Assembly (NCBI RefSeq): GCF_037042905.1
Contig: NC_087245.1
Span: 9,984,001 to 10,048,000 of the forward strand
Direction: 5' to 3'
From: Lytechinus pictus
Lineage: Eukaryota
Length of the DNA: 64,000 nt
The notes below the pieces were generated by a model. That model was not told the origin of the DNA. It saw only the letters and a program-made list of their open reading frames with translations, and did not search any database. Position 1 is the first letter of the stretch. Each line of letters starts with the position of its first letter. Shown here one piece after another: positions 1-64,000 of this stretch. A program made the position numbers and the translations under genes.

Positions 1-61
1 AATTAATTCGGAGAAGAAAAGTGTTTCCTTAGAAAGTGCCTGTATCATCATAATTCAACAG
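1..61 (+). other. Probable 3' end of a non-coding 5' exon of the receptor gene
   Basis: Strong donor CAG|GTAAGA at 61/62, followed by a CpG-enriched stretch (~150-300). The next strong acceptor is at 4689/4690. Confidence 0.45.
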
Positions 62-3000
62 GTAAGAATTTGTAAATAATTCTCCGCTGATTTTTTTTTA
101 GTTCACAACTGTATCTGTTTTTGTCAACAAAGCACCAGACGAAGCCTTTGTTACAGCGTAGCGCTTAGCAGGGTCGAGCTACGGGCAGCGGTGGGCAGGC
201 GGACCACGAACAATGACCTATTTCTACCAAGCCCTTTGTTCTCACCGGTGACTTCTTTTCTGCATTTGGCACTTTGTCGCACGTCAAACAAGGGATAACG
301 AAGTGCTTTCACCTTTTACCAGAGTTCACGTTTGTTTTGCATTCGTCTGTTATTCTAAATGGGTTTAAGCTGAGTCAAAATTACTGTGAATGTAGCTAGC
401 CGGTAGTATATATATATATACTACAGTCTATAATGTTTCACCCCAAAATTCCCAGGAGAGAAGTTGTTATAAAATGAAAACAGTGCATGAGCTAGAGTAA
501 TAAAAGAGAAACAATAAAAATAGATCAATAAAAAAAAAATCTAATAATTTTGAATGGGATTTTCCATCATTTTGTCTAACTTGACAGGCCTATCAGATTT
601 GCCTGAATGTTCAAAATTTTCCAGAAAAGAGTATTTATTAACATATCAGATAAGACAGTGTCTAATGTTAGATCTACTCTAACTCTGTCATGTTTTTCAT
701 AATTTTTAGTCATTCTATAACAAGTAGATTCTTACTAAATATATTGTACAATAATTATAATATTTTAGTTATGATGATGATGATGATCTTATTCCTGGTA
801 CTGCAGTCAACCTCCACAAGAAGGATATGATTGCTGCAGGCATGTGTGGCTAGTGTTTGAATTAATAATTTGCTCCCCGCATGAAATTAGACATTTGAAT
901 TTTGCTTTGATGCTTTGATGGTGATGGTGATTATGAAGAGGATGATGATAAATATGATGATGGTGAATGGCGGTGATAATGATGATGATGAAGAACATGA
1001 TGGTGATGATGATGAAGCTAATGATTAATAAGGTGATCATGATGATGTAAAAGCAGCATATGATTTTCTTGGTGCATGTATTGCATAAAAGTTTGCTCCA
1101 CATTTAAAAAAAATGTCTGCTACACTAAATTTCTTTTGTGTTTAAATTTTCACTTAGGACTGAACATAGTTATAAAAGGCTTTTTCCTTACAACCAGAAA
1201 TGCCAATCAACTCTTAAGAAAAAATTATTCCCTGAAAGGTAATAGGCTAATTATAATATAACTGGTAATAGTAATACAAGTCACATCAATTAGATGAACA
1301 TAGGTGGCATTATAATTATTATTTACATTATTACATAAAATACAAATGAAACTATAAATGAAATGGATGTGGAGGGGAAAATTTGAAGACTTAAGAGTAG
1401 ACAAAAAGAGAAGAGGGGTATAAAGGAAATGAAATTCCACAAAAATGATTATCATAATCAGGAGAGATAGATTGCAAAATAAATCTATTCTTATACTGTA
1501 TATCTGAAGTCAAAGAAACCTTGTTCAAAATGAAGTGACAATGTAAAGTAAGCTATGTTTGCATTACCATATCTACAGGGTATGGAGTTCTCTTCAAGAG
1601 TTATAAAAAAATGAAATAAATACTTTCTGTATACTTGTCGTTCACCTGTTGATTAACCATGTGAATTTCAACTTCCAGAATTTAGCATATAAAAATGATG
1701 GTACACTCTTGTAAGATTGAGCTTCACATATCATTTTGTCAGCTGTGTCTACTGTGACACCAGTATTTAAGTCTAGAATTACTCCCACCCCCGTAATGTT
1801 CCCTTTCATACTGTATCATTATTTATTAGCCTTATATTCCATAGCCAATGTTAAAAAGGTTTTTCTTTGTGTTTTTCTTTGTGTCTTTAATTCCATGCTC
1901 AATTTTATAGTATTACTATGATTGTTAAATGTACATGTACTACGTCACATCAATGAAGCTGTTGCCCTACAGTATCTATATAAAACTACAGAAGAGGTAG
2001 AATATGACATTTTAAATATTCTGGTGATTCTAGATCTCATTTTCATAATAAACTTGCTCTGTCTTCATATTCTACACCACTGGTGAATCATATAATTGCA
2101 CCTTTGGTAACACTTCTCGCACAAGGTAAATGTAAGCTGTAAGATCACTGTATATTCATGTAGCAGTTAACGCCCTTTTAGCCATAAGGAAAGAAATCTG
2201 TGTAACTGTGAGTAAGATAAGTCATTGTGCAATAAAGACTCATGTGCGGGCAGCGGAGAAAGAAGAGTTGCTGGTGATAAGTACTTTAGGAAGTTTGGTG
2301 TTTATATCAGAGTATGACTTGAAGGAGGTCAGAAGAATCAGGTGTACTCATTAAGTACTTCCCAGTTGGCACAGTCAAGGCAATTGTTTTATCATGATTA
2401 ATCCCAATTGATGATGGTATTAGTTAATGCATTGAATACTGAGCTTTATAATGATTTGTTTATTGAATCTCATAGAAGATAGAAAATTCAGGATTTAGAG
2501 AGTTAAATGCTGGTGTACCAGATGAATTGAAATCCTTATGGATTTAATTAAATTGTTCTGTTTTAACTTTCGATAATACACTACCACTTTCAAACTTCAT
2601 TACAGTGTACTGTATACATAAAGTAAGATTGCTTGTCATATCAACATGTAATGTTTACATTGTGTCTTTTGTGATATTATTTAATTGCCAGGAAAATGCT
2701 AAAAGTTAAACTAAAAAAAATAATTCCCTAACCATCACTTTGTATATTTTATTCAGGTGTGTTACAACATGGTGTGGTGTATTTAAATGTGAACTGTGAA
2801 TTATATTTATCCTCAATATAGGCCTATTCATACTTTTTTTTTACTAGAAGAAAATCCAAATGAATAAATGAGCATAGCTAAACAATTATTGGTGGGTATT
2901 ACATTTTTATTTTTCTGAGAACTGCTCTTCTCCAAAATGAACAATTCATGTACTATTGCATCTGTACATGAAATGACTGACATTGATGCACCTGAATGTT

Positions 3001-4776
3001 GGGGATAACTTTGAACTTTATGCACTTTACATGTAGCTAGACACCTCTGTAAAGAGCTGATAATAGATCCTAGTTAACGCCCTGCTGTGTATTTTCCTAG
3101 TATTGAAGGGATACTCTTGGATAAACTTCCATTGTGAAAGGAGTTTTCCCACTGAGGAAAGTAGAAAAAACAACTATAAGAGGTGAATGTTTTTAGGTTA
3201 TTGCTCCAAAATATTTGACCTTTCTCATCAGCTTTTCATTGTTCATCTTTTTCCATTCTGTAAAAATTATGAGGAGATGCCATACAATATCCAGTGATCA
3301 TACTCATTATACACTCTTTTTATAATAAAAAATTTGTTACTTAACCTGATGATGTAACTTTGAAAGTAAAGGAAAATTTTGAGCATGATTTTAAAAATGT
3401 CCAAGTCTAGATGAAATTTTGATGGATAACACTACTGTATAATTCCTTTAAAAAAATAATGAAACCAACAAAACGTGCATGCTGTGTGTAGATAGATTAC
3501 AAACAGCAATGTTCTGGATATTGTTACCAATGAGAGAACAAAGCTGTTGGAAGGATCAATTGTTGATGATTGCTATCCTTAGATGAAATTTGTTTTTAAG
3601 CATTGGATGAGATACTTCCCATGGATATATCAATTTGAGACACTCACATTGGTCATTTGAAACTGACCCACTGTCTGTCACTCACATTCTTAATAACAAA
3701 ACAATTAATAAAAACAAAGAAGCAAAGAAAGCAAGAAAGCAAAGAAAAGTGAAACAACTGTTACAATTTTGGCAGTAACATGGAGTGATATCATTTTCAT
3801 GTCTTGGCTAAAATATTTCACTATTTTAACATATATTTCCTGTAAATATTACAGTATCAAACTTTTAGGTGTCTGTAATGTTTAAAACTATACACTTTAT
3901 ATGTTAATACCATTTCAGATTTTATAATGAACATTGTATACTCAAATCTAAACATGTAAACCTAGATGGCTATTAGATTGAAACACACATATCAAGTCAA
4001 GTAAGGAAAATCTGTCTTGAGAATTGTAATTTTTTGCAACACCTTAAAAAAGTAATTATGCAATGTTTAATGTACAATATCTCCCCCAAAAGTCCAAGAA
4101 TAAATGCAGACAAGTTAAATCACTGTATGCAATACATACACCCAGAAAGATAGTAAAACCTCGTGTAGTTCACTAAAAAGTTCACAAAAGTCTGTTTAAA
4201 CTTAAATTTAAAGAAAACAAAAAAATACTTCATTCAATTTGTAAGGTAAATACTCAATCCATTTTATAACATGTATAAGAGAGCATTGTAATTGTAATCA
4301 TCAGTTTTAAAAGCATTGTTCAGTGTCCCTTTCTTGACAAAAGTTCATATTCTTTCTAGGTTGTTTTGATATGATTTATTCTTATGGAAGGGTACATGTA
4401 TGGATTCCTACATTTACTTCAATTTCTTGCTGTCCATATTAAACACTACATGTATGCCAAATCTACTTCAGCTTTCTATTTTAACTTCAATGGAACTTCA
4501 TTTTACCTGTCATACTAATGGAGCAAGCAGTGAAAAGCATAATGTTATCTGATTTAAAATAAATGTTAATACTACTGTAAATCTGTAATGAAGCTTTGTT
4601 TGACTGATTTTGAATCATATAATTGGAGAGTATCATTTTGGTCAATTTTGTTCATTTTCTGTCACATTCTTGTTATGATATCCTTGCAGATCTATGTAGT
4701 TGTCAGTCAAGTATTAAGGCTTCCAAGGCATTGCTAGAAGATTGAAATACCAGACAAACTGCAGACAGCTATCACT

Positions 4777-4903
4777 ATGGCAACGATGGAAGGCCTTCTG
4801 CCTGGACCATCATCATCATCTTCATCTTCGTCATCTCTAGGAGCTAAGCGCAAGCTACCGGTCGAGTGGGAGCTTCGAGATAGAACAGAGCCAGGAGCAT
4901 TAG
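4777..4903 (+). CDS. Receptor coding exon 1 (A/B domain; exon starts 4690): [42 protein letters not shown]
   Basis: Acceptor tccttgcag at 4689, in-frame upstream TAG at 4735, ACTATGG start context. The TAG|GTAAGT donor is phase 1 and matches the next exon. Confidence 0.75.
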
Positions 4904-6214
4904 GTAAGTAGGAAATATGATTTTTATTAACCACTTGACCAAGCAATTCTCTATTTTCCATGTTTGTTCAGGGACCAGCCTTTTCTAGAAGGTGCAACAG
5001 ATTAACAGATAATTTTGATTAGGCGTGATAATCGAGAAGTAAGCAATTTATCAATTTATAAAACATGAAGACAATATAGGTTTTATTTTTTCCCCTCCTG
5101 CTTCTAAGGGTTAAAAAATAACTGAAATAAGTTGATATTGACTACATACCAATACCGGTCTAAGAATTATATAATGTGTATACATATAGGGTAATTCAAT
5201 TTGGTGCTTTGCAGTTTAATTAAAGGTGAATGAAACTTGTAGAACAAGTTAGCTTGTATAAAAACAGATAAATCAAAGAATAAGATCAATGGAAGTTTGA
5301 GAACAATTGGCAAACAATAAGAAAGTTATTAACATTTGAATGTCAAAATCATTAATAGTGTGTTATCTAATATGGATGGACTCAATAAAACTGACATTTC
5401 AAGTAAAATATGAAGGAAAGTAATTGAGGAGTTCTTCAAATGTGACCACACATGTTGGTTGCATTGCGAATGCAGGTCTGATCTCCACATCATTAGTGAT
5501 CTCAATCATTACTTTATTATATTTTTCAATTTTTCTCAAACTTTCATGTTTTGTTTCTTTGATTTTCTGTTTCCACACAAGCTATTAATTGTTCCCGGTG
5601 TTTCATTCTTCTTTAACTGAACCCATTACATTTATGCAGCATCGCATGATTCATTGGAACAAACCATGTATTGATGAAATTATTTGATAACAACTATAAA
5701 AAAAACACAGATATCAAGAGCATTCTAAAATATCGATATTGTTTGATGGTTAACAAATTTTATGACCTAAAATGGCTTGAACTAGATTACCAAAGAGACT
5801 ACGAATCTCCAAGGACATTTCTGGGGTAATTTTTGTGATAGATGTATTTCGATCTAACAACAAGGTATAACGACTCCTGTGAGAATCTTGTGAGTATTAA
5901 ATGCTATCAGAGGATATCCGTAGTCATTTTTTATTATCACTTGAGAAGAGAAATCAATACAGTAGATATCATCGGCTATTACATATCCTGGTGAAGCTAC
6001 ATTTACTTTGTGAAAGGCAAGATTTTGTCTTTAGATTTTTTTAGAGTTGAAAATTTTCAGCTTTTAATAAATTTTCTTAGTTAATTTTTGGTTAGTTACA
6101 AAATTAGGGGTAACTATTACTATTCAATTCAATGTCTCAAGTTATTTTCAAATCATTAAAAAAATTACATATATTTACAACACATAAAATCAAATGCATT
6201 TCAAATCATTGAAA

Positions 6215-6245
<31 letters not shown>

Positions 6246-9200
6246 ACCTAAAGGCATTCCATAATTCATTCATGTACAATAAAGTAGATGAGGAAAAGGG
6301 GGGAGCTATCATTTGTAATTTTTTTTTCAATATGGGTCTGGTGCGTAATATTCTTTTCTGATGTAATAATATCCTCAATTATGAAAACCTGCAGTAACTG
6401 ATAATGAAAACAGCTATACAACCTATCATCCATTGCTATCTTGTTGAAAATAAAAACCCACTTTAGGGATGCTTTTGAGCACAGAGTGATGAATAGTGTC
6501 TTTCATCCATTGCTAGTTTTTGGTTTTTGAAAAATCCATGACTGCGCCTCATCAGAAGTATGTCACGCTTTCAAGAGTTGTTGGAAACCTTGAGGCTTTC
6601 TCCTCCAAACTATATCATGGCAAGCAGACAAAGGGGCACCAGATCCTCTCTTTTATTTTTTCTACATGATGGAGGATGAAATAGAATATTGGATGATCTG
6701 TGACGCGTCCGGGCATTTCTTTGCGTCACCACCATGGCACGTTTTTGCTTGGATGTAACCCCCTTGGGTGTCTCATGTCAAGCGATGAACATTCTTTAGA
6801 ATGCGTAATGAACCTGATCGCAATGTGACCCAAATAGGTAAAGGTACTTCACCTTCACAGGTATACCTACAAGATATCACATAATCTTGATACTAGTACA
6901 ACCCTTCTTGACGTCTTATATCCCTCATCAAAACACCTCACATGAAAGAATACCCTAGAGAGAGAAGCTAGAATTATACAGGTAATTACTGGCTGGATTC
7001 GACATAAGAAATCAAATCAATTGTAAATCTATTCAGTATATGCATAGTAAACAGTGTAAATATAATGGTAGTGCATTATTTGTGCTTAAAAGCCAAGTGT
7101 ACCCCAACACCAAATTGATTTGATGAAATATGATATATTTAATCAAACAAGTGCAATATGAAATTCACCTATCTTGGATAAGAAAATTGCCACATGTTAA
7201 AGTTTTGCATATTTCTCATAAAATTTTGGATTGTATTGATACCAACATTTCTATATGTACACTGTAAAAAATGAAGTGCTATTTTAGCACTTTAAGTGCT
7301 CGTATAGTGACTGCACTACGAGTGCTGATTTTCTAGTTTAAATTTGAACTAAAACATCAGCACTCGTAGTGCAGTCACTATATACAAGCACTGTACATGT
7401 AAGCGCTAAATTAGCACTTCATTTTTACAGTGTAATAACTTTTTTAATCATACAATTTTGATGAAATTTCATTTTTACACTCATTTTGTTTCTTCCCCTT
7501 TTCTTTGATTTTGAGATGGACTACATTGTAGGCTTTTGAAGGAAACTCATTAAACCAGAATCTGTGCACATTTGAAAAAACCAAGGGGTTTAAAGCCAAA
7601 CTTGAGTAGTCACAGGGAACAATATAATCTTGAGAGAAAATCTTTGAAATCAAGACTAATTGTTACATCACAGATCTAGCCAGGACTGACATTTTAAGAT
7701 GTAATTGAACACCATGAAATAATGAAATCCAGGCTGAAAATTAATAATATGCTGAAAATCAGCAAAATGGCTTATGTTGGTAATAAAAAGGACCTGTCTA
7801 CGTATGTAAAGCCTTTCCCCATTCTCTAAGTACTATAGAAATTATCTTTTTTTTTACCAAAATCATTTGGCAAATAATGTCCATTTTGCTAACATTTTGT
7901 GGTCATTTTGTGGCTGGAATTTATCTCTAAAAACCATGGTTTTACATCAGATTTATGATTGAGAAAATTTAATTACCCGTCCCTTACATTACTTTACTTC
8001 ATTGTTTTACTCCCTCTGAACTTAGTATAATACTTAATTATTTACTAAGGAACTAACGTTGTGAAGCACATCAATATTACTCTTGTGACAGACATTATAT
8101 TTTGATGGTGTAATCTGCTGCTCTTGGGTTTTAAAGAGACAAGACATTGATGATCATGAATAAAAGCTTGGATGGATGAAGCAGATTGATACATGTATAT
8201 TATGCTGTCAGCACTCATTACGAGTTCCTGCTCAATCATTATAGCGGAGTTATGCATGTTTTCACCAACTTCCCCTTACATTTCAAAAATAACATTCCAC
8301 ATTTTCTTTCATAATTCTATTCAAACATGCAGTCTACACATTACTGATACTACATTTATTCATATTACCTTAGAACTCTAAATATTGCCATGACTACCCC
8401 TTTTTTCATGGTTTCTATTGTCCACCTAATATGCAGAATAGTATCAAATATTTTTTCTTTTAATTTGAAAAGTGTCATAAAACGTTTCATGCAAAGATTC
8501 AGTGTGAAAACAGAAAAGATCATTTTTTAAAACTAAACTACAATTTCAAGACATACTTACATGTATGCATATTGTTACAATATTGTAGGCCGATCTGATT
8601 TAGAAATTTGACAATATTGAACATGTAGAATATCACTATTAATGAACCTAGATACATACATTTCTCAGCTTACAACTTGTAATTTCAACTCGTTTTGCAT
8701 AATATGAACGTATATCCTAGACACATAGTGGCCTTTGTTGAAAAGAATGACCTTATCTTATTTCAGAGTAATCATACAGTAGCCTAGTTTTATGGCTTAA
8801 TATTTGTTGCAGTTTTCAAGTCAATATGAATAATAGCAATCTTCTTTATATCCGTTCCATAAATGCTCTTGATATTATATCTTATATAATATGGAAATAT
8901 GGAGTGCACTTCTCGAGGCTCGAGATGAAATGGGTTTACCTCATGCTTATCTCTGTATTAGTTTCATACATCAACAGTTTGTAAAGAAATAGTCACTTGA
9001 CACAATTAGTTTCTTGCCTATCAGAACACATCACTTAACATCCTAGATGTTACAAGGTGATGACGAAAATTGGAATAATTGACTGCCAACTATTCATTTC
9101 CTTGTAATTTTCCCCAGTCTTATTGATGGCACAGTATTTATTTGACTTACAAATGGTGCACTCTTTTTCTCTTGCCCCCTGGCTGTGGAGATAGCATCTT

Positions 9201-12200
9201 GCATCGACTGCCCTGAATGAAATACATCGCTCTCGTGACTCAACAAGATAGCGAGATGGTGGAGGGGTAGATTGGGAAGGAGGAGACAGAGAGAGAGAAG
9301 GAGATGTATATAGAGCAAGCGATTGTGCATCCGCAAGGCAGGAATATCTCATTGTTTGTAGGTCAATGATATTGTTTTGAATTAGGTCATAATTCTTGAT
9401 GTTTCTCTTGCGTCTTGTAGCCCCAAGCTCTTTAGGAATGATGTCAAATCCGTACAGAGTAAAGGATGTATATTTAGAAGCGATCAGAGTTTAAGTTTCC
9501 AAACTAAGCTGCGTAGCGATGCTTCGGGATCGATAGAGATAACCTTAATTAATCTCAAGATGTTATCAGTAGATTAGAATCTTGTTGCTGAATAATGGAA
9601 GGGGTGCTTCTTCTGAGTACAGGATGGATCAATATTGTTACATTTATGTTATTCTGATTGCAACAATATTCTTGAAATGAATATAACACGAAGGTCTCCT
9701 TGCAACCTGGCCTATACCTTTCACATTTACCTGTCATCTGAAGTCAACTATTCAATGCAGCTGCATTATTCATGTCTAATTTCTACAAAAATTAAATCGG
9801 ACTGAGTTGGCTCTGATAGGCTGCCATCTTTGTTTATCTTGTAACATGAAGCTTATTTATACCACGCCACCACGGTCACATTTGCTCTACGGCCGCCGTA
9901 TGGCGAGTCGAAAACAGTCGTTTTAACATTTTTTGTACCTGCTACATAATATAGACATGATACATGTAGATGGTTTGAATAACAATTAATAAAACGGCTG
10001 TTTTCGACTCGCCGTACGGCCGCCGAAGAGCAAATGTGACCGAGGTATTAGGATAGTGATAATGCATCATTATTGAAGCCATAACCCTTTCATGATAATT
10101 TTCATTATCAAACAGACCCCAAAAAATACAAGGGGGCTAATACCAAATCACTCCCCCCAAAACACACACTATAAAACCAATAAAGAGCCTCATTAAAAAT
10201 AGCCCCCATTTGGATAAAAAACATATATTTTTTTTAAATCTAGAAGTCATCAATATCAGAAAGAAATCAAGATCACCTCTCTGTGCAAGTTCAAATATGA
10301 CCACTTACTAGTTATTTGGATATTTCTTGCAAAAATATATGTTTTGCCAGGATATACTTTGCAGTGAGTGGATAAGTCTTCATTTTCAAATTAAATCATT
10401 GTTTGATGATTGCAATCATTTTTCTCCTGCATGCATGACATGTATTCCTTTGCTTCAGCAAGACAGGTGTGCTAAGACAACAAAACCTTTGGAATGTTTG
10501 AGTGAAAAATATAATGGTCCCTTTTACCTGTGTTTTGCACGATTCATGTTTTGTTTGCTCCAAACTAAAGCCATGAATAAAATGCCTTGTCAACAGAATT
10601 ATGTGATTGATTAACAGTTCTTAAAAACTGCTAGTGAAAATATGTTTTTCATCCATTTACAACTTCATAGGAAGGATTCAGAAGTGTTTACACATTTGTG
10701 CCTATGACGACAGACAGGTGTGAAATAACGAAGAAAAGGATATTGAAATAGGAATGAAATACATTAAAAAGTGTCAATTCCCCCACTCCCTCCACCATTT
10801 ATTGCCCCTGAAATGGGCCATTCATATTATAAAACCATAATTCAAATATCAGCCCAAACACTGATTATTTGTTCCAGATAACTACTTTTTAAGACATTTT
10901 GAGTTAATAAATGGATAATGAAAATGCTTTTAATATTTTCATACAAATTTATGACACATTCAATGATACAGATGATAACCGAAATCAGTTCTGACTTTTT
11001 TGCACTTTTCCATAGACTCTGAAATAAAAGCGGGTTTATAAAAAAATCATCTTTATTATGTTACTTCTATTTCTTTTTCCTTTTATGTTTTGTTTGTAAT
11101 TTGTTTTGTTTCATGTTTGAATTTGTTTAATTTCATCACAAGTCTGCTATTTATAAATTATTGGTAAATCAGCAATCCAGCATACAGTTCTGCCTAGGAG
11201 TTACCACCATTGGTTTGGCAGTCTGTTGTCTGTCCATTGCAGATTGTATGGATCAAATTACATGCTTCCTCAGCTTTTTCCCAACATTCATGAGAATTGG
11301 TACAAACACACATTTCGCATCGAATAAAGACAGTGCAATACTTATTTTGTTACTAAAACTAGATTTTAGTTTTAAAAAGTACCATGTTTTATAGGTGAAT
11401 GACCGTGCTATATCTGATCCAAGCTGTACTGTGAACATTTTCATTTGTTTATCTATTTGCATCGTCAATCGATTGTTATAGGTCAATAACACTAAGTTAG
11501 ATTTTGATCAGTCAATACAGACAATTATTCAAACAATCCTCAAACAAACAGGTTTTATAAATACAGGCAACTAAACATGTGTCCTCAACTCATTATTGTG
11601 AAAAGGTTACTTATGCTGAGTGTGCCAAAGTAAAAATGAATAGATATTCAGGCTAATACAACAGTCTAGATATTTTTTTATTGAAACTTTTCTATTGATT
11701 GAGCTGTTTGTAAAAATTATTGCTACTTTTTTTTTTTTTACTTTTGCAACATTTGATACTGTGCCCCCCCCCGGGGGGGGGGGGGGGGGGAGTAATTGCT
11801 CTGTTTTGGGGAAATTAGAACCCCCTTTTCACTCTCTGTGCCTTATGATTCAATTCCTGGATCTGATTATATGTGCTAATATTGTCAGTGTTTATGTCAG
11901 GTTTTTTTTTTCTTTTCTTTTCCTGCTCTTAACAATTTTTGAGGAACATTTTTGTCCAGTTTGACCCTTTTGACATGAATGGATTATTTTTGGTCAGTTT
12001 TCATTTTGTTTGTCACCCAATGAATGTTTTTTCTAAAGGTCTTTTTTTTTCGAGCATACATGTACATGTAGAACATTCTCTGCATTATAAGCAGTGCCTC
12101 ATGTTGTATGTTGCTATGAAAGTTTGTAATGTTATGATTGCCACGACAACCATCAGGAAAACATCAGTATCAATCCCCAGTCCCCATGAACAAGTCAGAT

Positions 12201-15200
12201 TGTCTGTTTTCTCAGAAAGTAAGCAAGTTAAGGAAAGTTCCTGGCAACAAACTTCTGGTCTTATCGATACAAACGACCCAAATGTATGATTAAATGACTG
12301 AAATAATTCATGTACTCTTTACATGCATGGTACAGGAGAATTACTTTGGTAAAAGAATTTATTTCCTGTGGTCTGTGCATTTCTTGCTGTATCTTAAAGA
12401 GATATTTCACAATAAAAAAAAAAAAAAAAAACAAGCCTGCTTTTAATAATGAAAGCTTAAATATTTCTCTTTGAAAAGTGTAATGTAATATGTGCGTCAG
12501 CAGGTTGAGCTGCTTCAAGAAAATGTAGATTTTATTTCAAATGTCTTAAACCTGTAGGTTAGCATTACAGCTTCAGTACACTGCATGTAGGTCTACATGT
12601 ACTTTTTAAAATCAATATTTTAACCTAAACCCTCTTCATGTTTATAATCCTTGCAAAAGTAAATTAAAAATATCTTCTATTTAAGAAAGATGAACTCTAG
12701 TAATCAGTTTAAGAGAGCACTGTTCTTTTTAAGAGGGTTACTGACCAACAATATTCTTTTTGTCCAAAAATAATTCAATTTTGCAATCAAGAGTTGGGCA
12801 AAGAGTTCATCTGCAAGTATCCAAGTTAATGTACTTTGCTTTACTCAAGAGTTCAATTTCAGACAAGCAAGGTAAATGGAAATAGAGAGATGAAACTTAA
12901 TTGTGCATGGGAATTTTTGGAAGTACATTGTATTTGTTATGAACTTTATAAACTACTTCTAGTTCTCGGTTTAACGACATCCTCTTTCTGTCTTTGCTAT
13001 AGACATGAAGCCTAACTTCTTTTTTGTCGATGAAATAGATACATGTAACTAGGGTATTGTGTCTTGCTTCTTCGCATCTACTACCATTGTTATAGTTTTC
13101 TTTTTCGCTTTAGAAGCCCCAACAAATTTGGATGTTTCATCATACAAAAAACCCCATCCTGTGTGTACCAGGAGAGCTGTCAAATGAATCTAGATTGGTT
13201 GTCTTTTGATTAATTCCTTTCATTAAAGTAGGAAATATTTGGGTGTTGTTGAAAGTTGATTTGAAATTATCATTCGTTCTGTGGTGTATTATACAATGAT
13301 TACCCTACTTCTACGTTGAAATAGGACAAGTTGATTTATGGCTTTTTATTGGAGCGTAAAGGGTGGTTAGCCGTAATCATAACCGCAGATCCGTAGGATG
13401 ATTATTTGCAATATGTTTATTTTCTTTATATGCAGTAGCAAGTGTCATCTATGAGACGTATTTCACAAGGTAGTTCTTTTTCATGATAGGTCATTTTAAC
13501 ACAAACAAAGTATAATAAAAGATGCAATGTCAAAATGATTCATTAGAAGTTCTCCACATTTTGTTATTCTCTGATATAATTTTTGTGGCTCAATATTAAT
13601 CATACTTTTGATCATCATTTAAAAAAATTAATAGTTCTTCCCATGGATCAGAAACTTATTGCAAAGACCCACTTAAAACACACAGAGATTTATTTCAATT
13701 TTAAAACTTTTGTTTATTAAAAAAAGAGAGAAAAATATTCAGCAATGGCATGTGAAGATGTTCAAAAAATGGTGTTTGTATTTGAATTTTGCACTTCATT
13801 TTATGTTCTCAATAGTTCAGGAATTAGTGTTTACTTTTAGTGAACAAATTTGGAACATAATTATCTTGTTGTACATAGCACTTTTTGGGGTATTATAATT
13901 TGATAAAAAAAATTAATGACACTTTATTGATCAACTTATTCTATTATATCAGTATTTTTGTTTCATTTTGTTTATTCACTAGCATGTACTTTTTCACTAA
14001 TTCGTTTATTTTTTATTCATTTTCATTCATTTGTTTATTGTTTATTTATTTGTTAATTCTTCTTATTTTTGTGTGTAGGTAATATATTTCTTGCTTTATG
14101 ATTTAGGAATGTTGAGATCAGTCCAATACATTTTTATATCAAAACAAGATGCTTCTATTTTGTATAACCTGATTGTGTAACTTCATACACATTAAAGTTT
14201 CTGTTGAAAGTTCCTTAAAAAGATCTATATTACATTCATTATACCCAGAAGACTATAAGGTACAATGTCCACCAAATATCTCTTGATATCTCCTTACTTG
14301 AGTATGTTAAGTAAACCGATTGCTAAGTAATTTTGTCAGTTTCAAATATTCTGATTGCTGTGATGTCAGCATTAAATTTCTACCAATCAGGAATTCTCTT
14401 AATGTAATTACAGAATGATCAAAGCTTTTATGTACCTTTGTAGAAGATGAAGAACATGAATACGATCTAGTTTTTGGCAATTGCATGTAGATGTACAGTA
14501 ATAATAAGCATGGGTGTGGGACCGACCTTTCTTTACATGTAGGTGGTTTCAAACTGCCTCGATCACAAGAATCCCCATTTACAATAACTTTTTCAGGCTA
14601 AAAAATACCTTATGATTATGCACGCATTTACATCGCTCTGAAACATACCCTTCAGGGATAGTTCTTGAGGTTACGAGCATGCGCAGTATGGTCTGATAAG
14701 CAGGCAAGGCGCAAGTTTTAAATTCGCTAGCTCAGCAGTCACCCGCAGCACCCGCGCCCAACTACGCTTGGCTAAGAAAGTTCCCGTAATTTGCTTTCAC
14801 ACTGCCAAAATACTTGCAAACCTTGGAACCCCCCCCCCCCCCCGAAAGTTCTTGTAATGTTGACAAGTACCTACTATTTAGCGGGTATTTTCATTTGGGG
14901 ATATTACTCTTTGCTTTCACACTGCCAAAATTATCTGGAATTTTCTGATCGGGGTATCAGGGCAAATTTCCTGATCAAAAAATACCTAGAATTGATGAAC
15001 TTAATTCGAGGCGGTCTGAAACCACCTTTTGTTGATAGAAACCTGTAGGTTATCCACCTCTATTTCAATCCAAGGTCACGTTCTTTACTATCAATAATAC
15101 AAACAGAATGAGATCTTCTGCCATCGTCATATACCCTTTGATGTTACAGACCTTCCGACAAAATATCGTTAACCCTGCATCTTCACAAATTGCAGAGATT

Positions 15201-18200
15201 CCAATGATCACCTCTATTTTAACCCAAATGTTTCCACCCATATCATCTAAATGTTTTATTTTATTTTTAAGGATTTTAAAGGGGATGTCAGGTCAGGCTG
15301 GGTGTCAGGCTGTATGAAAGATTCATTAAAGACTGAAAAACAAAAGAGTGTGTGTATAGTGGTCATTATTAAAATTACATTATTGTTGCATTGTAGATAC
15401 ATGTCCAATTTTGTATGTTTGATTATCTGTCTAAAGTACTTTAATGTAGGGGTCCTAAACTTGTATCAACATTTATCGATTTTTCTTAGAAAACAAAGAA
15501 ATGTTAGGACTACTGTATATTAACTGAGTTAATTGTTATTCTTGATGTGGTGGACTGCACTCCAACATCTTCAGCAGAAATCAAAATAGCTCCAAATAGA
15601 CATGAAATGATTTTCAGTCTGTAGGCCTACTTGTTGATGGCCAGAAGACATGAACATGGCATGCATATCTTCATGTAAGATTAATTAACTCTTATCAGCA
15701 GATTGAAAAAAATAAAGACATACAGAGCGTAATAATTTTCCAGGAATTCTACTTGAAATTGTATCATATTTCAATTAATGGTTTGAAAAATGCAAGATTA
15801 ATACGTGTTTGATTTCCTGTTATAATTGATTTCTCTTGGAAATGAAACATAAAAACCTGAAACTGAATGTACAGTGGTAATTACCCTGACAACATTAAAG
15901 CTGATTGAACCATAAACGAAGACAATCAGATATGTCTTCCTTTAAACAATTTCTGGGCCCTGTAACACAAAGGTTAGCAATTCATTGTTCATTTGTAAGA
16001 GGAATTCTGATTGGTTGCTAGTCAGTCTACTGAGCAAATTGCGATATTCTTGATCTATAGGTCATTTCATTTAGCGATTAATCGCTAACGTTTATGTTAC
16101 AGGGCCCAGGTCAAAAACTATGAATTTAGAGGGGTTGAGTTCTTAAAGTTGCAACAATAACAGCAACAAAGAGAAGGTCTATCTTATACTTCATGGGCTA
16201 TAATGCCTCTTCCTTCACAACATATTTTTCAAATCAAATTTTGAATTTTCCATGTGCTTCAAAGCAACACTTTCTCTATTGTGCCAATGGGTTTTAAACA
16301 TCCAGAATGACATTGCTTGGATATTTTGATTGTTTCAGATTCAGATTTATTTCCAACAGAAATGACATAAATATTGATACAAATCATTTTCATACATTTA
16401 TAACAAATATTTATGATACAAATTATTGTCATTATAATTATATTAAAAAACATCAATGATAATTAACATATATAAAGATATATACAAAATATGGTGCATG
16501 TTGTAGACAAATTATAATATATTATTTAAATAGAAAAAAGATATCTGTGGAAATGGGAGATTCACTCAATATATCCATGATTGTAAAATCATAATAATTT
16601 TGAACGAATATTTAAACCCATCCTAAGAAGAATTTCAGTAGATAGGAACACATTTTGAGATCGACGCATTTTCTGACATTTATGTGATTGAATTTAATTT
16701 TTCATACCATTAGTAGAACAATATCTATCAAATCAAGGAAATGAGTGAAATTCAGTGAGATTATATATGTGATGGTCTATATTCTATAGTTCAGATATCG
16801 GCAAAATGTTTGTTGATGAATTAAAAATAAAATCAATATTTGTCTCTTAAGACAATTTGAATTATGATAATTGAGTATCGAACTAGCTTAATCTTTTATT
16901 TGGTAACTCTCTTCTTTATTATGTGTGGAAGAATGCTGTTTTCAAGTTGACTGAATCCAAAAATAACGGGAAATTTCTGATATTGTGGTATTTAATGAAT
17001 CATATAAGTTGAAATACCACAGATCGGTTCACTGGTAATTTTTTTTTTCAACTTCCACTAGAAGTTTAACTATAGGAGTGTTGAATCCCTTGTACATGTG
17101 TATGCTACAAGTCAATCATGGATTTAATGGGTACATATTAAATATTATACACAAAGTGATGAGTCGTTAAGTGGATATTAGCGTCATCGTGACTTTGCTC
17201 TTCGAATAGCGACAACCTGATCCTCGTGTATTGGGCATTTAATTGTTCTTGCTGGGTTAACGACATATTTTTATTATGTCAAAATATAGGTCATAATGAC
17301 AGTGAAAATAGGTCAGCATAATGCCTGCTTTGTCTTCCTGGTGATGTGACCCAATTAGTATTCTCATCGTAATCTCTTGTTTCCTATCGCACTCTGCGTG
17401 CTAGTTCAGCCCGATAAACTCATTCACAGTAAACTTTCTCTCAGATACAGGTACAAAATATTAAAAGTGATTGTAACAGGAAGTTTGTTACAGTGAATGT
17501 TAGACACTGAATTTGGGAGGAGATTACTTTCTTCTTAACTGATTGTTTCTTGACAAAAAGTAATTATCATCTCTGAAAATTGCCAACCAAAAGTACATAT
17601 TTTATATTTTATTTTATCTATATCTATCTTGTGTAAGCGATGGAGTTTTCCAGAATTACTGGGTGTTAGGAGGGGAAGCTTTAAATCATATTATGTATTA
17701 CTTGCATTTTGAACTCCTTTGTTGCTATTGTATTCAATCAGTTATTACAATATGAATTACAGGAACTCTGATCATAATTGGAATCTATTGCCCTATATAG
17801 TAATCAGACCAACTCCGTCCTGAGTGACAGATATGGGATTGTGAGATCAATCACCTTTATTATATATTATTAATCACCCTTAATAGGCATTAACAATTGA
17901 TCAAAAGATGACTTTATTTTGGTTGAATTAGACATATGGTTATATCTTTTTCTTGTTATTTTGATAAATAGCATGCTCTGCGAGTCAGACCCTCTTGACT
18001 TAATAAAAAAAATATTTATGCATATAGACATCTTTTTGAGCTTTTCCACTTGAATGGAGATAAAAATGATGTGTAATTTAGCAGAAGCAGCAAACTGTAC
18101 GCTCTGACCATTTCATTTAAGCCATTCCCTACTTTGACCAATTACAGGTGGAAAGTTGTACTGCAGGACAGTTTGAAATACCAAATTGCAATTAAAACTA

Positions 18201-21200
18201 TCTTGGGTTTTATCGTTGTAAGCTTTCTACTTCTCAAAGCTATGTAATTCCTGAACTAGAATTTACAATTCTTTTTATTTTTATTTTAAAAAGTAGGATC
18301 GAGTCATGTCAGATTCTTTCAGGATTCCGATGGTATCTTACCAGTCAGAATCCGGTATTCCAGTAGATGTGTGTTGGGAACTTGAACAAATAAAAAAAGT
18401 CAAAGGTCATGGATTTTTATATTGCCAACGGCTATTTCTATAGTAACAAGTATTGAATAACATTTACTTTCAAATTGTAATAAATATCAAAGGGCAATTT
18501 CATGCTGACATTTTGATTTCAATAAATATAGAAAAGTAAGTACGCATATTTCATCTTAATTTTTTACTGAGCTTAATGCATTGAATCATATTGTGACGTC
18601 ACCTCCTAAAGCCGTACAACGGTACATTTTGGATGTTACTTCATGTGTGCAACGGTACGAATGTTTGACATTCAGTCTCCCATTTGCTCGCGTACAACAA
18701 GCTAAGTAGGCGTTGTACAATTTTATTTTGTTACACCACAAATGAACAGCTGCCCCATTCATTATGTAATATATATTTCATTAAAGCTCATTTCCTAGTG
18801 GTTTATCATAACTGAAATATTTTTTCTCATAGAAGCCTTGTAAACAGATCCGGTTGTTGATATAATGAATGCATCAGTAGAATCATTTCCAATTTCTAAA
18901 ATGACGTTTTTATGGAATTTTAAATTACATCACATGATGATGATGATGATGATGGGTTCTTGTATAGCGCCGGTATCCGCCTCAGCTGGGCGCTCATGGC
19001 GCTTGCTCAAAAATAGGAAATATCTCACAAATTCACAATACATACATGTATGAGGGAGCTGCTTGCATATATGACATAATAAATTTAGAATATCAATGTC
19101 TCTGTTATTCTGTGACATATTTAAAACCTTTGTGTTTCTGTTATTTTTTTTATGTTATTATTAATTACCTCAAACTTGGTGTTAGGGGTGCTGTGTGCAA
19201 TTTACAATGTAGGCCTACATTATGACATATAAATGAATATTTATAAAAGGTAAGAAAATAAAGTAGTACCGCAGAACGAATAAATAAATCTAACATGTTT
19301 TTCGTGCAGTTTTGATAGCATCTAACTAGTAATTTCCTTAAATGTGATTATTAAAGAGACTTTCTTGTTGAAAAATTCCATAAAATATAAATTATGAAAA
19401 TGGAATACATATGTTTTTATTTGCCTTGGGCAGTTCTAACACGTGTAAAATCCTAGTATATTCTGAGCATTATTTTGTGATTGAATATCAATATCTCTGT
19501 TTGCATGAATTTATTATGCATTTAAAACGGTTATGATATACTTCAAGGTCTAACATCTGTTAGTTGATTGACAGACCCCTTTTTAACCAATTACATGATA
19601 TAGCATTCAATTGGTATTTGTCTGTAACCTATTTATAACAAAGGCTAGGTAATGTCACATTACGTACAGCTTTTTGAGCAACTAGAGCAGACAAAATAGA
19701 TTGAACTAGGGCAAGCACAACATATCATCTCCAGAATGGGATACAAATGGGCAATTGACACATTTAACAGTTCCCCTTTCTATCCCTTTAGAACAATTTC
19801 AGTATCTTTTTCATCAACATTCTGGTAAAGAGGGCAAGAGAATCAATGAGAGAAGACAAGGAGGAGTGGTGTGCTCCTTGTTTGGAGGGTTCTATATGGG
19901 ATGAGGAGGGAGACTCTGATTGATTTCAACACAACATGGATGAAAAAAAGAAGGTCTTCCAAAACAAGAGCCTTTTATGAATGTTCCAGATTCTAGAATA
20001 AGATTTGCAAACAAAGAGAAATGCAGATCTTTGAGGAAGGAATGATGTTGTGCACACTGCGCAAGTCAGTCAAGAATGCGATTGCCGTTGAAAAACATAC
20101 AAGACCCAGTTCAATTTGGCAACGGTAATGAAAATAAGAGCGAAAGCCTGAAATTGGCGGCGGGGCCCTGGCTGGAAAGAGGTTAACAAGCGGCTCTCGC
20201 ACCGTCTCAAGCCTGATTTCACTAGGATGAATCGAAAGTGGGTCATGGAAAAATGCGACCCAGTTAATAATACAGACAGCCAAGCGCCCCGACCCAAATA
20301 CGCCACTCTGCGACCCACATATCTCTGAGACAAGAACAGAACACGAAAGCATGTCTCCTTTGCCTACAAGGAGGAGGAGAGAGAGTAAACAAAAGAGGGT
20401 TGGTTCTACATTGTAAGGTGGTCTCAATCTCACTGGTATCCATATCACATGTGTCTGCTCAATGCAATCAACATCTTTGTGATAAATGCTGGTGTGGATG
20501 CAACCTATTTGAAGGGATCGCTTTCTCAATGCGTGCGCCATCGATGATGGAACCACTTAGCATGCATCAAAAACAAAAACTTGATTGAAATCAGATCCAT
20601 GATGCAAATTGCCTTTTTCATTTACCTCCCAACCTAAATTAATTTCCCATGTAATATTATACTAAGAAAGCAAACATGATGTAAACGACTCACATTTGAT
20701 GTGCATAAATGTATAATTCTTCCTCTTTGTCATTAAAAATATTCCCATTTTATTAAATTCTTGAAAATCAAGATGATATACCTGTATATACAATGGGAAT
20801 CATTGCTGGATGTGTTATAATCATTTTATCCAGGATTATATACAGTATTGTTAAGTCATCTAAGAATTTACCCCAGTACTTATTTGATTCCAGAAGGAAC
20901 ATTATTTGGTTTCAATCAACATAGTACAATGAGTAAAAACTGTGGTCTCAATATTTTTTTTATTATGTTAATATGTAATTATACGTTTTAAAATATCATT
21001 AATTTATTCTTTGATGACTCTTGCAACGAGACTCATTCAAGATGTATACATGTAAGCAATGTCATTATGAAACTGATCACTTTGCTGTTTTTGGAGTCTT
21101 GAAGTTGAAAGGAACATCAGAAATGAACGATGAAATGAGAATCATCGCTTGAAATCCTGACAATTGTGACAGTTGAAGAGGTTCACATTGCATGCTCTAT

Positions 21201-24200
21201 ATAAAGAGGAGTGATGTGAGAGTTGTATTACTTGAAGAGGAGAACCCTTAGTTTTGTAATGATAGTCTATTGACGATCCTTGCTTGCTCTATTTACTCTT
21301 GTCATATCTTACTGAAGACTGTTATCATATATTTCTATACCTCTTATCAGTAGTGGTGATTTTATAGGCCTAAACGTTGTGGCTTAAAATATAGTTGATA
21401 AATCACTAGACTCTAGTGTAGAAAATTCAAATCCCATCCCATTTTACAAGACATTACTCTACATTTGCCACTCTCCACCCAGGTTGGACGTAGACAATAA
21501 CTTGTCCTCACAGAAGTTCTAAGCAAGCTGCTAGCTGGCTGATAGCTACATGTATATAGGGACTAGCAAGTGGATAGCTTAATAAGCGAGTAATAGTGAT
21601 TTAAGCGATCTTTTAGCATAGCTTGCAGCACACTTAAATACCTGTAGGGAAGGAATGTAATGTCTCAGTCTCATGGATGTTATGACTGCTATTATTAAAA
21701 TAAAACAATATTATTGTTGAAGGGGATCCAGAACAATCTTTCTTTATGATTATCCTGGTCATCGGATGCTGGCTTGTCTGCATATTATACCATCCCTCAT
21801 TTCACAAACTGACAGAAATTTTGAAAAAGATATGTTTTTTATTTTGAAATTTTTTAATGATAGCATAGTATCATACCATAAAAATGAATTATATTTTTAC
21901 AGATTTCTTCAGTTAAATGTATGCAGAAGATCTGTTTGAGTGGGCAACACAGATGGCAAATTTGTGAGATTTTTGGTCCATGTAGGGGATGGGGGGGGGG
22001 GGGGTAGTGGGGAATAGATGACCCTCTCCCATAGACTTCTGTACATAATTTTAAAAAATCAAGGGGGTGGGGGTTGCCCCCCCCCCCCATCGCTGCCAGT
22101 GGTGGACAATGTATGTCATTTTAAGACAAATTAAATGTTTCAGAATGTGCGACATTGAAAACATTCAGTATCAAGAGCTTCCAAGCTCAAATGGTTAAGG
22201 ATATTATTTTTGGTTTCCAAACATGAACTTGTTATTTGGCATCCATAGACATGATATAGCTTAAAGAGCAGATTTTGTTGCAGACACTGCTTTTTAGTAT
22301 TGGACCTTTGCCAAATGAATGCCCTGTACACTAATTAATAATTATATAATTATCTGAAAGACTTGTACAATGAAGGCAATAGTCAAAGGAAGAGGACAGA
22401 CAGACAAACAAACAAACAAACAAAGAAACTTTAGAATTATGGACTGAGGTATAGTGCCAAGTATAAATAGGGTGATCGGAGTTGACATTTACAACATTAC
22501 AATATTTTGAAGACATCTGAGCATAGATGACACTCAAATATAGATATGTATTCAACCCATCTCGATATAGGTTAGGTAGATAGAACGGGAATAGGATGTA
22601 TGTGTGTGGTCGTCTGTGTGGTTTAAGCTGACCTATTTTCTTGAAATGAATATCTTGGCTTCTTGGTTTCCGTCATCTTGAATACTGCTTCTTGAAAAAG
22701 AGAGGATCTTGTCTATATTTAGATATCTTGGGAATCATAGCCTACCTTTTAGAACCTTCAATGCAATTACCAATATTTGTATCTGTCATCTTTCTTCAAT
22801 ACTTTAGTATAGATCTGTATATTTATTTCCCCTCTCTCTGAAATACAACTACACTGGTGGATCCAGGAGGGGCAAAGCCAGCCCGTGCCCCCCCCCCCCT
22901 CTTTCGAGAGGCACAATTAAAATTTTTAATGTAAAATGTTAAAATAGAAGTGTGCCCCCCCCCCTTTTGAAAGTGAAGACTTTTTTTTTTGCTTGTCAAA
23001 CCTTTTCATGGACGAAATGTCCTTCATTTTTGGTTAAAAACCTTCCTGTTTTTTCTCGTCAAATTTTTCCTCGGAAAATGTGCCTCCTTTTGGAAAATCC
23101 TGGATCCGCCCCTGTATAACTATCATATTTTCTATTCCAGTCTTAGTTAGGTCTGCCTTTGTCAGTGAACATCTGACAGGTGTGGATCTGGGAGAGGGGG
23201 GGGGGGGGGTGGATGGTGGGGGTGCACCCTTTAAAATTGGAATATATGCTGCTGCATTTTGTAGATTGCCTTTATTGTGCACCCCCAAAATGAGCAAGGA
23301 CCCTTTTTTTTTTTTTTTTTGCTTGTCATATTTTTCAGGATATGAAATGTCCTTCATTTTGTGATTGATGACTTTTTTTAACGGGGGGGGGGGGGGGGGG
23401 CTTGTCATTTTTTCGGACAAAGTCGGATCAACGCCTGTCTGAATATCTGGTTTTTTTTTTTAAAGAGGGGAACCATATTTTTTTTCGATCATCTTCTCTC
23501 CCTCTCTCTCCATCATTCCATTTTTTTCATTTCTTTATGTGAATATCTCCCTTTGTCTCTTTCCTCCCCATCCTTCCCCAGCTTCTCTGTACATTATAGT
23601 TCTTTTCTTGTAAATATATTTATCTTTTCTTTCTTCCACAGTTAATAATTATTATTAACTGTGAAAGAAAGAAAAGAATATTTGTTGTACAGTCTGAAAA
23701 ACAAGAGAAACTATCACTGGACGAAATTGAAGTATCATTTTAAAACTGCTGAATTTCATTTTTTCCTGCATCTTGTTTCCTGTGTCTGTTCTTTAAACAC
23801 AGATTGCCCTAATTACAATTCTAATGAAACAAAAATTAGAGCACCATTTGATTTTATGAACATGTTATCCAATGCATTTAATTAGCCACTGTTTGTCTCG
23901 CTCTATTTCTTCCATTCTTTCTGTTTTTGATGAGATAGTTACATAGTATAATTTCAACTTTGTTACAATTCATAAATTGTCCATGCCTCAGGTGCACAAT
24001 GACTTTCCTCTCCCAGCCAACGAAAACAAAAGGAGAAACGCTACTGAAATTAAATTAGGAAAATTACGTGCAGACCACAAAATGGGTAAAAGTAGGCCAG
24101 ACCTAAATAAGGTAGATTTGCTCCACGAAAGGGCAGAATGGCAATCTGGGAAGGGGGAAAATACGTGAAATTAGAACATTCCATTTAACATGATTGAGTG

Positions 24201-25895
24201 ATTTCTGATTGCTCATATGGTTGGCTGGTGAAGGAAGATAAGGAGTGATTTAATAAGCACTACTCAAAAAATGGAGACATGATTTTGAGAAGGCTGGCCA
24301 ATTTTAGAGGTTCTCACGATGTCATTGTCATTACTTTTTCTATGAAAGAGCTGTCCAACTACAGATCTGTCAGAAAATGGCCAGTTGTGAATAAATTGTA
24401 GCAATATTTCCTAAAAGTAAACAATGTTTGACAACAACAGATGTCTTTATATATGCAAATATCTTAGGCTGTCACTGTCAGTGTGTATTTTGCTAAACCA
24501 TATGAAAATTCCAGTCTGCACACCTTTTTTAAATATAAAGTTAGCCCAACAACAAATGAATTATGGAATTAATGATTTCTTTATTTATGAATGATAATAT
24601 ATGCCTGATTATTTCTGGTTAGTAAAACAAACCACACAATTAATATCAAACAGTGCCTAATGTTCATGAGCAATAGGAAACATTGGAAAAAATGAATGAT
24701 TAGATTCAAAAGAGTTTTTTTTAGTGACCAATAAAATGAAACTTTGACGATGCATTTTGTTTAATTATCTATTTATTTATTTTTCCTTTCTAGATTTTGA
24801 TAAAGACATGAACATCTTGTGTCAGGTATGTGGAGATAAAGCATCGGGGTTTCACTATGGAGTTCATTCATGCGAAGGATGTAAGGTGAGATCATGAAGT
24901 AATTCTAAGCATTGCCATTTTAATGATTTCAAGAAAAAAGTTAACCCCAAATTGCTTTTTGAATAGGTACTGTAGGTGATGAGTGTCCATGAGCGTTTGA
25001 GATATAATTCTGCAAACAAACCCCCAAAAGGAGAGGGTCAACTTTGTAAGAAACTCAATAACCCATTTTCTTTGTTCCAATGTACATGTAAATGATAGTT
25101 TATGAAAAGGTGATAATCATGCTCATACCCGCTTGGATATGGTTTTCTTTCCCTGGTGGTCTAGTTATATTTTTCTGGTGTTTCTATTAAGATTTATCTT
25201 GCTACCTTAATCTCAGTTATATATATATACCTTGCCCTTTTAGTAATGTATGAGGTGACCATTCTTGTGCTATTACAAAGAAACAAGTTTTATTGTAACA
25301 ACTTTTGAGTTAACAAGTCAGAAGCAAAAATTGGATATGACATCATATTTTGTGCTGATTTTTTTTATGGAATGAAAATTGGGGCATGAAAACAAAATTA
25401 TTACCGATTAACCAGGTTTCTTAGTTTTCATTGTTTACCCAGGAAATAAAAACTGGGTCAACGGCCCACTTTTTAACGCAAGAATGTTTCCTCTCCACGC
25501 TAGCTCTTGGCCCTTCACCCCACCCCCTTGATATAATCTGCCCCGCCCCCCTTGGCGTTGGTGGCGTCCATCCAAGAAGACTATCATTCCATCTGATTGT
25601 GCTATATTAATACTTCATGCACATCCTGCTTGTTATTGTATCATATAAACAGTACAATAGATGATAAGCAACTTCTTATACGAAGATATGTTTGTTATTA
25701 AAGACCATCTATACCTTTGGTAATAATAAGGTGAACTATAACATTTAGCTATTTATCATTCTGTGATCATTCGCAACCTTTCAAAAAGTGACAATTTATC
25801 AGTTTTCATTGTGGATTTTGTGAAAAGTTGAATTTCAAATCAGATTTAGTGCCCTCTCTCTGTACTATTTGTCACTTTTAAAGTAAACTCCCTCA

Positions 25896-25940
<45 letters not shown>

Positions 25941-28900
25941 TAACGCTCTGTTTCAGTTAAAACATTGAGCACTTTCCCTGAACTTGATACATTTCAATTT
26001 AATTTGTATATATATATATATATATGTATTTGCTTATTTATATATTTATTTATTCACGTTTTCTTTAAAAGACAGGGTTGTCCCATTCAAGCCAAATGGC
26101 CTGCTTTACATAAAATATAAGTTGGAAATGAGAACTGTATCTTGAAATTTTTGCCTCAGTTCATAACTATACTTCAGAAGTGGTTCCTAATGTATTCTGT
26201 ATATTTTTTCCTAGATGGTGTTCATTTTCCTATTTAGAGAGTATTATATTCTGAAATTTCCTAAAATAAAAGACCATGATTAGACTTAGAGAATGACGGA
26301 ATTGTTAATAACTATATTTTACTTTACTTGGGGTACACATTTTGTGGATTGTGCTGCTTTGTAAATTCATAGACTGTTAGTGCCTTTGGAGATCTTAAAC
26401 CTGGACATTGCAGCTCAAAGGCTTGGGGCATTTTCCACTTCTTCATATCATTTTATTGTAGCTTTGTTACTGCACCTGTTGTAAATATTAATTGCATCAC
26501 ATTTGATGTATAGCCCTATTCCCCCTTCTCTAATTTATTCAGTGAGTATTAAATGTTGCAAGGCATTGAGTATACACTTACAGTTAAAACCCCAATAAAA
26601 ATGTGATAGAAATGATCACTTGAAAGATTTTTTTTTCATTGCTAGCACATCTCATCCAACACATGTTACTTGTTTGACTCAGTGGGTGCAACCACAGGGG
26701 GGGGGGTGGAGCTATCCCTGCTCCTATGATTTTTCAAGTAGTGAAAAAAGGAGAAGAGGGGGGATATAAAAGAGGGATAAAAGGATGAAAAAAGAGTACA
26801 TTACAAAAAATTAGATGTTTGGGCGTTTAACTCTGTAATACCCATATGATTAAGTGGAGAACAAATATGACATTACCTTGTCATCTTGCTCCCTCCCCCC
26901 ACCCACCCAATCAAAAAGAATCCTTGTATGAATCCCCTGTAACCCATGGCTTGACCAGAAGGGAACTGAGTTTACATCCATGGCTTGACATAGAAATTGT
27001 TCTCATTATCATCCTGAAACTGGTTTACTGGAAACTGGTTCAGGAAACCAGTTTGGAAGATCGCTTTGCTAGCGTTCCCATTTGATCACCAAAAAGTGGT
27101 TTTCAAAAGAACTTCTTGTAAAGCGGTCTTGTTGCTATGGGAATGCTCTCAGTAGAGGGACATGTTTCAAGAGAAATTTGAATCAGCAGCATATACATTC
27201 TACACACAGTGTGTGGAACATGCTCTTAATGTGCGAAGATTGCTTCCTGAAGAATGGTTGTGTCCTTAGCTAAAACCAGTTTAACGAGGCAAAGCGATCT
27301 TGAAATTTGCATCGTTAGGTCGTTTTCCGATTGCTTCCAAGACGGTTTCGAGCGTTCTTAAAACACGTTAAACTAGTTTCTACTAAACTATAGTTCTAGA
27401 AAAATTGTTTTAGGATGGTAATAAGAATGGGGTCATCGGTAATTTAATTGACTTGGCAATAATGAAAATTTATAAATAGTTGTACTTTTCTTTTTTCTCT
27501 ATCTTTATGCGTGAAATTATTATTTTTGTTCCTGCTCAGAAGTATTACCAACTTAAATTATCCAGTAACACCATTTTCTTCTTATTACCCTACCATCACT
27601 TTACTTTAGAAGTGTACTTCTATTACCTTTTATATCACTTGGGCTGTTTCATAAAGCTGCCTGTTACTAAAGATGCAAATGACTTTATGATGAAGGGAAT
27701 ATGTAGTTATGATTTTTATCGAATTCTCAATCATCTAAATTGGCATTAGCTAAAGTTGAAATATGATCGTTGTAGATTAAAATATTGTTGCTAATGGTAA
27801 TATCATGCATTGAATTAATTATGCATTGCGTTATCTGTCAAAAATTTAGAATTAGGGTTATAGGAAATTCAGTTGCACTATTTCATTTTCAACAACACGC
27901 CATGGAAACACTAAAAAATTATATTTTGATAGGGGGCGTCCCTCACAGATCCTTGTAATGGGGGGTCTAAGGAATTGACCATCATTTGTAAAATATTGGG
28001 TCTTGGGAACTTCACTGTATGATCTATTGGGTAGAGTGAAAAAATCTTAATCTATATTATTTCACCCCAGTAACCCTCGCTTTTGTGCTGTATTGTTAGT
28101 ACATATGTGGCTGGTGTGCAACTAGCGTAGGCCAGCTCTGTGGATGCCACCGAGTAACCAGCTAGCCTGATTTAGGTGCTCCCCCACTTGCAAATGGATA
28201 TCTTTCATAAAGGGGTCTTCGGAGCAGGGTTTAGCAGCCTCTGTGAGCAAATCTTAGTATATATAGAGAACAGAAATGGAGGTCTGAAATAGGAGGTCGT
28301 CAAAGTGCCAGGTCCACGTAACTCAACATGCGTGAAACCTATACACCAACATCATAAAATAACCAGTACACAAATGAAAGGATGTGGTACAACTTGCCTA
28401 CAAAATAGGCCTGTATGAAAATGGTCATTTTAAGATGCAAAGAGCAGGCAAAGAGCCTTGGTATATTGCTATTAGCTGAATACAATATTTATTGTAGAAG
28501 AAATCTTCACCTCCCCTTCTTTCCACTCCTGCCACCCTGCTGTTTTGATAATGGTTATCCCAATTCCCTTTTATTGAACAACTAACAAGTATTTTCACAC
28601 ACTGTTTCTACCATTTATTACCATCTATACCACAATTATCAATCTTCACCATACTAATATTAATATGGCCCAAATACAGCGCAGCTACTATAATTGCATA
28701 TGCTCTACTGTGCCTTGATACTTGGTATCATATTATTACCCCGGCTGTAACTGAGCTGCCATATAGGCACTATAGCATTCAAGGAATAAATCCTATTGGG
28801 TAACCATTCACCTCACCTGGGTCGAGTGCAGCACAATATGAGTAAATTTCGAGCTGAAGGAAAAAACGCCATGGCTTGGAATCGAACCCATGTCCCTCTG

Positions 28901-31900
28901 CTTGAAAGTTGAGTGTCGTAACCGCTAGACCATACATATATGTCACCTGTGTGTCACTGTATCTATTTCTTTTTCCCAAATTCATCCTCTTCCGTTCTCA
29001 CTAGAATTGTGTTTTGCTCCCCTTGCCAATACCAACTTCAATTATTTTTCTACCACGCTTGCTACATTCTGCTACCCATCTTGTCCTTTTCTCTACCACC
29101 ACTATTCACTTGCTACCACAAACCTTCCTTAGTTTTGAGCCCAGCTGGCAAGCTGAGCACCACGCCAAGATTAAAGAGCCACGATCAACATACTTGCGTG
29201 ACATACTTGACCCAGGAGAATTAAACCCCTCACATGAGAGAATCAACTACGCAACATGAACGATTGAAAGAGAATAAGAAGTAGAAAGAAAAAAAAATGT
29301 CCATGTGCTGGTTGCATCCATCGCTCGCCACAGATCTCCTCTTTAAAAAAAGTAAGGGAGTAGAAGGAAATAATATCTAGGTTACTATTATCGGAAATGA
29401 TTTGAATGTCAGATCTTTTTGAGAAAATAAAACTGGGATATCTAGGTCATGAACTAGTTCAGCGACAACATGCCATGTTATCTTTTTTTATTCTCTCTCA
29501 TTCAATCTCCCCCCCCCCTTCTCTTGACTCCTCTTGCAAACTGGGGTTGGTAGTCATTGTATGCTTGAGTGCCATTCTTGAATGGACTAAATTGAAAGTG
29601 CTTAATAGCCACAATTTTTGCTCTATTTTTTTCTGTGAGAGGGAATTGAATAATCACGTAATGTTTTGTCCCTGCTCTATTTTTTCAAATTGGTTGTATT
29701 ATCCACTTAGTCATACTTTGCTATTAACCCTCTTATTCTATCTGATAGATGAAAATGAGTTTGGTCATGCGCTTCAGTATATAACATTGCTTTCTTTAAA
29801 GAATCATGCCCCAGCTTTCTCTTTTGTTTCTCTTGGTACATTATTATCCAGAGTATCCTGTCATTTCTGGTGCATTGTGGGGGTTTTGATAGCTTTATTT
29901 GCTGTATATTCTCTTTACTTTGAAATGACATTTAACCTATTTCTTTTGCACATTAACTTTCAATTTTATGTCTAGTGATAATTAAATCATAAAGGATATT
30001 TGTCACTGGAATGACAAAGAGTCGTATGCTGTTATCCTTTTGTTCTTTTATTCAGAATTTGATTGTCAATAGAAAAATATGGAAGAATTTGGTCACATTT
30101 AAAAGGAAAAGGTTGATAGAATTATTAAAATTGGTTTTTTCTACAAGCAGCTTCCCTGTAGTATTTTCCAATTAATATGAAACAATTCTTTTGCTAAATA
30201 ATGATAAAGAACAGGAAATAATCATTATTAATCCAGAATTTTAAATATCCATAGTATTGTTATTTTTTTGGTGGAAATTAGTGTAACATAGATTTCTGAT
30301 TCTGGTACATGAACTTCAGATTGCAAATATGTAGACTTTGGTGTCGATGGATCCATCTTTAGGTTTTGGTGTCAATCATTTTCAGAGTGATGCTCTTGGG
30401 TGCACAGTCTGGTGTATATCTTTTATTTGCGAAGGTGTTAATATCATTCCCAGAATGCAAATTGGTGTAGATCTGGGTGTAGCTAATCATGTCTCTGGAA
30501 TGCAAATGAGTGTAGATTTGAGCAAGCTGGGACGTCATCATGCTTCCCTGGTCATTTAGGTTAATGGTTCTATGAATGTTTGAAATGAGCTCACGTGAAC
30601 TAGTTCATCTGTAGTGGTGGTCGACTCAACAGTGTTACAATAAACCGCAGTAGTGGCTTGATAGATGGATGGGCTGTGGATAAAGGCAATGTGTAAAAGG
30701 AGTGCATCCATTGTCTCACATAAATTTGGAACAGAGATACAAAAGAAGAGACCAACAGAGAAAGATCCGATGTTTAATCTGTTGAAAGTTCAAATAGAAT
30801 GATTGATATACAGTCAATTCAATGAAAGTGTTTGGTATTCGAAACAAATACTGTTCTTTTCTTAGAATGGCAAAGTTTGGCGGCCATTTTTTGTAATGCA
30901 TTTTATTCTGAGGTACCTTCCATCAATTAGCAAAGATATGGAAACCCACAAGAAATTATAGTAATGGTAGATAAGACATAATAATTTGAATTTGAAAAAA
31001 AAGGAACAGGTGTAATAGCATGAACATTAGGGATAAGAAATACCATACAAAAGTTTTAAATATATAACCATAATAATAATAATAATAATAATGATGATGA
31101 TGATAATGATAATAATGATAATAATAATAATAATGATAATAATGATAATGATAATGATAATAATAATGATAATAATAATAATCAATAATAATAATAATAA
31201 TGATGATGATAATAATAATAGGCATTTATATAGCGCCATCTATCTAGAAATATTCTATTCCGAGGCACGTTGTAATTATTATTATTACCCATACATATAC
31301 ATGTAGGCCTACTAATTACAATCTAGGTTTTTGTGCAGTTAAGTTTTGCTTTTTTTTATTTGGTTTTATTGACCCTGGGTAACCCCATCATTGGACTAAG
31401 CACTTTTTTCTTGGGGATTCAGAAGATTTAGGTCTAGGCCTAAATGAGATGGGAGATGCTATTTCATCTTTTTTTGCTAAGTGCAGGAACTCTAGATTCT
31501 CAATTTTCATCTACTGGATAAAATCAGTTAAATATGGCTTTAATTGTAGTCCATAGTCTATATATGAATTATGTACAGTATGAAGAAATTTTGACAACAA
31601 ACTTTAAACCCAGTATAGAATGACTGTCTCATGATTGGGAGGTTGTTGGTTTTTACCCCCCCCCCCTCCCCTGCCAAGTCAGACCAAAAAACATTAAAGA
31701 AATTATACTTTCAGCCTTGCTTGACATATTAGAAATGGGAAGGGATATTTGTCAGCTAACAGCTGAAGTGACTACCCTGGGCAAATTAGAGTTATTATTG
31801 ATATTATTATTATTATTATTTGTTATTACTCAATGGACCAGATTTAATTGGATGGATTCTTGTTCTCTTTTGATGAAATTTCGGAAACAAGAACTAAACA

Positions 31901-34900
31901 AGAAGCAATTAGCAAGTTTATATTTTTTTGTTCAAGGAAATAGAAAGTCATTAATAACAAAAACTGACACTAGCTACTGAAACTGAAAGGTAATTTAAGC
32001 ATGAATAGAAACATTTGTTTTGTTATAAAGTAGTATTTTTCCCCAAAAAAATGAAAGAAGTAAAGTAACTGACTTCATGTGACATTTGAACCCTCTCCAT
32101 TGTTTTCATCAAAAAACACACAAGATATTAAAGATAGATGTAAACATCTGTTTATGATAAAAACAAACAAAGCACTTCAATAGTCATGTTTACTTCTGTA
32201 CTCGAAAATTTAAGGTTTTGAAGCCTGCTGTCAGAAAAAAATGAAATAGCGATTATTATTAAAAATTATAATTGTGTGAAACATGCTTTCTCAAATAAGA
32301 TTGGGAGATTGTTGGTTTTGACACCCCCAGCCAAGTCGGACCAAAAAACGTTAAAGAAATGATACCTTCAGCCTTGCTTGACATATCAGAAAGGGGGGGG
32401 GGGAGGGATATTTGTATAAGTTCAGCTAAGAGCTAAAATGACTACCCTGGGCAAATTAGAGTTATTACTAATATTATTATTATTTGTTATTACTCCATGG
32501 ACCAGATTTAATTGGATGGATTCTTGTTCTCTTTTGAAGAAATTTTGGAACTAAGTACTTAATAACAAGAAGCAATTAGCAAGTTTATATGTTTTGTTCA
32601 AAGAAATAGAAAGTCATTAATAACAAAAACTGACACTAGCTACTGAAACTGAAAGGTAATTTAAGCATGAATAGAAACATTTGTTTTGTTATAAAGTAGT
32701 ATTATTGCCCCAAAAATTGAAAGAAGTAAAGTAACTGACTTCATGTGACATTCGAACCCTCTCCATTGTTTTCATCAAAGACACAAGATCTTAAAGATAG
32801 ATGTAAACATCTATTTTGTTTATGAGAAAAAACAACATAGCACTTGAAAAGTCATGTTTACTTTCGTACTTGAAAATTTGAGGTTTTGAAGCCTGTTGTC
32901 AGAAAAAAAATGAAATACCGATTTTTATATTATAAACAATTTTAATTGTGTGAAACATGCTCTGTCAAATAAGATATTTAAGAGTAAATTGATGATCAAA
33001 AAGTAAAAAAAATGACCTGGGCTTTTTTCCTTTTTTTATTATGAAACCACTTTTCAGGCATGGAATGGGCTGAAAATTTTAAGATTATTATTTTCTTATA
33101 TAGCCTGTTATTAGTATGTACAATAAATCTTTTGAAAAACTTATACAATAAAAAGTCACATTGCAGTGTGAAATTAAGGAAATGTGTGTTTTGATAAAAT
33201 TTTGATTGATATGATGTTGATTTAGGCAGGTGCTCTTCTTTTGTTCACCTTGATCAATTCCTTGATGTTCTAGAGTGCATTATTAGCAGTGGTGTAGGCC
33301 CATATACACAATTAGGGAAGGGATCACATGCCCGAGTGCCAATTTTATTGCCCAGGAAAAAATACAAAAAAGGCAAAAGTAAGAAGAAAAAAATTGAAGT
33401 TGGAAAAATGGAAACTTATGGTATCATCAAAGGGGGAGGGGGTGGTCAATATCAGCTCTTGCCCAGATCTCACTGACCATTTTTGTTTGATCACTGTTAC
33501 TTTGGAGAAAAAAAAATGTCCAATCTGATGATAGAAAGTTTGACATGACATGGATTGAGCCCGGGATTGAGATGCCCAGAAAGAAAGTCGACTATTGCAG
33601 TCTTTCTTTTGATAACTATTGGCTATTTTTTACTGACATGTAAGATTTTTTCACCACCTGAACCCCAGACCACAGACCTGTAGACTGTTTTTTAGATTAT
33701 GATATTATATTTCTGTTTGACCTTTTATTGATGACCAGTATACTCATTTAGATTTCGTACAGGAATTGTCATTGCCTTTTGAAATGCACCCTTTTCATTG
33801 TTTCGTAAGTTTTGAATGACTTTTTAATTTTTTTGACAGATCAAAAATTGATGAGATTATATGTCTTCGAAAACCACGTTTCCAGGGCTGAAAGGGTTTT
33901 GATTGAAGTTTGAACCACAGACCTAAGTGGTTCTCGTAGGTTATGATTAAACACCCATAAGGACAGTAATCATTCGCATGAACAAAGCAGCCCCATTCTT
34001 AATTAGGGGAAGTTCATTCTGATGAAAAGTGTGCTTTAAAAATAGCAGAAAAAAATAATAATAAAAAACATTGGTGAAGGTTTGAGGAAAATACATGTAA
34101 GATTGAAAGTTATTAGAATTTCAAATTTTTATAAGCCTTCAAAAACGAGCAGCCGCCCCATATGTAATATGATATAAAATGCATGAATTCAATTTTGAAT
34201 GGTTCATGATGACTTTTTAAAATTTTCCTTTTTAGTATGTGTATAATGATTTGTATATTGATATACTGAAGGTATGGCAGTGTATCCTATTGCCGGACAC
34301 CTTTATTTCAGTGCTTTAAAAATGACAACTACAGTGTAGAGGAAATACAATCAAGAAAAATTTGCACTTGCTATTCCAAATATTATGAAAATTATTAATA
34401 TGATAAAATTATTTTATATTTACCAACCATTTTCTTTGCATCGCACTTGCCGCATACCCCTCCACGAAAAACAATTATTTTTGTGCGCGACAAATTACAT
34501 CATGATTCCGGACGCGCGCCGGACGGGTAAAGACAGGGTAAAGATATCCTTGATTATAATGATGTAAGAATAAATTTCTGTGATTTTTTTCTTATATCAT
34601 ATCATGAATACATTCTAACTTTTTGTTTGCTTTTTTTATATCGAATCTGAGCAGATGTTGGTAATAAATTCGTGTTTGATAACTTAAATTATTTTTTGGT
34701 TAGCTGCATGTTTCATGGCACTTTCCAGTGCTCGTTCGTATCGTGACGCTCATCAAGTTCTATCGATGCGCAGCCGATCGTCGACGGCTCTACTAGCTAC
34801 TCACGGTAAACCTCGCGCACGGTACCTTGAGAACTAGCCGTCGACGACCACCCACAATACACCTCACCTCATCATTCGATCGAAGGAGCCGACGAGATTG

Positions 34901-37900
34901 AAATTTGGCAAATCAGGCCCATATTTCCGTTAGAAAATATATCAATTCATTCAATTGTTAATGCAAAACTATGTTATATGATATTTTAAGCATTTTCTGT
35001 CATTTTAGAGATAAATAAGGTAGAAATTTGATTTTTTCGCCTTGTTTTTGCAATCTTGTTCTATGTATTGATCTGTGAAAATGAATTGCGGAAGTCTTAC
35101 GGTACGAAATTGTTTTCGAACGCATTTATATGCGCGTCCGGAATCACAATAGTGTCCGGTAATACAATACGTGACTTTACACTAAAAACGTTTTGATTAT
35201 CTGAGAAAACGATATTTCATTAATTTTTTTACCAAAATAATGATATGTAGGAAAGCTGCTAGTATGATTATGATGTCACAAATCAAGTAATCAAAATTCT
35301 AATAACTTTTTTATTCTTTGTTGTATTTTCCTCAAACCTTTGACACCGTTTCTTTTATTATTTTTTGCTATTTGTATGATAAACTTTTTGTCAGGGTGAA
35401 CTTCCCCTTTAAACAAGAAAGGTTAGCCAGTGGTCAAATCTTACAAGCCAGTCAGCCAGACCAGGTAGGTTGACCAAGACATTACCTTGACCCAATGATT
35501 GGGCTAAGAATAGCATGCTAACCTAGTAGAAGGCATGTCCACTAGACATCCAGACATTAAGAGGTATACTTAGTCTACACAATCAGACACTTTAAAAATA
35601 TTTCAAGACTCTGTGTGGACAGACACAAGTGATTTGTTTTCTTTATCATTGTAGGTCTATATAAATGATAAATCCATTTTGATATATCAAGACGTCGTAT
35701 TTGGTTAATATAGAAAATTCAGCAAACATAAAAATTAAAATTTCGTTAAAATGGGATGTAAAATATTAAAAGTAATGAATAAAAAAAAAAATCGCTTATT
35801 CTCTACAATAAGTTAGGATAAATGCATAACCTGGCCTGTATTCAACTGTGTGAACCAATGATGTCACACTCTTTCTTATTTTCTTTTGTATTTTATTTCA
35901 ATTTTTATAGCTTTGGGGAAAAAGAAATTCTTCAACAAACAAGTGATAGCTTAACAACAATGGCCCGAATTCACAAAGGTGGTTTTGAAAACCATTGGTT
36001 GAAGTGTCCAATGCTGATGCGCGCTTTTGTCACAGTGCGCCAAATTGACGCCTGTTGCCATGGTTAAGAACGCTATTTTATTCATGAGTCCACTGTTTTG
36101 AATTAATGAGTCCACTCTTCAAAATAGTGGACTCATGAATAAAATAGCGTATCTAACCATGGCAACAGGCGTCAATGTATATCATATACAAACAATATAT
36201 TTATATCTGCCCATGATGTGTATAATATCACTGTTTTGTGAAAGTAATCCAAAATTTAAAATGTCATCACAATCACACTATTATTTTACATCCATGCAGT
36301 TTTTATGAAAATTTCAGTGTAATGCCTGTTTGATTTTTCTCTCAATTTTATATTCAATTCAACATTTTTTTGGAAGGATGGACTGGATGTTAAACATGCA
36401 TTAAAATTTAAATTTAAAAGGTCTAAATTTGTTCACTTTTCATTACTGCACATATTTTGGCTAAAAGATTTCCATTTTCCAGTTTACATTGCAAATAATT
36501 TATTTTTCCTCTCTGTTAATATTATTAGGTTGTTGTTTGTAGACTTTGGTTTCTAACTCTGGTACTGGTAGATCACACAACAACTATAACAAAAGGCTAT
36601 ATATTACCATTGTTTATTGCATAATTTTAGTCAACAACACCAGTTGATATTTCAAATCATCTTTGCAAGAGAAAAGGTCATTTATGAAGACAGATGTGTT
36701 TAAAACTTAAGTGATTTGTTATTTTTCAGGAAGCTTCAAACAACTTTGGAGATGCATTGATTTTTTTTTGCTCTATTTCAAAAAGGTTCAGCCCTTCACC
36801 AACCTTTAGCCCAGTAGCCAATGCTTATTTAGAAAAAAAAAACACATCAACAGAATTCACCAGAATATGGCCTTTTTTTCATGTCAGAGAGAATCTCCCC
36901 ATGGACCTTTGCTCTCCCCAAGGAACGAATTATTTTTTTCTTCAAAATTTCAAAGAGATATTTTGATGATTGTTTTTATGTGGATTCTTTGTGGAATTTA
37001 GAATTTGTATGACATGTCCGAGGGTCGTAACCAGCTGCTTGCCACAAATCGACACAATGACATGAAATGAAATCTCAAATTATTTTGCATAAAAGTTCCC
37101 GAATTATTTTTTCCCACAGGAGGTAATTTAGCTTACAATCACTCACAATTGAAATATAGAAATGAAAGCATAAAACCATGTTGCTTAGCGTTCATCGGCC
37201 TTGACCCAACACACAGCTGGTCAGTTTGGATGGACTAAGTACACGCATATTTTGAATATAGAAAGTGTTAGAAATTAGAGTGCCGTCCAATATGAAGAAT
37301 TTCATGAACCTTGACCCATGATTTTTTTTATTCATCACTGAGATATATAATTTTGATTCATCTTTTAATTAATTCATATTTATGTAGGGCCTATATGGCA
37401 TTTATGAAGTCCTGTATAGGCATATGATTACAAAATGATGTGGGCCTATCGTATGTGTTTATTGAACAGGGTTGCTTGTGGCTGATTCTAACATGGTAAG
37501 CTAAATTTGTCCCATGAAAGTGAATGAAAGGCTTACTATTCCATTTCAATTTCCTGATTAGACTATCCTTGACCCAAAGACTTGTTGTGGTCAGTAGGTC
37601 ATAGGGGGGCAAGCTGACCAAGGAGTGACCAAAACAATATCCCTCTCATTCATGTCCTCTCATGCAGGCTGTTTTGTAATTATCTCTACCATTACTCTGT
37701 TATTTCAACCACTTTTCATTATTTCTTTTGCATCAAAAAGGTCAATTTTCTCTCAAAAACATCTCTGAGAAATTGAGAAAATAGAGGTAATTTTTTTTCT
37801 TTTAAAAAGAGCTTCCTACTTTTGAAATGCAACCATCCAGCTATTAATATTTTACATGGAATATCGGATCAGGATTGCTTTGTTCTGTTTTGGCTGTGGT

Positions 37901-40900
37901 TTGGACAAGAATTTCTTTAAAATAACGTTGTCCTAAATGTACAAGGCTGAAGCAATAATTTCTACCCCCTTTTGAAATCTACCTTGGGTATCAGTGTGGG
38001 TAAAGATAATATCTTTTATTGATTAAGGGTCTATTTGGGGATTATTCCTTTCGAAGCAAAATTGTTTGACCCTTCTCAGTGAAAATGTACAAGAATATTA
38101 AAAAATAACATTTAGAAAACATTGAAAATTATTTTTGTGAACAAGTATTTTAGATCAGCATGAGACCTGCTTATAATTTTTCAATTAAAGTATGGAGTAT
38201 TTCATGGTGTTTTGTCAGATAACTAATGTTAACCTCATTTTAGTGATATGATTTGGGTAATTAATCATGATTTACTGTCGTAATGGGCCTGTCTTCTTAA
38301 ACCAGTTCTATTTTGGCTGAATTAGCTGCGTAATCTCAGGGTGCAGAAGTTTCAAAGGAAATAGAATTTTACGAGAGAAGTGTAAGTAGAACAGCTCTTA
38401 TATTGTGAAATGTTTTTGGCTCTCCCCCCAGCAGATTAGCATTTGCTTAAGCTCATAAAAGTTTGATATAAACATAACCCCTGTGACTGCATCTCTGACA
38501 CCGTTCTCATTACGCTTTGTAAAACTGGTTTACTGGAAACCGGCTCAGGAAACAAGTTAGGAAGATCGCTTTGATCCCACTTGATCACATGAAAGTGGTT
38601 TACAAAATCACTTCACGTAAAGCGATCTTGTTGCTATGGAAACGCTCTCAGTGGGGTGACACGTTTCGCGCGAAATTTGAAACCGCAGCGTAGGCATTCT
38701 ACACCTGTCGTGTGGAGAAGCGCGCTCAACATGTGCGAAGATCTCTCCACGAAGAACAGTTGTGTCCTCACTTGCTCTAAAACCAGTTTATCGAGGCGAA
38801 GCGATCTTGAAAACTACATCGCGAGGTGGTTTTCCGAACTGCTTTGGAAGATCGCTTCCAAGACCGCTTCGACTGATCTCACTACGCTTTAAACTAGTGT
38901 CCTCTAAACTAGTTTTAGGAACGTAGTGAGAATGGTGTCTTACTCTGTATGTTCCCAAACTCTTTCTTCCTTCTAACAAGAAATGTACCATATAACCTTC
39001 ATGTTCTAATGGACAGAAATATGTGGACCTACAAATAAAAATGGAATACCTTTGAAAATTCATCACCAGTATAGGATAAATTTTCTGTTTCTTCAACTCA
39101 TTTTAATTTAATTTTTGTTTAACCATTATGTATTCAATGAAAGTTTGGCTTGCTTCATGTATAATTGTAATTAAAAGTATCCTTTGCAATCTCATCCATA
39201 AACCCTGCCCTTATGCACAAATGGCAATTCCTCCATTATTTTACATGATTACTTTCCATAGAACTGCTCATTGAGTTTACCTCCAGACCCTGTCTTCATG
39301 GAGGAAAGTGTGTGGAACAGATGTGTAGAAAATTGTGATAACAACATCTTACCAAAATGATATAGTAATTATCATCATTATGCTGACAAGTGACAAATGT
39401 TATGGTCAATAACCACTTCCTCAACAATCCTCTTCTCCTTTGCTTGTTTTTCATCTCCATTGGGTTTCTTCCACAGAACTGTATAGCTCAACCTAACAGA
39501 CCTTGCCCCTATAGAGGAAAGTGTCTGATGCAAAGAATTAATACAATGGTGGTAATTTACCATCTAAACCAAATGATAACCAACATTGCTGTAATGGTCA
39601 ATAATCTACCTCTTACATCTCCATTACTTTTTTTTCTGCATAGGGTTTCTTCCGCAGAACTGTACAACACAATCTTACCTACAGACCTTGCCCTAATGGA
39701 GGAAAATGTGTGATTCAACGTAAGAATAGAAACCAATGTCAGTCTTGTAGACTAAGGAAGTGCATTCTCATGGGCATGTCCAAAAATGGTACGTAAAATA
39801 TGTAACTGTTATGCATTTGACATTCTGAATTGTAGTTATGACTTTGTCAATAGTACTTTAAAATATATTTCTTTTCAATTCATGAACATGTAGAGTCGTA
39901 TTTCACTTTACTTCCGGTTCAAGCCTTTATTCGATATAGCCTTTGAACATATATGTTTTACTGATTTCTTTTAACAAGTTTACTGAAACTTGGTCTGCAC
40001 TCCCATTTGAATAGCATTTGTGTATATATGCACTGATAATGGGAATTCTATTAGCTACCAATGCTGTTGGTGTTATCTCCCAAAGGTATTTTTAATCATC
40101 TTAATTTTGGAGATTAAATCTTTTGTTTTTAGACACCCAGTTACAGTAAAATATATATATGTTTTTTATAATACTTTTTATCTTTTGTAAATTGTTCTGT
40201 GTCATGCGGTTTAAAAATATCTTGTTTTCTTCCAGCTGTTCGTTTTGGAAGGATGTCTAAACGAGAAAAGATGAAACTGACTCAGGTGATGAAGGAGATT
40301 GCAAACAAGAGTGATGATATTCCTATCAGGGATGAAAAACCTCTTGACCTGAGCCGACCTCCAAGTCAAGAAGCTATGGTTGCTAGTGACGATGGGCCCC
40401 TAGCAAGCAATGATTCTCAACAGTGTGCAATATCAGACATTAAAGGCAGCTTGGAGGATATGAAAGATGTGGGGAGGGAGTCCAGTAATAGTAATGACAG
40501 AGTACAGTGTAAACCTGACTGGTCATCTTCAAAGACTGATGGAGCTGAACTGAAACACAATGGTAGATGGGGTGAGTGCAATGGGAGAAATGGCTCTAGT
40601 GTTGGGAAGGCTGTTCAAGACATTCACATTGATGAGAAAAAGACAAGCATTCAGGACTTGCTTCTTACCCAGTATTGTAGTAGTCAAATGAATGGTTATA
40701 TTCCAAACAATGGACTAAATGGCTTGCAGAGTGGTGTCCAACGAAGCATCAAGGTTGAGAGAGACATTCAGAATGATTGCCATGGTTACTCAGGACACCA
40801 CCCTCATCTTAATGAAAGAATATCATCAGTTATCAAGAAGGAAGATCAAACTCCTACTTATCATGACTTTGATAAAGGCATCCATCATCACATGGCTTCA

Positions 40901-43900
40901 GACAAGAAACAATATCTCCTACCCCGACGCAAACAGATTGCACGCTTACATCATGATGAAGAAGTCAGAAGGAACCATCAGAATTTCAGCAACAGTTACC
41001 ACGGCAATCCATATTCCAATCATCACTTTCATCAAATGCCTGAGAAGTTACAGAATATGAGTCTCGGGAGTATCAAATCCCCACCCATGAATGGACTGTA
41101 TGAGAATGGTGTTCAACACAGCTTTGAAACCAGGTTAAACAGCACCAAGTCACACTTAGAACTGAAGAATGGTTACAATCATTCAAAGTTACAACACTCA
41201 CTAGTCAATCCACACCAGAATGGAAGGATACCCAACGGCTGCACTCCAGATAACACAAGACTGTCCTACCACCCTGAGACCAATCACAGAAATAGATTAA
41301 GAGCTCCTAGAGTACTTGGTGGAGGTCATAATCCTCATATGCTTCATGTCCTTCAAGGAATGGGTCTGGTGGATTCCTTGAGCAAGGCATATTGTACAGA
41401 GATTGATGCTCAGTTCTCAAGTCTAGAGGAAATACTTAGAGTGGCAATCAAGAAGCACCTACGAAGTGAACAACACACTGCAGCTGATAACAAAGAGGTA
41501 AGATGAATAAAACAAATTATGCATTGTCCTGAGTGACTGTGACTCTCGCCTTCCAATAAAAGATTAAGAAGTTCAGGGGAGGGTTTAATCACAAGACGTG
41601 TCAGGTGTTTTATTGGACAAGTCCTGTTTTATCCGACAGTTACCGTAGAAACATTGCTCTCAACCAGTAAAAATCCAGGAAAATTGTCAGATCTGACAAC
41701 TTGTCAGACAAAATATTGATGAAACCTCCCCAGTTAAGCAAGTGCATGTAAGCTATCCATGTTTTCAATTCGCTGTGCCCTGGTGAAGTGAATGGTAACT
41801 TGCTGTGGTTATATTATCTACACATAAAGCCAAGGTGATATTATGTTAATCCTTTGGAGCTCACAGAGACACAAGTAATGTATGATGGTGGTCCCCAAGT
41901 CTGCGCACCTAACAATTTGAGTTAAGATTTAACATAATTTTTTTTTTCAAAATCTTTCAGATAATAATGTTTCTTAGATTATTATGAGTAAGTGTACCAA
42001 ATATCTCATAAAAATTTGAAAGAAATATAGGATTTTCTTGGAAAAAACCTCGGGCACTCATTTTCAGATTGAAAAAAAAATTGTACCCCATGTCTGCGCA
42101 CCAATTCACTATGCACACGATTTGAGGATTTTGATAAGAAAGGCTGCATTTCGAGGCCGTCACATGGTATTCCCAAAATTTATTATTTATCCACCATTTT
42201 GAGTCGGATTCTTTAATGAATATCTTTCTGTGTATTGCATGTGTAAAGTTTGTGTTCGTTGCGTATCTTCTTTTACTAAAATCGCGCAGATACGTGTGTG
42301 CGCAGACAAGGGGGACTGTGCAGACTTGGGGGAACTTGCCATATATCATGTGATTGTAAGCTAGTGAGAAGCTCAATGTTTCATGTGTATGTTTCTCTGG
42401 TGTTGAATAAGCATGCACCTACCTTTTTTTAAGCAAAAAATATCTTGTGCATACTGTTTTAGATTTACAGAAAGATTCTTGTTTCTGCTTGGCACTTTTC
42501 ATAATCAATTATCACTTTTTTACTCTTTTAACTCATTCGTTGAATATTATCCTTCTAGATAGGGCCTAATTTCAAGTTTTATTATCAAGCATTTTGTACC
42601 ACAATGTTTCAAAGATATACTATTAAACATGTAGTGAAATTATGAAAGAAATAATCATTTGTCATTCAATTTCAACCTAATTGCTTTTTAGATGTTTGAT
42701 TATCCCTTTATTCACAACATATCTTCCATTTTTTACAATACTGGCAAGGATTTATGCAGGCATGTATCTGATTTTCCGGGTGATTGAACCTGTAAATATA
42801 AAACATTCAACTCATACAATTCGTATCACATAATAAGTTGTTGTAACTACATATAATATACAGTATAAACTCGTGATTGATTATTTCATCCTGATTTTTT
42901 AATGCCAAATTTTAAACCATGTATTAATTTCTATTTCTACTCCACCAGACTATTGGTTCCAACGGTGTATGCGGTATACCCATGGAGGTAACGGTTGGAG
43001 ATAAAGAAGAGGCTTTCTGTGATCGATTTGCTCCTATCATTAGTCGTATCGTCAGCTTTGCAAAAGCTATAGAAGGCTTTGAAGAGATCCCACATGAAGA
43101 CCAGGTATATGAAGTTGCAATTGATGAGTTTCATGTCATCGTTAAGGGCTAAATTCAGGGGATTTTTAGAATAATCCATGGACCAGTAGAGATTATTAGA
43201 AGTTTTAAGCTGGGAGGAAGATTTGTACAATGATCCTGATGATTCCCGGACTGTCAGGAATTAATGGCCTTAATATGTTCACTAAGATGTAATTTGTATA
43301 CATGTGCTGCTGCCCCCTCCCTTAACCCCCCAGAATATGGATTTGTATGCAATCTAAAACATTCATCCTATGTTTCTCTAATCTTCAAGATTTTGTATAT
43401 GAATGTATATACAATGTACTTCAAATCCCCTTTCTACCATTGCTTTATATTGATATCATGTTTTATTCATAATTTAGCTAACATTATTAAAAGCCGGCTG
43501 TTTTGAAGTGCTTCTCCTACAACTCAGTCAAATCCTTGACCCAGAGAGTGAGGCCATCGTGTTCTCTAATGGAGAGAAGTTTCACAGAGGTCTCCTCCAA
43601 AAATCAGGTGGGTATATCTTATGTATTAAAACAAGTTCAAGGACAATTCCCCATACTCTGTATTAAACAATTATCTAAAATGTAAAATGAAATTATATGT
43701 TATCCTTGGAATCCTTTTAGAAATCATTGTTGCCGCCATTATCAAAAGGTAAACTCCAGTTGTATTAACAATAAACAATATTTCAAGAAAAAGTTTTTTA
43801 ATGTAAGTTTTTACCATAATGGATCAATGTCTATTAAGTAATTATGTAGTTTACATCAACCAAACATAGCCAGATAATGACATTGGTGTATGAAATTGCA

Positions 43901-45141
43901 CAAAAGTCACATATAGGCCTCTGTATTATTACTAGGAAAGAGACCCATCTACTGGCAGAATCCTGATTATTTCGCACTGAGCAATTAGTACTGAGCAATT
44001 ACCCTTATTTTACAAGAATCATTTGACTCATTCTTTATACAGTGACATTTGCTCTGCTCTTAATATCTCAGAGGGCATAGGGTTAGAGTTTGGATTGTAG
44101 TAGAGTTTGTTATTCAGAATAATGTTAAGATAAGGATAAGGGTTTATTCAGTTTTTGAAGTTGGGTTTTATATTTTACATAAAGTGCAAATTTTTCGTTG
44201 GCGCAATTGTTGCCGTAGCAAATGTCATAAAACCATTTATACATACAAACACTTAGGTGATGATTTTACTAGATTTTTTAAATTTTTGTGAATTTTAACT
44301 CAGCTGGAATATGTATTCAAGTATTTTTTTCCCCATCTTCTACTTTTATCGTTTGCAGATGTTGGTGATCTAGTTGTTGCATTGTCCAAGATTGCTTCAC
44401 AACTAAATCAACTAAACTTATCTTTACCAGAGAGGGCGCTATTACAAGCATCTGTATTAGTAGCATCAGGTGATTTGTTTATTACAACAGTTTGATATGG
44501 ATCTTCAGTATAGGATTTTTTTATTCATGATTGGATACTTCTAATGAATTCCAATAAAATGTTTTAAGAGGGTGTGGTTGTGTTAAAGATGTTATGATTC
44601 CTGTTTGCCTAACAAACTATGCACAAGGTTGATATGACTTGTATTTTATGTCTTCTACTGTTGCAATTTGATAGCTCTTTTTCTTACTGGTTCAAACTAA
44701 AAAAATAAATTGCAAGGTAAATTCAATGCCCCCACCCCACCCCTACAAGATGTCTATTAAAATATACATATGAAATTCATTCTCTTCATAGTTACATGAA
44801 TTGCTTGTAAATATTTAAAAAATGCATTTTTACTACTGACTACATATGAATAAATCTCTCTTTTCAAATAATGCAAAATTACAGACATTCCAAAGATTCT
44901 GAATCATATATAACTCCTTGGTTTTTTAATTGTTTATTTTCCTGTAGATCGGAAGGGTATCCAGAATGTTGATGAGGTACGTAGCCTCCAGACACATCTT
45001 CTAGGTGTCCTAGAGAAGTTCCTCTATGCTACACATGCTCCTGATGCACTTGTCTTTCACAAGTGTCTTCAAGTAGTCCTGGACCTAAGGGTTCTCAACC
45101 ACAAGTACTCAGAAAAGCTCCTGGCCCATCAAAAGGATTAG
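4777..45141 (+). CDS. Nuclear hormone receptor, NR1 subfamily, Rev-erb/E75 (NR1D)-like; spliced CDS of 8 exons, 738 aa
   Basis: C4 zinc fingers [85 protein letters not shown] signature [30 protein letters not shown]-terminus [19 protein letters not shown] with no AF-2 helix. All introns are GT-AG with matching phases (1,0,1,0,0,1,1) and the total of 2217 nt is divisible by 3. Confidence 0.9.
5224..5612. mobile_element. Kolobok-like non-autonomous DNA element
   Basis: TTAA|AGGTGAATGAAAC ... GTTTCATTCTTCT|TTAA, with internal motifs shared with the elements at 34005, 50236 and 56240. Confidence 0.6.
7260..7432. mobile_element. Palindromic MITE with CACTG termini (EnSpm/CMC-like)
   Basis: TA|CACTGTAAAAA...TTTTTACAGTG|TA; almost the whole element is self-complementary. 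Confidence 0.85.
9861..10047. mobile_element. MITE with ~55-bp TIRs
   Basis: cggtcacatttgctct...cgagtcgaaaacag pairs with ctgttttcgactcg...agagcaaatgtgaccg. Confidence 0.85.
14541..15027. mobile_element. Non-autonomous DNA transposon (~490 bp)
   Basis: TIRs aggtggtttcaaactgcctcga and tcgaggcggtctgaaaccacct; internal direct repeat ttgctttcacactgccaaaa occurs twice. Confidence 0.8.
15953..16109. mobile_element. MITE (CWG-flanked, Harbinger-like)
   Basis: ctgggccctgtaacacaaaggttagc pairs with gctaacgtttatgttacagggcccag. Confidence 0.75.
17283..17357. promoter_or_regulatory. Cluster of three RORE/RevRE monomer sites
   Basis: AATATAGGTCA (17283), AAAATAGGTCA (17305) and TAATTGGGTCA (minus strand, 17347-17357) all match WAWNTRGGTCA. 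Confidence 0.55.
22852..23114. mobile_element. hAT-like MITE
   Basis: TIRs cactggtggatccagg and cctggatccgcccctg; 8-bp TSD tacaacta/tataacta. Confidence 0.75.
23177..23437. mobile_element. Related GC-tract MITE
   Basis: caggtgtggatc...gatcaacgcctg flanked by tctga on both sides; shares gaaatgtccttcatttt with its neighbour. Confidence 0.6.
24794..24885 (+). CDS. Receptor coding exon 2: first zinc finger and P-box ([31 protein letters not shown])
   Basis: Canonical NR zinc finger 1, ttttcctttctag acceptor, AAG|GTGAG donor. Confidence 0.97.
26998..27432. mobile_element. DNA transposon family copy 1 (paralog of 38497-38939)
   Basis: Shares aaactggtttactggaaac, gaagatcgctttg, ttgttgctatgg and other blocks with the 38.5-kb copy. 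Confidence 0.8.
28730..28932 (-). mobile_element. tRNA-derived SINE
   Basis: The minus strand has A box TGGTCTAGCGG and B box GGTTCGATTCC, followed by a tgtgctgcactcgacccaggtga core. A degraded + strand relative lies near 21370-21490. Confidence 0.75.
31071..31290 (-). repeat. (AAT/GAT)n microsatellite forming the tail of a truncated SINE/LINE 3' end
   Basis: The repeat abuts gcatttatatagcgcc; the same tail motif occurs at ~18960 and ~58320. Confidence 0.75.
31633..32975. repeat. Tandem duplication of two ~670-bp units (31633-32298 and 32299-32975)
   Basis: Long near-identical blocks, e.g. gaaagtcattaataacaaaaactgacactagctactgaaactgaaagg at ~31943 and ~32608. Confidence 0.95.
34005..35408. 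mobile_element. Kolobok-like element with a nested insertion
   Basis: aggggaagttca...tgaacttcccct|TTAA; a homologous segment lies in the opposite orientation at ~57480-58200. Confidence 0.75.
34288..35164. mobile_element. Nested TIR element (~880 bp, CpG-rich core)
   Basis: tattgccggacac pairs with gtgtccggtaata; internal inverted gattccggacgcgc. Confidence 0.65.
35961..36176. mobile_element. Palindromic MITE fragment
   Basis: Near-perfect ~60-bp inverted repeat spanning 36044-36176. Confidence 0.75.
38497..38939. mobile_element. DNA transposon family copy 2
   Basis: TIRs gacaccgttctcattacg and cgtagtgagaatggtgtc. Confidence 0.85.
38960..39643 (+). pseudogene. Array of decayed partial copies of receptor exon 3 with flanking intron
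   Basis: The copy at 39463 reads [25 protein letters not shown] and the copy at ~39253 reads [20 protein letters not shown]. Weaker copies lie at ~39188 (NLIHKPCPY) and ~38979 ([15 protein letters not shown]). Confidence 0.8.
39644..39788 (+). CDS. Receptor coding exon 3: second zinc finger and D-box
   Basis: Encodes [48 protein letters not shown], with ctgcatag acceptor and G|GTACGT donor. Confidence 0.97.
40236..41497 (+). CDS. Receptor coding exon 4: CTE ([12 protein letters not shown]), long hinge and LBD helix 1
   Basis: Lies within ORF 40199-41506, with ttttcttccag acceptor and GAG|GTAAGA donor. Confidence 0.93.
41577..41730. mobile_element. CAG-flanked MITE (second copy at ~53811-53977)
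   Basis: Both copies share ttgtcagatctgacaac and tcctgttttatccgaca, in opposite orientations. Confidence 0.75.
41883..42341. mobile_element. TA-flanked TG...CA TIR element
   Basis: ccccaagtctgcgcac pairs with gtgcagacttgggg; tctgcgca motifs repeat internally. Confidence 0.65.
42949..43104 (+). CDS. Receptor coding exon 5: LBD helices 3-4
   Basis: Encodes [52 protein letters not shown]; phase 0/0. Confidence 0.93.
43478..43607 (+). CDS. Receptor coding exon 6: LBD helix 5 and beta region
   Basis: Encodes [43 protein letters not shown], with aatttag acceptor and G|GTGGGT donor. Confidence 0.93.
44359..44469 (+). CDS. Receptor coding exon 7: LBD helices 7-8
   Basis: Encodes [37 protein letters not shown], with gtttgcag acceptor; phase 1/1. 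Confidence 0.92.
44948..45141 (+). CDS. Receptor coding exon 8: LBD helices 9-11 and stop
   Basis: Encodes [64 protein letters not shown], with cctgtag acceptor. Confidence 0.93.
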
Positions 45142-45688
45142 CCTACTCCGTTTCCTAGCCTACCAGGCAGACTAAATGTACATGTTCCAAAGTTACCAAA
45201 TAGATTGAGGTAGTTCTTAGTTTGGTCCTCCAGATACAACATACTGGGATCCTGGTCCTTGACCTATAAGATGAACCTGTTCTTGTTCCCGATTATATTG
45301 TAGATTAGACCGACGTTGCTATCGGCCAATTTGTATTGATGATGATATGTACTTTAATCAAGAACCTTGTGAACTTATTTTCATCACAGTGGAACCTATA
45401 TTCACCTTGTTTTATGATATCTCTTGGACCAATATTCATGAAACCTTAAGAAGCTTAGATGTCACCTAAATGTGTTGGGGCCGATTTATAATGGTTTCAT
45501 GAATATAGACCAGGAAATGTATTGAATTTTTATTCAATATCCATCAAAATGATGGATTGTGATGAACTGTGTCCCCATCAGTAAACCATGTCAGGCAAGG
45601 TTTTCAGACTATTTGCAGATGCTTTTCTATTGGAACACATCCGGAGAACTCTATTCACGTATCAAAATTACATAAATATTCTGACCAG

Positions 45689-45858
45689 GGTGGTGTTTCA
45701 TAAAGCTGTTCGTAAAGTTACGCACAACTTTACGTATGACTGAAACCTGTTCTTTGGTGCTAATTCAGTTACATAGGGATACCATTTAGCACAAGAAATG
45801 TTCACCAGTCGTGCGTAAAGTCATTCGTAACTTACAGACAGCTTTATGAAATGGGCCC
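45689..45858. mobile_element. MITE in the putative 3' UTR
   Basis: tttcataaagctgt pairs with acagctttatgaaa; CAG/CTG flanks. Confidence 0.75.
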
Positions 45859-48102
45859 CTGGAATAGAAAAAAATGTTGTACTTAAGCTATGTAAACCTA
45901 TTCCTCCAAACTTGCCAATAAAATATCTTTCCATATGTGACAGGTGATAGTTTTATCCCCAATGTATCACATAACATCAGGCTAACAATTATGGCCATAT
46001 CTAGGTGGTGTTGATATGAATTTATCATATTATCTTGCCCACCTAATTTGTTACCAGTTTGTTATAGATATAAATTTCTCAAACTCATGTCTTGTATACA
46101 ACTCTATTATTGAATTTACATAAAATTACCTTTTGCCAGCTGAGTAGGCTTATACGTTCAAAGTCTTTCATGCCATCATTTTATTAGATGAATGCAGACT
46201 ATATGAGGCAACTTGATGTATATGTGAATCCATGTTATAGAAAGTTTGTTTTTAAAGATCCGTAAGATAGTATAATGTTTTATTTTAATGTTTAATCCCT
46301 TTTTCTAAAATTTGCCATTTTATTTTTTATTTCTGCCAAATTGCAGTATTTGCTACCGGAGTGTGGAATGCTTTAAGATAGTTGCCATACCAAAGATAAT
46401 ATTTGCCTTTTGTGCTTAATAGTTGCAATGAGTGTTCACTCATTTTTATCCCAAATACAGTGATTTTATAGATCATGATAACCATAGGTGAATCTGTGTA
46501 GTATCAGTCTGTAAATGCATTGTAATACAAATGCAGTAAAAGTGCATTATATCTTGTACATTTTGTTGTTGAACGCCGTAAGGAATTTTTATTATTATTT
46601 TTTTGCAAAATGCTTTCCTAACTTAAGCTGCTTTAAACATTTATGCTGCATGTTTATATGTGCTGCTCAAATATATGACTGCTGTCAGTCGGCATTGTTA
46701 CATCTGTCAACCATGGTAACTTCCCTATCAGCTGTCATTGTGTTGATAAATCTTGGTATGCTGCCCATTAAGTATAGCTCCCTCTAGAATTGGAAAATAA
46801 ATAATTGAAAATGATGAGTGCAAACACTAACTCTGTATCCCATAGAGTTCAGTGGATGAAAGGCTAGGGATACTTGGGTTATTGAAAAAAAAAAAATTCT
46901 AGTCACATTTGATTTGATTACGGTCATTTCTGATGAGAGTATGTATGTATGAATTGACATAGTAGACCCAGCCAGCTGACCCAAAATCTAGTCATTTTTA
47001 CTATTTCTTTTTAAAGAGTGTTCTGTTCACATTTATGATTAAAATTACCATATAGCTGGACAAACGAAGAGAGCTATGTTAATTTTTCTAAGCTTATGGT
47101 TTTATTCAATTTCATTTTATGGTAATTTGCTTTGCTTGTTTTCTCTTCATTTTTTCTCTGTCTCGCTATCTCTTTCTCATTCTCTTTTACTCTTCCTCCC
47201 TTCCCTCTTCCCTTTCCCTCATATATGAGTAGTTTATTTGCAATAAGATTGAAAAACAGGGTATCTAAATGTTACATAAATTTAATATTTTTATTTAGGT
47301 ATTACCTATTTTGATAAAGGTTTCATCATTTCCATGTAGAGTTGAAACCAAATATTTTCTCTTTTTTCTAAGTCATGAAGATCTTTACTGAGAACAGACT
47401 TCCAGAAAGTCATTAAATGAAGCACATAGTGAATGGTACTAAAAAGGCAAACAAATCCTGCTTAAAATCGAAGTTATTTATTAACCAATGTTATGATGCA
47501 AAAAATTGACTATTCAGATGTTACCCATTTATATGAACTGGGTTGTATTGGTACAAGATGTTTTCATGTGGAATTAATGTGGAAAGCTATCCATAGTGGT
47601 GTTTTCAGTAATCTCCTGTATTGTAAATTATGTTTATAATGATTTTTTCTTCAAATAATTGCAGAAGGAAATGGTTTCTTCCACTAGTATATGTAATTCA
47701 TAAAATGATGAGTAATTAATTTACTTTCTGTATTTCTGTTTTCTGTTTTTGTACATGGTACAATGGGAAGTAGAGTTGTTTATGTATGCACATGGCTTTT
47801 GAAAGTGTGTTTTTATTTAATGTTTACTATTTTGTAGAGAAATACATACAATTGTGAAAAATGATCAGGATAAAATTCAAAGTATCTTGCTACCATTTAA
47901 TGGAAGAGAATTTTCATTTTCATTTGTTTCCTATCATATGTTTAGTTCAATTTGTATAAAATGTTTTGAGGATATAAGCTTACCACTAGATTTCAAATAT
48001 GTGTCTCTTCTGCCTGTTACCCATGAGGTGGATGAACATTAATGATACCTACATGATTTAGGCAAGTGAGTTTTTTTTCACTTCTTGCCTTATCTGCTTA
48101 CC

Positions 48103-48182
48103 CATGTCATGTGACATGTCATAATGTGACATACCATGTGACATGTCATGTGATATGTCATTTGACCTTTCATGTGACATGT
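48103..48182. repeat. Minisatellite with ~12-bp unit CATGTGACATGT
   Basis: About six degenerate copies in tandem. Confidence 0.8.
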
Positions 48183-50235
48183 TTCAAAGTAGTGTCCTGG
48201 AACCAAATGAAAAAATAAAGCTGACTACCTATCATTCTATTGTACTGTTCTTGTAGTTGACTGTGTAATTTTATTTGAAATATACAAATATGGATTAGTT
48301 GAGAGCAAAGAAATTTAGAAACCAAAGCTACAACATAAAAACTTGTTATTAAAGCTGTGAACCAAACAAAATATTGTTACGCCTAATTAGACATATTATT
48401 TATAATGTCTAAATATTTGGGTGTTACTTGTGATAGCTTATACTTTTCCTTTTTATACCATTTACCTGGAAACGATGAATTCAAAGGGTTTAAACATAAT
48501 TATGTGAACCATTACTGTCACTGATATCAGCATATGTAAATAAAACCAAATTTATATAGGAGTGTCCATCTTTTAGTTCATCTATGAAAAAAAATATGCC
48601 TTCATAGTATAGATATGTAGATATGGACAATGCAGCTACATTCCAAAAAGCGTTTCTGGGCCATTGCTAGTAGCTACAATAGTTGAAAACACGAGACATA
48701 GTTGTATATCTATGTCGTTATAACACATGGCAATAAAGAAGAGAGAAGAAGAAGGGGAAAAAGAGATATTAAGATTAAATGTTGTATATTGTATAACTTT
48801 TAAGTGGTGAATAAATGAAGGGAAAAAAACTACTTCTATACATAACTGTATATTTTTATATTATTTATGTCTCAATCACTGATTGTAAATTCTCTTTATG
48901 GTTGCAGTGGTATTCTTTCTTTAATGTATATTTCCAACAAAGTTGTTTTATTGTGTAGTTGGCGATAGTCTTACGTATTTCTAAGGATCCTGTAAATGTT
49001 ATGTACTTTTAGCTTAGACATCAGGGAATTTCAATGTAGCTCATGATGGTGATGGTGATGGTCTACATCAGAAATGGTTGCAATTATTTATTTTAAGATA
49101 TTTTTGTATAGCTTAGAAAATTTCATGTGTGATTATGATTTAGTATGTATTTATCATAGTCTTAATAGCCAGAATATTGTAATGTGTACATAAATTCAAA
49201 GATGAAGAAAATTAATTATGAGACAGCACTTACATCACCCACAAATTGTTATATTATCTTATTATTTTTTATGATTAATTCATAATTATGTGTGAGTCCT
49301 TTTGTGTGATATGTGCAGCTTTTATTATTTTTAGATAAAAATGTATACAACACAATGATTTATTGATCAGGATTCCACTATGCAAAGTGCTGCATATAAT
49401 TCCCCTCAATAATGGTAATAATCATATTCCTTTTAAAAAACACTGCCAAATTCCTTTTCTGCTTTGAACTAAAACGTTTAAGAGTTTGTGTGATATGGCT
49501 TCCCATTTCACAGTAATTTTTTAAGTGTAATATGTTTCTTAATGCAGTATGACATGTTATATGAATATTTTTATCCTATGGAAACTATGCTGTGAAGAGT
49601 AGTAGATTGATATCTTATAAAGTGCTGCATTTCACTAGGTTTTCTGTCGGTTGTTCCTCTTATTTCTTAAAAAATATATTTTCCTCATAATCTCATTGCT
49701 GCATGAATTGTTCACTTTCAGCTTCATATCAGACTTATACACCAACAATTGTTTGTCTGCTGTGATGAATTAGATGTCCTTTCTATGAAACAATGTATTT
49801 ATCGATAAGCCTAAAAGACATTCTTCTAACTTCTCAAGATTTTAAAAATTATTTTTTTTAGATCACCTTTCGTTCTCATATTTATTTTGTGTGGACCTTT
49901 TCCCTCTCTTTTGGTTTGAAGATATCACATTTTCTGATGGTGCATAGACTTTTCAGTAGAATGTTCAATATTTGATTTGTTTCCCGTAATTTCATTTATA
50001 TCATACCATATTTTTGGTGATGGTACTTCATCTGACCCTGATTCCATCCTTCCCTAATGAGGCATGGTTACAGTGAACATTTTATGAGACATATTTTGTT
50101 CAATAAATTAAAGGTTCAATGCTGTAACTCATGCTCTCAATTAATCAATCATGATTTTATCTGCCTACTCCTGTAACTTGTACCTTCTTATAATATGAAA
50201 TAAATAGAAAAAATGAAAGGTTATGAAATGATTAA

Positions 50236-50830
50236 AGGGGAATCCAGCCTTGGCCATAAAATGTTGTGTTGGGAAGGAGAAAAATAAATTAAACAGAAAG
50301 GTGAAAGTTTGAAAGAAATCGGACAAGCAATAAGAAAGTTATAGCTGCTTTAAAATTGAGATCACTAATACTATGTAGATTTCAAATTGGCAACTGGGTA
50401 AGTAAATTATGACAAGGGGCAAGGACAACTTTCCCATAGGCCATGTACTTTATTATCAGGGATTTGTGGTTTTCTCCCAAGTACCCATTCCCCTGGGGCA
50501 GTAATCTAAATATAACCCAGGTAGTATATTGTTTTATGTCCTCATGAAAGAAAAATATAATTTGAAATAAAACTTTTGGGAAAAATGAAATTTTAGCTGT
50601 AATATGTATTGAAATACATGGAAGAGTAGTCCTTGCCTTACATCATTGTGACATCCCATATGCGGCCAATTTGAAGTCTCCATGGGTATAGTGATTACTA
50701 ATATTTACAACTTTTAAAAATTCATAACTTTCTTGTCTTTTGTCCAATATTGTTCAAACATTCACCTATCAACTTGTCTGATTTTTCTTTTCCTTATGAA
50801 AACAAGTTTTCATTTGGGTTGGATTCCCCA
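50236..50830. mobile_element. Kolobok-like non-autonomous element, intact
   Basis: TTAA|AGGGGAATCCAGCC...GGTTGGATTCCCCA|TTAA; second copy at 56240. Confidence 0.85.
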
Positions 50831-51386
50831 TTAAAGATAGAATCATAATTTTTCAGGAAGTATTTGACATAGCATGAATTTAATTCATTCTCAATTCCTT
50901 ATTAGAGAATTTTATTCAGTTCTTGTCATCTTTGCTTCATTCTAGGATTACCAGAGGAACATGTGGTCTTTGTGATGTAATTTATTTGTAGCCTCCTCCT
51001 TATTTGATTTCTTGCTATCATTGTTTTTGCATACCCACATCAATTTACCCCTCCTTATACACCCCTTTTGATTGGAGAACATTTGTTTTTGTTTTTTATT
51101 TGTGCATCATAAAAATATTTGTATATTTATTTCATCAAAATTTCCCTCCTGTATTATATTTATATTATACCTTCATTCATTCAATTGAACATTTCTTTGC
51201 CATAAGTATTTAAGTTTAGGAAGAGATTTTGTCATAAAAGTTGAGAATCACTATTGCTGTGTATATAATTAAGATTTGTATCTAGCTTTGATTTTTGCTC
51301 AGTTTTTGAGCAAGGCAACCAAAGTGTAATGTTATAGAAATCACTTTTTTTCTTCATGTAGAATGTATTTACAATGGCAATATACC

Positions 51387-51392
51387 AATAAA
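51387..51392 (+). terminator. Candidate distal polyadenylation signal of the receptor gene
   Basis: AATAAA followed by U-rich sequence, lying just before the 3' end of the convergent gene. Several more proximal AATAAA signals also exist. Confidence 0.35.
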
Positions 51393-51782
51393 GTACTTTG
51401 CAACAAGATTGATATCAGTCTAACCTTTTCATTCTGTCTTCAAATGTTTCCTCAAAATAGTATTTTATTTCCTGAATATCAGATGCATCACATCTTATTA
51501 GGACCTGAGTCATGTGTATCAATGTAAAGCATAATGAGGGTTGCCTTTCTGGTATTTAGTGACTTCTTGTACCCTTTAGAGGATAGTGTAACTGCACCTC
51601 TTAAAAGATTGTAGTGATTAACATGGGTTTATGTCCCACTATTCAACACTTTCCTTTGATGTATTAAACAACATAAATTCAACACTTTTTCTGCAGTATT
51701 GATACAAGACGATTTGATGTTGGTTTATATAAATAAATGATCATATTAACAATATGATTCAATGAAACCTCTAGTAGTGGAG

Positions 51783-52010
51783 GTGATGATGATGATTATG
51801 ATGATGATATGATGATGATGGTGATGATGATGATGACGATGACGACGGCGATGATGGATGGTGGTGGTGGTGGTGATGATTATGATGATGATGGTGATGA
51901 TGATGCTGATGATGATGATGGTGATGATGATGATGGTGATAATGGTGATGGTGCTTCTGCTGATGAAAATGGTAATGAAGATGACTATGATTATGAATAT
52001 GATGATATAA
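51783..52010. repeat. (GAT/GGT)n microsatellite
   Basis: Degenerate trinucleotide tract; a similar tract lies at ~917-1046. Confidence 0.9.
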
Positions 52011-52040
52011 TTGATACGAATGATACAATTGTATAGGACC

Positions 52041-52128
52041 TCATAGAAATTCATGGAGGCTGTGGTGCAATTTAAAATGACCATCTGGCCCCTCAAATGT
52101 CCTTTTGTTGTTGCCAACAAATACTCGG
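52041..52128 (-). CDS. Unknown gene terminal exon (RVFVGNNKRTFEGPDGHFKLHHSLHEFL*)
   Basis: Strong acceptor ctcttttgtatcttacag, phase 2, ends in TGA. Confidence 0.65.
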
Positions 52129-55100
52129 CTGTAAGATACAAAAGAGCAATTCAGAGAACCGTCCATTGCTGTTTAACTGTTAATGCATAATGACAAAAGA
52201 ATGATGAATTGAGAAATAAGAACTTCACTATATACGCTAGTAATTTCATGCAATAATATTTTTGATAATTATTTCATCATTGGATCTTCGACTGAATTAA
52301 TTTATTTATGTGGGATGATGATACATCTGAGGGTTAAAAATGGGTGAAAAGGGCACTTACACAATACAGAATTTATTCCAGAAGGTGAAATAAGAGTTAA
52401 AGGCAAAATGATTTTAGACAAGGAACGTTGGATTATCATTTCAGTTCATTTTATTTCATTTCATTCCATTTACTTCCATATAATCAGAAAGGAGAATAAA
52501 GGCGCATGCATGTATATTAAATATATAAAAAACAGTTAACATCATGATCGAGAAAAAAAATAACTGGAAAATGATGCTCTTAAAAAAAGAAGCATCTAAA
52601 ATATATATGATATGGATAAGTATAGTGTTATGTTGGGATGGGATCAGTGATTATTGATGGGAAGCGTAATGAGGAAACTTTGGAGAAAGTTATACAGTTC
52701 AAAATCACTAAGTATTTAATCATCAATATTCAGCTACAGTTCGAAGTACATGAAGATTCAGAGTATATCAGGAGACGATGAATACAAAATAATTTAAAAG
52801 TATCAGGTTGAGATTCGAAGTGCAGTTAAATTAATACTGGATGGACATCTAAGTCTTGAAGTCAGTCAGTCAGGATTAGTGTGGGTCTAGTATTTTATCG
52901 TTGGTATTCTATCTCTCCAATGATCAAGAAGTCTTATTTATATCATTAGTTTTGGGGGTGTAACAATTTAAGGTGGGATTGATCTAAACTTGATCTGATT
53001 GGTCTACAGGTAACTGTCTATCAAACTTTCTCTGGTATAAGGGGTGTGGTGATGCTCTGTGCAAGTGACTGGGGCTGGAAGTGTGAGTAATATACTTCTT
53101 CCTTGAAGTTAGCTGACGTCACTGAGGGTTGGTCTTTTTATGGTCAAGGTTTAGGAGTTACATGGTATTGGGTGTTAGGGAATTCTTAGATGACATTGGG
53201 GGAGTTTGTAAACAAGTGAAGATGAATGACTGAAAGGATAACAGGAAGTTAAATACATACTACATAACAATAGTGGAGTGAGATGATGGAGATGGGTACA
53301 TGGGAACTAACGTATATAAGATATAAAGGATTTACTATTGGGAAAAGGAGCATCGTCGTTCCTTTGAAAGAGGACACTTTCCTGTGTATATGTTTTCTAT
53401 CTCTCCTTGCTTGTTTAGAATTGGAGTGAATATTTGGCTTTGAATAAACTATCCATCTACATACAGGTACACAAACAAAATTAAATTATGTCTTTGCCTG
53501 CAAATATAATTACTTTGCCATGGTAAATATATTGAACTTGCAGTATAAATACTATCCATCTATGACATGAACATTGCACTTGAATCATGTATAAGAAAAT
53601 CAGCTATAATATAATTCGTTATCTAAGAGCAAGATATTTTATATATTCACAAAAAAAGGTAATAAATGTTTTATTTAAGTGCTCTTCTTAAATATCATTG
53701 ATTTTTTTTTCTCGAGAAATCACTTTGTAAAAGATTAAATTCTTGCATATAAAAGTGGTTTACCATAAAGGTATAAAATTGGTCACACGGTCATCCAACA
53801 TGACCTGCTTTAGGGGAGCGTTTTTTCATCAACATTTTCATCCGACAATTTGTCAGATCTGACAACTTTCCCTGATTTTGATTGGCTGAGAAGCACAATT
53901 GCCTTGATAACCGTGTCGGATAAAACAGGACTTGTCGGATAAAGTGAAGACTAGTCCTTAATTATGAAACGCTTCTAAGGTGTCCACATAATGTGGAATT
54001 ATCAGACAAAGCAATGTAGAGATAATGAACAAAATAGTTTTACAATCGAACAATAAAGTAATATTTGCGCTCCAAACTTAAAAACGGATTCCCCTTCTTC
54101 CTTCTCCGAAGTCCTTCTATCTATTCATCATTAACAAAACCTCATCTGAGATCTGACAAAACAGAACAGATTTGAATATTTTTCTGTCTATTACATAAGC
54201 CTTTTTCTATATCAAAATTTGAATCTAAAGTTCATTCAATCAAGATTTAAATTATCTTGTGCTAATTTGCTTATGCATCATATCCTCGAATTTCTTGCAT
54301 GTGATATTCAGAAACTGGGAGTGTGTGTGTGTTTGAGTTTTGTCAGACGTGTATCAATCATATATGATTACTTTCGTCTGGGACCGACCTTTAACGTCAC
54401 CATCCGAAAGACGTGACCAGTGCTCGAACCTCTGCATCAATTTGGAACTTCCCCACATAGCTTGGATTACAGGCGCACGCCACAACGCCCATCAGGAGCA
54501 CTGAAACAATGGTTATATCCTGACTGCGAATATGCATGTCGCCCTCTCCCAAAATCTAATTTTGTGGGATTTTGATCCATAATATATAATTACTCATTTT
54601 TCCACCATCTCAAAGGGGGAATTATGAACGAGTCGTTTGAAAATATGTACTATATGAAAACAATCTTTATTTTAGAAAGAAAAGATTTGGCGTATTTGGC
54701 TTCTAAGCCTAAGGGGAACGAGGGAGAGTGATAAGATGAAAGCAGACATTTTCCAGAGGGAGGTGAATGTTTACGTCCGCAGACATAACAGCGCACATTG
54801 ACGCCGAGGATGCCACCATTTTATATTATTTCAGAGTTTTTTCCTTAGAATTTTATAAAATACGCATTAAAATGCTATTTATTTAGTTTTAATAATTTAT
54901 AAAAAATAATTTAAGTTTTTATAGGTTTTTAAACGTCGATTTTGTACGTAACAAAAATATTGATAGACATTGTCATGATTAAACATTTATGATCATTAGT
55001 ATGAATTCATAAACCAATTCGGCAACACATTTACTACTTGTCTAGTGATGCGAAAATGGCGACTCGACGACTAGAATATATTTTTATAATCTTGGCCTTA

Positions 55101-58100
55101 AAAATAGACTTTTTCGGTATGTATGAAACTTTGAATTAGAGAATACCGTAGTTTGATATATTTTTGTTATATTCTTCCATCTGTAATTATATATTAAGAA
55201 AACAATACGTGTGTTAGAGCGCGATACTCTCGTGGTATTTGTTTTGTTAATGACAAGCTGACCTCCGTGTCGGTGCCATGTCTAGCCGACAGTCACGGCG
55301 GGCGCTGCTGCTTGGGTCCCGATGAAGCTCGGCCTGTCGTCGCGGCCGTAGCCGTTGGCACGGTAGGGTAGCTCGGTAGCGGCTTCAGAAGTTCAGGAGA
55401 AGAAACAAGTCAACAACAGTCAACACGATGGAGTATGATGGGGTGACCATAATTTGCGCACATTTTGAAAATTATTACGAAGTTGATTTTCAATAAAAAA
55501 TTTCTCACATTTCACACAAAATTAATCAAAATCATGATTCCAGATCGAAGCCAAGTCGATCCTAATAAGGCTAAACTTTAAGTAAAGACTAAAGTCATTT
55601 TCACTTATTTAACAGAATTATTAAGTTGACTAGGTCTAATTTGATAGATCTAGGAGGACCTAGGTCAAGGCCAGGGTTTGGCTCGTATCGCGATCTCAAA
55701 ATTCCATGGCGATCTACTAGTGCACGCTTGGCTGAAAGAGTGTCAAAAAAGTGTGACCTTAATTTGCGCACGATCGTTTTGCAAAGGCCAAAGCTTTAGT
55801 TTAGAAACGAAATCAAGCAGATAAAGGTAAGATAATATCAGGTGGAAGCTAAAATGCCATAAATTTGGTTGGTATCACATTTTACTTACTTATTTGGAGA
55901 CCTCTGCTTGCAAACTGGCGATTTCTTGATGCTTGTTGAGAAGATTGGATTGTCTTGGAGCAGACACAAAAGATAACAAAATTTGCTGATGTTTTGCCAG
56001 TATTTTTACAAATTGAGACCTTACCTTCAAGAAAATGCCTCTAAGTAATTTTTGGTCGCTTTTCTGTTGGTGATATCAGTCTTTCTAGATATTAATTAGA
56101 TATAGGGATATTAGACCAGGCCATGCGCAAAATTAGGCAACGCACAAATTAAGGTCACACCACCATACAGATCAAGACTCTGGGCAATTACGAGACTACT
56201 TTTGGAAATATATTTGGTATCTCCCTCAAAGCCAGTTAAAGGGGAATCCAGCCTTGGTCTTAAAATGCTGTTGGAATGGAAAAAAAAAGACAGAATGGTG
56301 AAAGTTTGAAAGAAATCGGACAAGCAATAAGAAAGTTATGCCTGTTTTAAGATTGAGATCCCTAAGACTATGTAGATTTCAAATTTGCAATTGGGTACCG
56401 GTAAGTAAATTATGACAAGGGGCAAGGACGACTTTCCCATAGGCCATGTACTTAATTATCAGGGATTTGTGGTTTTCTCCTTAGTACATATTCCCCTGTG
56501 GCGGTAATCTGAATATAACCCAGGGGCCGTATTCTGAAAATTGTCTTAAGAGAAATATTCTTGTATCTTAAGAGTTACAATAAAATCCGTATTCCGAAAA
56601 TTGTCTTAACTTTTCTTGTAACTTTCACTGAGCGCGTATGATGTCAGAGATATAATGATGCGTAAATATATAATCGGCGCACATTATGTCTGTGCGCAAG
56701 ATAAAATCTCGAGTTACAAGGTATTCTGAAAATTCTCTTATCTTTGCGTTCTCTTAACTTCCTTGGAAAATACAATGAAATTTACAAGAGGTGGGGGGCT
56801 ATTGTAACTTATTGTTGCATGCGATATTTGACCGTCCGCAAAAATTATTTCTTGCTGCATCCCGCAAGAACATATTTTACAAAAGGAGACATTCCAAAGA
56901 CATTATAACGACGGATTGGTAGACTTTCCAGAAATTAAAAATTGGTGTTCGAGACGATGAATCTTTCGAGAGAAAATAATCTTTGAAAAGAGCCACGTGT
57001 ATTTTTAGCACAGAAGCGCACAAGCATAAGCGTCGGAGGAGCAAGGAAATTACGCCTCATAACAACAATGCGCTTCATTATTTTTCAGAAGAGACGCTTC
57101 TATTGGTTGACCTAAGCATATAACAAGCTTAATAATTGGTTGATGACAGAATATTGGGCGTGTCAGAGATAAAATAGGGGACGCCCTTACAGAGATAAGA
57201 CAATTTTCAGAATACTAATTTAAGAGAATTTTAGCGCGCTGTTATCTTGCTGACTTACAAGAAAAGTTAAGAGAAAAGTTAAGACAATTTTCAGAATACC
57301 ACCCCAGGTAGTAGTGTTGTATGTCCTCATGAAAGAAAAATATAATTTGAAGTAAAACTTTTGAATAAAATGACATTTTAGCCATTTCATGTATTGAAGT
57401 ACATGAAAGAGTAGTCCTTGGACTCCTTGCATTATTACATCACCATGAAATCACATATGCGGCCAATTTGAAGTTATTAAAAAGTTATAAGAATTTCAAT
57501 TATTTGATTTGTGATGTCATATGTAAGCAGCATTCCTATATGCATGAAGCAAATGGTAAAAAATCAATGAAATGTCATTTTCTCAGGAAAATGAAAATGG
57601 TTTTTACATGGGTGGAAATCCCAGGGGGGAGGGACGCGTTCCCCTACCCAAAATAGTAGGGGGGGGCACAATATCAAATGTCCCCCTACTATTTTTGGTC
57701 TTTTATGATGGAAAGAAAAACATTCAAAATCGAAATAAAACATGTATTTTGGTCGAAATGACCTTACATTTGGGGTGATAACCTTTTTTTTTTTGCTTGT
57801 CAAATTATTTATTTTGGTCGAAATGACCTTACATTTGGGGTAATAACCTTTTTGCTTGTCAAATTTTCCAGCCCCTGGTCCCCCCTACCTTTGGGGAGAG
57901 ATTTCCGCCCTTGGGTTTTTATTATACCTTTTGTATATCAATAGACAAATCATTTCACCCCCGATCATGAAAAAAAAGGAAAAATATTAAAGTCATCAGG
58001 AACCATTAAAAAAAATGAAAATCATGTATTTTATATTACAACGTATGGGGCAGCTGCTCGTTTATGATGTCACAAATCCTAAATTTGAAATTCTAATAAC

Positions 58101-61100
58101 TTTCATAATCTTTAACAGATTTTCCTCAAACCTTCACATATATTCTTTTATTATTTTTTATGCCATTTTTACAACACTCTTTTCTTCAGGGTTGTGGTAT
58201 CGATCTTAAAATGAGTTCGAGCAGAATCCAATAAAATGACCTTCCAAGCGTTTGTATGTATAAATAAGAAATATTTGCCAATTGGCTCTGGTAACAAATG
58301 ATGATGATGATGCACAGCATTTGTATAGCGCCATATATCTGTCAAAGATATTCAAAGGCGCCTTTTTTGGGAGGAGCCAGCCAATCTGGGTCGTCTAGAA
58401 GGGTGCGCACACAGAACTGTGACCCGCAGGTCTCTCCTCCCGATATAACTGATTTGGGGAATGCAGGTGGACCACTACACCAGGGTTTCCCCCTACTCTT
58501 ATTCGATTAGTGCAGTGGGTTCTTAACGTGCAAAGGTGTTACTCTCCTCTACACGGGGCCTCCATTTAACGTCCTATCCGAGGGACGGAGTGTTTTCCAC
58601 TGTAACATAGCCTGCATCTATGGAACTGGGGAGAGACGTTTACACACAACGTAGGGGAGATCGGGGTTAGTTGGAACATTTTTGACAAAAATGGCTGTAA
58701 AATTCAATATATCAGCTTGAAGCATATATGATATATCTAAGGGCTTCAAATGTACCCCATAAAATTTTTTAATCTATGATGGTTACTGAAAAAAATCCAC
58801 CTTGAACAAGACCATCGCAAGCGTTCCAACTTACCCCATATACGGGGTAAGTTGGAACATGGTATGGGGTAAGTTGGAACACTGCATGGTCAATTAAGAA
58901 TTATACTAAAACTACTTACAACCGTAATGTTACATGGTTTTAGCCTATTTGCTTTATTTTTTTCAAGTTCAAAATATTAAAAGTGGATTTGTTGAAGTTT
59001 GTTTTTTCTATTATACAGCCACTCACGCAAGCCGACTGTGTAGTAGAATTCCACTTATTTGTGTGCGTTTGATTTTACATGTAATTACTATTAAAGTGTA
59101 TCAGCAATTTCATGTTCTGCATTTAATTTACATGACAAAAAGTAATTGTTATATTTTTTTAATTAATTATGCAAATAAACATGAAATTTGCCAAAAATAT
59201 TCTGAGTTTTTTTGTATGTTTTTGCCTTTAACTCTATGTATTAAGCTAGTAGAATGCTATGCTAATTTTTGGTGAGAGTATAAATTTGTACCTTTATAAC
59301 AAATGTCCACAAAAAAGTGCAAAAAGTATAATTTCTTATGTATTTTTTGTTTTTTTAATTTGTATTTCTTTGTTTTTTCGAACCCTTTGTTTTTTATTGT
59401 TTTTTTCCGATGAACTTTTTTCGGGGACTCTTTTGCGATCATAAATAGCCTATAATAAATCCATTTGAACCGACAAAAGTAAAAATAATCATACATTTGT
59501 GATTTTTGGTTGAAAAACAAAATTTGCATTGACCTTGTACATGGAATCACGTTTTTGAGCAATTTTGGGTCCGACACGCACGTACAAAATGTTGCGTAAT
59601 TTCAAAACCGCGCTTCTAGGCATTGCAAATTTGGTCTCAAAAGATGCGCAAGACTTAAAAGTAAAAAGTCAGTGAGCGGTACGGTCAAAAATATTTGTGT
59701 GACAGCGTAGTGACGAATTTGTCGAGGGGGGGCTCAAATCGATCCCCCCCAGTTTGATAAGGGTTAATATTGCATTAGGAACCTACAATAGGCCTTAAAT
59801 GCACACTCAGACCTAACTGAGAAACAAAACAAGCATGATATACAATACATATTCAGAAGAGTGTGAAATACTGTATACATTTTTTTCTCATATCCAATGT
59901 TTTTATTCATAATTATGTTTGGGGTAAGGTGGAACATGTTCCAACTAGCCCCGTCAATTTTGTTCCAACTAACCCCAGAGGCCCATTTGACATTTATAAG
60001 CTTATAGCAAAAAAAAGGGACTTCACCATGGCATATTAATAACCTTATTTTGTAGCCTGGTACAAGTGTCCATTATACCCCCAAACAGGCCAACTTGATC
60101 TATAAACTTCTCTGAGATAATACAAAATTTCTGAAAGAGAAAAAAATTACTCAGAAGGTGAAAAACAAAAATTCCTTTTCTAACTTCACCAGGCTTGTTG
60201 CACATGTGTTGTCTGTAATATGGTGGATGGCTGTTGATAATAGCAATAAATTGAGGGCAGTATTGCATAAATTTATATAAAGGGGTTAAAGGAAATTACA
60301 ATGTTTCAACTTACCCCGCGTTCCAACTAACCCCGATCTCCCGTACTGGCTTCAGTCATCCGCCTGGTGTGGACTCGAACCCACGATCTTTGGTTCGACA
60401 GGCAGACACTTACATGTAATACCGACTGAGCCAACTTCGCTCTCTATGTGTAATTGCTGAGATATGAGCAATATAAGCACGGAATTCCATAAAATGTCGG
60501 GTATTTTTCTAACCAATATGAATACACTGTCCCACTATATGCCTTGTGTTAATTATCGTTAGAATTATAGGTTTTTAGCTACGATTTCATGATTTTGCAA
60601 AGATGAGTTGATTTCATTGTACTGGATCTAGATCTATGATAATATGGTTGTAATTTACCTTGATTTTTAAGGCTTTTTCATGAAATAATTGTTTGCTGCA
60701 ATTTCTTTTACCTTTAAACATTGCTAATTCCACATGTTCAGGGCGTAATTAATTTTTGTATCACTTGACAATGAGGAGAAAATTTGAATATTTCATATAA
60801 CAAAATATAAACGAAATAGTCATCAGTCTCGTCATTTGCATACTGACCAGGATGTGCATATGTGCTAATGCTTAATGTGCTAATTTAGTGTTAATGTTAT
60901 GCTAGTTGAATTTTTCTCTTTTTATTCAAATCAACTTTTTGTCGGGTTGGACTTTTTTTTATAGATTTTCTCTTTTTCATTTTCATATATACATCATGTT
61001 ATTGTCAATGCCAGATATCATTATATTTGCTTGATGTGAAGTAAATCCATATTAAAAAGACTACATGTATTTTAATAAGAGGTAATATTTCATTTGTATT

Positions 61101-63889
61101 GTTATCATTTAGTAGTCATTTTTACAGCGGGGAATTCTTATAACCTTGTGATGGTAGCACATGTGTAATTTCCATAGAAAGAAATATATATGTCACAAGA
61201 GAGCAGTACCTTGCCAGGTCAGATATCAATTTTCCAGAAATTCCAATATTGTGCATCTATTCTAGAGACGGTTGAAAATAATAATCATACCTTAAATGTC
61301 AGACTTTGGATAATAATCTGGTATTTTCTTGTGAGAATACCCAGTTCATTTACATGTAGGTCTCGATCTATATTATACAATGTAGTTGCATAAAAGGAAT
61401 ATTTTGATTAAAATGAAATATGTGTTGTTGCATACAAAAGCTAGCCTCGGTATAACGTAAATGAGTTATGAGTTATGGCTGCCATAATTGGGGGAGGACA
61501 TAACAAGAACAAAAGCACTTTCAAAGTTTCAATAGGGCCTTCAGCACCAGCCAGAGTTTTCAAGTTAGCGCGCTATTTCTGATCCGGGAAATTATCCCGA
61601 TCTGAACAATCTCGAGATTATTTGTAATGGAGACGCAATCATCGGCATACTTCGCTAGATTAATCTCGAGATTGCAATCTCGAGTCAACTTAGGATTGTT
61701 TGCAAAATAGCGTGCTACAATGTATACAAATATCTTGCTAACCTGTGCAGACGCACTCGGGATTATTTATTCACAGCGTCACACCATAATGCACCGATGC
61801 CTCGCTCGAGCACGAATTGCCCTTGCGCTGGTGGAGATGGGGTTTCTTGAATCTTGAGAATACTCGCGAAGAGGGCTGATCGCTAGAATCTCGAGATTGA
61901 GCAAACTTGGGCTGGCGCAGCACCGCCTAATGGGTTATTCAATGAGCCAAGTGTGTTGCTAGGTCAGTGCTTTGTTAGGCTGGGGGCCTATTTGAAGCCC
62001 TCAGGTTGATGTTACTTTACCCATAAAAAGCACCCAAATCAAAACATGCAATACCATTCATTATTCAGTGTTGAAAATAACACTTGAACTTGTGACTTGC
62101 TAAAAATGTTGTCTTGGTCTTGAAATCTAAAAGAGTGGTAAATCTAAAATGATAAATCCAAGGGTAACAGGTGGCAGTCTGAGTATGAGATGAGTGATGG
62201 ATAGAGGTTGTAGTGAGACAACAGGAAGCTAATGGGGATTGGGGTGGGGTAGGGGGATCATACAGCTCAGGAAGGAGGGATCAATCAGTCACCTCCTCGT
62301 GGAGGTCAAGGGTCATTCTTCCGATTGTTTGATCAGCAATGACTTCTATACATACACAGGTTGAATGTGCCTACATGTCCACTTGCACCCCATGCTATTT
62401 GTGTTTTGTCAATTGCCATTATTATTTTATCAACAATAATTGATGGAGGAAGAGAATGCTTACTGGCTGCAAATGCCATTATGTTCCAAACTGATTCATT
62501 AAATAATAAAAAAAACGATAACATTTTCAAAATTTTGTAGGGCACTTTATATGGGTGAGATACAATAATTTGTGTTTATATTTGTCTATTGCATGTAATG
62601 GAAGTTGTTGGTCATAATTCGCTCTCTACAGTTAGAACATGAAAATTAGGATTCTATTGACAATTTTCACTTGAGGCAACTCCCATGATAACTTCTAATT
62701 TGTTTTCAATGGAATTGCTGTTTTGGTAAAGCCAAGGTTATAATGATATAGGAGGTTTCTACCAAGTAAGGTGATTTCTACAAAAATGTTTGCTGGCAAA
62801 TTTGGAGACCCGACTTAACTGTTAACAAAAGTGAGACATTCACAGAGAATTCTCTTCCACAAAAATTGCAGATTTAATAATAATGATATGTGCCCCCTGG
62901 AATAGTACAAATGTACACTTATAAATGTGTGTACATACATACACTGTAAGCCGTTTACAGTATGAAATATTGAATTAAAGTAATTAGTGTTCACACATTC
63001 AATAAATACTTTGGATATTTATAGCTAAGTTTTTTAAATATTATTCCTTCCTTTCTTTTGTTTTATGTTTGTTTAATAACAGTACATTGAATTGAAACAG
63101 TAGTCTATAAAGCATTAATATCAAGGATTTGTCTATGTTCTTCAGTTGAGATTGACATTTGACCTTTAACCTGACCTCACCTGTTATCCTTCTGTTTCAT
63201 GAAGATGGTGTTTCAATCATATTTCATAGCAGCTGTTTTTTTTTAAACTTGTGATGTTGATTCCAGAAGGAGCAGCATACATGTACATTAACAAATATTT
63301 TCAGTGAGAGTAACCAATATTCCTAGTATGATGCCAAGTCTTTATTCTTGTGTGAGTGTGAGATTAAAACAAATGTTTCTTCCAAAATTCCATATTTTTC
63401 ATCATTGTGTTTTCATTTTTGATGAATAAGCATTTATGAATGTAACACCCTATCCTATCCTCTACTGTCATAAGTGAAAAAAATGATTTTGTGTTTTGTT
63501 ATAATTCTCTTTTGAAGTCAGAAAGATGATGTTCTTACATGGAGTTCTTTGATTTTTTAATTGGTTATGGATTGCTTGTTGTCATGGAAAACAACTGATT
63601 TTTGTGTTGATTTGTGTAGATTTCAAGATTCACCTCTTCCACATCCCTGCTGGGTTTGTTTCGAGACCTGTCATCTGTTGAATGATGTTATATCCTGATT
63701 GCACAAAGGTCAAATCATGACTACTTGTTGTTCTCATGTGTTGATGCATACCTACATGTACATCTATGCACATTGGAGAATTTTATTTTTCTTCACAAGA
63801 TCAGTAATATCATTTGCATAACCAGGGAATCCACAATTTCTAAGCAATACCCAAGGAACTTCAAGCTCCTTGGCATAACTACTGTAAAC
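52041..63889 (-). CDS. 3' portion of an unidentified multi-exon protein-coding gene that continues beyond the window; exons 63823-63889, 63634-63694, 63181-63191, 62293-62345, 61210-61256, 52041-52128
   Basis: Phase-compatible AG/GT-bounded exons join into VYSSYAKELEVPWVLLRNCGFPGYNIIQQMTGLETNPAGMWKRRITEVIADQTIGRMTLDLHEEMHNIGISGKLISDLASRVFVGNNKRTFEGPDGHFKLHHSLHEFL*. I do not recognise the family. Confidence 0.65.
54321..54490 (-). mobile_element. Short SINE with 7SL/Alu-like head, B box, Deu-like core and (AC)n tail
   Basis: The minus strand reads GGGCGTTGTGGCGTGCGCCTGTAATCCAAGCTA...GGTTCGAG...CTTTCGGATGGTGACGTTAAAGGTCGGTCCC...(AC)n. Confidence 0.65.
55436..56165. mobile_element. TA-flanked TG...CA TIR element
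   Basis: tgatggggtgaccataatttgcgc pairs with gcacaaattaaggtcacaccacca; an internal motif copy lies at 55751. Confidence 0.75.
56240..57474. mobile_element. Kolobok-like element copy 2, interrupted and truncated
   Basis: Highly similar to 50236-50680 on both sides of the 56524-57304 insertion. Confidence 0.85.
56524..57304. mobile_element. Harbinger/PIF-like non-autonomous element
   Basis: TIRs gggccgtattctgaaaattgtcttaa and ttaagacaattttcagaataccaccc. The 3-bp CAG TSD is confirmed by the empty site in the paralog at ~50518. Confidence 0.9.
57607..57913. mobile_element. hAT-like MITE
   Basis: catgggtggaaatc pairs with gatttccgcccttg; perfect 8-bp TSD ggttttta. Confidence 0.85.
58298..60440 (-). 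mobile_element. tRNA-headed Deu-domain-like SINE split by a transposon insertion
   Basis: Head at 60345-60440 (TGGCTCAGTCGG and GGTTCGAGTCC on the minus strand). Core ccgtccctcggataggacgttaaatggaggcccc at ~58560-58590. Tail ggcgctatacaaatgc plus (CAT)n at ~58300-58330. Confidence 0.8.
58654..60343. mobile_element. ~1.7-kb non-autonomous DNA transposon (TA or GTA TSD, Tc1/mariner-pogo-like)
   Basis: TIR gggagatcggggttagttggaac at both ends, with multiple subterminal ggggtaagttggaaca repeats. Confidence 0.85.
61210..61256 (-). CDS. Unknown gene exon (MHNIGISGKLISDLA)
   Basis: tctctagaatag acceptor, AAG|GTACTG donor; phase 0/2 bridges its neighbours. Confidence 0.6.
61536..61928. mobile_element. 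CpG-rich repeat, probable MITE
   Basis: Imperfect TIRs (cagcaccagcc and ggctggcgcag) and repeated atctcgagatt palindromes. Confidence 0.5.
62293..62345 (-). CDS. Unknown gene exon (VIADQTIGRMTLDLHEE)
   Basis: gtatag acceptor, GAG|GTGACT donor, only one open frame. Confidence 0.65.
63634..63694 (-). CDS. Unknown gene exon (GYNIIQQMTGLETNPAGMWK)
   Basis: aatcag acceptor, AG|GTGAAT donor, open frame. Confidence 0.7.
63823..63889 (-). CDS. Unknown gene exon (VYSSYAKELEVPWVLLRNCGFP)
   Basis: tctttctag acceptor, weaker G|GTTATG donor, in phase with the next exon. Confidence 0.6.
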
Positions 63890-64000
63890 CTAGAAAGATT
63901 TTTTGAAGGCCTATGTATATACGTGTAGGGCCTACAGTTCTGACAAAAACAATTTTTAACAAATTCTTTATTACATAATTTACCGGCAAACATTTTTTTT

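Follow-up and report, generated by a model that had tools for sequence, protein, structure and literature searches.

A ladder of partial exon copies upstream of the second zinc-finger exon in a putative NR1D-like receptor gene

Intron 2 of a nuclear receptor gene in the window (the whole 64,000-nt stretch of DNA analysed) carries a ladder of partial copies, two clear and two probable, immediately upstream of exon 3, which encodes the second zinc finger. With a probability of about 0.75, these copies are non-coding relics, now decaying, of a single duplication that unequal crossover later expanded, a reading favoured by the fact that they end at the same point in the exon, all without its last 57 nt.

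The host gene (4777-45141, + strand) has eight coding exons (4777-4903, 24794-24885, 39644-39788, 40236-41497, 42949-43104, 43478-43607, 44359-44469 and 44948-45141) forming a single open frame of 738 aa. Exon 2 (24794-24885, + strand; Pfam zf-C4, E = 1.8e-10) encodes the first zinc finger and its donor is spliced to 39644, the start of functional exon 3 (39644-39788, + strand; GFFRR...MGMSKN; Pfam zf-C4, E = 6.8e-16), the template of the copies. The product is identical to L. pictus protein P0009 at 623/623 compared residues and to L. variegatus P0008 at 727/737, and the protein encoded by exon 3 is 100% identical in Lytechinus pictus and Strongylocentrotus purpuratus. NCBI names for the relatives are NR1D-like or E75, the best match to the ligand domain among solved structures is NR1D2, and the DNA-binding domain is a C4 double zinc finger with the P-box CEGCKG and an AVRFGR extension. 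By resemblance, rather than from a tree, the host would be a Rev-erb/E75-like (NR1D-like) nuclear receptor; it has zf-C4 and an NR1D-like ligand domain in common with NR1D, Rev-erb and E75, and its coding sequence is ordinary. Introns 1 and 2 are long (~19.9 and ~14.8 kb; 4903-39644) when compared with introns 3-7 (370-1450 nt), and long trinucleotide microsatellites lie at 916-1047 (TGA), 31070-31220 (ATA) and 51784-52006 (TGA). A blastn search for an adjacent copy of any of the gene's other 7 exons found none.

The live end of intron 2 (39549-39643, + strand), with its pyrimidine tract and acceptor AG (39642-39643), is the intron part of the repeated unit and aligns to 39335-39462 with a score of 46, reached by 0/2000 shuffles. 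Going upstream, all on the + strand, copy 1 (39333-39548; clear) comprises an intron part (39333-39462) and an exon-like part (39463-39548), copy 2 (39231-39332; clear) a short intron remnant and an exon-like part (~39246-39335), copy 3 (~39104-39230; probable) an exon-like core (~39185-39225) whose 3′ end is lost, and copy 4 (~38941-39050; probable) a pyrimidine tract and an exon-like part (~38962-39045) from which the acceptor has been removed. Each copy extends from the intron end to, at most, the first 88-94 of exon 3's 145 nt. The last 57 nt of exon 3, when searched for, matched none of the copies (scores reached by 767-1980 of 2000 shuffles), and the last two cysteines (zinc ligands) and the exon donor are absent from all, while copies 1 and 2 retain both cysteines flanking the D-box. 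Anchor spacings along the ladder are 185, 213, 85 and ~204 nt, the short one suggesting that copies 3 and 2 were probably brought together by a deletion of ~120 nt. The 703-nt ladder (38941-39643) contains zero CpG, compared with five in the 447-nt intron 3, and the exon CpG at 39653-39654 is altered in copies 1 and 2.

Much of this agrees with the preliminary description, which had been made from the letters of the sequence. The acceptor CATAG/GGTTTC (CATAG at 39639) and its counterpart CATTG/GGTTTC (CATTG at 39458) are 181 nt apart, as claimed, and the nearest copy does carry a mutated acceptor (AG to TG), one stop codon and a frameshift (a 4-nt deletion), with the 15-residue peptide attributed to it found at 39498. 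Peptides quoted for the three older copies were located at 39254/39255, 39188 and 38978/38979. The original AG is gone in all three copies where it can be aligned (TG in copy 1; in copies 2 and 4, either altered or deleted); in copy 3 its position cannot be placed by alignment. Duplication of flanking intron motifs, also proposed, is significant for the nearest copy (0/2000 shuffles) and not for the others (matched by 434, 1810 and 63 of 2000 shuffles).

Homology of the first two copies is strong. Aligned with the unit at 39549-39731, copy 1 is identical at 143/176 columns (39335-39546; blastn E = 2.5e-16) and copy 2 at 75/100 (39231-39331; E = 2e-6), and with the exon alone as query blastn gives E = 8e-13 and 1e-6, respectively. 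The first 88 nt of the exon align to copies 1-4 with scores of 92, 57, 33 and 38, which were matched by 0, 0, 0 and 1 of 2000 dinucleotide shuffles each; no window tile reached the score of any copy (1162-2332 tiles; best tile 30). A 2-nt insertion at 39264 in X9 and X10, two runs from a second organism (organism B), fills a gap predicted from the exon alignment, giving independent support for copy 2. An assembly artefact was rejected, the copies being 19-29% diverged and present in X9 and X10 also.

It is distinctly unlikely that only copies 1 and 2 are genuine, with copies 3 and 4 a chance resemblance in an AT-rich intron. The preliminary description had itself allowed that the two most distal copies might fail against shuffled sequence; they passed (0/2000 and 1/2000, as above), with a significance that varies with the scoring scheme. 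No window tile (0/1476) reached the score of either copy, and under five schemes the numbers of tiles doing so, out of 2096, were 0, 0, 5, 1 and 0 for copy 3 and 0, 0, 11, 0 and 0 for copy 4. The 5 and 11 tiles under a single scheme speak for chance, as do whole-unit alignments, whose scores were reached by 69/2000 (copy 3) and 3/2000 (copy 4) shuffles, a search with a profile of the exon unit plus copies 1-2, in which copy 3 had E = 7.4 and copy 4 was missed, and tblastn, by which the two were likewise missed or non-significant (copy 4 was found by neither tblastn nor the profile search). In addition, no variant in X9/X10 restores an exon base within copies 3 and 4. Against this, when both strands of the whole window were scanned, the four copy sites were the four best non-self matches, copies 3 and 4 being third and fourth; every tile was exceeded in 3/5 schemes by copy 3 and in 4/5 by copy 4, and the two are spaced about one unit apart.

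The duplicated unit would be ~185-215 nt long, with one boundary 95-130 nt upstream of the AG and the other 88-94 nt inside the exon. This extent is observed; the event, from which we infer the copies to descend as non-coding relics, would be a local tandem duplication straddling the splice acceptor. The downstream unit, retaining the exon tail and donor, would have remained the working exon, while the upstream unit, with an acceptor and half an exon and no proper donor, would have had its AG subsequently lost or ignored. Use of a freshly duplicated acceptor is computed to lead to a stop within 47-84 codons, and selection against decoy acceptors is plausible; for the loss of AG from all three alignable copies, a model of independent neutral decay gives p = 0.08. 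The two-unit array was then presumably enlarged by unequal crossover that copied the same junction, and its members would have decayed by substitutions, indels and the single ~120-nt internal deletion between copies 3 and 2. A dispersed element with terminal inverted repeats (TIR element) now lies at the far end of the array, and the copies would yield no protein.

Repeated unequal crossover, as originally proposed, finds its support mainly in homologous junctions. The junction between copy 1 and the exon unit aligns with that between copies 2 and 1, and the junction between copies 4 and 3 aligns weakly; a repeated junction between units suggests homology-driven expansion of one original duplication. 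The gradient in divergence that had been put forward for the same purpose gives no significant support. After correction, copies 1-4 lie at distances of 0.22, 0.34, 0.37 and 0.37 from the exon. Divergence rises in one step (19% vs 28-29%), without significance (Fisher tests: copy 1 vs copy 2, p = 0.21; copy 1 vs copies 2-4 pooled, p = 0.085). No two copies are as near to each other as either is to the exon, which is expected when the exon is constrained and gives no order of events. Copies 1 and 2 have the same non-exon base at four columns, of which one is the exon base in X9/X10 and one is unshared there; the remaining two shared derived changes, both non-synonymous and one at a CpG, set no order of expansion, a point counted against the relic account. 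If all change is placed on the copies, copy 1 would be ~8 times as old as the split that separates organism B from organism A, the source of runs X1 and X3, and the other copies ~13-14 times as old. With that split put at 2-4 million years ago, the copies would be roughly 17-55 million years old.

Comparison with a related species, suggested at the outset, was provided by X9 and X10, which belong to an organism whose exon 4 changes give three L. variegatus protein residues. Both carry the whole ladder, which, judged from these contigs, is therefore older than the split of organisms A and B. The ladder aligns almost throughout, with 4-7% difference; in X9, 35/670 positions differ (5.2%; small overlaps counted twice). 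Exon 3 differs at 2/145 positions in X9/X10, both synonymous (p = 0.046 vs the ladder), and 5-7 of 81 synonymous sites, a small yardstick, differ (6-9%; p = 0.61-0.20 vs the ladder). At least 19 substitutions fall in 348 nt of exon-like sequence and at least 9 in 355 nt of spacer (16 differences unlisted); among the changes listed, the exon-like parts are thus not spared relative to the spacer, which supports the relic reading. Indels number at least 12 in ~700 nt (5 more are unlisted), and one stretch, near 39365-39394, has been replaced; frame-breaking indels occur in the exon-like parts of copies 1, 2 and 3 in X9/X10. One X9 allele is missing 17 nt from 39478; in the other, as in X10, a 7-nt deletion starts at 39501, within the codons for RPCPY.

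A wider scan of metagenomes, aimed at orthologous introns, returned 32 loci with no close orthologue among them (identity at most 73%), and many are near-duplicates, making them a weak control. No clear upstream copy was found in these 32 loci: 31 scored within 100 shuffles, and for the other, L027, the score was 32 and the shuffle maximum 31, compared with 92 and 32 for the window. In one locus (L001:1182-1325) a second-finger exon, 73% identical and with the same acceptor phase, has no upstream copies.

Intron 3 (39789-40235; GC 29%) behaves differently in organism B, with only ~80/447 nt aligning, most of its length failing to do so at 80%, and 15-17% difference in the best piece. The contrast with the ladder (5% vs at least 15-17%, p = 0.002) counts against pure neutrality and would indicate either that intron 3 is fast-evolving or that the ladder is mildly constrained. 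A ladder of the same origin might now be kept for a regulatory job, its duplicated branch points, pyrimidine tracts and exon enhancers tuning splicing of exon 3 or its decoy acceptors leading to nonsense-mediated decay or, in another form, acting as an intronic enhancer or internal promoter. This we consider unlikely. The low divergence relative to intron 3 is consistent with it, as are AGs in pyrimidine-rich context at 38980, 39261, 39286, 39476 and 39514, each leading to an early stop, and two L. pictus database models without the first finger (see below). However, ladder divergence equals that of synonymous sites within error, the indels and replaced stretch just described fall in ~700 nt, and X10 and one of the X9 alleles have AAG in place of CAG at the best cryptic acceptor. 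The main transcript is also normal at this point, as X1 and X3 contigs have the ordinary exon 2 junction.

These spliced contigs of organism A come from two studies, one contig per run, and are identical to the window; their upstream overhang, at 39642, is the end of exon 2, joined straight to 39644, intron 3 is skipped and both splice junctions of exon 3 are seen. No contig from X1 or X3 covers the ladder, but assembly loses rare splice forms, so this absence is no evidence against low-level use. All 24 runs listed are represented by contigs and none is recorded as RNA; four of them were compared with 38941-40500. Six candidate acceptor positions were tried as partners for exon 2, and each would bring in a stop within 4-78 codons.

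The preliminary description raised the idea that the copies are relics of alternative exons with variant D-boxes, formerly functional and since dead. We regard this as extremely improbable, even though copies 1 and 2 keep both D-box-flanking cysteines, a GT in fair donor context directly follows copy 1 (39552) and there is a slight synonymous excess (26/84 changes vs 21.5% expected; p = 0.027 without transition bias). No copy could replace exon 3, because the last two zinc ligands and the exon donor, with the 3′ 57 nt, are missing from every one. Third positions are not spared, with 20, 33 and 31 substitutions vs the exon at the three codon positions, and the synonymous excess loses significance with ordinary transition bias (p = 0.11-0.19) and is expected also from drift of the live exon. 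The open reading frame at 39390-39713, noted earlier for its D-box-like peptide, does contain that peptide, yet it was rejected as a chance frame: it overlaps exon 3 out of frame, and a Pfam search of it and two other long frames gave no match. The 17-nt and 7-nt deletions mean that the peptide is broken in both X9 alleles.

The TIR element bounding the far side of the ladder (38497-38939, ~443 nt, no strand assigned; MITE-like) has termini matching at 16/18 positions by eye. A second copy at 26999-27402 (75% over 428 columns) is also in intron 2 and contains a short related array, the third, at 27016-27048. When copy 4 is extended across the excised element its score rises from 39 to 47, reached by 53/1000 shuffled flanks, which is suggestive of insertion of the element into copy 4. 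L. pictus model P0001 starts MVSYS/GFFRR, its first five codons lying at 38932-38946, across the end of the TIR element, and being followed by GT; P0009 starts later still, at MGMSKN. Both models lack zinc finger 1, which the window encodes in frame, and both may be prediction errors, weakening them as support for a regulatory role.

In a more specific version, the dead acceptor array was co-opted to control the receptor, its cryptic AGs directing some transcripts to decay or an internal start lying nearby; this is very unlikely. Insect E75B lacks a zinc finger, and in the internal-start form the ladder and adjoining TIR element would similarly yield a receptor without the first one. Co-option, if true, would explain the low divergence of the ladder vs intron 3 as well as the two finger-1-less models, and a ladder that is constrained or used in splicing would be a regulatory element built from the exon's own debris. 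E75 isoforms are named in PMC5019025, the available part of which makes no statement on their fingers.

As decaying relics, the copies would provide a tidy example of duplication across a splice acceptor followed by expansion, and a presence/absence marker for urchin phylogeny. They also call for caution in annotation, as a chance open reading frame here carries a D-box-like peptide. Searches for literature on this locus or on duplicated nuclear-receptor D-box exons found none, most subscription papers lying outside their scope.

Tandem mutually exclusive exons of the Dscam1 type, as outlined in the accessible portion of PMC9013439 (Ivanov and Pervouchine 2022), resemble the ladder in having adjacent upstream homologous copies and duplicated intron flanks. 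The ladder copies differ in being incomplete, without splice sites and with stops and frameshifts: none has the span and frame of a whole exon, its own acceptor and donor or coding-type conservation. Exon homology, loss of coding capacity and splice signals, and splicing out of the ladder from the main transcript are instead the features of a degenerate intronic (pseudo)exon duplicate. A further parallel is intron gain via partial duplication, in tandem, of an exon segment, described in the part of PMC2891723 that was available, where exon sequence is likewise partially duplicated, the extra copy becomes intronic and its retention gives premature stops. Here, the existing acceptor was included and intron 2 merely lengthened, with no new intron position: the junction of exon 2 with 39644 is retained, and comparison with other urchins shows no insertion in the protein.

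Duplicates of this general kind are already known and common. According to the sections of PMC12343006 (Exonize) at hand, ~4-7% of vertebrate genes have full-exon duplications, and genes with partial, inter-boundary or intronic events are significantly more numerous, and those of PMC9013439 report 4,027 unannotated intronic targets in human whose conservation and expression are, on average, slightly above those of controls, suggesting that some intronic copies are functional. Neither source, in these sections, gives a count for multi-copy ladders that straddle an acceptor. The present ladder, most likely a harmless relic, is like such intronic, partial and inter-boundary events in having same-gene exon homology in an intron and arising by local duplication, and differs from them in having a unit that spans the acceptor, breaks off mid-exon and recurs in register up to four times.

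Follow-up and report, generated by a model that had tools for sequence, protein, structure and literature searches.

Human Rev-erb-beta (NR1D2; 3CQV, 2V7C, 6WMQ) and Rev-erb-alpha (NR1D1; 3N00, 8D8I) are, by sequence and by fold, the nearest solved structures to the receptor described here. Their heme iron is normally liganded by a histidine of helix 11, His568 in Rev-erb-beta, which corresponds to His602 in Rev-erb-alpha (PMC2652392), and by the cysteine of a Cys-Pro motif preceding helix 3 (Cys384-Pro385). According to PMC2652392, heme binding is essentially abolished in the His602Phe variant of Rev-erb-alpha, and some heme binding is left in the Cys384Ala/His568Ala double mutant of Rev-erb-beta. 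Apo-Rev-erb-beta is reported to bind NCoR ID1 with an affinity of about 0.5 uM (10.1101/2020.05.05.079277), and cell studies covered there and in PMC9681850 require heme for NCoR binding and repression. Whether Rev-erb must bind heme in order to repress, and whether heme and gas sensing is its ancestral essential job, has been debated mainly on the basis of engineered variants such as His602Phe and the replacement of Cys/His by Ala.

The window analysed here is a stretch of 64,000 nucleotides from the sea urchin Lytechinus pictus. It contains the gene LOC129254950, which was already annotated. Its S. purpuratus ortholog, LOC756187, had been described in one paper as a Rev-erb-like receptor induced by thyroxine, being listed as T4-induced in 23- and 27-day larvae with log fold changes of 1.49 and 1.72 (PMC10250714). 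The L. pictus gene encodes a 738-aa product in eight exons that are spliced in RNA and contain no internal stops:

4777..4903, + strand: coding exon 1, start ATG and A/B region, matching the S. purpuratus ortholog in tblastn with 100% identity over 42 aa
24794..24885, + strand: exon 2, first zinc finger, with CEGCK (P-box) at its 3' end
39644..39788, + strand: exon 3, second zinc finger, its joint to exon 4 present in 2 contigs
40236..41497, + strand: exon 4, C-terminal extension AVRFGRMSK, a long low-confidence hinge and LBD helix 1
42949..43104, + strand: exon 5, pre-helix-3 loop without Cys-Pro, then helix 3
43478..43607, + strand: exon 6, helices 4-5 and beta-turn
44359..44469, + strand: exon 7, helices 7-8
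44948..45141, + strand: coding part of exon 8, helices 9-11 and stop, without helix 12

The exon 1 donor is a GT in phase 1 that leads into the 738-aa frame. The last five splice joints are supported by reads or contigs, the raw-read runs having given spliced reads, and the first two are based on 727/738 identities with L. variegatus. The P-box motif CEGCKG of a C4 zinc-finger DBD is encoded in the window. In the L. variegatus ortholog both Pfam zf-C4 and Hormone_recep exceeded their cut-offs, as did Hormone_recep in P0005, which has no DBD. The product of LOC129254950 is a nuclear receptor of subfamily NR1.

The C-terminus of this protein, translated from 45082-45141 (+) as [19 protein letters not shown], contains the two residues on which a preliminary description of the DNA had focused:

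45106-45108, + strand: Tyr728, codon TAC, in the column of Rev-erb-beta His568
45100-45102, + strand: His726, codon CAC, in the column of Rev-erb-beta residue 566, not conserved

The HMMER alignment of the LBD with human Rev-erb-beta (3CQV) is gap-free over 173 columns (E 1e-32) and places Tyr728 on the His of NNMHSEELL, which is His568. The helix-11 histidine ligand (His568/His602/His574) is missing in LOC129254950, with Tyr728 instead. A sequencing or assembly error at this codon was rejected, since the contigs agree and Tyr recurs in 6 other species: one contig covering 44946-45712 carries no other letters, a second covering 44946-45684 carries 2, listed at 45235 and 45474, and no variant at 45106-45108 was found among the rows listed, at a raw-read depth of 2-4. 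Translation, gap-free alignment, contigs and orthologs all confirmed the Tyr at the heme-ligating position that the preliminary description had reported; reads and orthologs show Tyr at the codon rather than CAC (His), and the gene does not belong to a clade that never had this His, which is carried by the crinoid and the sea stars. The use of this column as a marker of heme binding did not hold, because its His is a general NR1 helix-11 residue present in 88/127 rows, including PPAR-, ROR-, TR- and E78-like ones.

Tyr occupies the His568 column in 7/12 echinoderm orthologs, from urchins, sea cucumber and brittle star (three classes), so that six further species share it with L. pictus, as had been asked of related species. 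The remaining five, from three sea-star genera (Patiria, Acanthaster and two Asterias species) and the crinoid Antedon, have His. The echinoderm orthologs form one clade (100/99) whose branching follows the class tree, on which 2 His/Tyr changes are needed at the column; both states are therefore tolerated. Tyr is retained in all 6 echinozoan species seen and in the brittle star, which speaks against loss, though one transition would restore His. LBD identities among the urchins are 94% and 86%.

The same comparison bears on the proposal that His726, two residues upstream, has become the heme ligand. This His is present in two Lytechinus and two Diadema species, 4/12 in all, but S. purpuratus, with an LBD identity of 94%, has Leu in this column, and sea cucumber and brittle star have Gln, with Tyr in the ligand column of all three. 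Moreover, AlphaFold models the stretch as one helix. A helix residue at i-2 points about 200 degrees away. Ligation by a shifted His is thus not supported, and we regard it as very improbable.

A second change had been missed in the preliminary description, whose His to Tyr replacement stood: the other heme ligand, the Cys-Pro motif, is also lost. The motif is present in 0/12 echinoderm rows versus 147/149 canonical Rev-erb/E75 rows, and the His568 column holds His in 5/12 versus 149/149, the canonical rows being mostly arthropod E75 and not independent of each other. They comprise 33/36 members of the Rev-erb/E75 group of the first tree and 116 further ids retrieved with the hemichordate Rev-erb LBD as query; P0064, P0066 and P0103 (all with Asn and no Cys-Pro) were excluded. 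Judged by its sequence, LOC129254950 is a Rev-erb relative that has lost both residues that normally ligand the heme iron. The loop and pocket positions concerned are the following:

42970-42972, + strand, exon 5: codon of Cys550, which is followed by Gly (no Cys-Pro)
43006-43008, + strand, exon 5: Glu562, at the Trp402 position
43535-43537, + strand, exon 6: Leu614, at the Phe454 position
Codon split by an intron, + strand, exon 7: Asp638, at the Gly478 position

The contacts compared (W402, F405, F409, V413, F443, L446, M447, F450, F454, G478, G480, L482, M486, L572 and F575) were taken from 10.1101/2024.04.13.589008 and PMC2652392, and the supplements of the two preprints cited may hold further ones. 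Most are retained or conservatively replaced, among them the pocket hydrophobics F405, F409, F443, L446, G480 and L482; positions 402, 454, 478 and 575 are altered. Position 402 is Glu, Asp or Pro in 12/12 echinoderms and Leu, Trp, Met or Val in 140/149 canonical rows, Phe454 is found in 149/149 canonical rows and 1/12 echinoderm rows, and position 478 is Asp, Glu or Lys in 10/12 echinoderm rows. The double mutant's residual heme binding, the retained hydrophobic pocket and an echinoid Cys in 4/5 models are observations that speak against loss.

These residues also bear on whether heme could be bound through a Tyr728 tyrosinate, either five-coordinate or opposite the echinoid Cys550. Fe(III) would then be favoured, and responses to NO and CO altered or dampened. 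Five axial ligands are known, of which Tyr is one (PMC3059290); it lies exactly in the ligand column and is retained in 7 species of 3 classes. In 4/5 echinoid models a Cys-Gly-Ile/Leu-Pro sequence places its Cys 15 residues ahead of Phe405, and a Lys at position 571, predicted by Pardee et al. to attract the propionates (PMC2652392), occurs in 8/12 echinoderm rows. However, Cys-Pro is missing even in the five echinoderms with His, Cys550 lies in a segment with pLDDT < 50 and is missing in the Tyr-bearing sea cucumber and brittle star, acidic residues stand in place of Trp402 and Gly478, and Phe454 is lost. Because Cys-Pro is missing in 12/12 echinoderms and further heme contacts are altered, tyrosinate ligation, still a rival, is weakened, and we consider it rather improbable.

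Loss of Cys-Pro and alteration of the His column were coupled in two further lineages. The tunicate-group rows (Phallusia mammillata P0068, P0079 and P0074, and Oikopleura dioica P0183) have Cys-Pro in 0/4 and Tyr, Tyr, Phe and His at the His column; the Phe, incapable of iron ligation, again argues against a tyrosinate. They form a separate clade (98/96) whose first branch has His, parallel to the crinoid among echinoderms, which indicates that Tyr arose there independently. The same loss of heme ligands thus appears to have occurred in sea squirts independently of echinoderms. The other lineage is a group of three rows centred on a second Glandiceps receptor; it lacks Cys-Pro and shows Asn at the His column.

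The stop codon lies 10 residues past the His column. In the AlphaFold model the last helix (helix 11) ends at residue 618 of 623, five residues short of the C-terminus, and helix 12 with AF-2 is missing from all echinoderm orthologs printed, which share this end point. The absence of helix 12 that had been proposed from the sequence was thereby borne out. A hidden helix-12 exon was rejected: among the joints listed, at low read depth, the exon 7 donor has no alternative partner, and the orthologs terminate at the same point. The top 6 PDB sequence matches are all Rev-erb, and comparison with solved structures likewise gave Rev-erb as the best fold, with Z values of 21.7 and 21.4 that lead other receptors by only about 1.5. 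A Foldseek search with the whole model ranked Rev-erb-alpha first with RAR nearly tied, and the ESM Atlas returned generic hormone-receptor clusters only. Modelling two copies of the LBD together with heme, with no alignment used, gave a score of 0.00 and no contact list; it was counted neither way.

For family placement, a first tree was built from 127/170 proteins, both domains being required and near-duplicates removed, and a careful tree from 68 hand-picked rows with the His/Tyr column removed. The best trees put the gene among Rev-erb/E75 rows in a 43-row group (88/89) that also contains other receptors and whose inner branches are without support. In the AU test, grouping with the hemichordate Rev-erb (p 0.49) cost 0.01 log-likelihood. 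An NR1E (E78) identity was rejected (p 0.002, against four rows that we take to be E78-like from their motifs), as was NR1F (ROR/HR3; p 0.004, its rows presumably ROR/HR3-like by the same criterion), there being no helix 12. Helix 12 is also a feature of NR1C (PPAR) and is missing in LOC129254950. The LBD is 43% identical to the amphioxus Rev-erb, the highest value outside echinoderms among the rows printed, and 28-32% identical to E78-like and ROR-like rows and P0065. The motif RFGR in the extension AVRFGRMSK is common to ROR- and PPAR-like rows and hence does not discriminate NR1D. A C-terminal extension of this type serves monomeric RORE binding.

The gene might instead belong, as an echinoderm paralog, to a neighbouring NR1C/D lineage without any history of heme binding, with a canonical Cys/His Rev-erb elsewhere in the urchin genome. 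The AU test left two other groupings unrejected, one with a group of nine NR1 rows, Ptychodera and Lingula receptors among them (p 0.36), and one with PPAR-like rows (p 0.24), although the free tree does not favour PPAR; within the 43-row group, branches lack support. PMC10250714 gives no firm chordate ortholog for LOC756187 and lists LOC580686 as "NR1D1 (Rev-Erb)" in S. purpuratus; however, its supplement has another "Rev-Erb", LOC578618, that is named hr3, so these labels are loose. Against a paralog stand the position in the best trees, the negligible cost of the hemichordate grouping, and the gap-free LBD match to Rev-erb-beta without helix 12, whereas in the nine-row group and the PPAR-like rows 17-44 residues follow the matched domain. 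A weaker point is that no named echinoderm is among the 120 listed of 198 matches to the hemichordate Rev-erb LBD, in a word-limited search with many nameless rows. We consider such a paralog unlikely; it concerns history and overlaps with a heme-free receptor and with a switch of ligand. The label "Rev-erb/E75-like" of the preliminary description fits the LBD match, the missing helix 12 and the best tree, while the nine-row and PPAR-like groupings survive the AU test. The gene is likely a Rev-erb (NR1D) ortholog.

The corepressor groove is retained, with F409, K421, L438, K439 and L572 in 12/12 echinoderms and variation at 417 (V/I; reference V417), 435 (V/L; V435) and 575 (His, Tyr or Gly; F575). 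In addition, the linker between helices 1 and 3 carries a nonamer:

41423..41449, + strand: L518-I526, L-E-x-I-L-x-x-A-I/V, matching the CoRNR-box consensus

It occurs in 12/12 echinoderm orthologs versus 6/125 other receptors across the corresponding 90 residues and 5% of shuffles, a conservation that represents one inherited event and was noticed post hoc. An extended form of tyrosinate ligation would make the echinozoan and brittle-star Rev-erbs the first tyrosinate heme nuclear receptors, with Cys/Tyr ligation possible in urchins and an independent origin in ascidians; the CoRNR-like linker helix would replace the Cys384 loop and cap the pocket or dock in the groove as a substitute for helix 12. 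This is a doubtful proposal.

We favour, with a little more confidence than an even chance, an echinoderm NR1D member without coordinate heme binding that acts as a heme-free, corepressor-binding repressor. The loss of heme and gas sensing suggested in the preliminary description fits the evidence, as read from sequence and models. The Cys384-type thiolate loop would have been lost on the echinoderm stem, leaving His568 without a ligand role and free to change. A one-base change of its codon (CAC/TAC) may then have followed, occurring either twice or a single time with sea stars reverting to His. Like apo-Rev-erb, the protein would bind RORE-type half sites and use the open groove formed by helices 3-5 to recruit NCoR/SMRT, its empty pocket being packed by aromatic side chains including Tyr728. 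Its output would be set by the amount of transcript, which thyroxine raises in larvae, and not by heme, NO or CO. Since the cell studies require heme for repression, a heme-free form would need some compensation.

The pocket might have switched instead to another lipophilic ligand that is hydrogen-bonded by Tyr728 and tunes corepressor binding. The same helix-11 position is a hydrogen-bonding residue in PPAR, ROR, TR and VDR. The generality of the column His in NR1 receptors, the strong conservation of the urchin LBD with its hydrophobic pocket lining, and the polar residues gained at 402 and 478, consistent through echinoderms, agree with such a switch, as does the non-porphyrin agonist taken by the Rev-erb-alpha pocket (PMC9681850). 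But there is no candidate ligand, a His/Tyr change occurring twice or both ways fits relaxed constraint equally, and the apo-Rev-erb pocket is described as filled by its own side chains (PMC2652392). We hold a ligand switch to be unlikely and prefer the heme-free repressor.

No discussion of the heme ligands of echinoderm or tunicate Rev-erb was found in the open-access literature searched; an inventory of sea urchin nuclear receptors reportedly dates from 2006. The ligand-site analysis is the part that was not found in print. The echinoderms offer a graded natural series, with Cys and His in hemichordates, His only in crinoid and sea stars, and neither in urchin, sea cucumber and brittle star, and with tunicates as an independent replicate. 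Heme and NCoR binding across this series would reveal how a heme-free Rev-erb stays functional, and, if Tyr does ligate iron, a coordination chemistry new to nuclear receptors. Effects of NO on sea urchin and ascidian metamorphosis should not be taken as direct gas sensing by Rev-erb.

In summary of the comparison with known systems, the urchin protein resembles the human Rev-erbs in lacking helix 12, in ending about 10 residues past the His column and in its groove residues, and differs from them in lacking Cys384-Pro385 and in having Tyr for His568, Glu for Trp402, Leu for Phe454, Asp for Gly478 and His for Phe575. Helix 1 is lengthened by a conserved amphipathic helix where Rev-erb has a loop. 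Amphioxus (P0026), Glandiceps/Ptychodera (P0027, P0192) and arthropod E75 receptors are 66% identical in the DBD and 35-43% in the LBD, and share the AVRFGR extension and the broad clade; unlike the echinoderm proteins, they retain Cys-Pro and His. Invertebrate Rev-erb/E75 C-terminal tails have 56 to about 1000 residues, whereas the echinoderm proteins end directly after helix 11. The orthologs of Patiria, Acanthaster, Asterias and Antedon agree with the urchin gene in having no Cys-Pro, no helix 12 and the same linker nonamer, and differ in their His at the ligand column. Tunicate REV-ERB likewise lacks Cys-Pro and has an altered His column in 3/4, but Trp402 is retained in 3/4 and its LBD is 30% identical to the one encoded in the window.

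The gene LOC129254950 was modelled with eight exons, all with GT-AG ends:

Exon 1: 4777-4903, + strand
Exon 2: 24794-24885, + strand
Exon 3: 39644-39788, + strand
Exon 4: 40236-41497, + strand
Exon 5: 42949-43104, + strand
Exon 6: 43478-43607, + strand
Exon 7: 44359-44469, + strand
Exon 8: 44948-45141, + strand

The resulting 738-aa protein contained no internal stops, was identical over its final 623 residues to the NCBI protein P0005 (Lytechinus pictus LOC129254950) and matched L. variegatus at 727/738 residues; the five downstream splice joints were supported by RNA reads or contigs. Translation of 45082-45141 (+) gave [19 protein letters not shown]. TAC, the codon for this Tyr (45106-45108), was unaltered in two contigs, with a raw-read depth of only 2-4. 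The LBD aligned with Rev-erb-beta over 173 columns without gaps (E 1e-32), with Tyr728 opposite His568 (numbering from an excerpt of PMC2652392). In the AlphaFold model helix 11 stopped at residue 618/623 and no helix 12 followed. The preliminary description, which had placed Tyr at the heme-ligating His position and noted a missing helix 12, was thus correct on both points.

Contigs ran at least 2.8 kb beyond the stop (45142-48000, +), which suggests a long 3' UTR. A repeat element lies near 45690-45860, downstream of the stop codon, and further repeats at 41620-42340 and about 44050. Shortly upstream of the true exon 3, the exon for the second zinc finger is repeated in tandem as two decayed copies:

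39434-39546, + strand, decayed exon-3 copy, 75% over 117 nt
about 39250-39325, + strand, decayed exon-3 copy, 84% over 38 nt

The nearer copy has lost its AG acceptor and carries a 4-nt deletion, and RNA depth there was near zero. The annotated S. purpuratus isoform X2 (P0007) skips the exon matching 44359-44469 in frame, losing 37 residues of helices 7-8; no joint skipping this exon was listed in the L. pictus RNA runs.

Database searches and look-ups yielded orthologs from all five echinoderm classes, with a single receptor in each species. A tree built with IQ-TREE from 68 chosen rows and 268 columns, without the His/Tyr trait column, united the nine echinoderm rows in a single clade (100/99) whose branching matched that of the classes: the crinoid split off first, followed by sea cucumber with urchins and by brittle star with sea stars. 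In the free tree this clade fell within a 43-row group (88/89) comprising Rev-erb/E75, tunicate Rev-erb and nine other receptors, within which branches lacked support. AU tests did not reject placement with hemichordate Rev-erb (p 0.49), with the nine-row group of other receptors (p 0.36) and with PPAR-like rows (p 0.24). Grouping with E78-like (p 0.002) or ROR/HR3-like rows (p 0.004) was rejected; the E78-, ROR- and PPAR-like labels of unnamed rows are our own assignments, based on motifs. LBD identity was 43% to amphioxus Rev-erb versus 28-32% to the alternatives among the matches listed. This identity, the ungapped Rev-erb-beta alignment and the lack of helix 12 all point towards NR1D, and the gene is probably a Rev-erb ortholog. 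No named echinoderm appeared among the 120 of 198 matches listed in a word-limited search with the hemichordate Rev-erb LBD. An excerpt of PMC10250714 names another S. purpuratus gene, LOC580686, as Rev-erb.

Checked across orthologs, Tyr was present in 7/12 echinoderm species (two Lytechinus, S. purpuratus, two Diadema, Holothuria and Amphiura) and His in the remaining five (Patiria, Acanthaster, two Asterias and Antedon). The column requires two changes on the echinoderm tree, and since LNQKYAE is identical in Holothuria and Amphiura, the pattern favours a single Tyr gain followed by reversion to His in sea stars. The shifted-His ligation proposed in the preliminary description found no support, because His at -2 occurs in only 4/12 species and is Leu in S. 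purpuratus; this reading is very improbable. The S. purpuratus records LOC115917889 and LOC756187 (P0002, P0006) are near-identical within one cluster and probably represent two haplotypes; the T4-induced receptors of PMC10250714 may therefore include this gene twice.

In Rev-erb-beta, Fe(III) heme is held by His568 and by Cys384 of a Cys-Pro motif (PMC2652392, in excerpt). Cys-Pro was found in 147/149 canonical Rev-erb/E75 rows and His in 149/149; these rows, from hemichordates, amphioxus, vertebrates, a nemertean, a priapulid and mainly arthropods, are not independent since arthropods predominate. Cys-Pro was found in 0/12 echinoderm rows. Its absence even from His-keeping species indicates that the thiolate was lost first and that His changed later. 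Among further contacts (taken from the available part of 10.1101/2024.04.13.589008), position 402 was Glu, Asp or Pro in 12/12 echinoderm rows, 478 was charged in 10/12, and Phe454, present in 149/149 canonical rows, was kept by the crinoid only. Many hydrophobic residues were kept (F405, F409, F443, L446, G480 and L482), and the corepressor groove (F409, K421, L438, K439, L572) was unchanged in 12/12. In 4/5 urchin models a Cys followed by Gly lies 15 residues before Phe405, within a low-confidence loop; it was absent in sea cucumber and brittle star. Urchins also have a His (His735, 45127-45129) in place of the heme contact Phe575, two turns past Tyr728; in sea stars, brittle star and crinoid this residue is Tyr.

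The helix 1-3 linker, otherwise poorly conserved, contains one constant element:

41423-41449, + strand, nonamer L-E-x-I-L-x-x-A-I/V, residues 518-526, in 12/12 echinoderm orthologs

The nonamer agrees with the CoRNR consensus and is similar to NCoR ID2, LEDIIRKAL (both from the available part of 10.1101/2024.04.13.589008). The pattern occurred in the equivalent window of 6/125 other receptors and in 5% of shuffles, and as a single inherited event spotted after the fact the likeness is only suggestive. In the AlphaFold model residues 518-526 prolong helix 1, and structural alignment to 3CQV begins by pairing model residue 403 (Leu518) with Rev-erb-beta 384, a hint that the predicted helix occupies the former Cys-loop place, tentative because the alignment reports range ends only. 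The nonamer may cap the pocket or sit in the corepressor groove.

We consider it somewhat more probable than its alternatives combined that the receptor acts as a heme-free repressor; whatever goes beyond sequence and fold in this mechanism and its rivals is inferred. Without helix 12 the corepressor groove would stay open, and control would lie at the transcriptional level; in late larvae T4 induces the S. purpuratus ortholog (PMC10250714, in part). According to excerpts, apo Rev-erb-beta has an affinity of about 0.5 uM for NCoR ID1 (10.1101/2020.05.05.079277), its pocket is occupied by aromatic side chains and a His-to-Phe change all but abolishes heme binding in Rev-erb (both PMC2652392). 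Against this stand the residual heme binding of a Rev-erb-beta Cys/His double-Ala mutant (same excerpt), cell studies linking repression to heme (parts of 10.1101/2020.05.05.079277 and PMC9681850) and the retention of Tyr across three echinoderm classes. Heme might instead be bound through tyrosinate, Tyr being a known axial ligand but a minority one (PMC3059290, in part), which we regard as distinctly unlikely. A non-heme ligand is less doubtful, though still unlikely; a synthetic agonist occupies the same pocket in Rev-erb-alpha (PMC9681850, in part).

The gene is already annotated, and the accessible text of one paper, PMC10250714, describes it as a Rev-erb-like receptor that T4 induces and that has no firm ortholog. 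The parts seen of PMC11093393 mention sea star Rev-erb-like genes by name only, and those of PMC7827873 and PMC9939569 add nothing further on ligands. Ciona rev-erb is treated as NO-regulated in PMC4109947, in whose available text the word 'heme' is absent. In the literature searched, mostly outside subscription journals, we found no description of Rev-erb losing its ligand residues in echinoderms or tunicates.

Ligand-site loss is a common evolutionary path, so the surprise is only moderate. Judged by sequence, the variant is genuine and conserved and belongs to a known kind of receptor; most likely it is a Rev-erb that has abandoned heme coordination, and tunicates offer a parallel case. The natural echinoderm series puts the question of heme dependence within direct experimental reach.

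All four tunicate-group rows (Phallusia REV-ERB P0068, P0079, P0074 and Oikopleura P0183) lacked Cys-Pro, with Tyr, Tyr and Phe in the His column and His in Oikopleura. As the first branch bears His in both the tunicate and echinoderm clades, Tyr arose separately; on sequence grounds, tunicate-group Rev-erbs lost Cys-Pro, and mostly His, independently of echinoderms. A three-row group with a second Glandiceps receptor (P0064, P0066, P0103) lacked Cys-Pro and had Asn at the His column; these Rev-erb-like rows also showed no clear helix 12. His thus does not vary as long as Cys-Pro is there, but does in the groups that have lost the motif. The same His occurs in 88/127 NR1 rows, PPAR-, ROR-, TR- and E78-like rows included, and is in itself no heme marker. 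Finally, echinoderm and vertebrate Rev-erb proteins stop right after helix 11 (45109-45141), whereas E75 and the Rev-erbs of amphioxus (P0026) and hemichordates (P0027, P0192) have long C-terminal tails, which suggests that the tail was lost separately in echinoderms and vertebrates.
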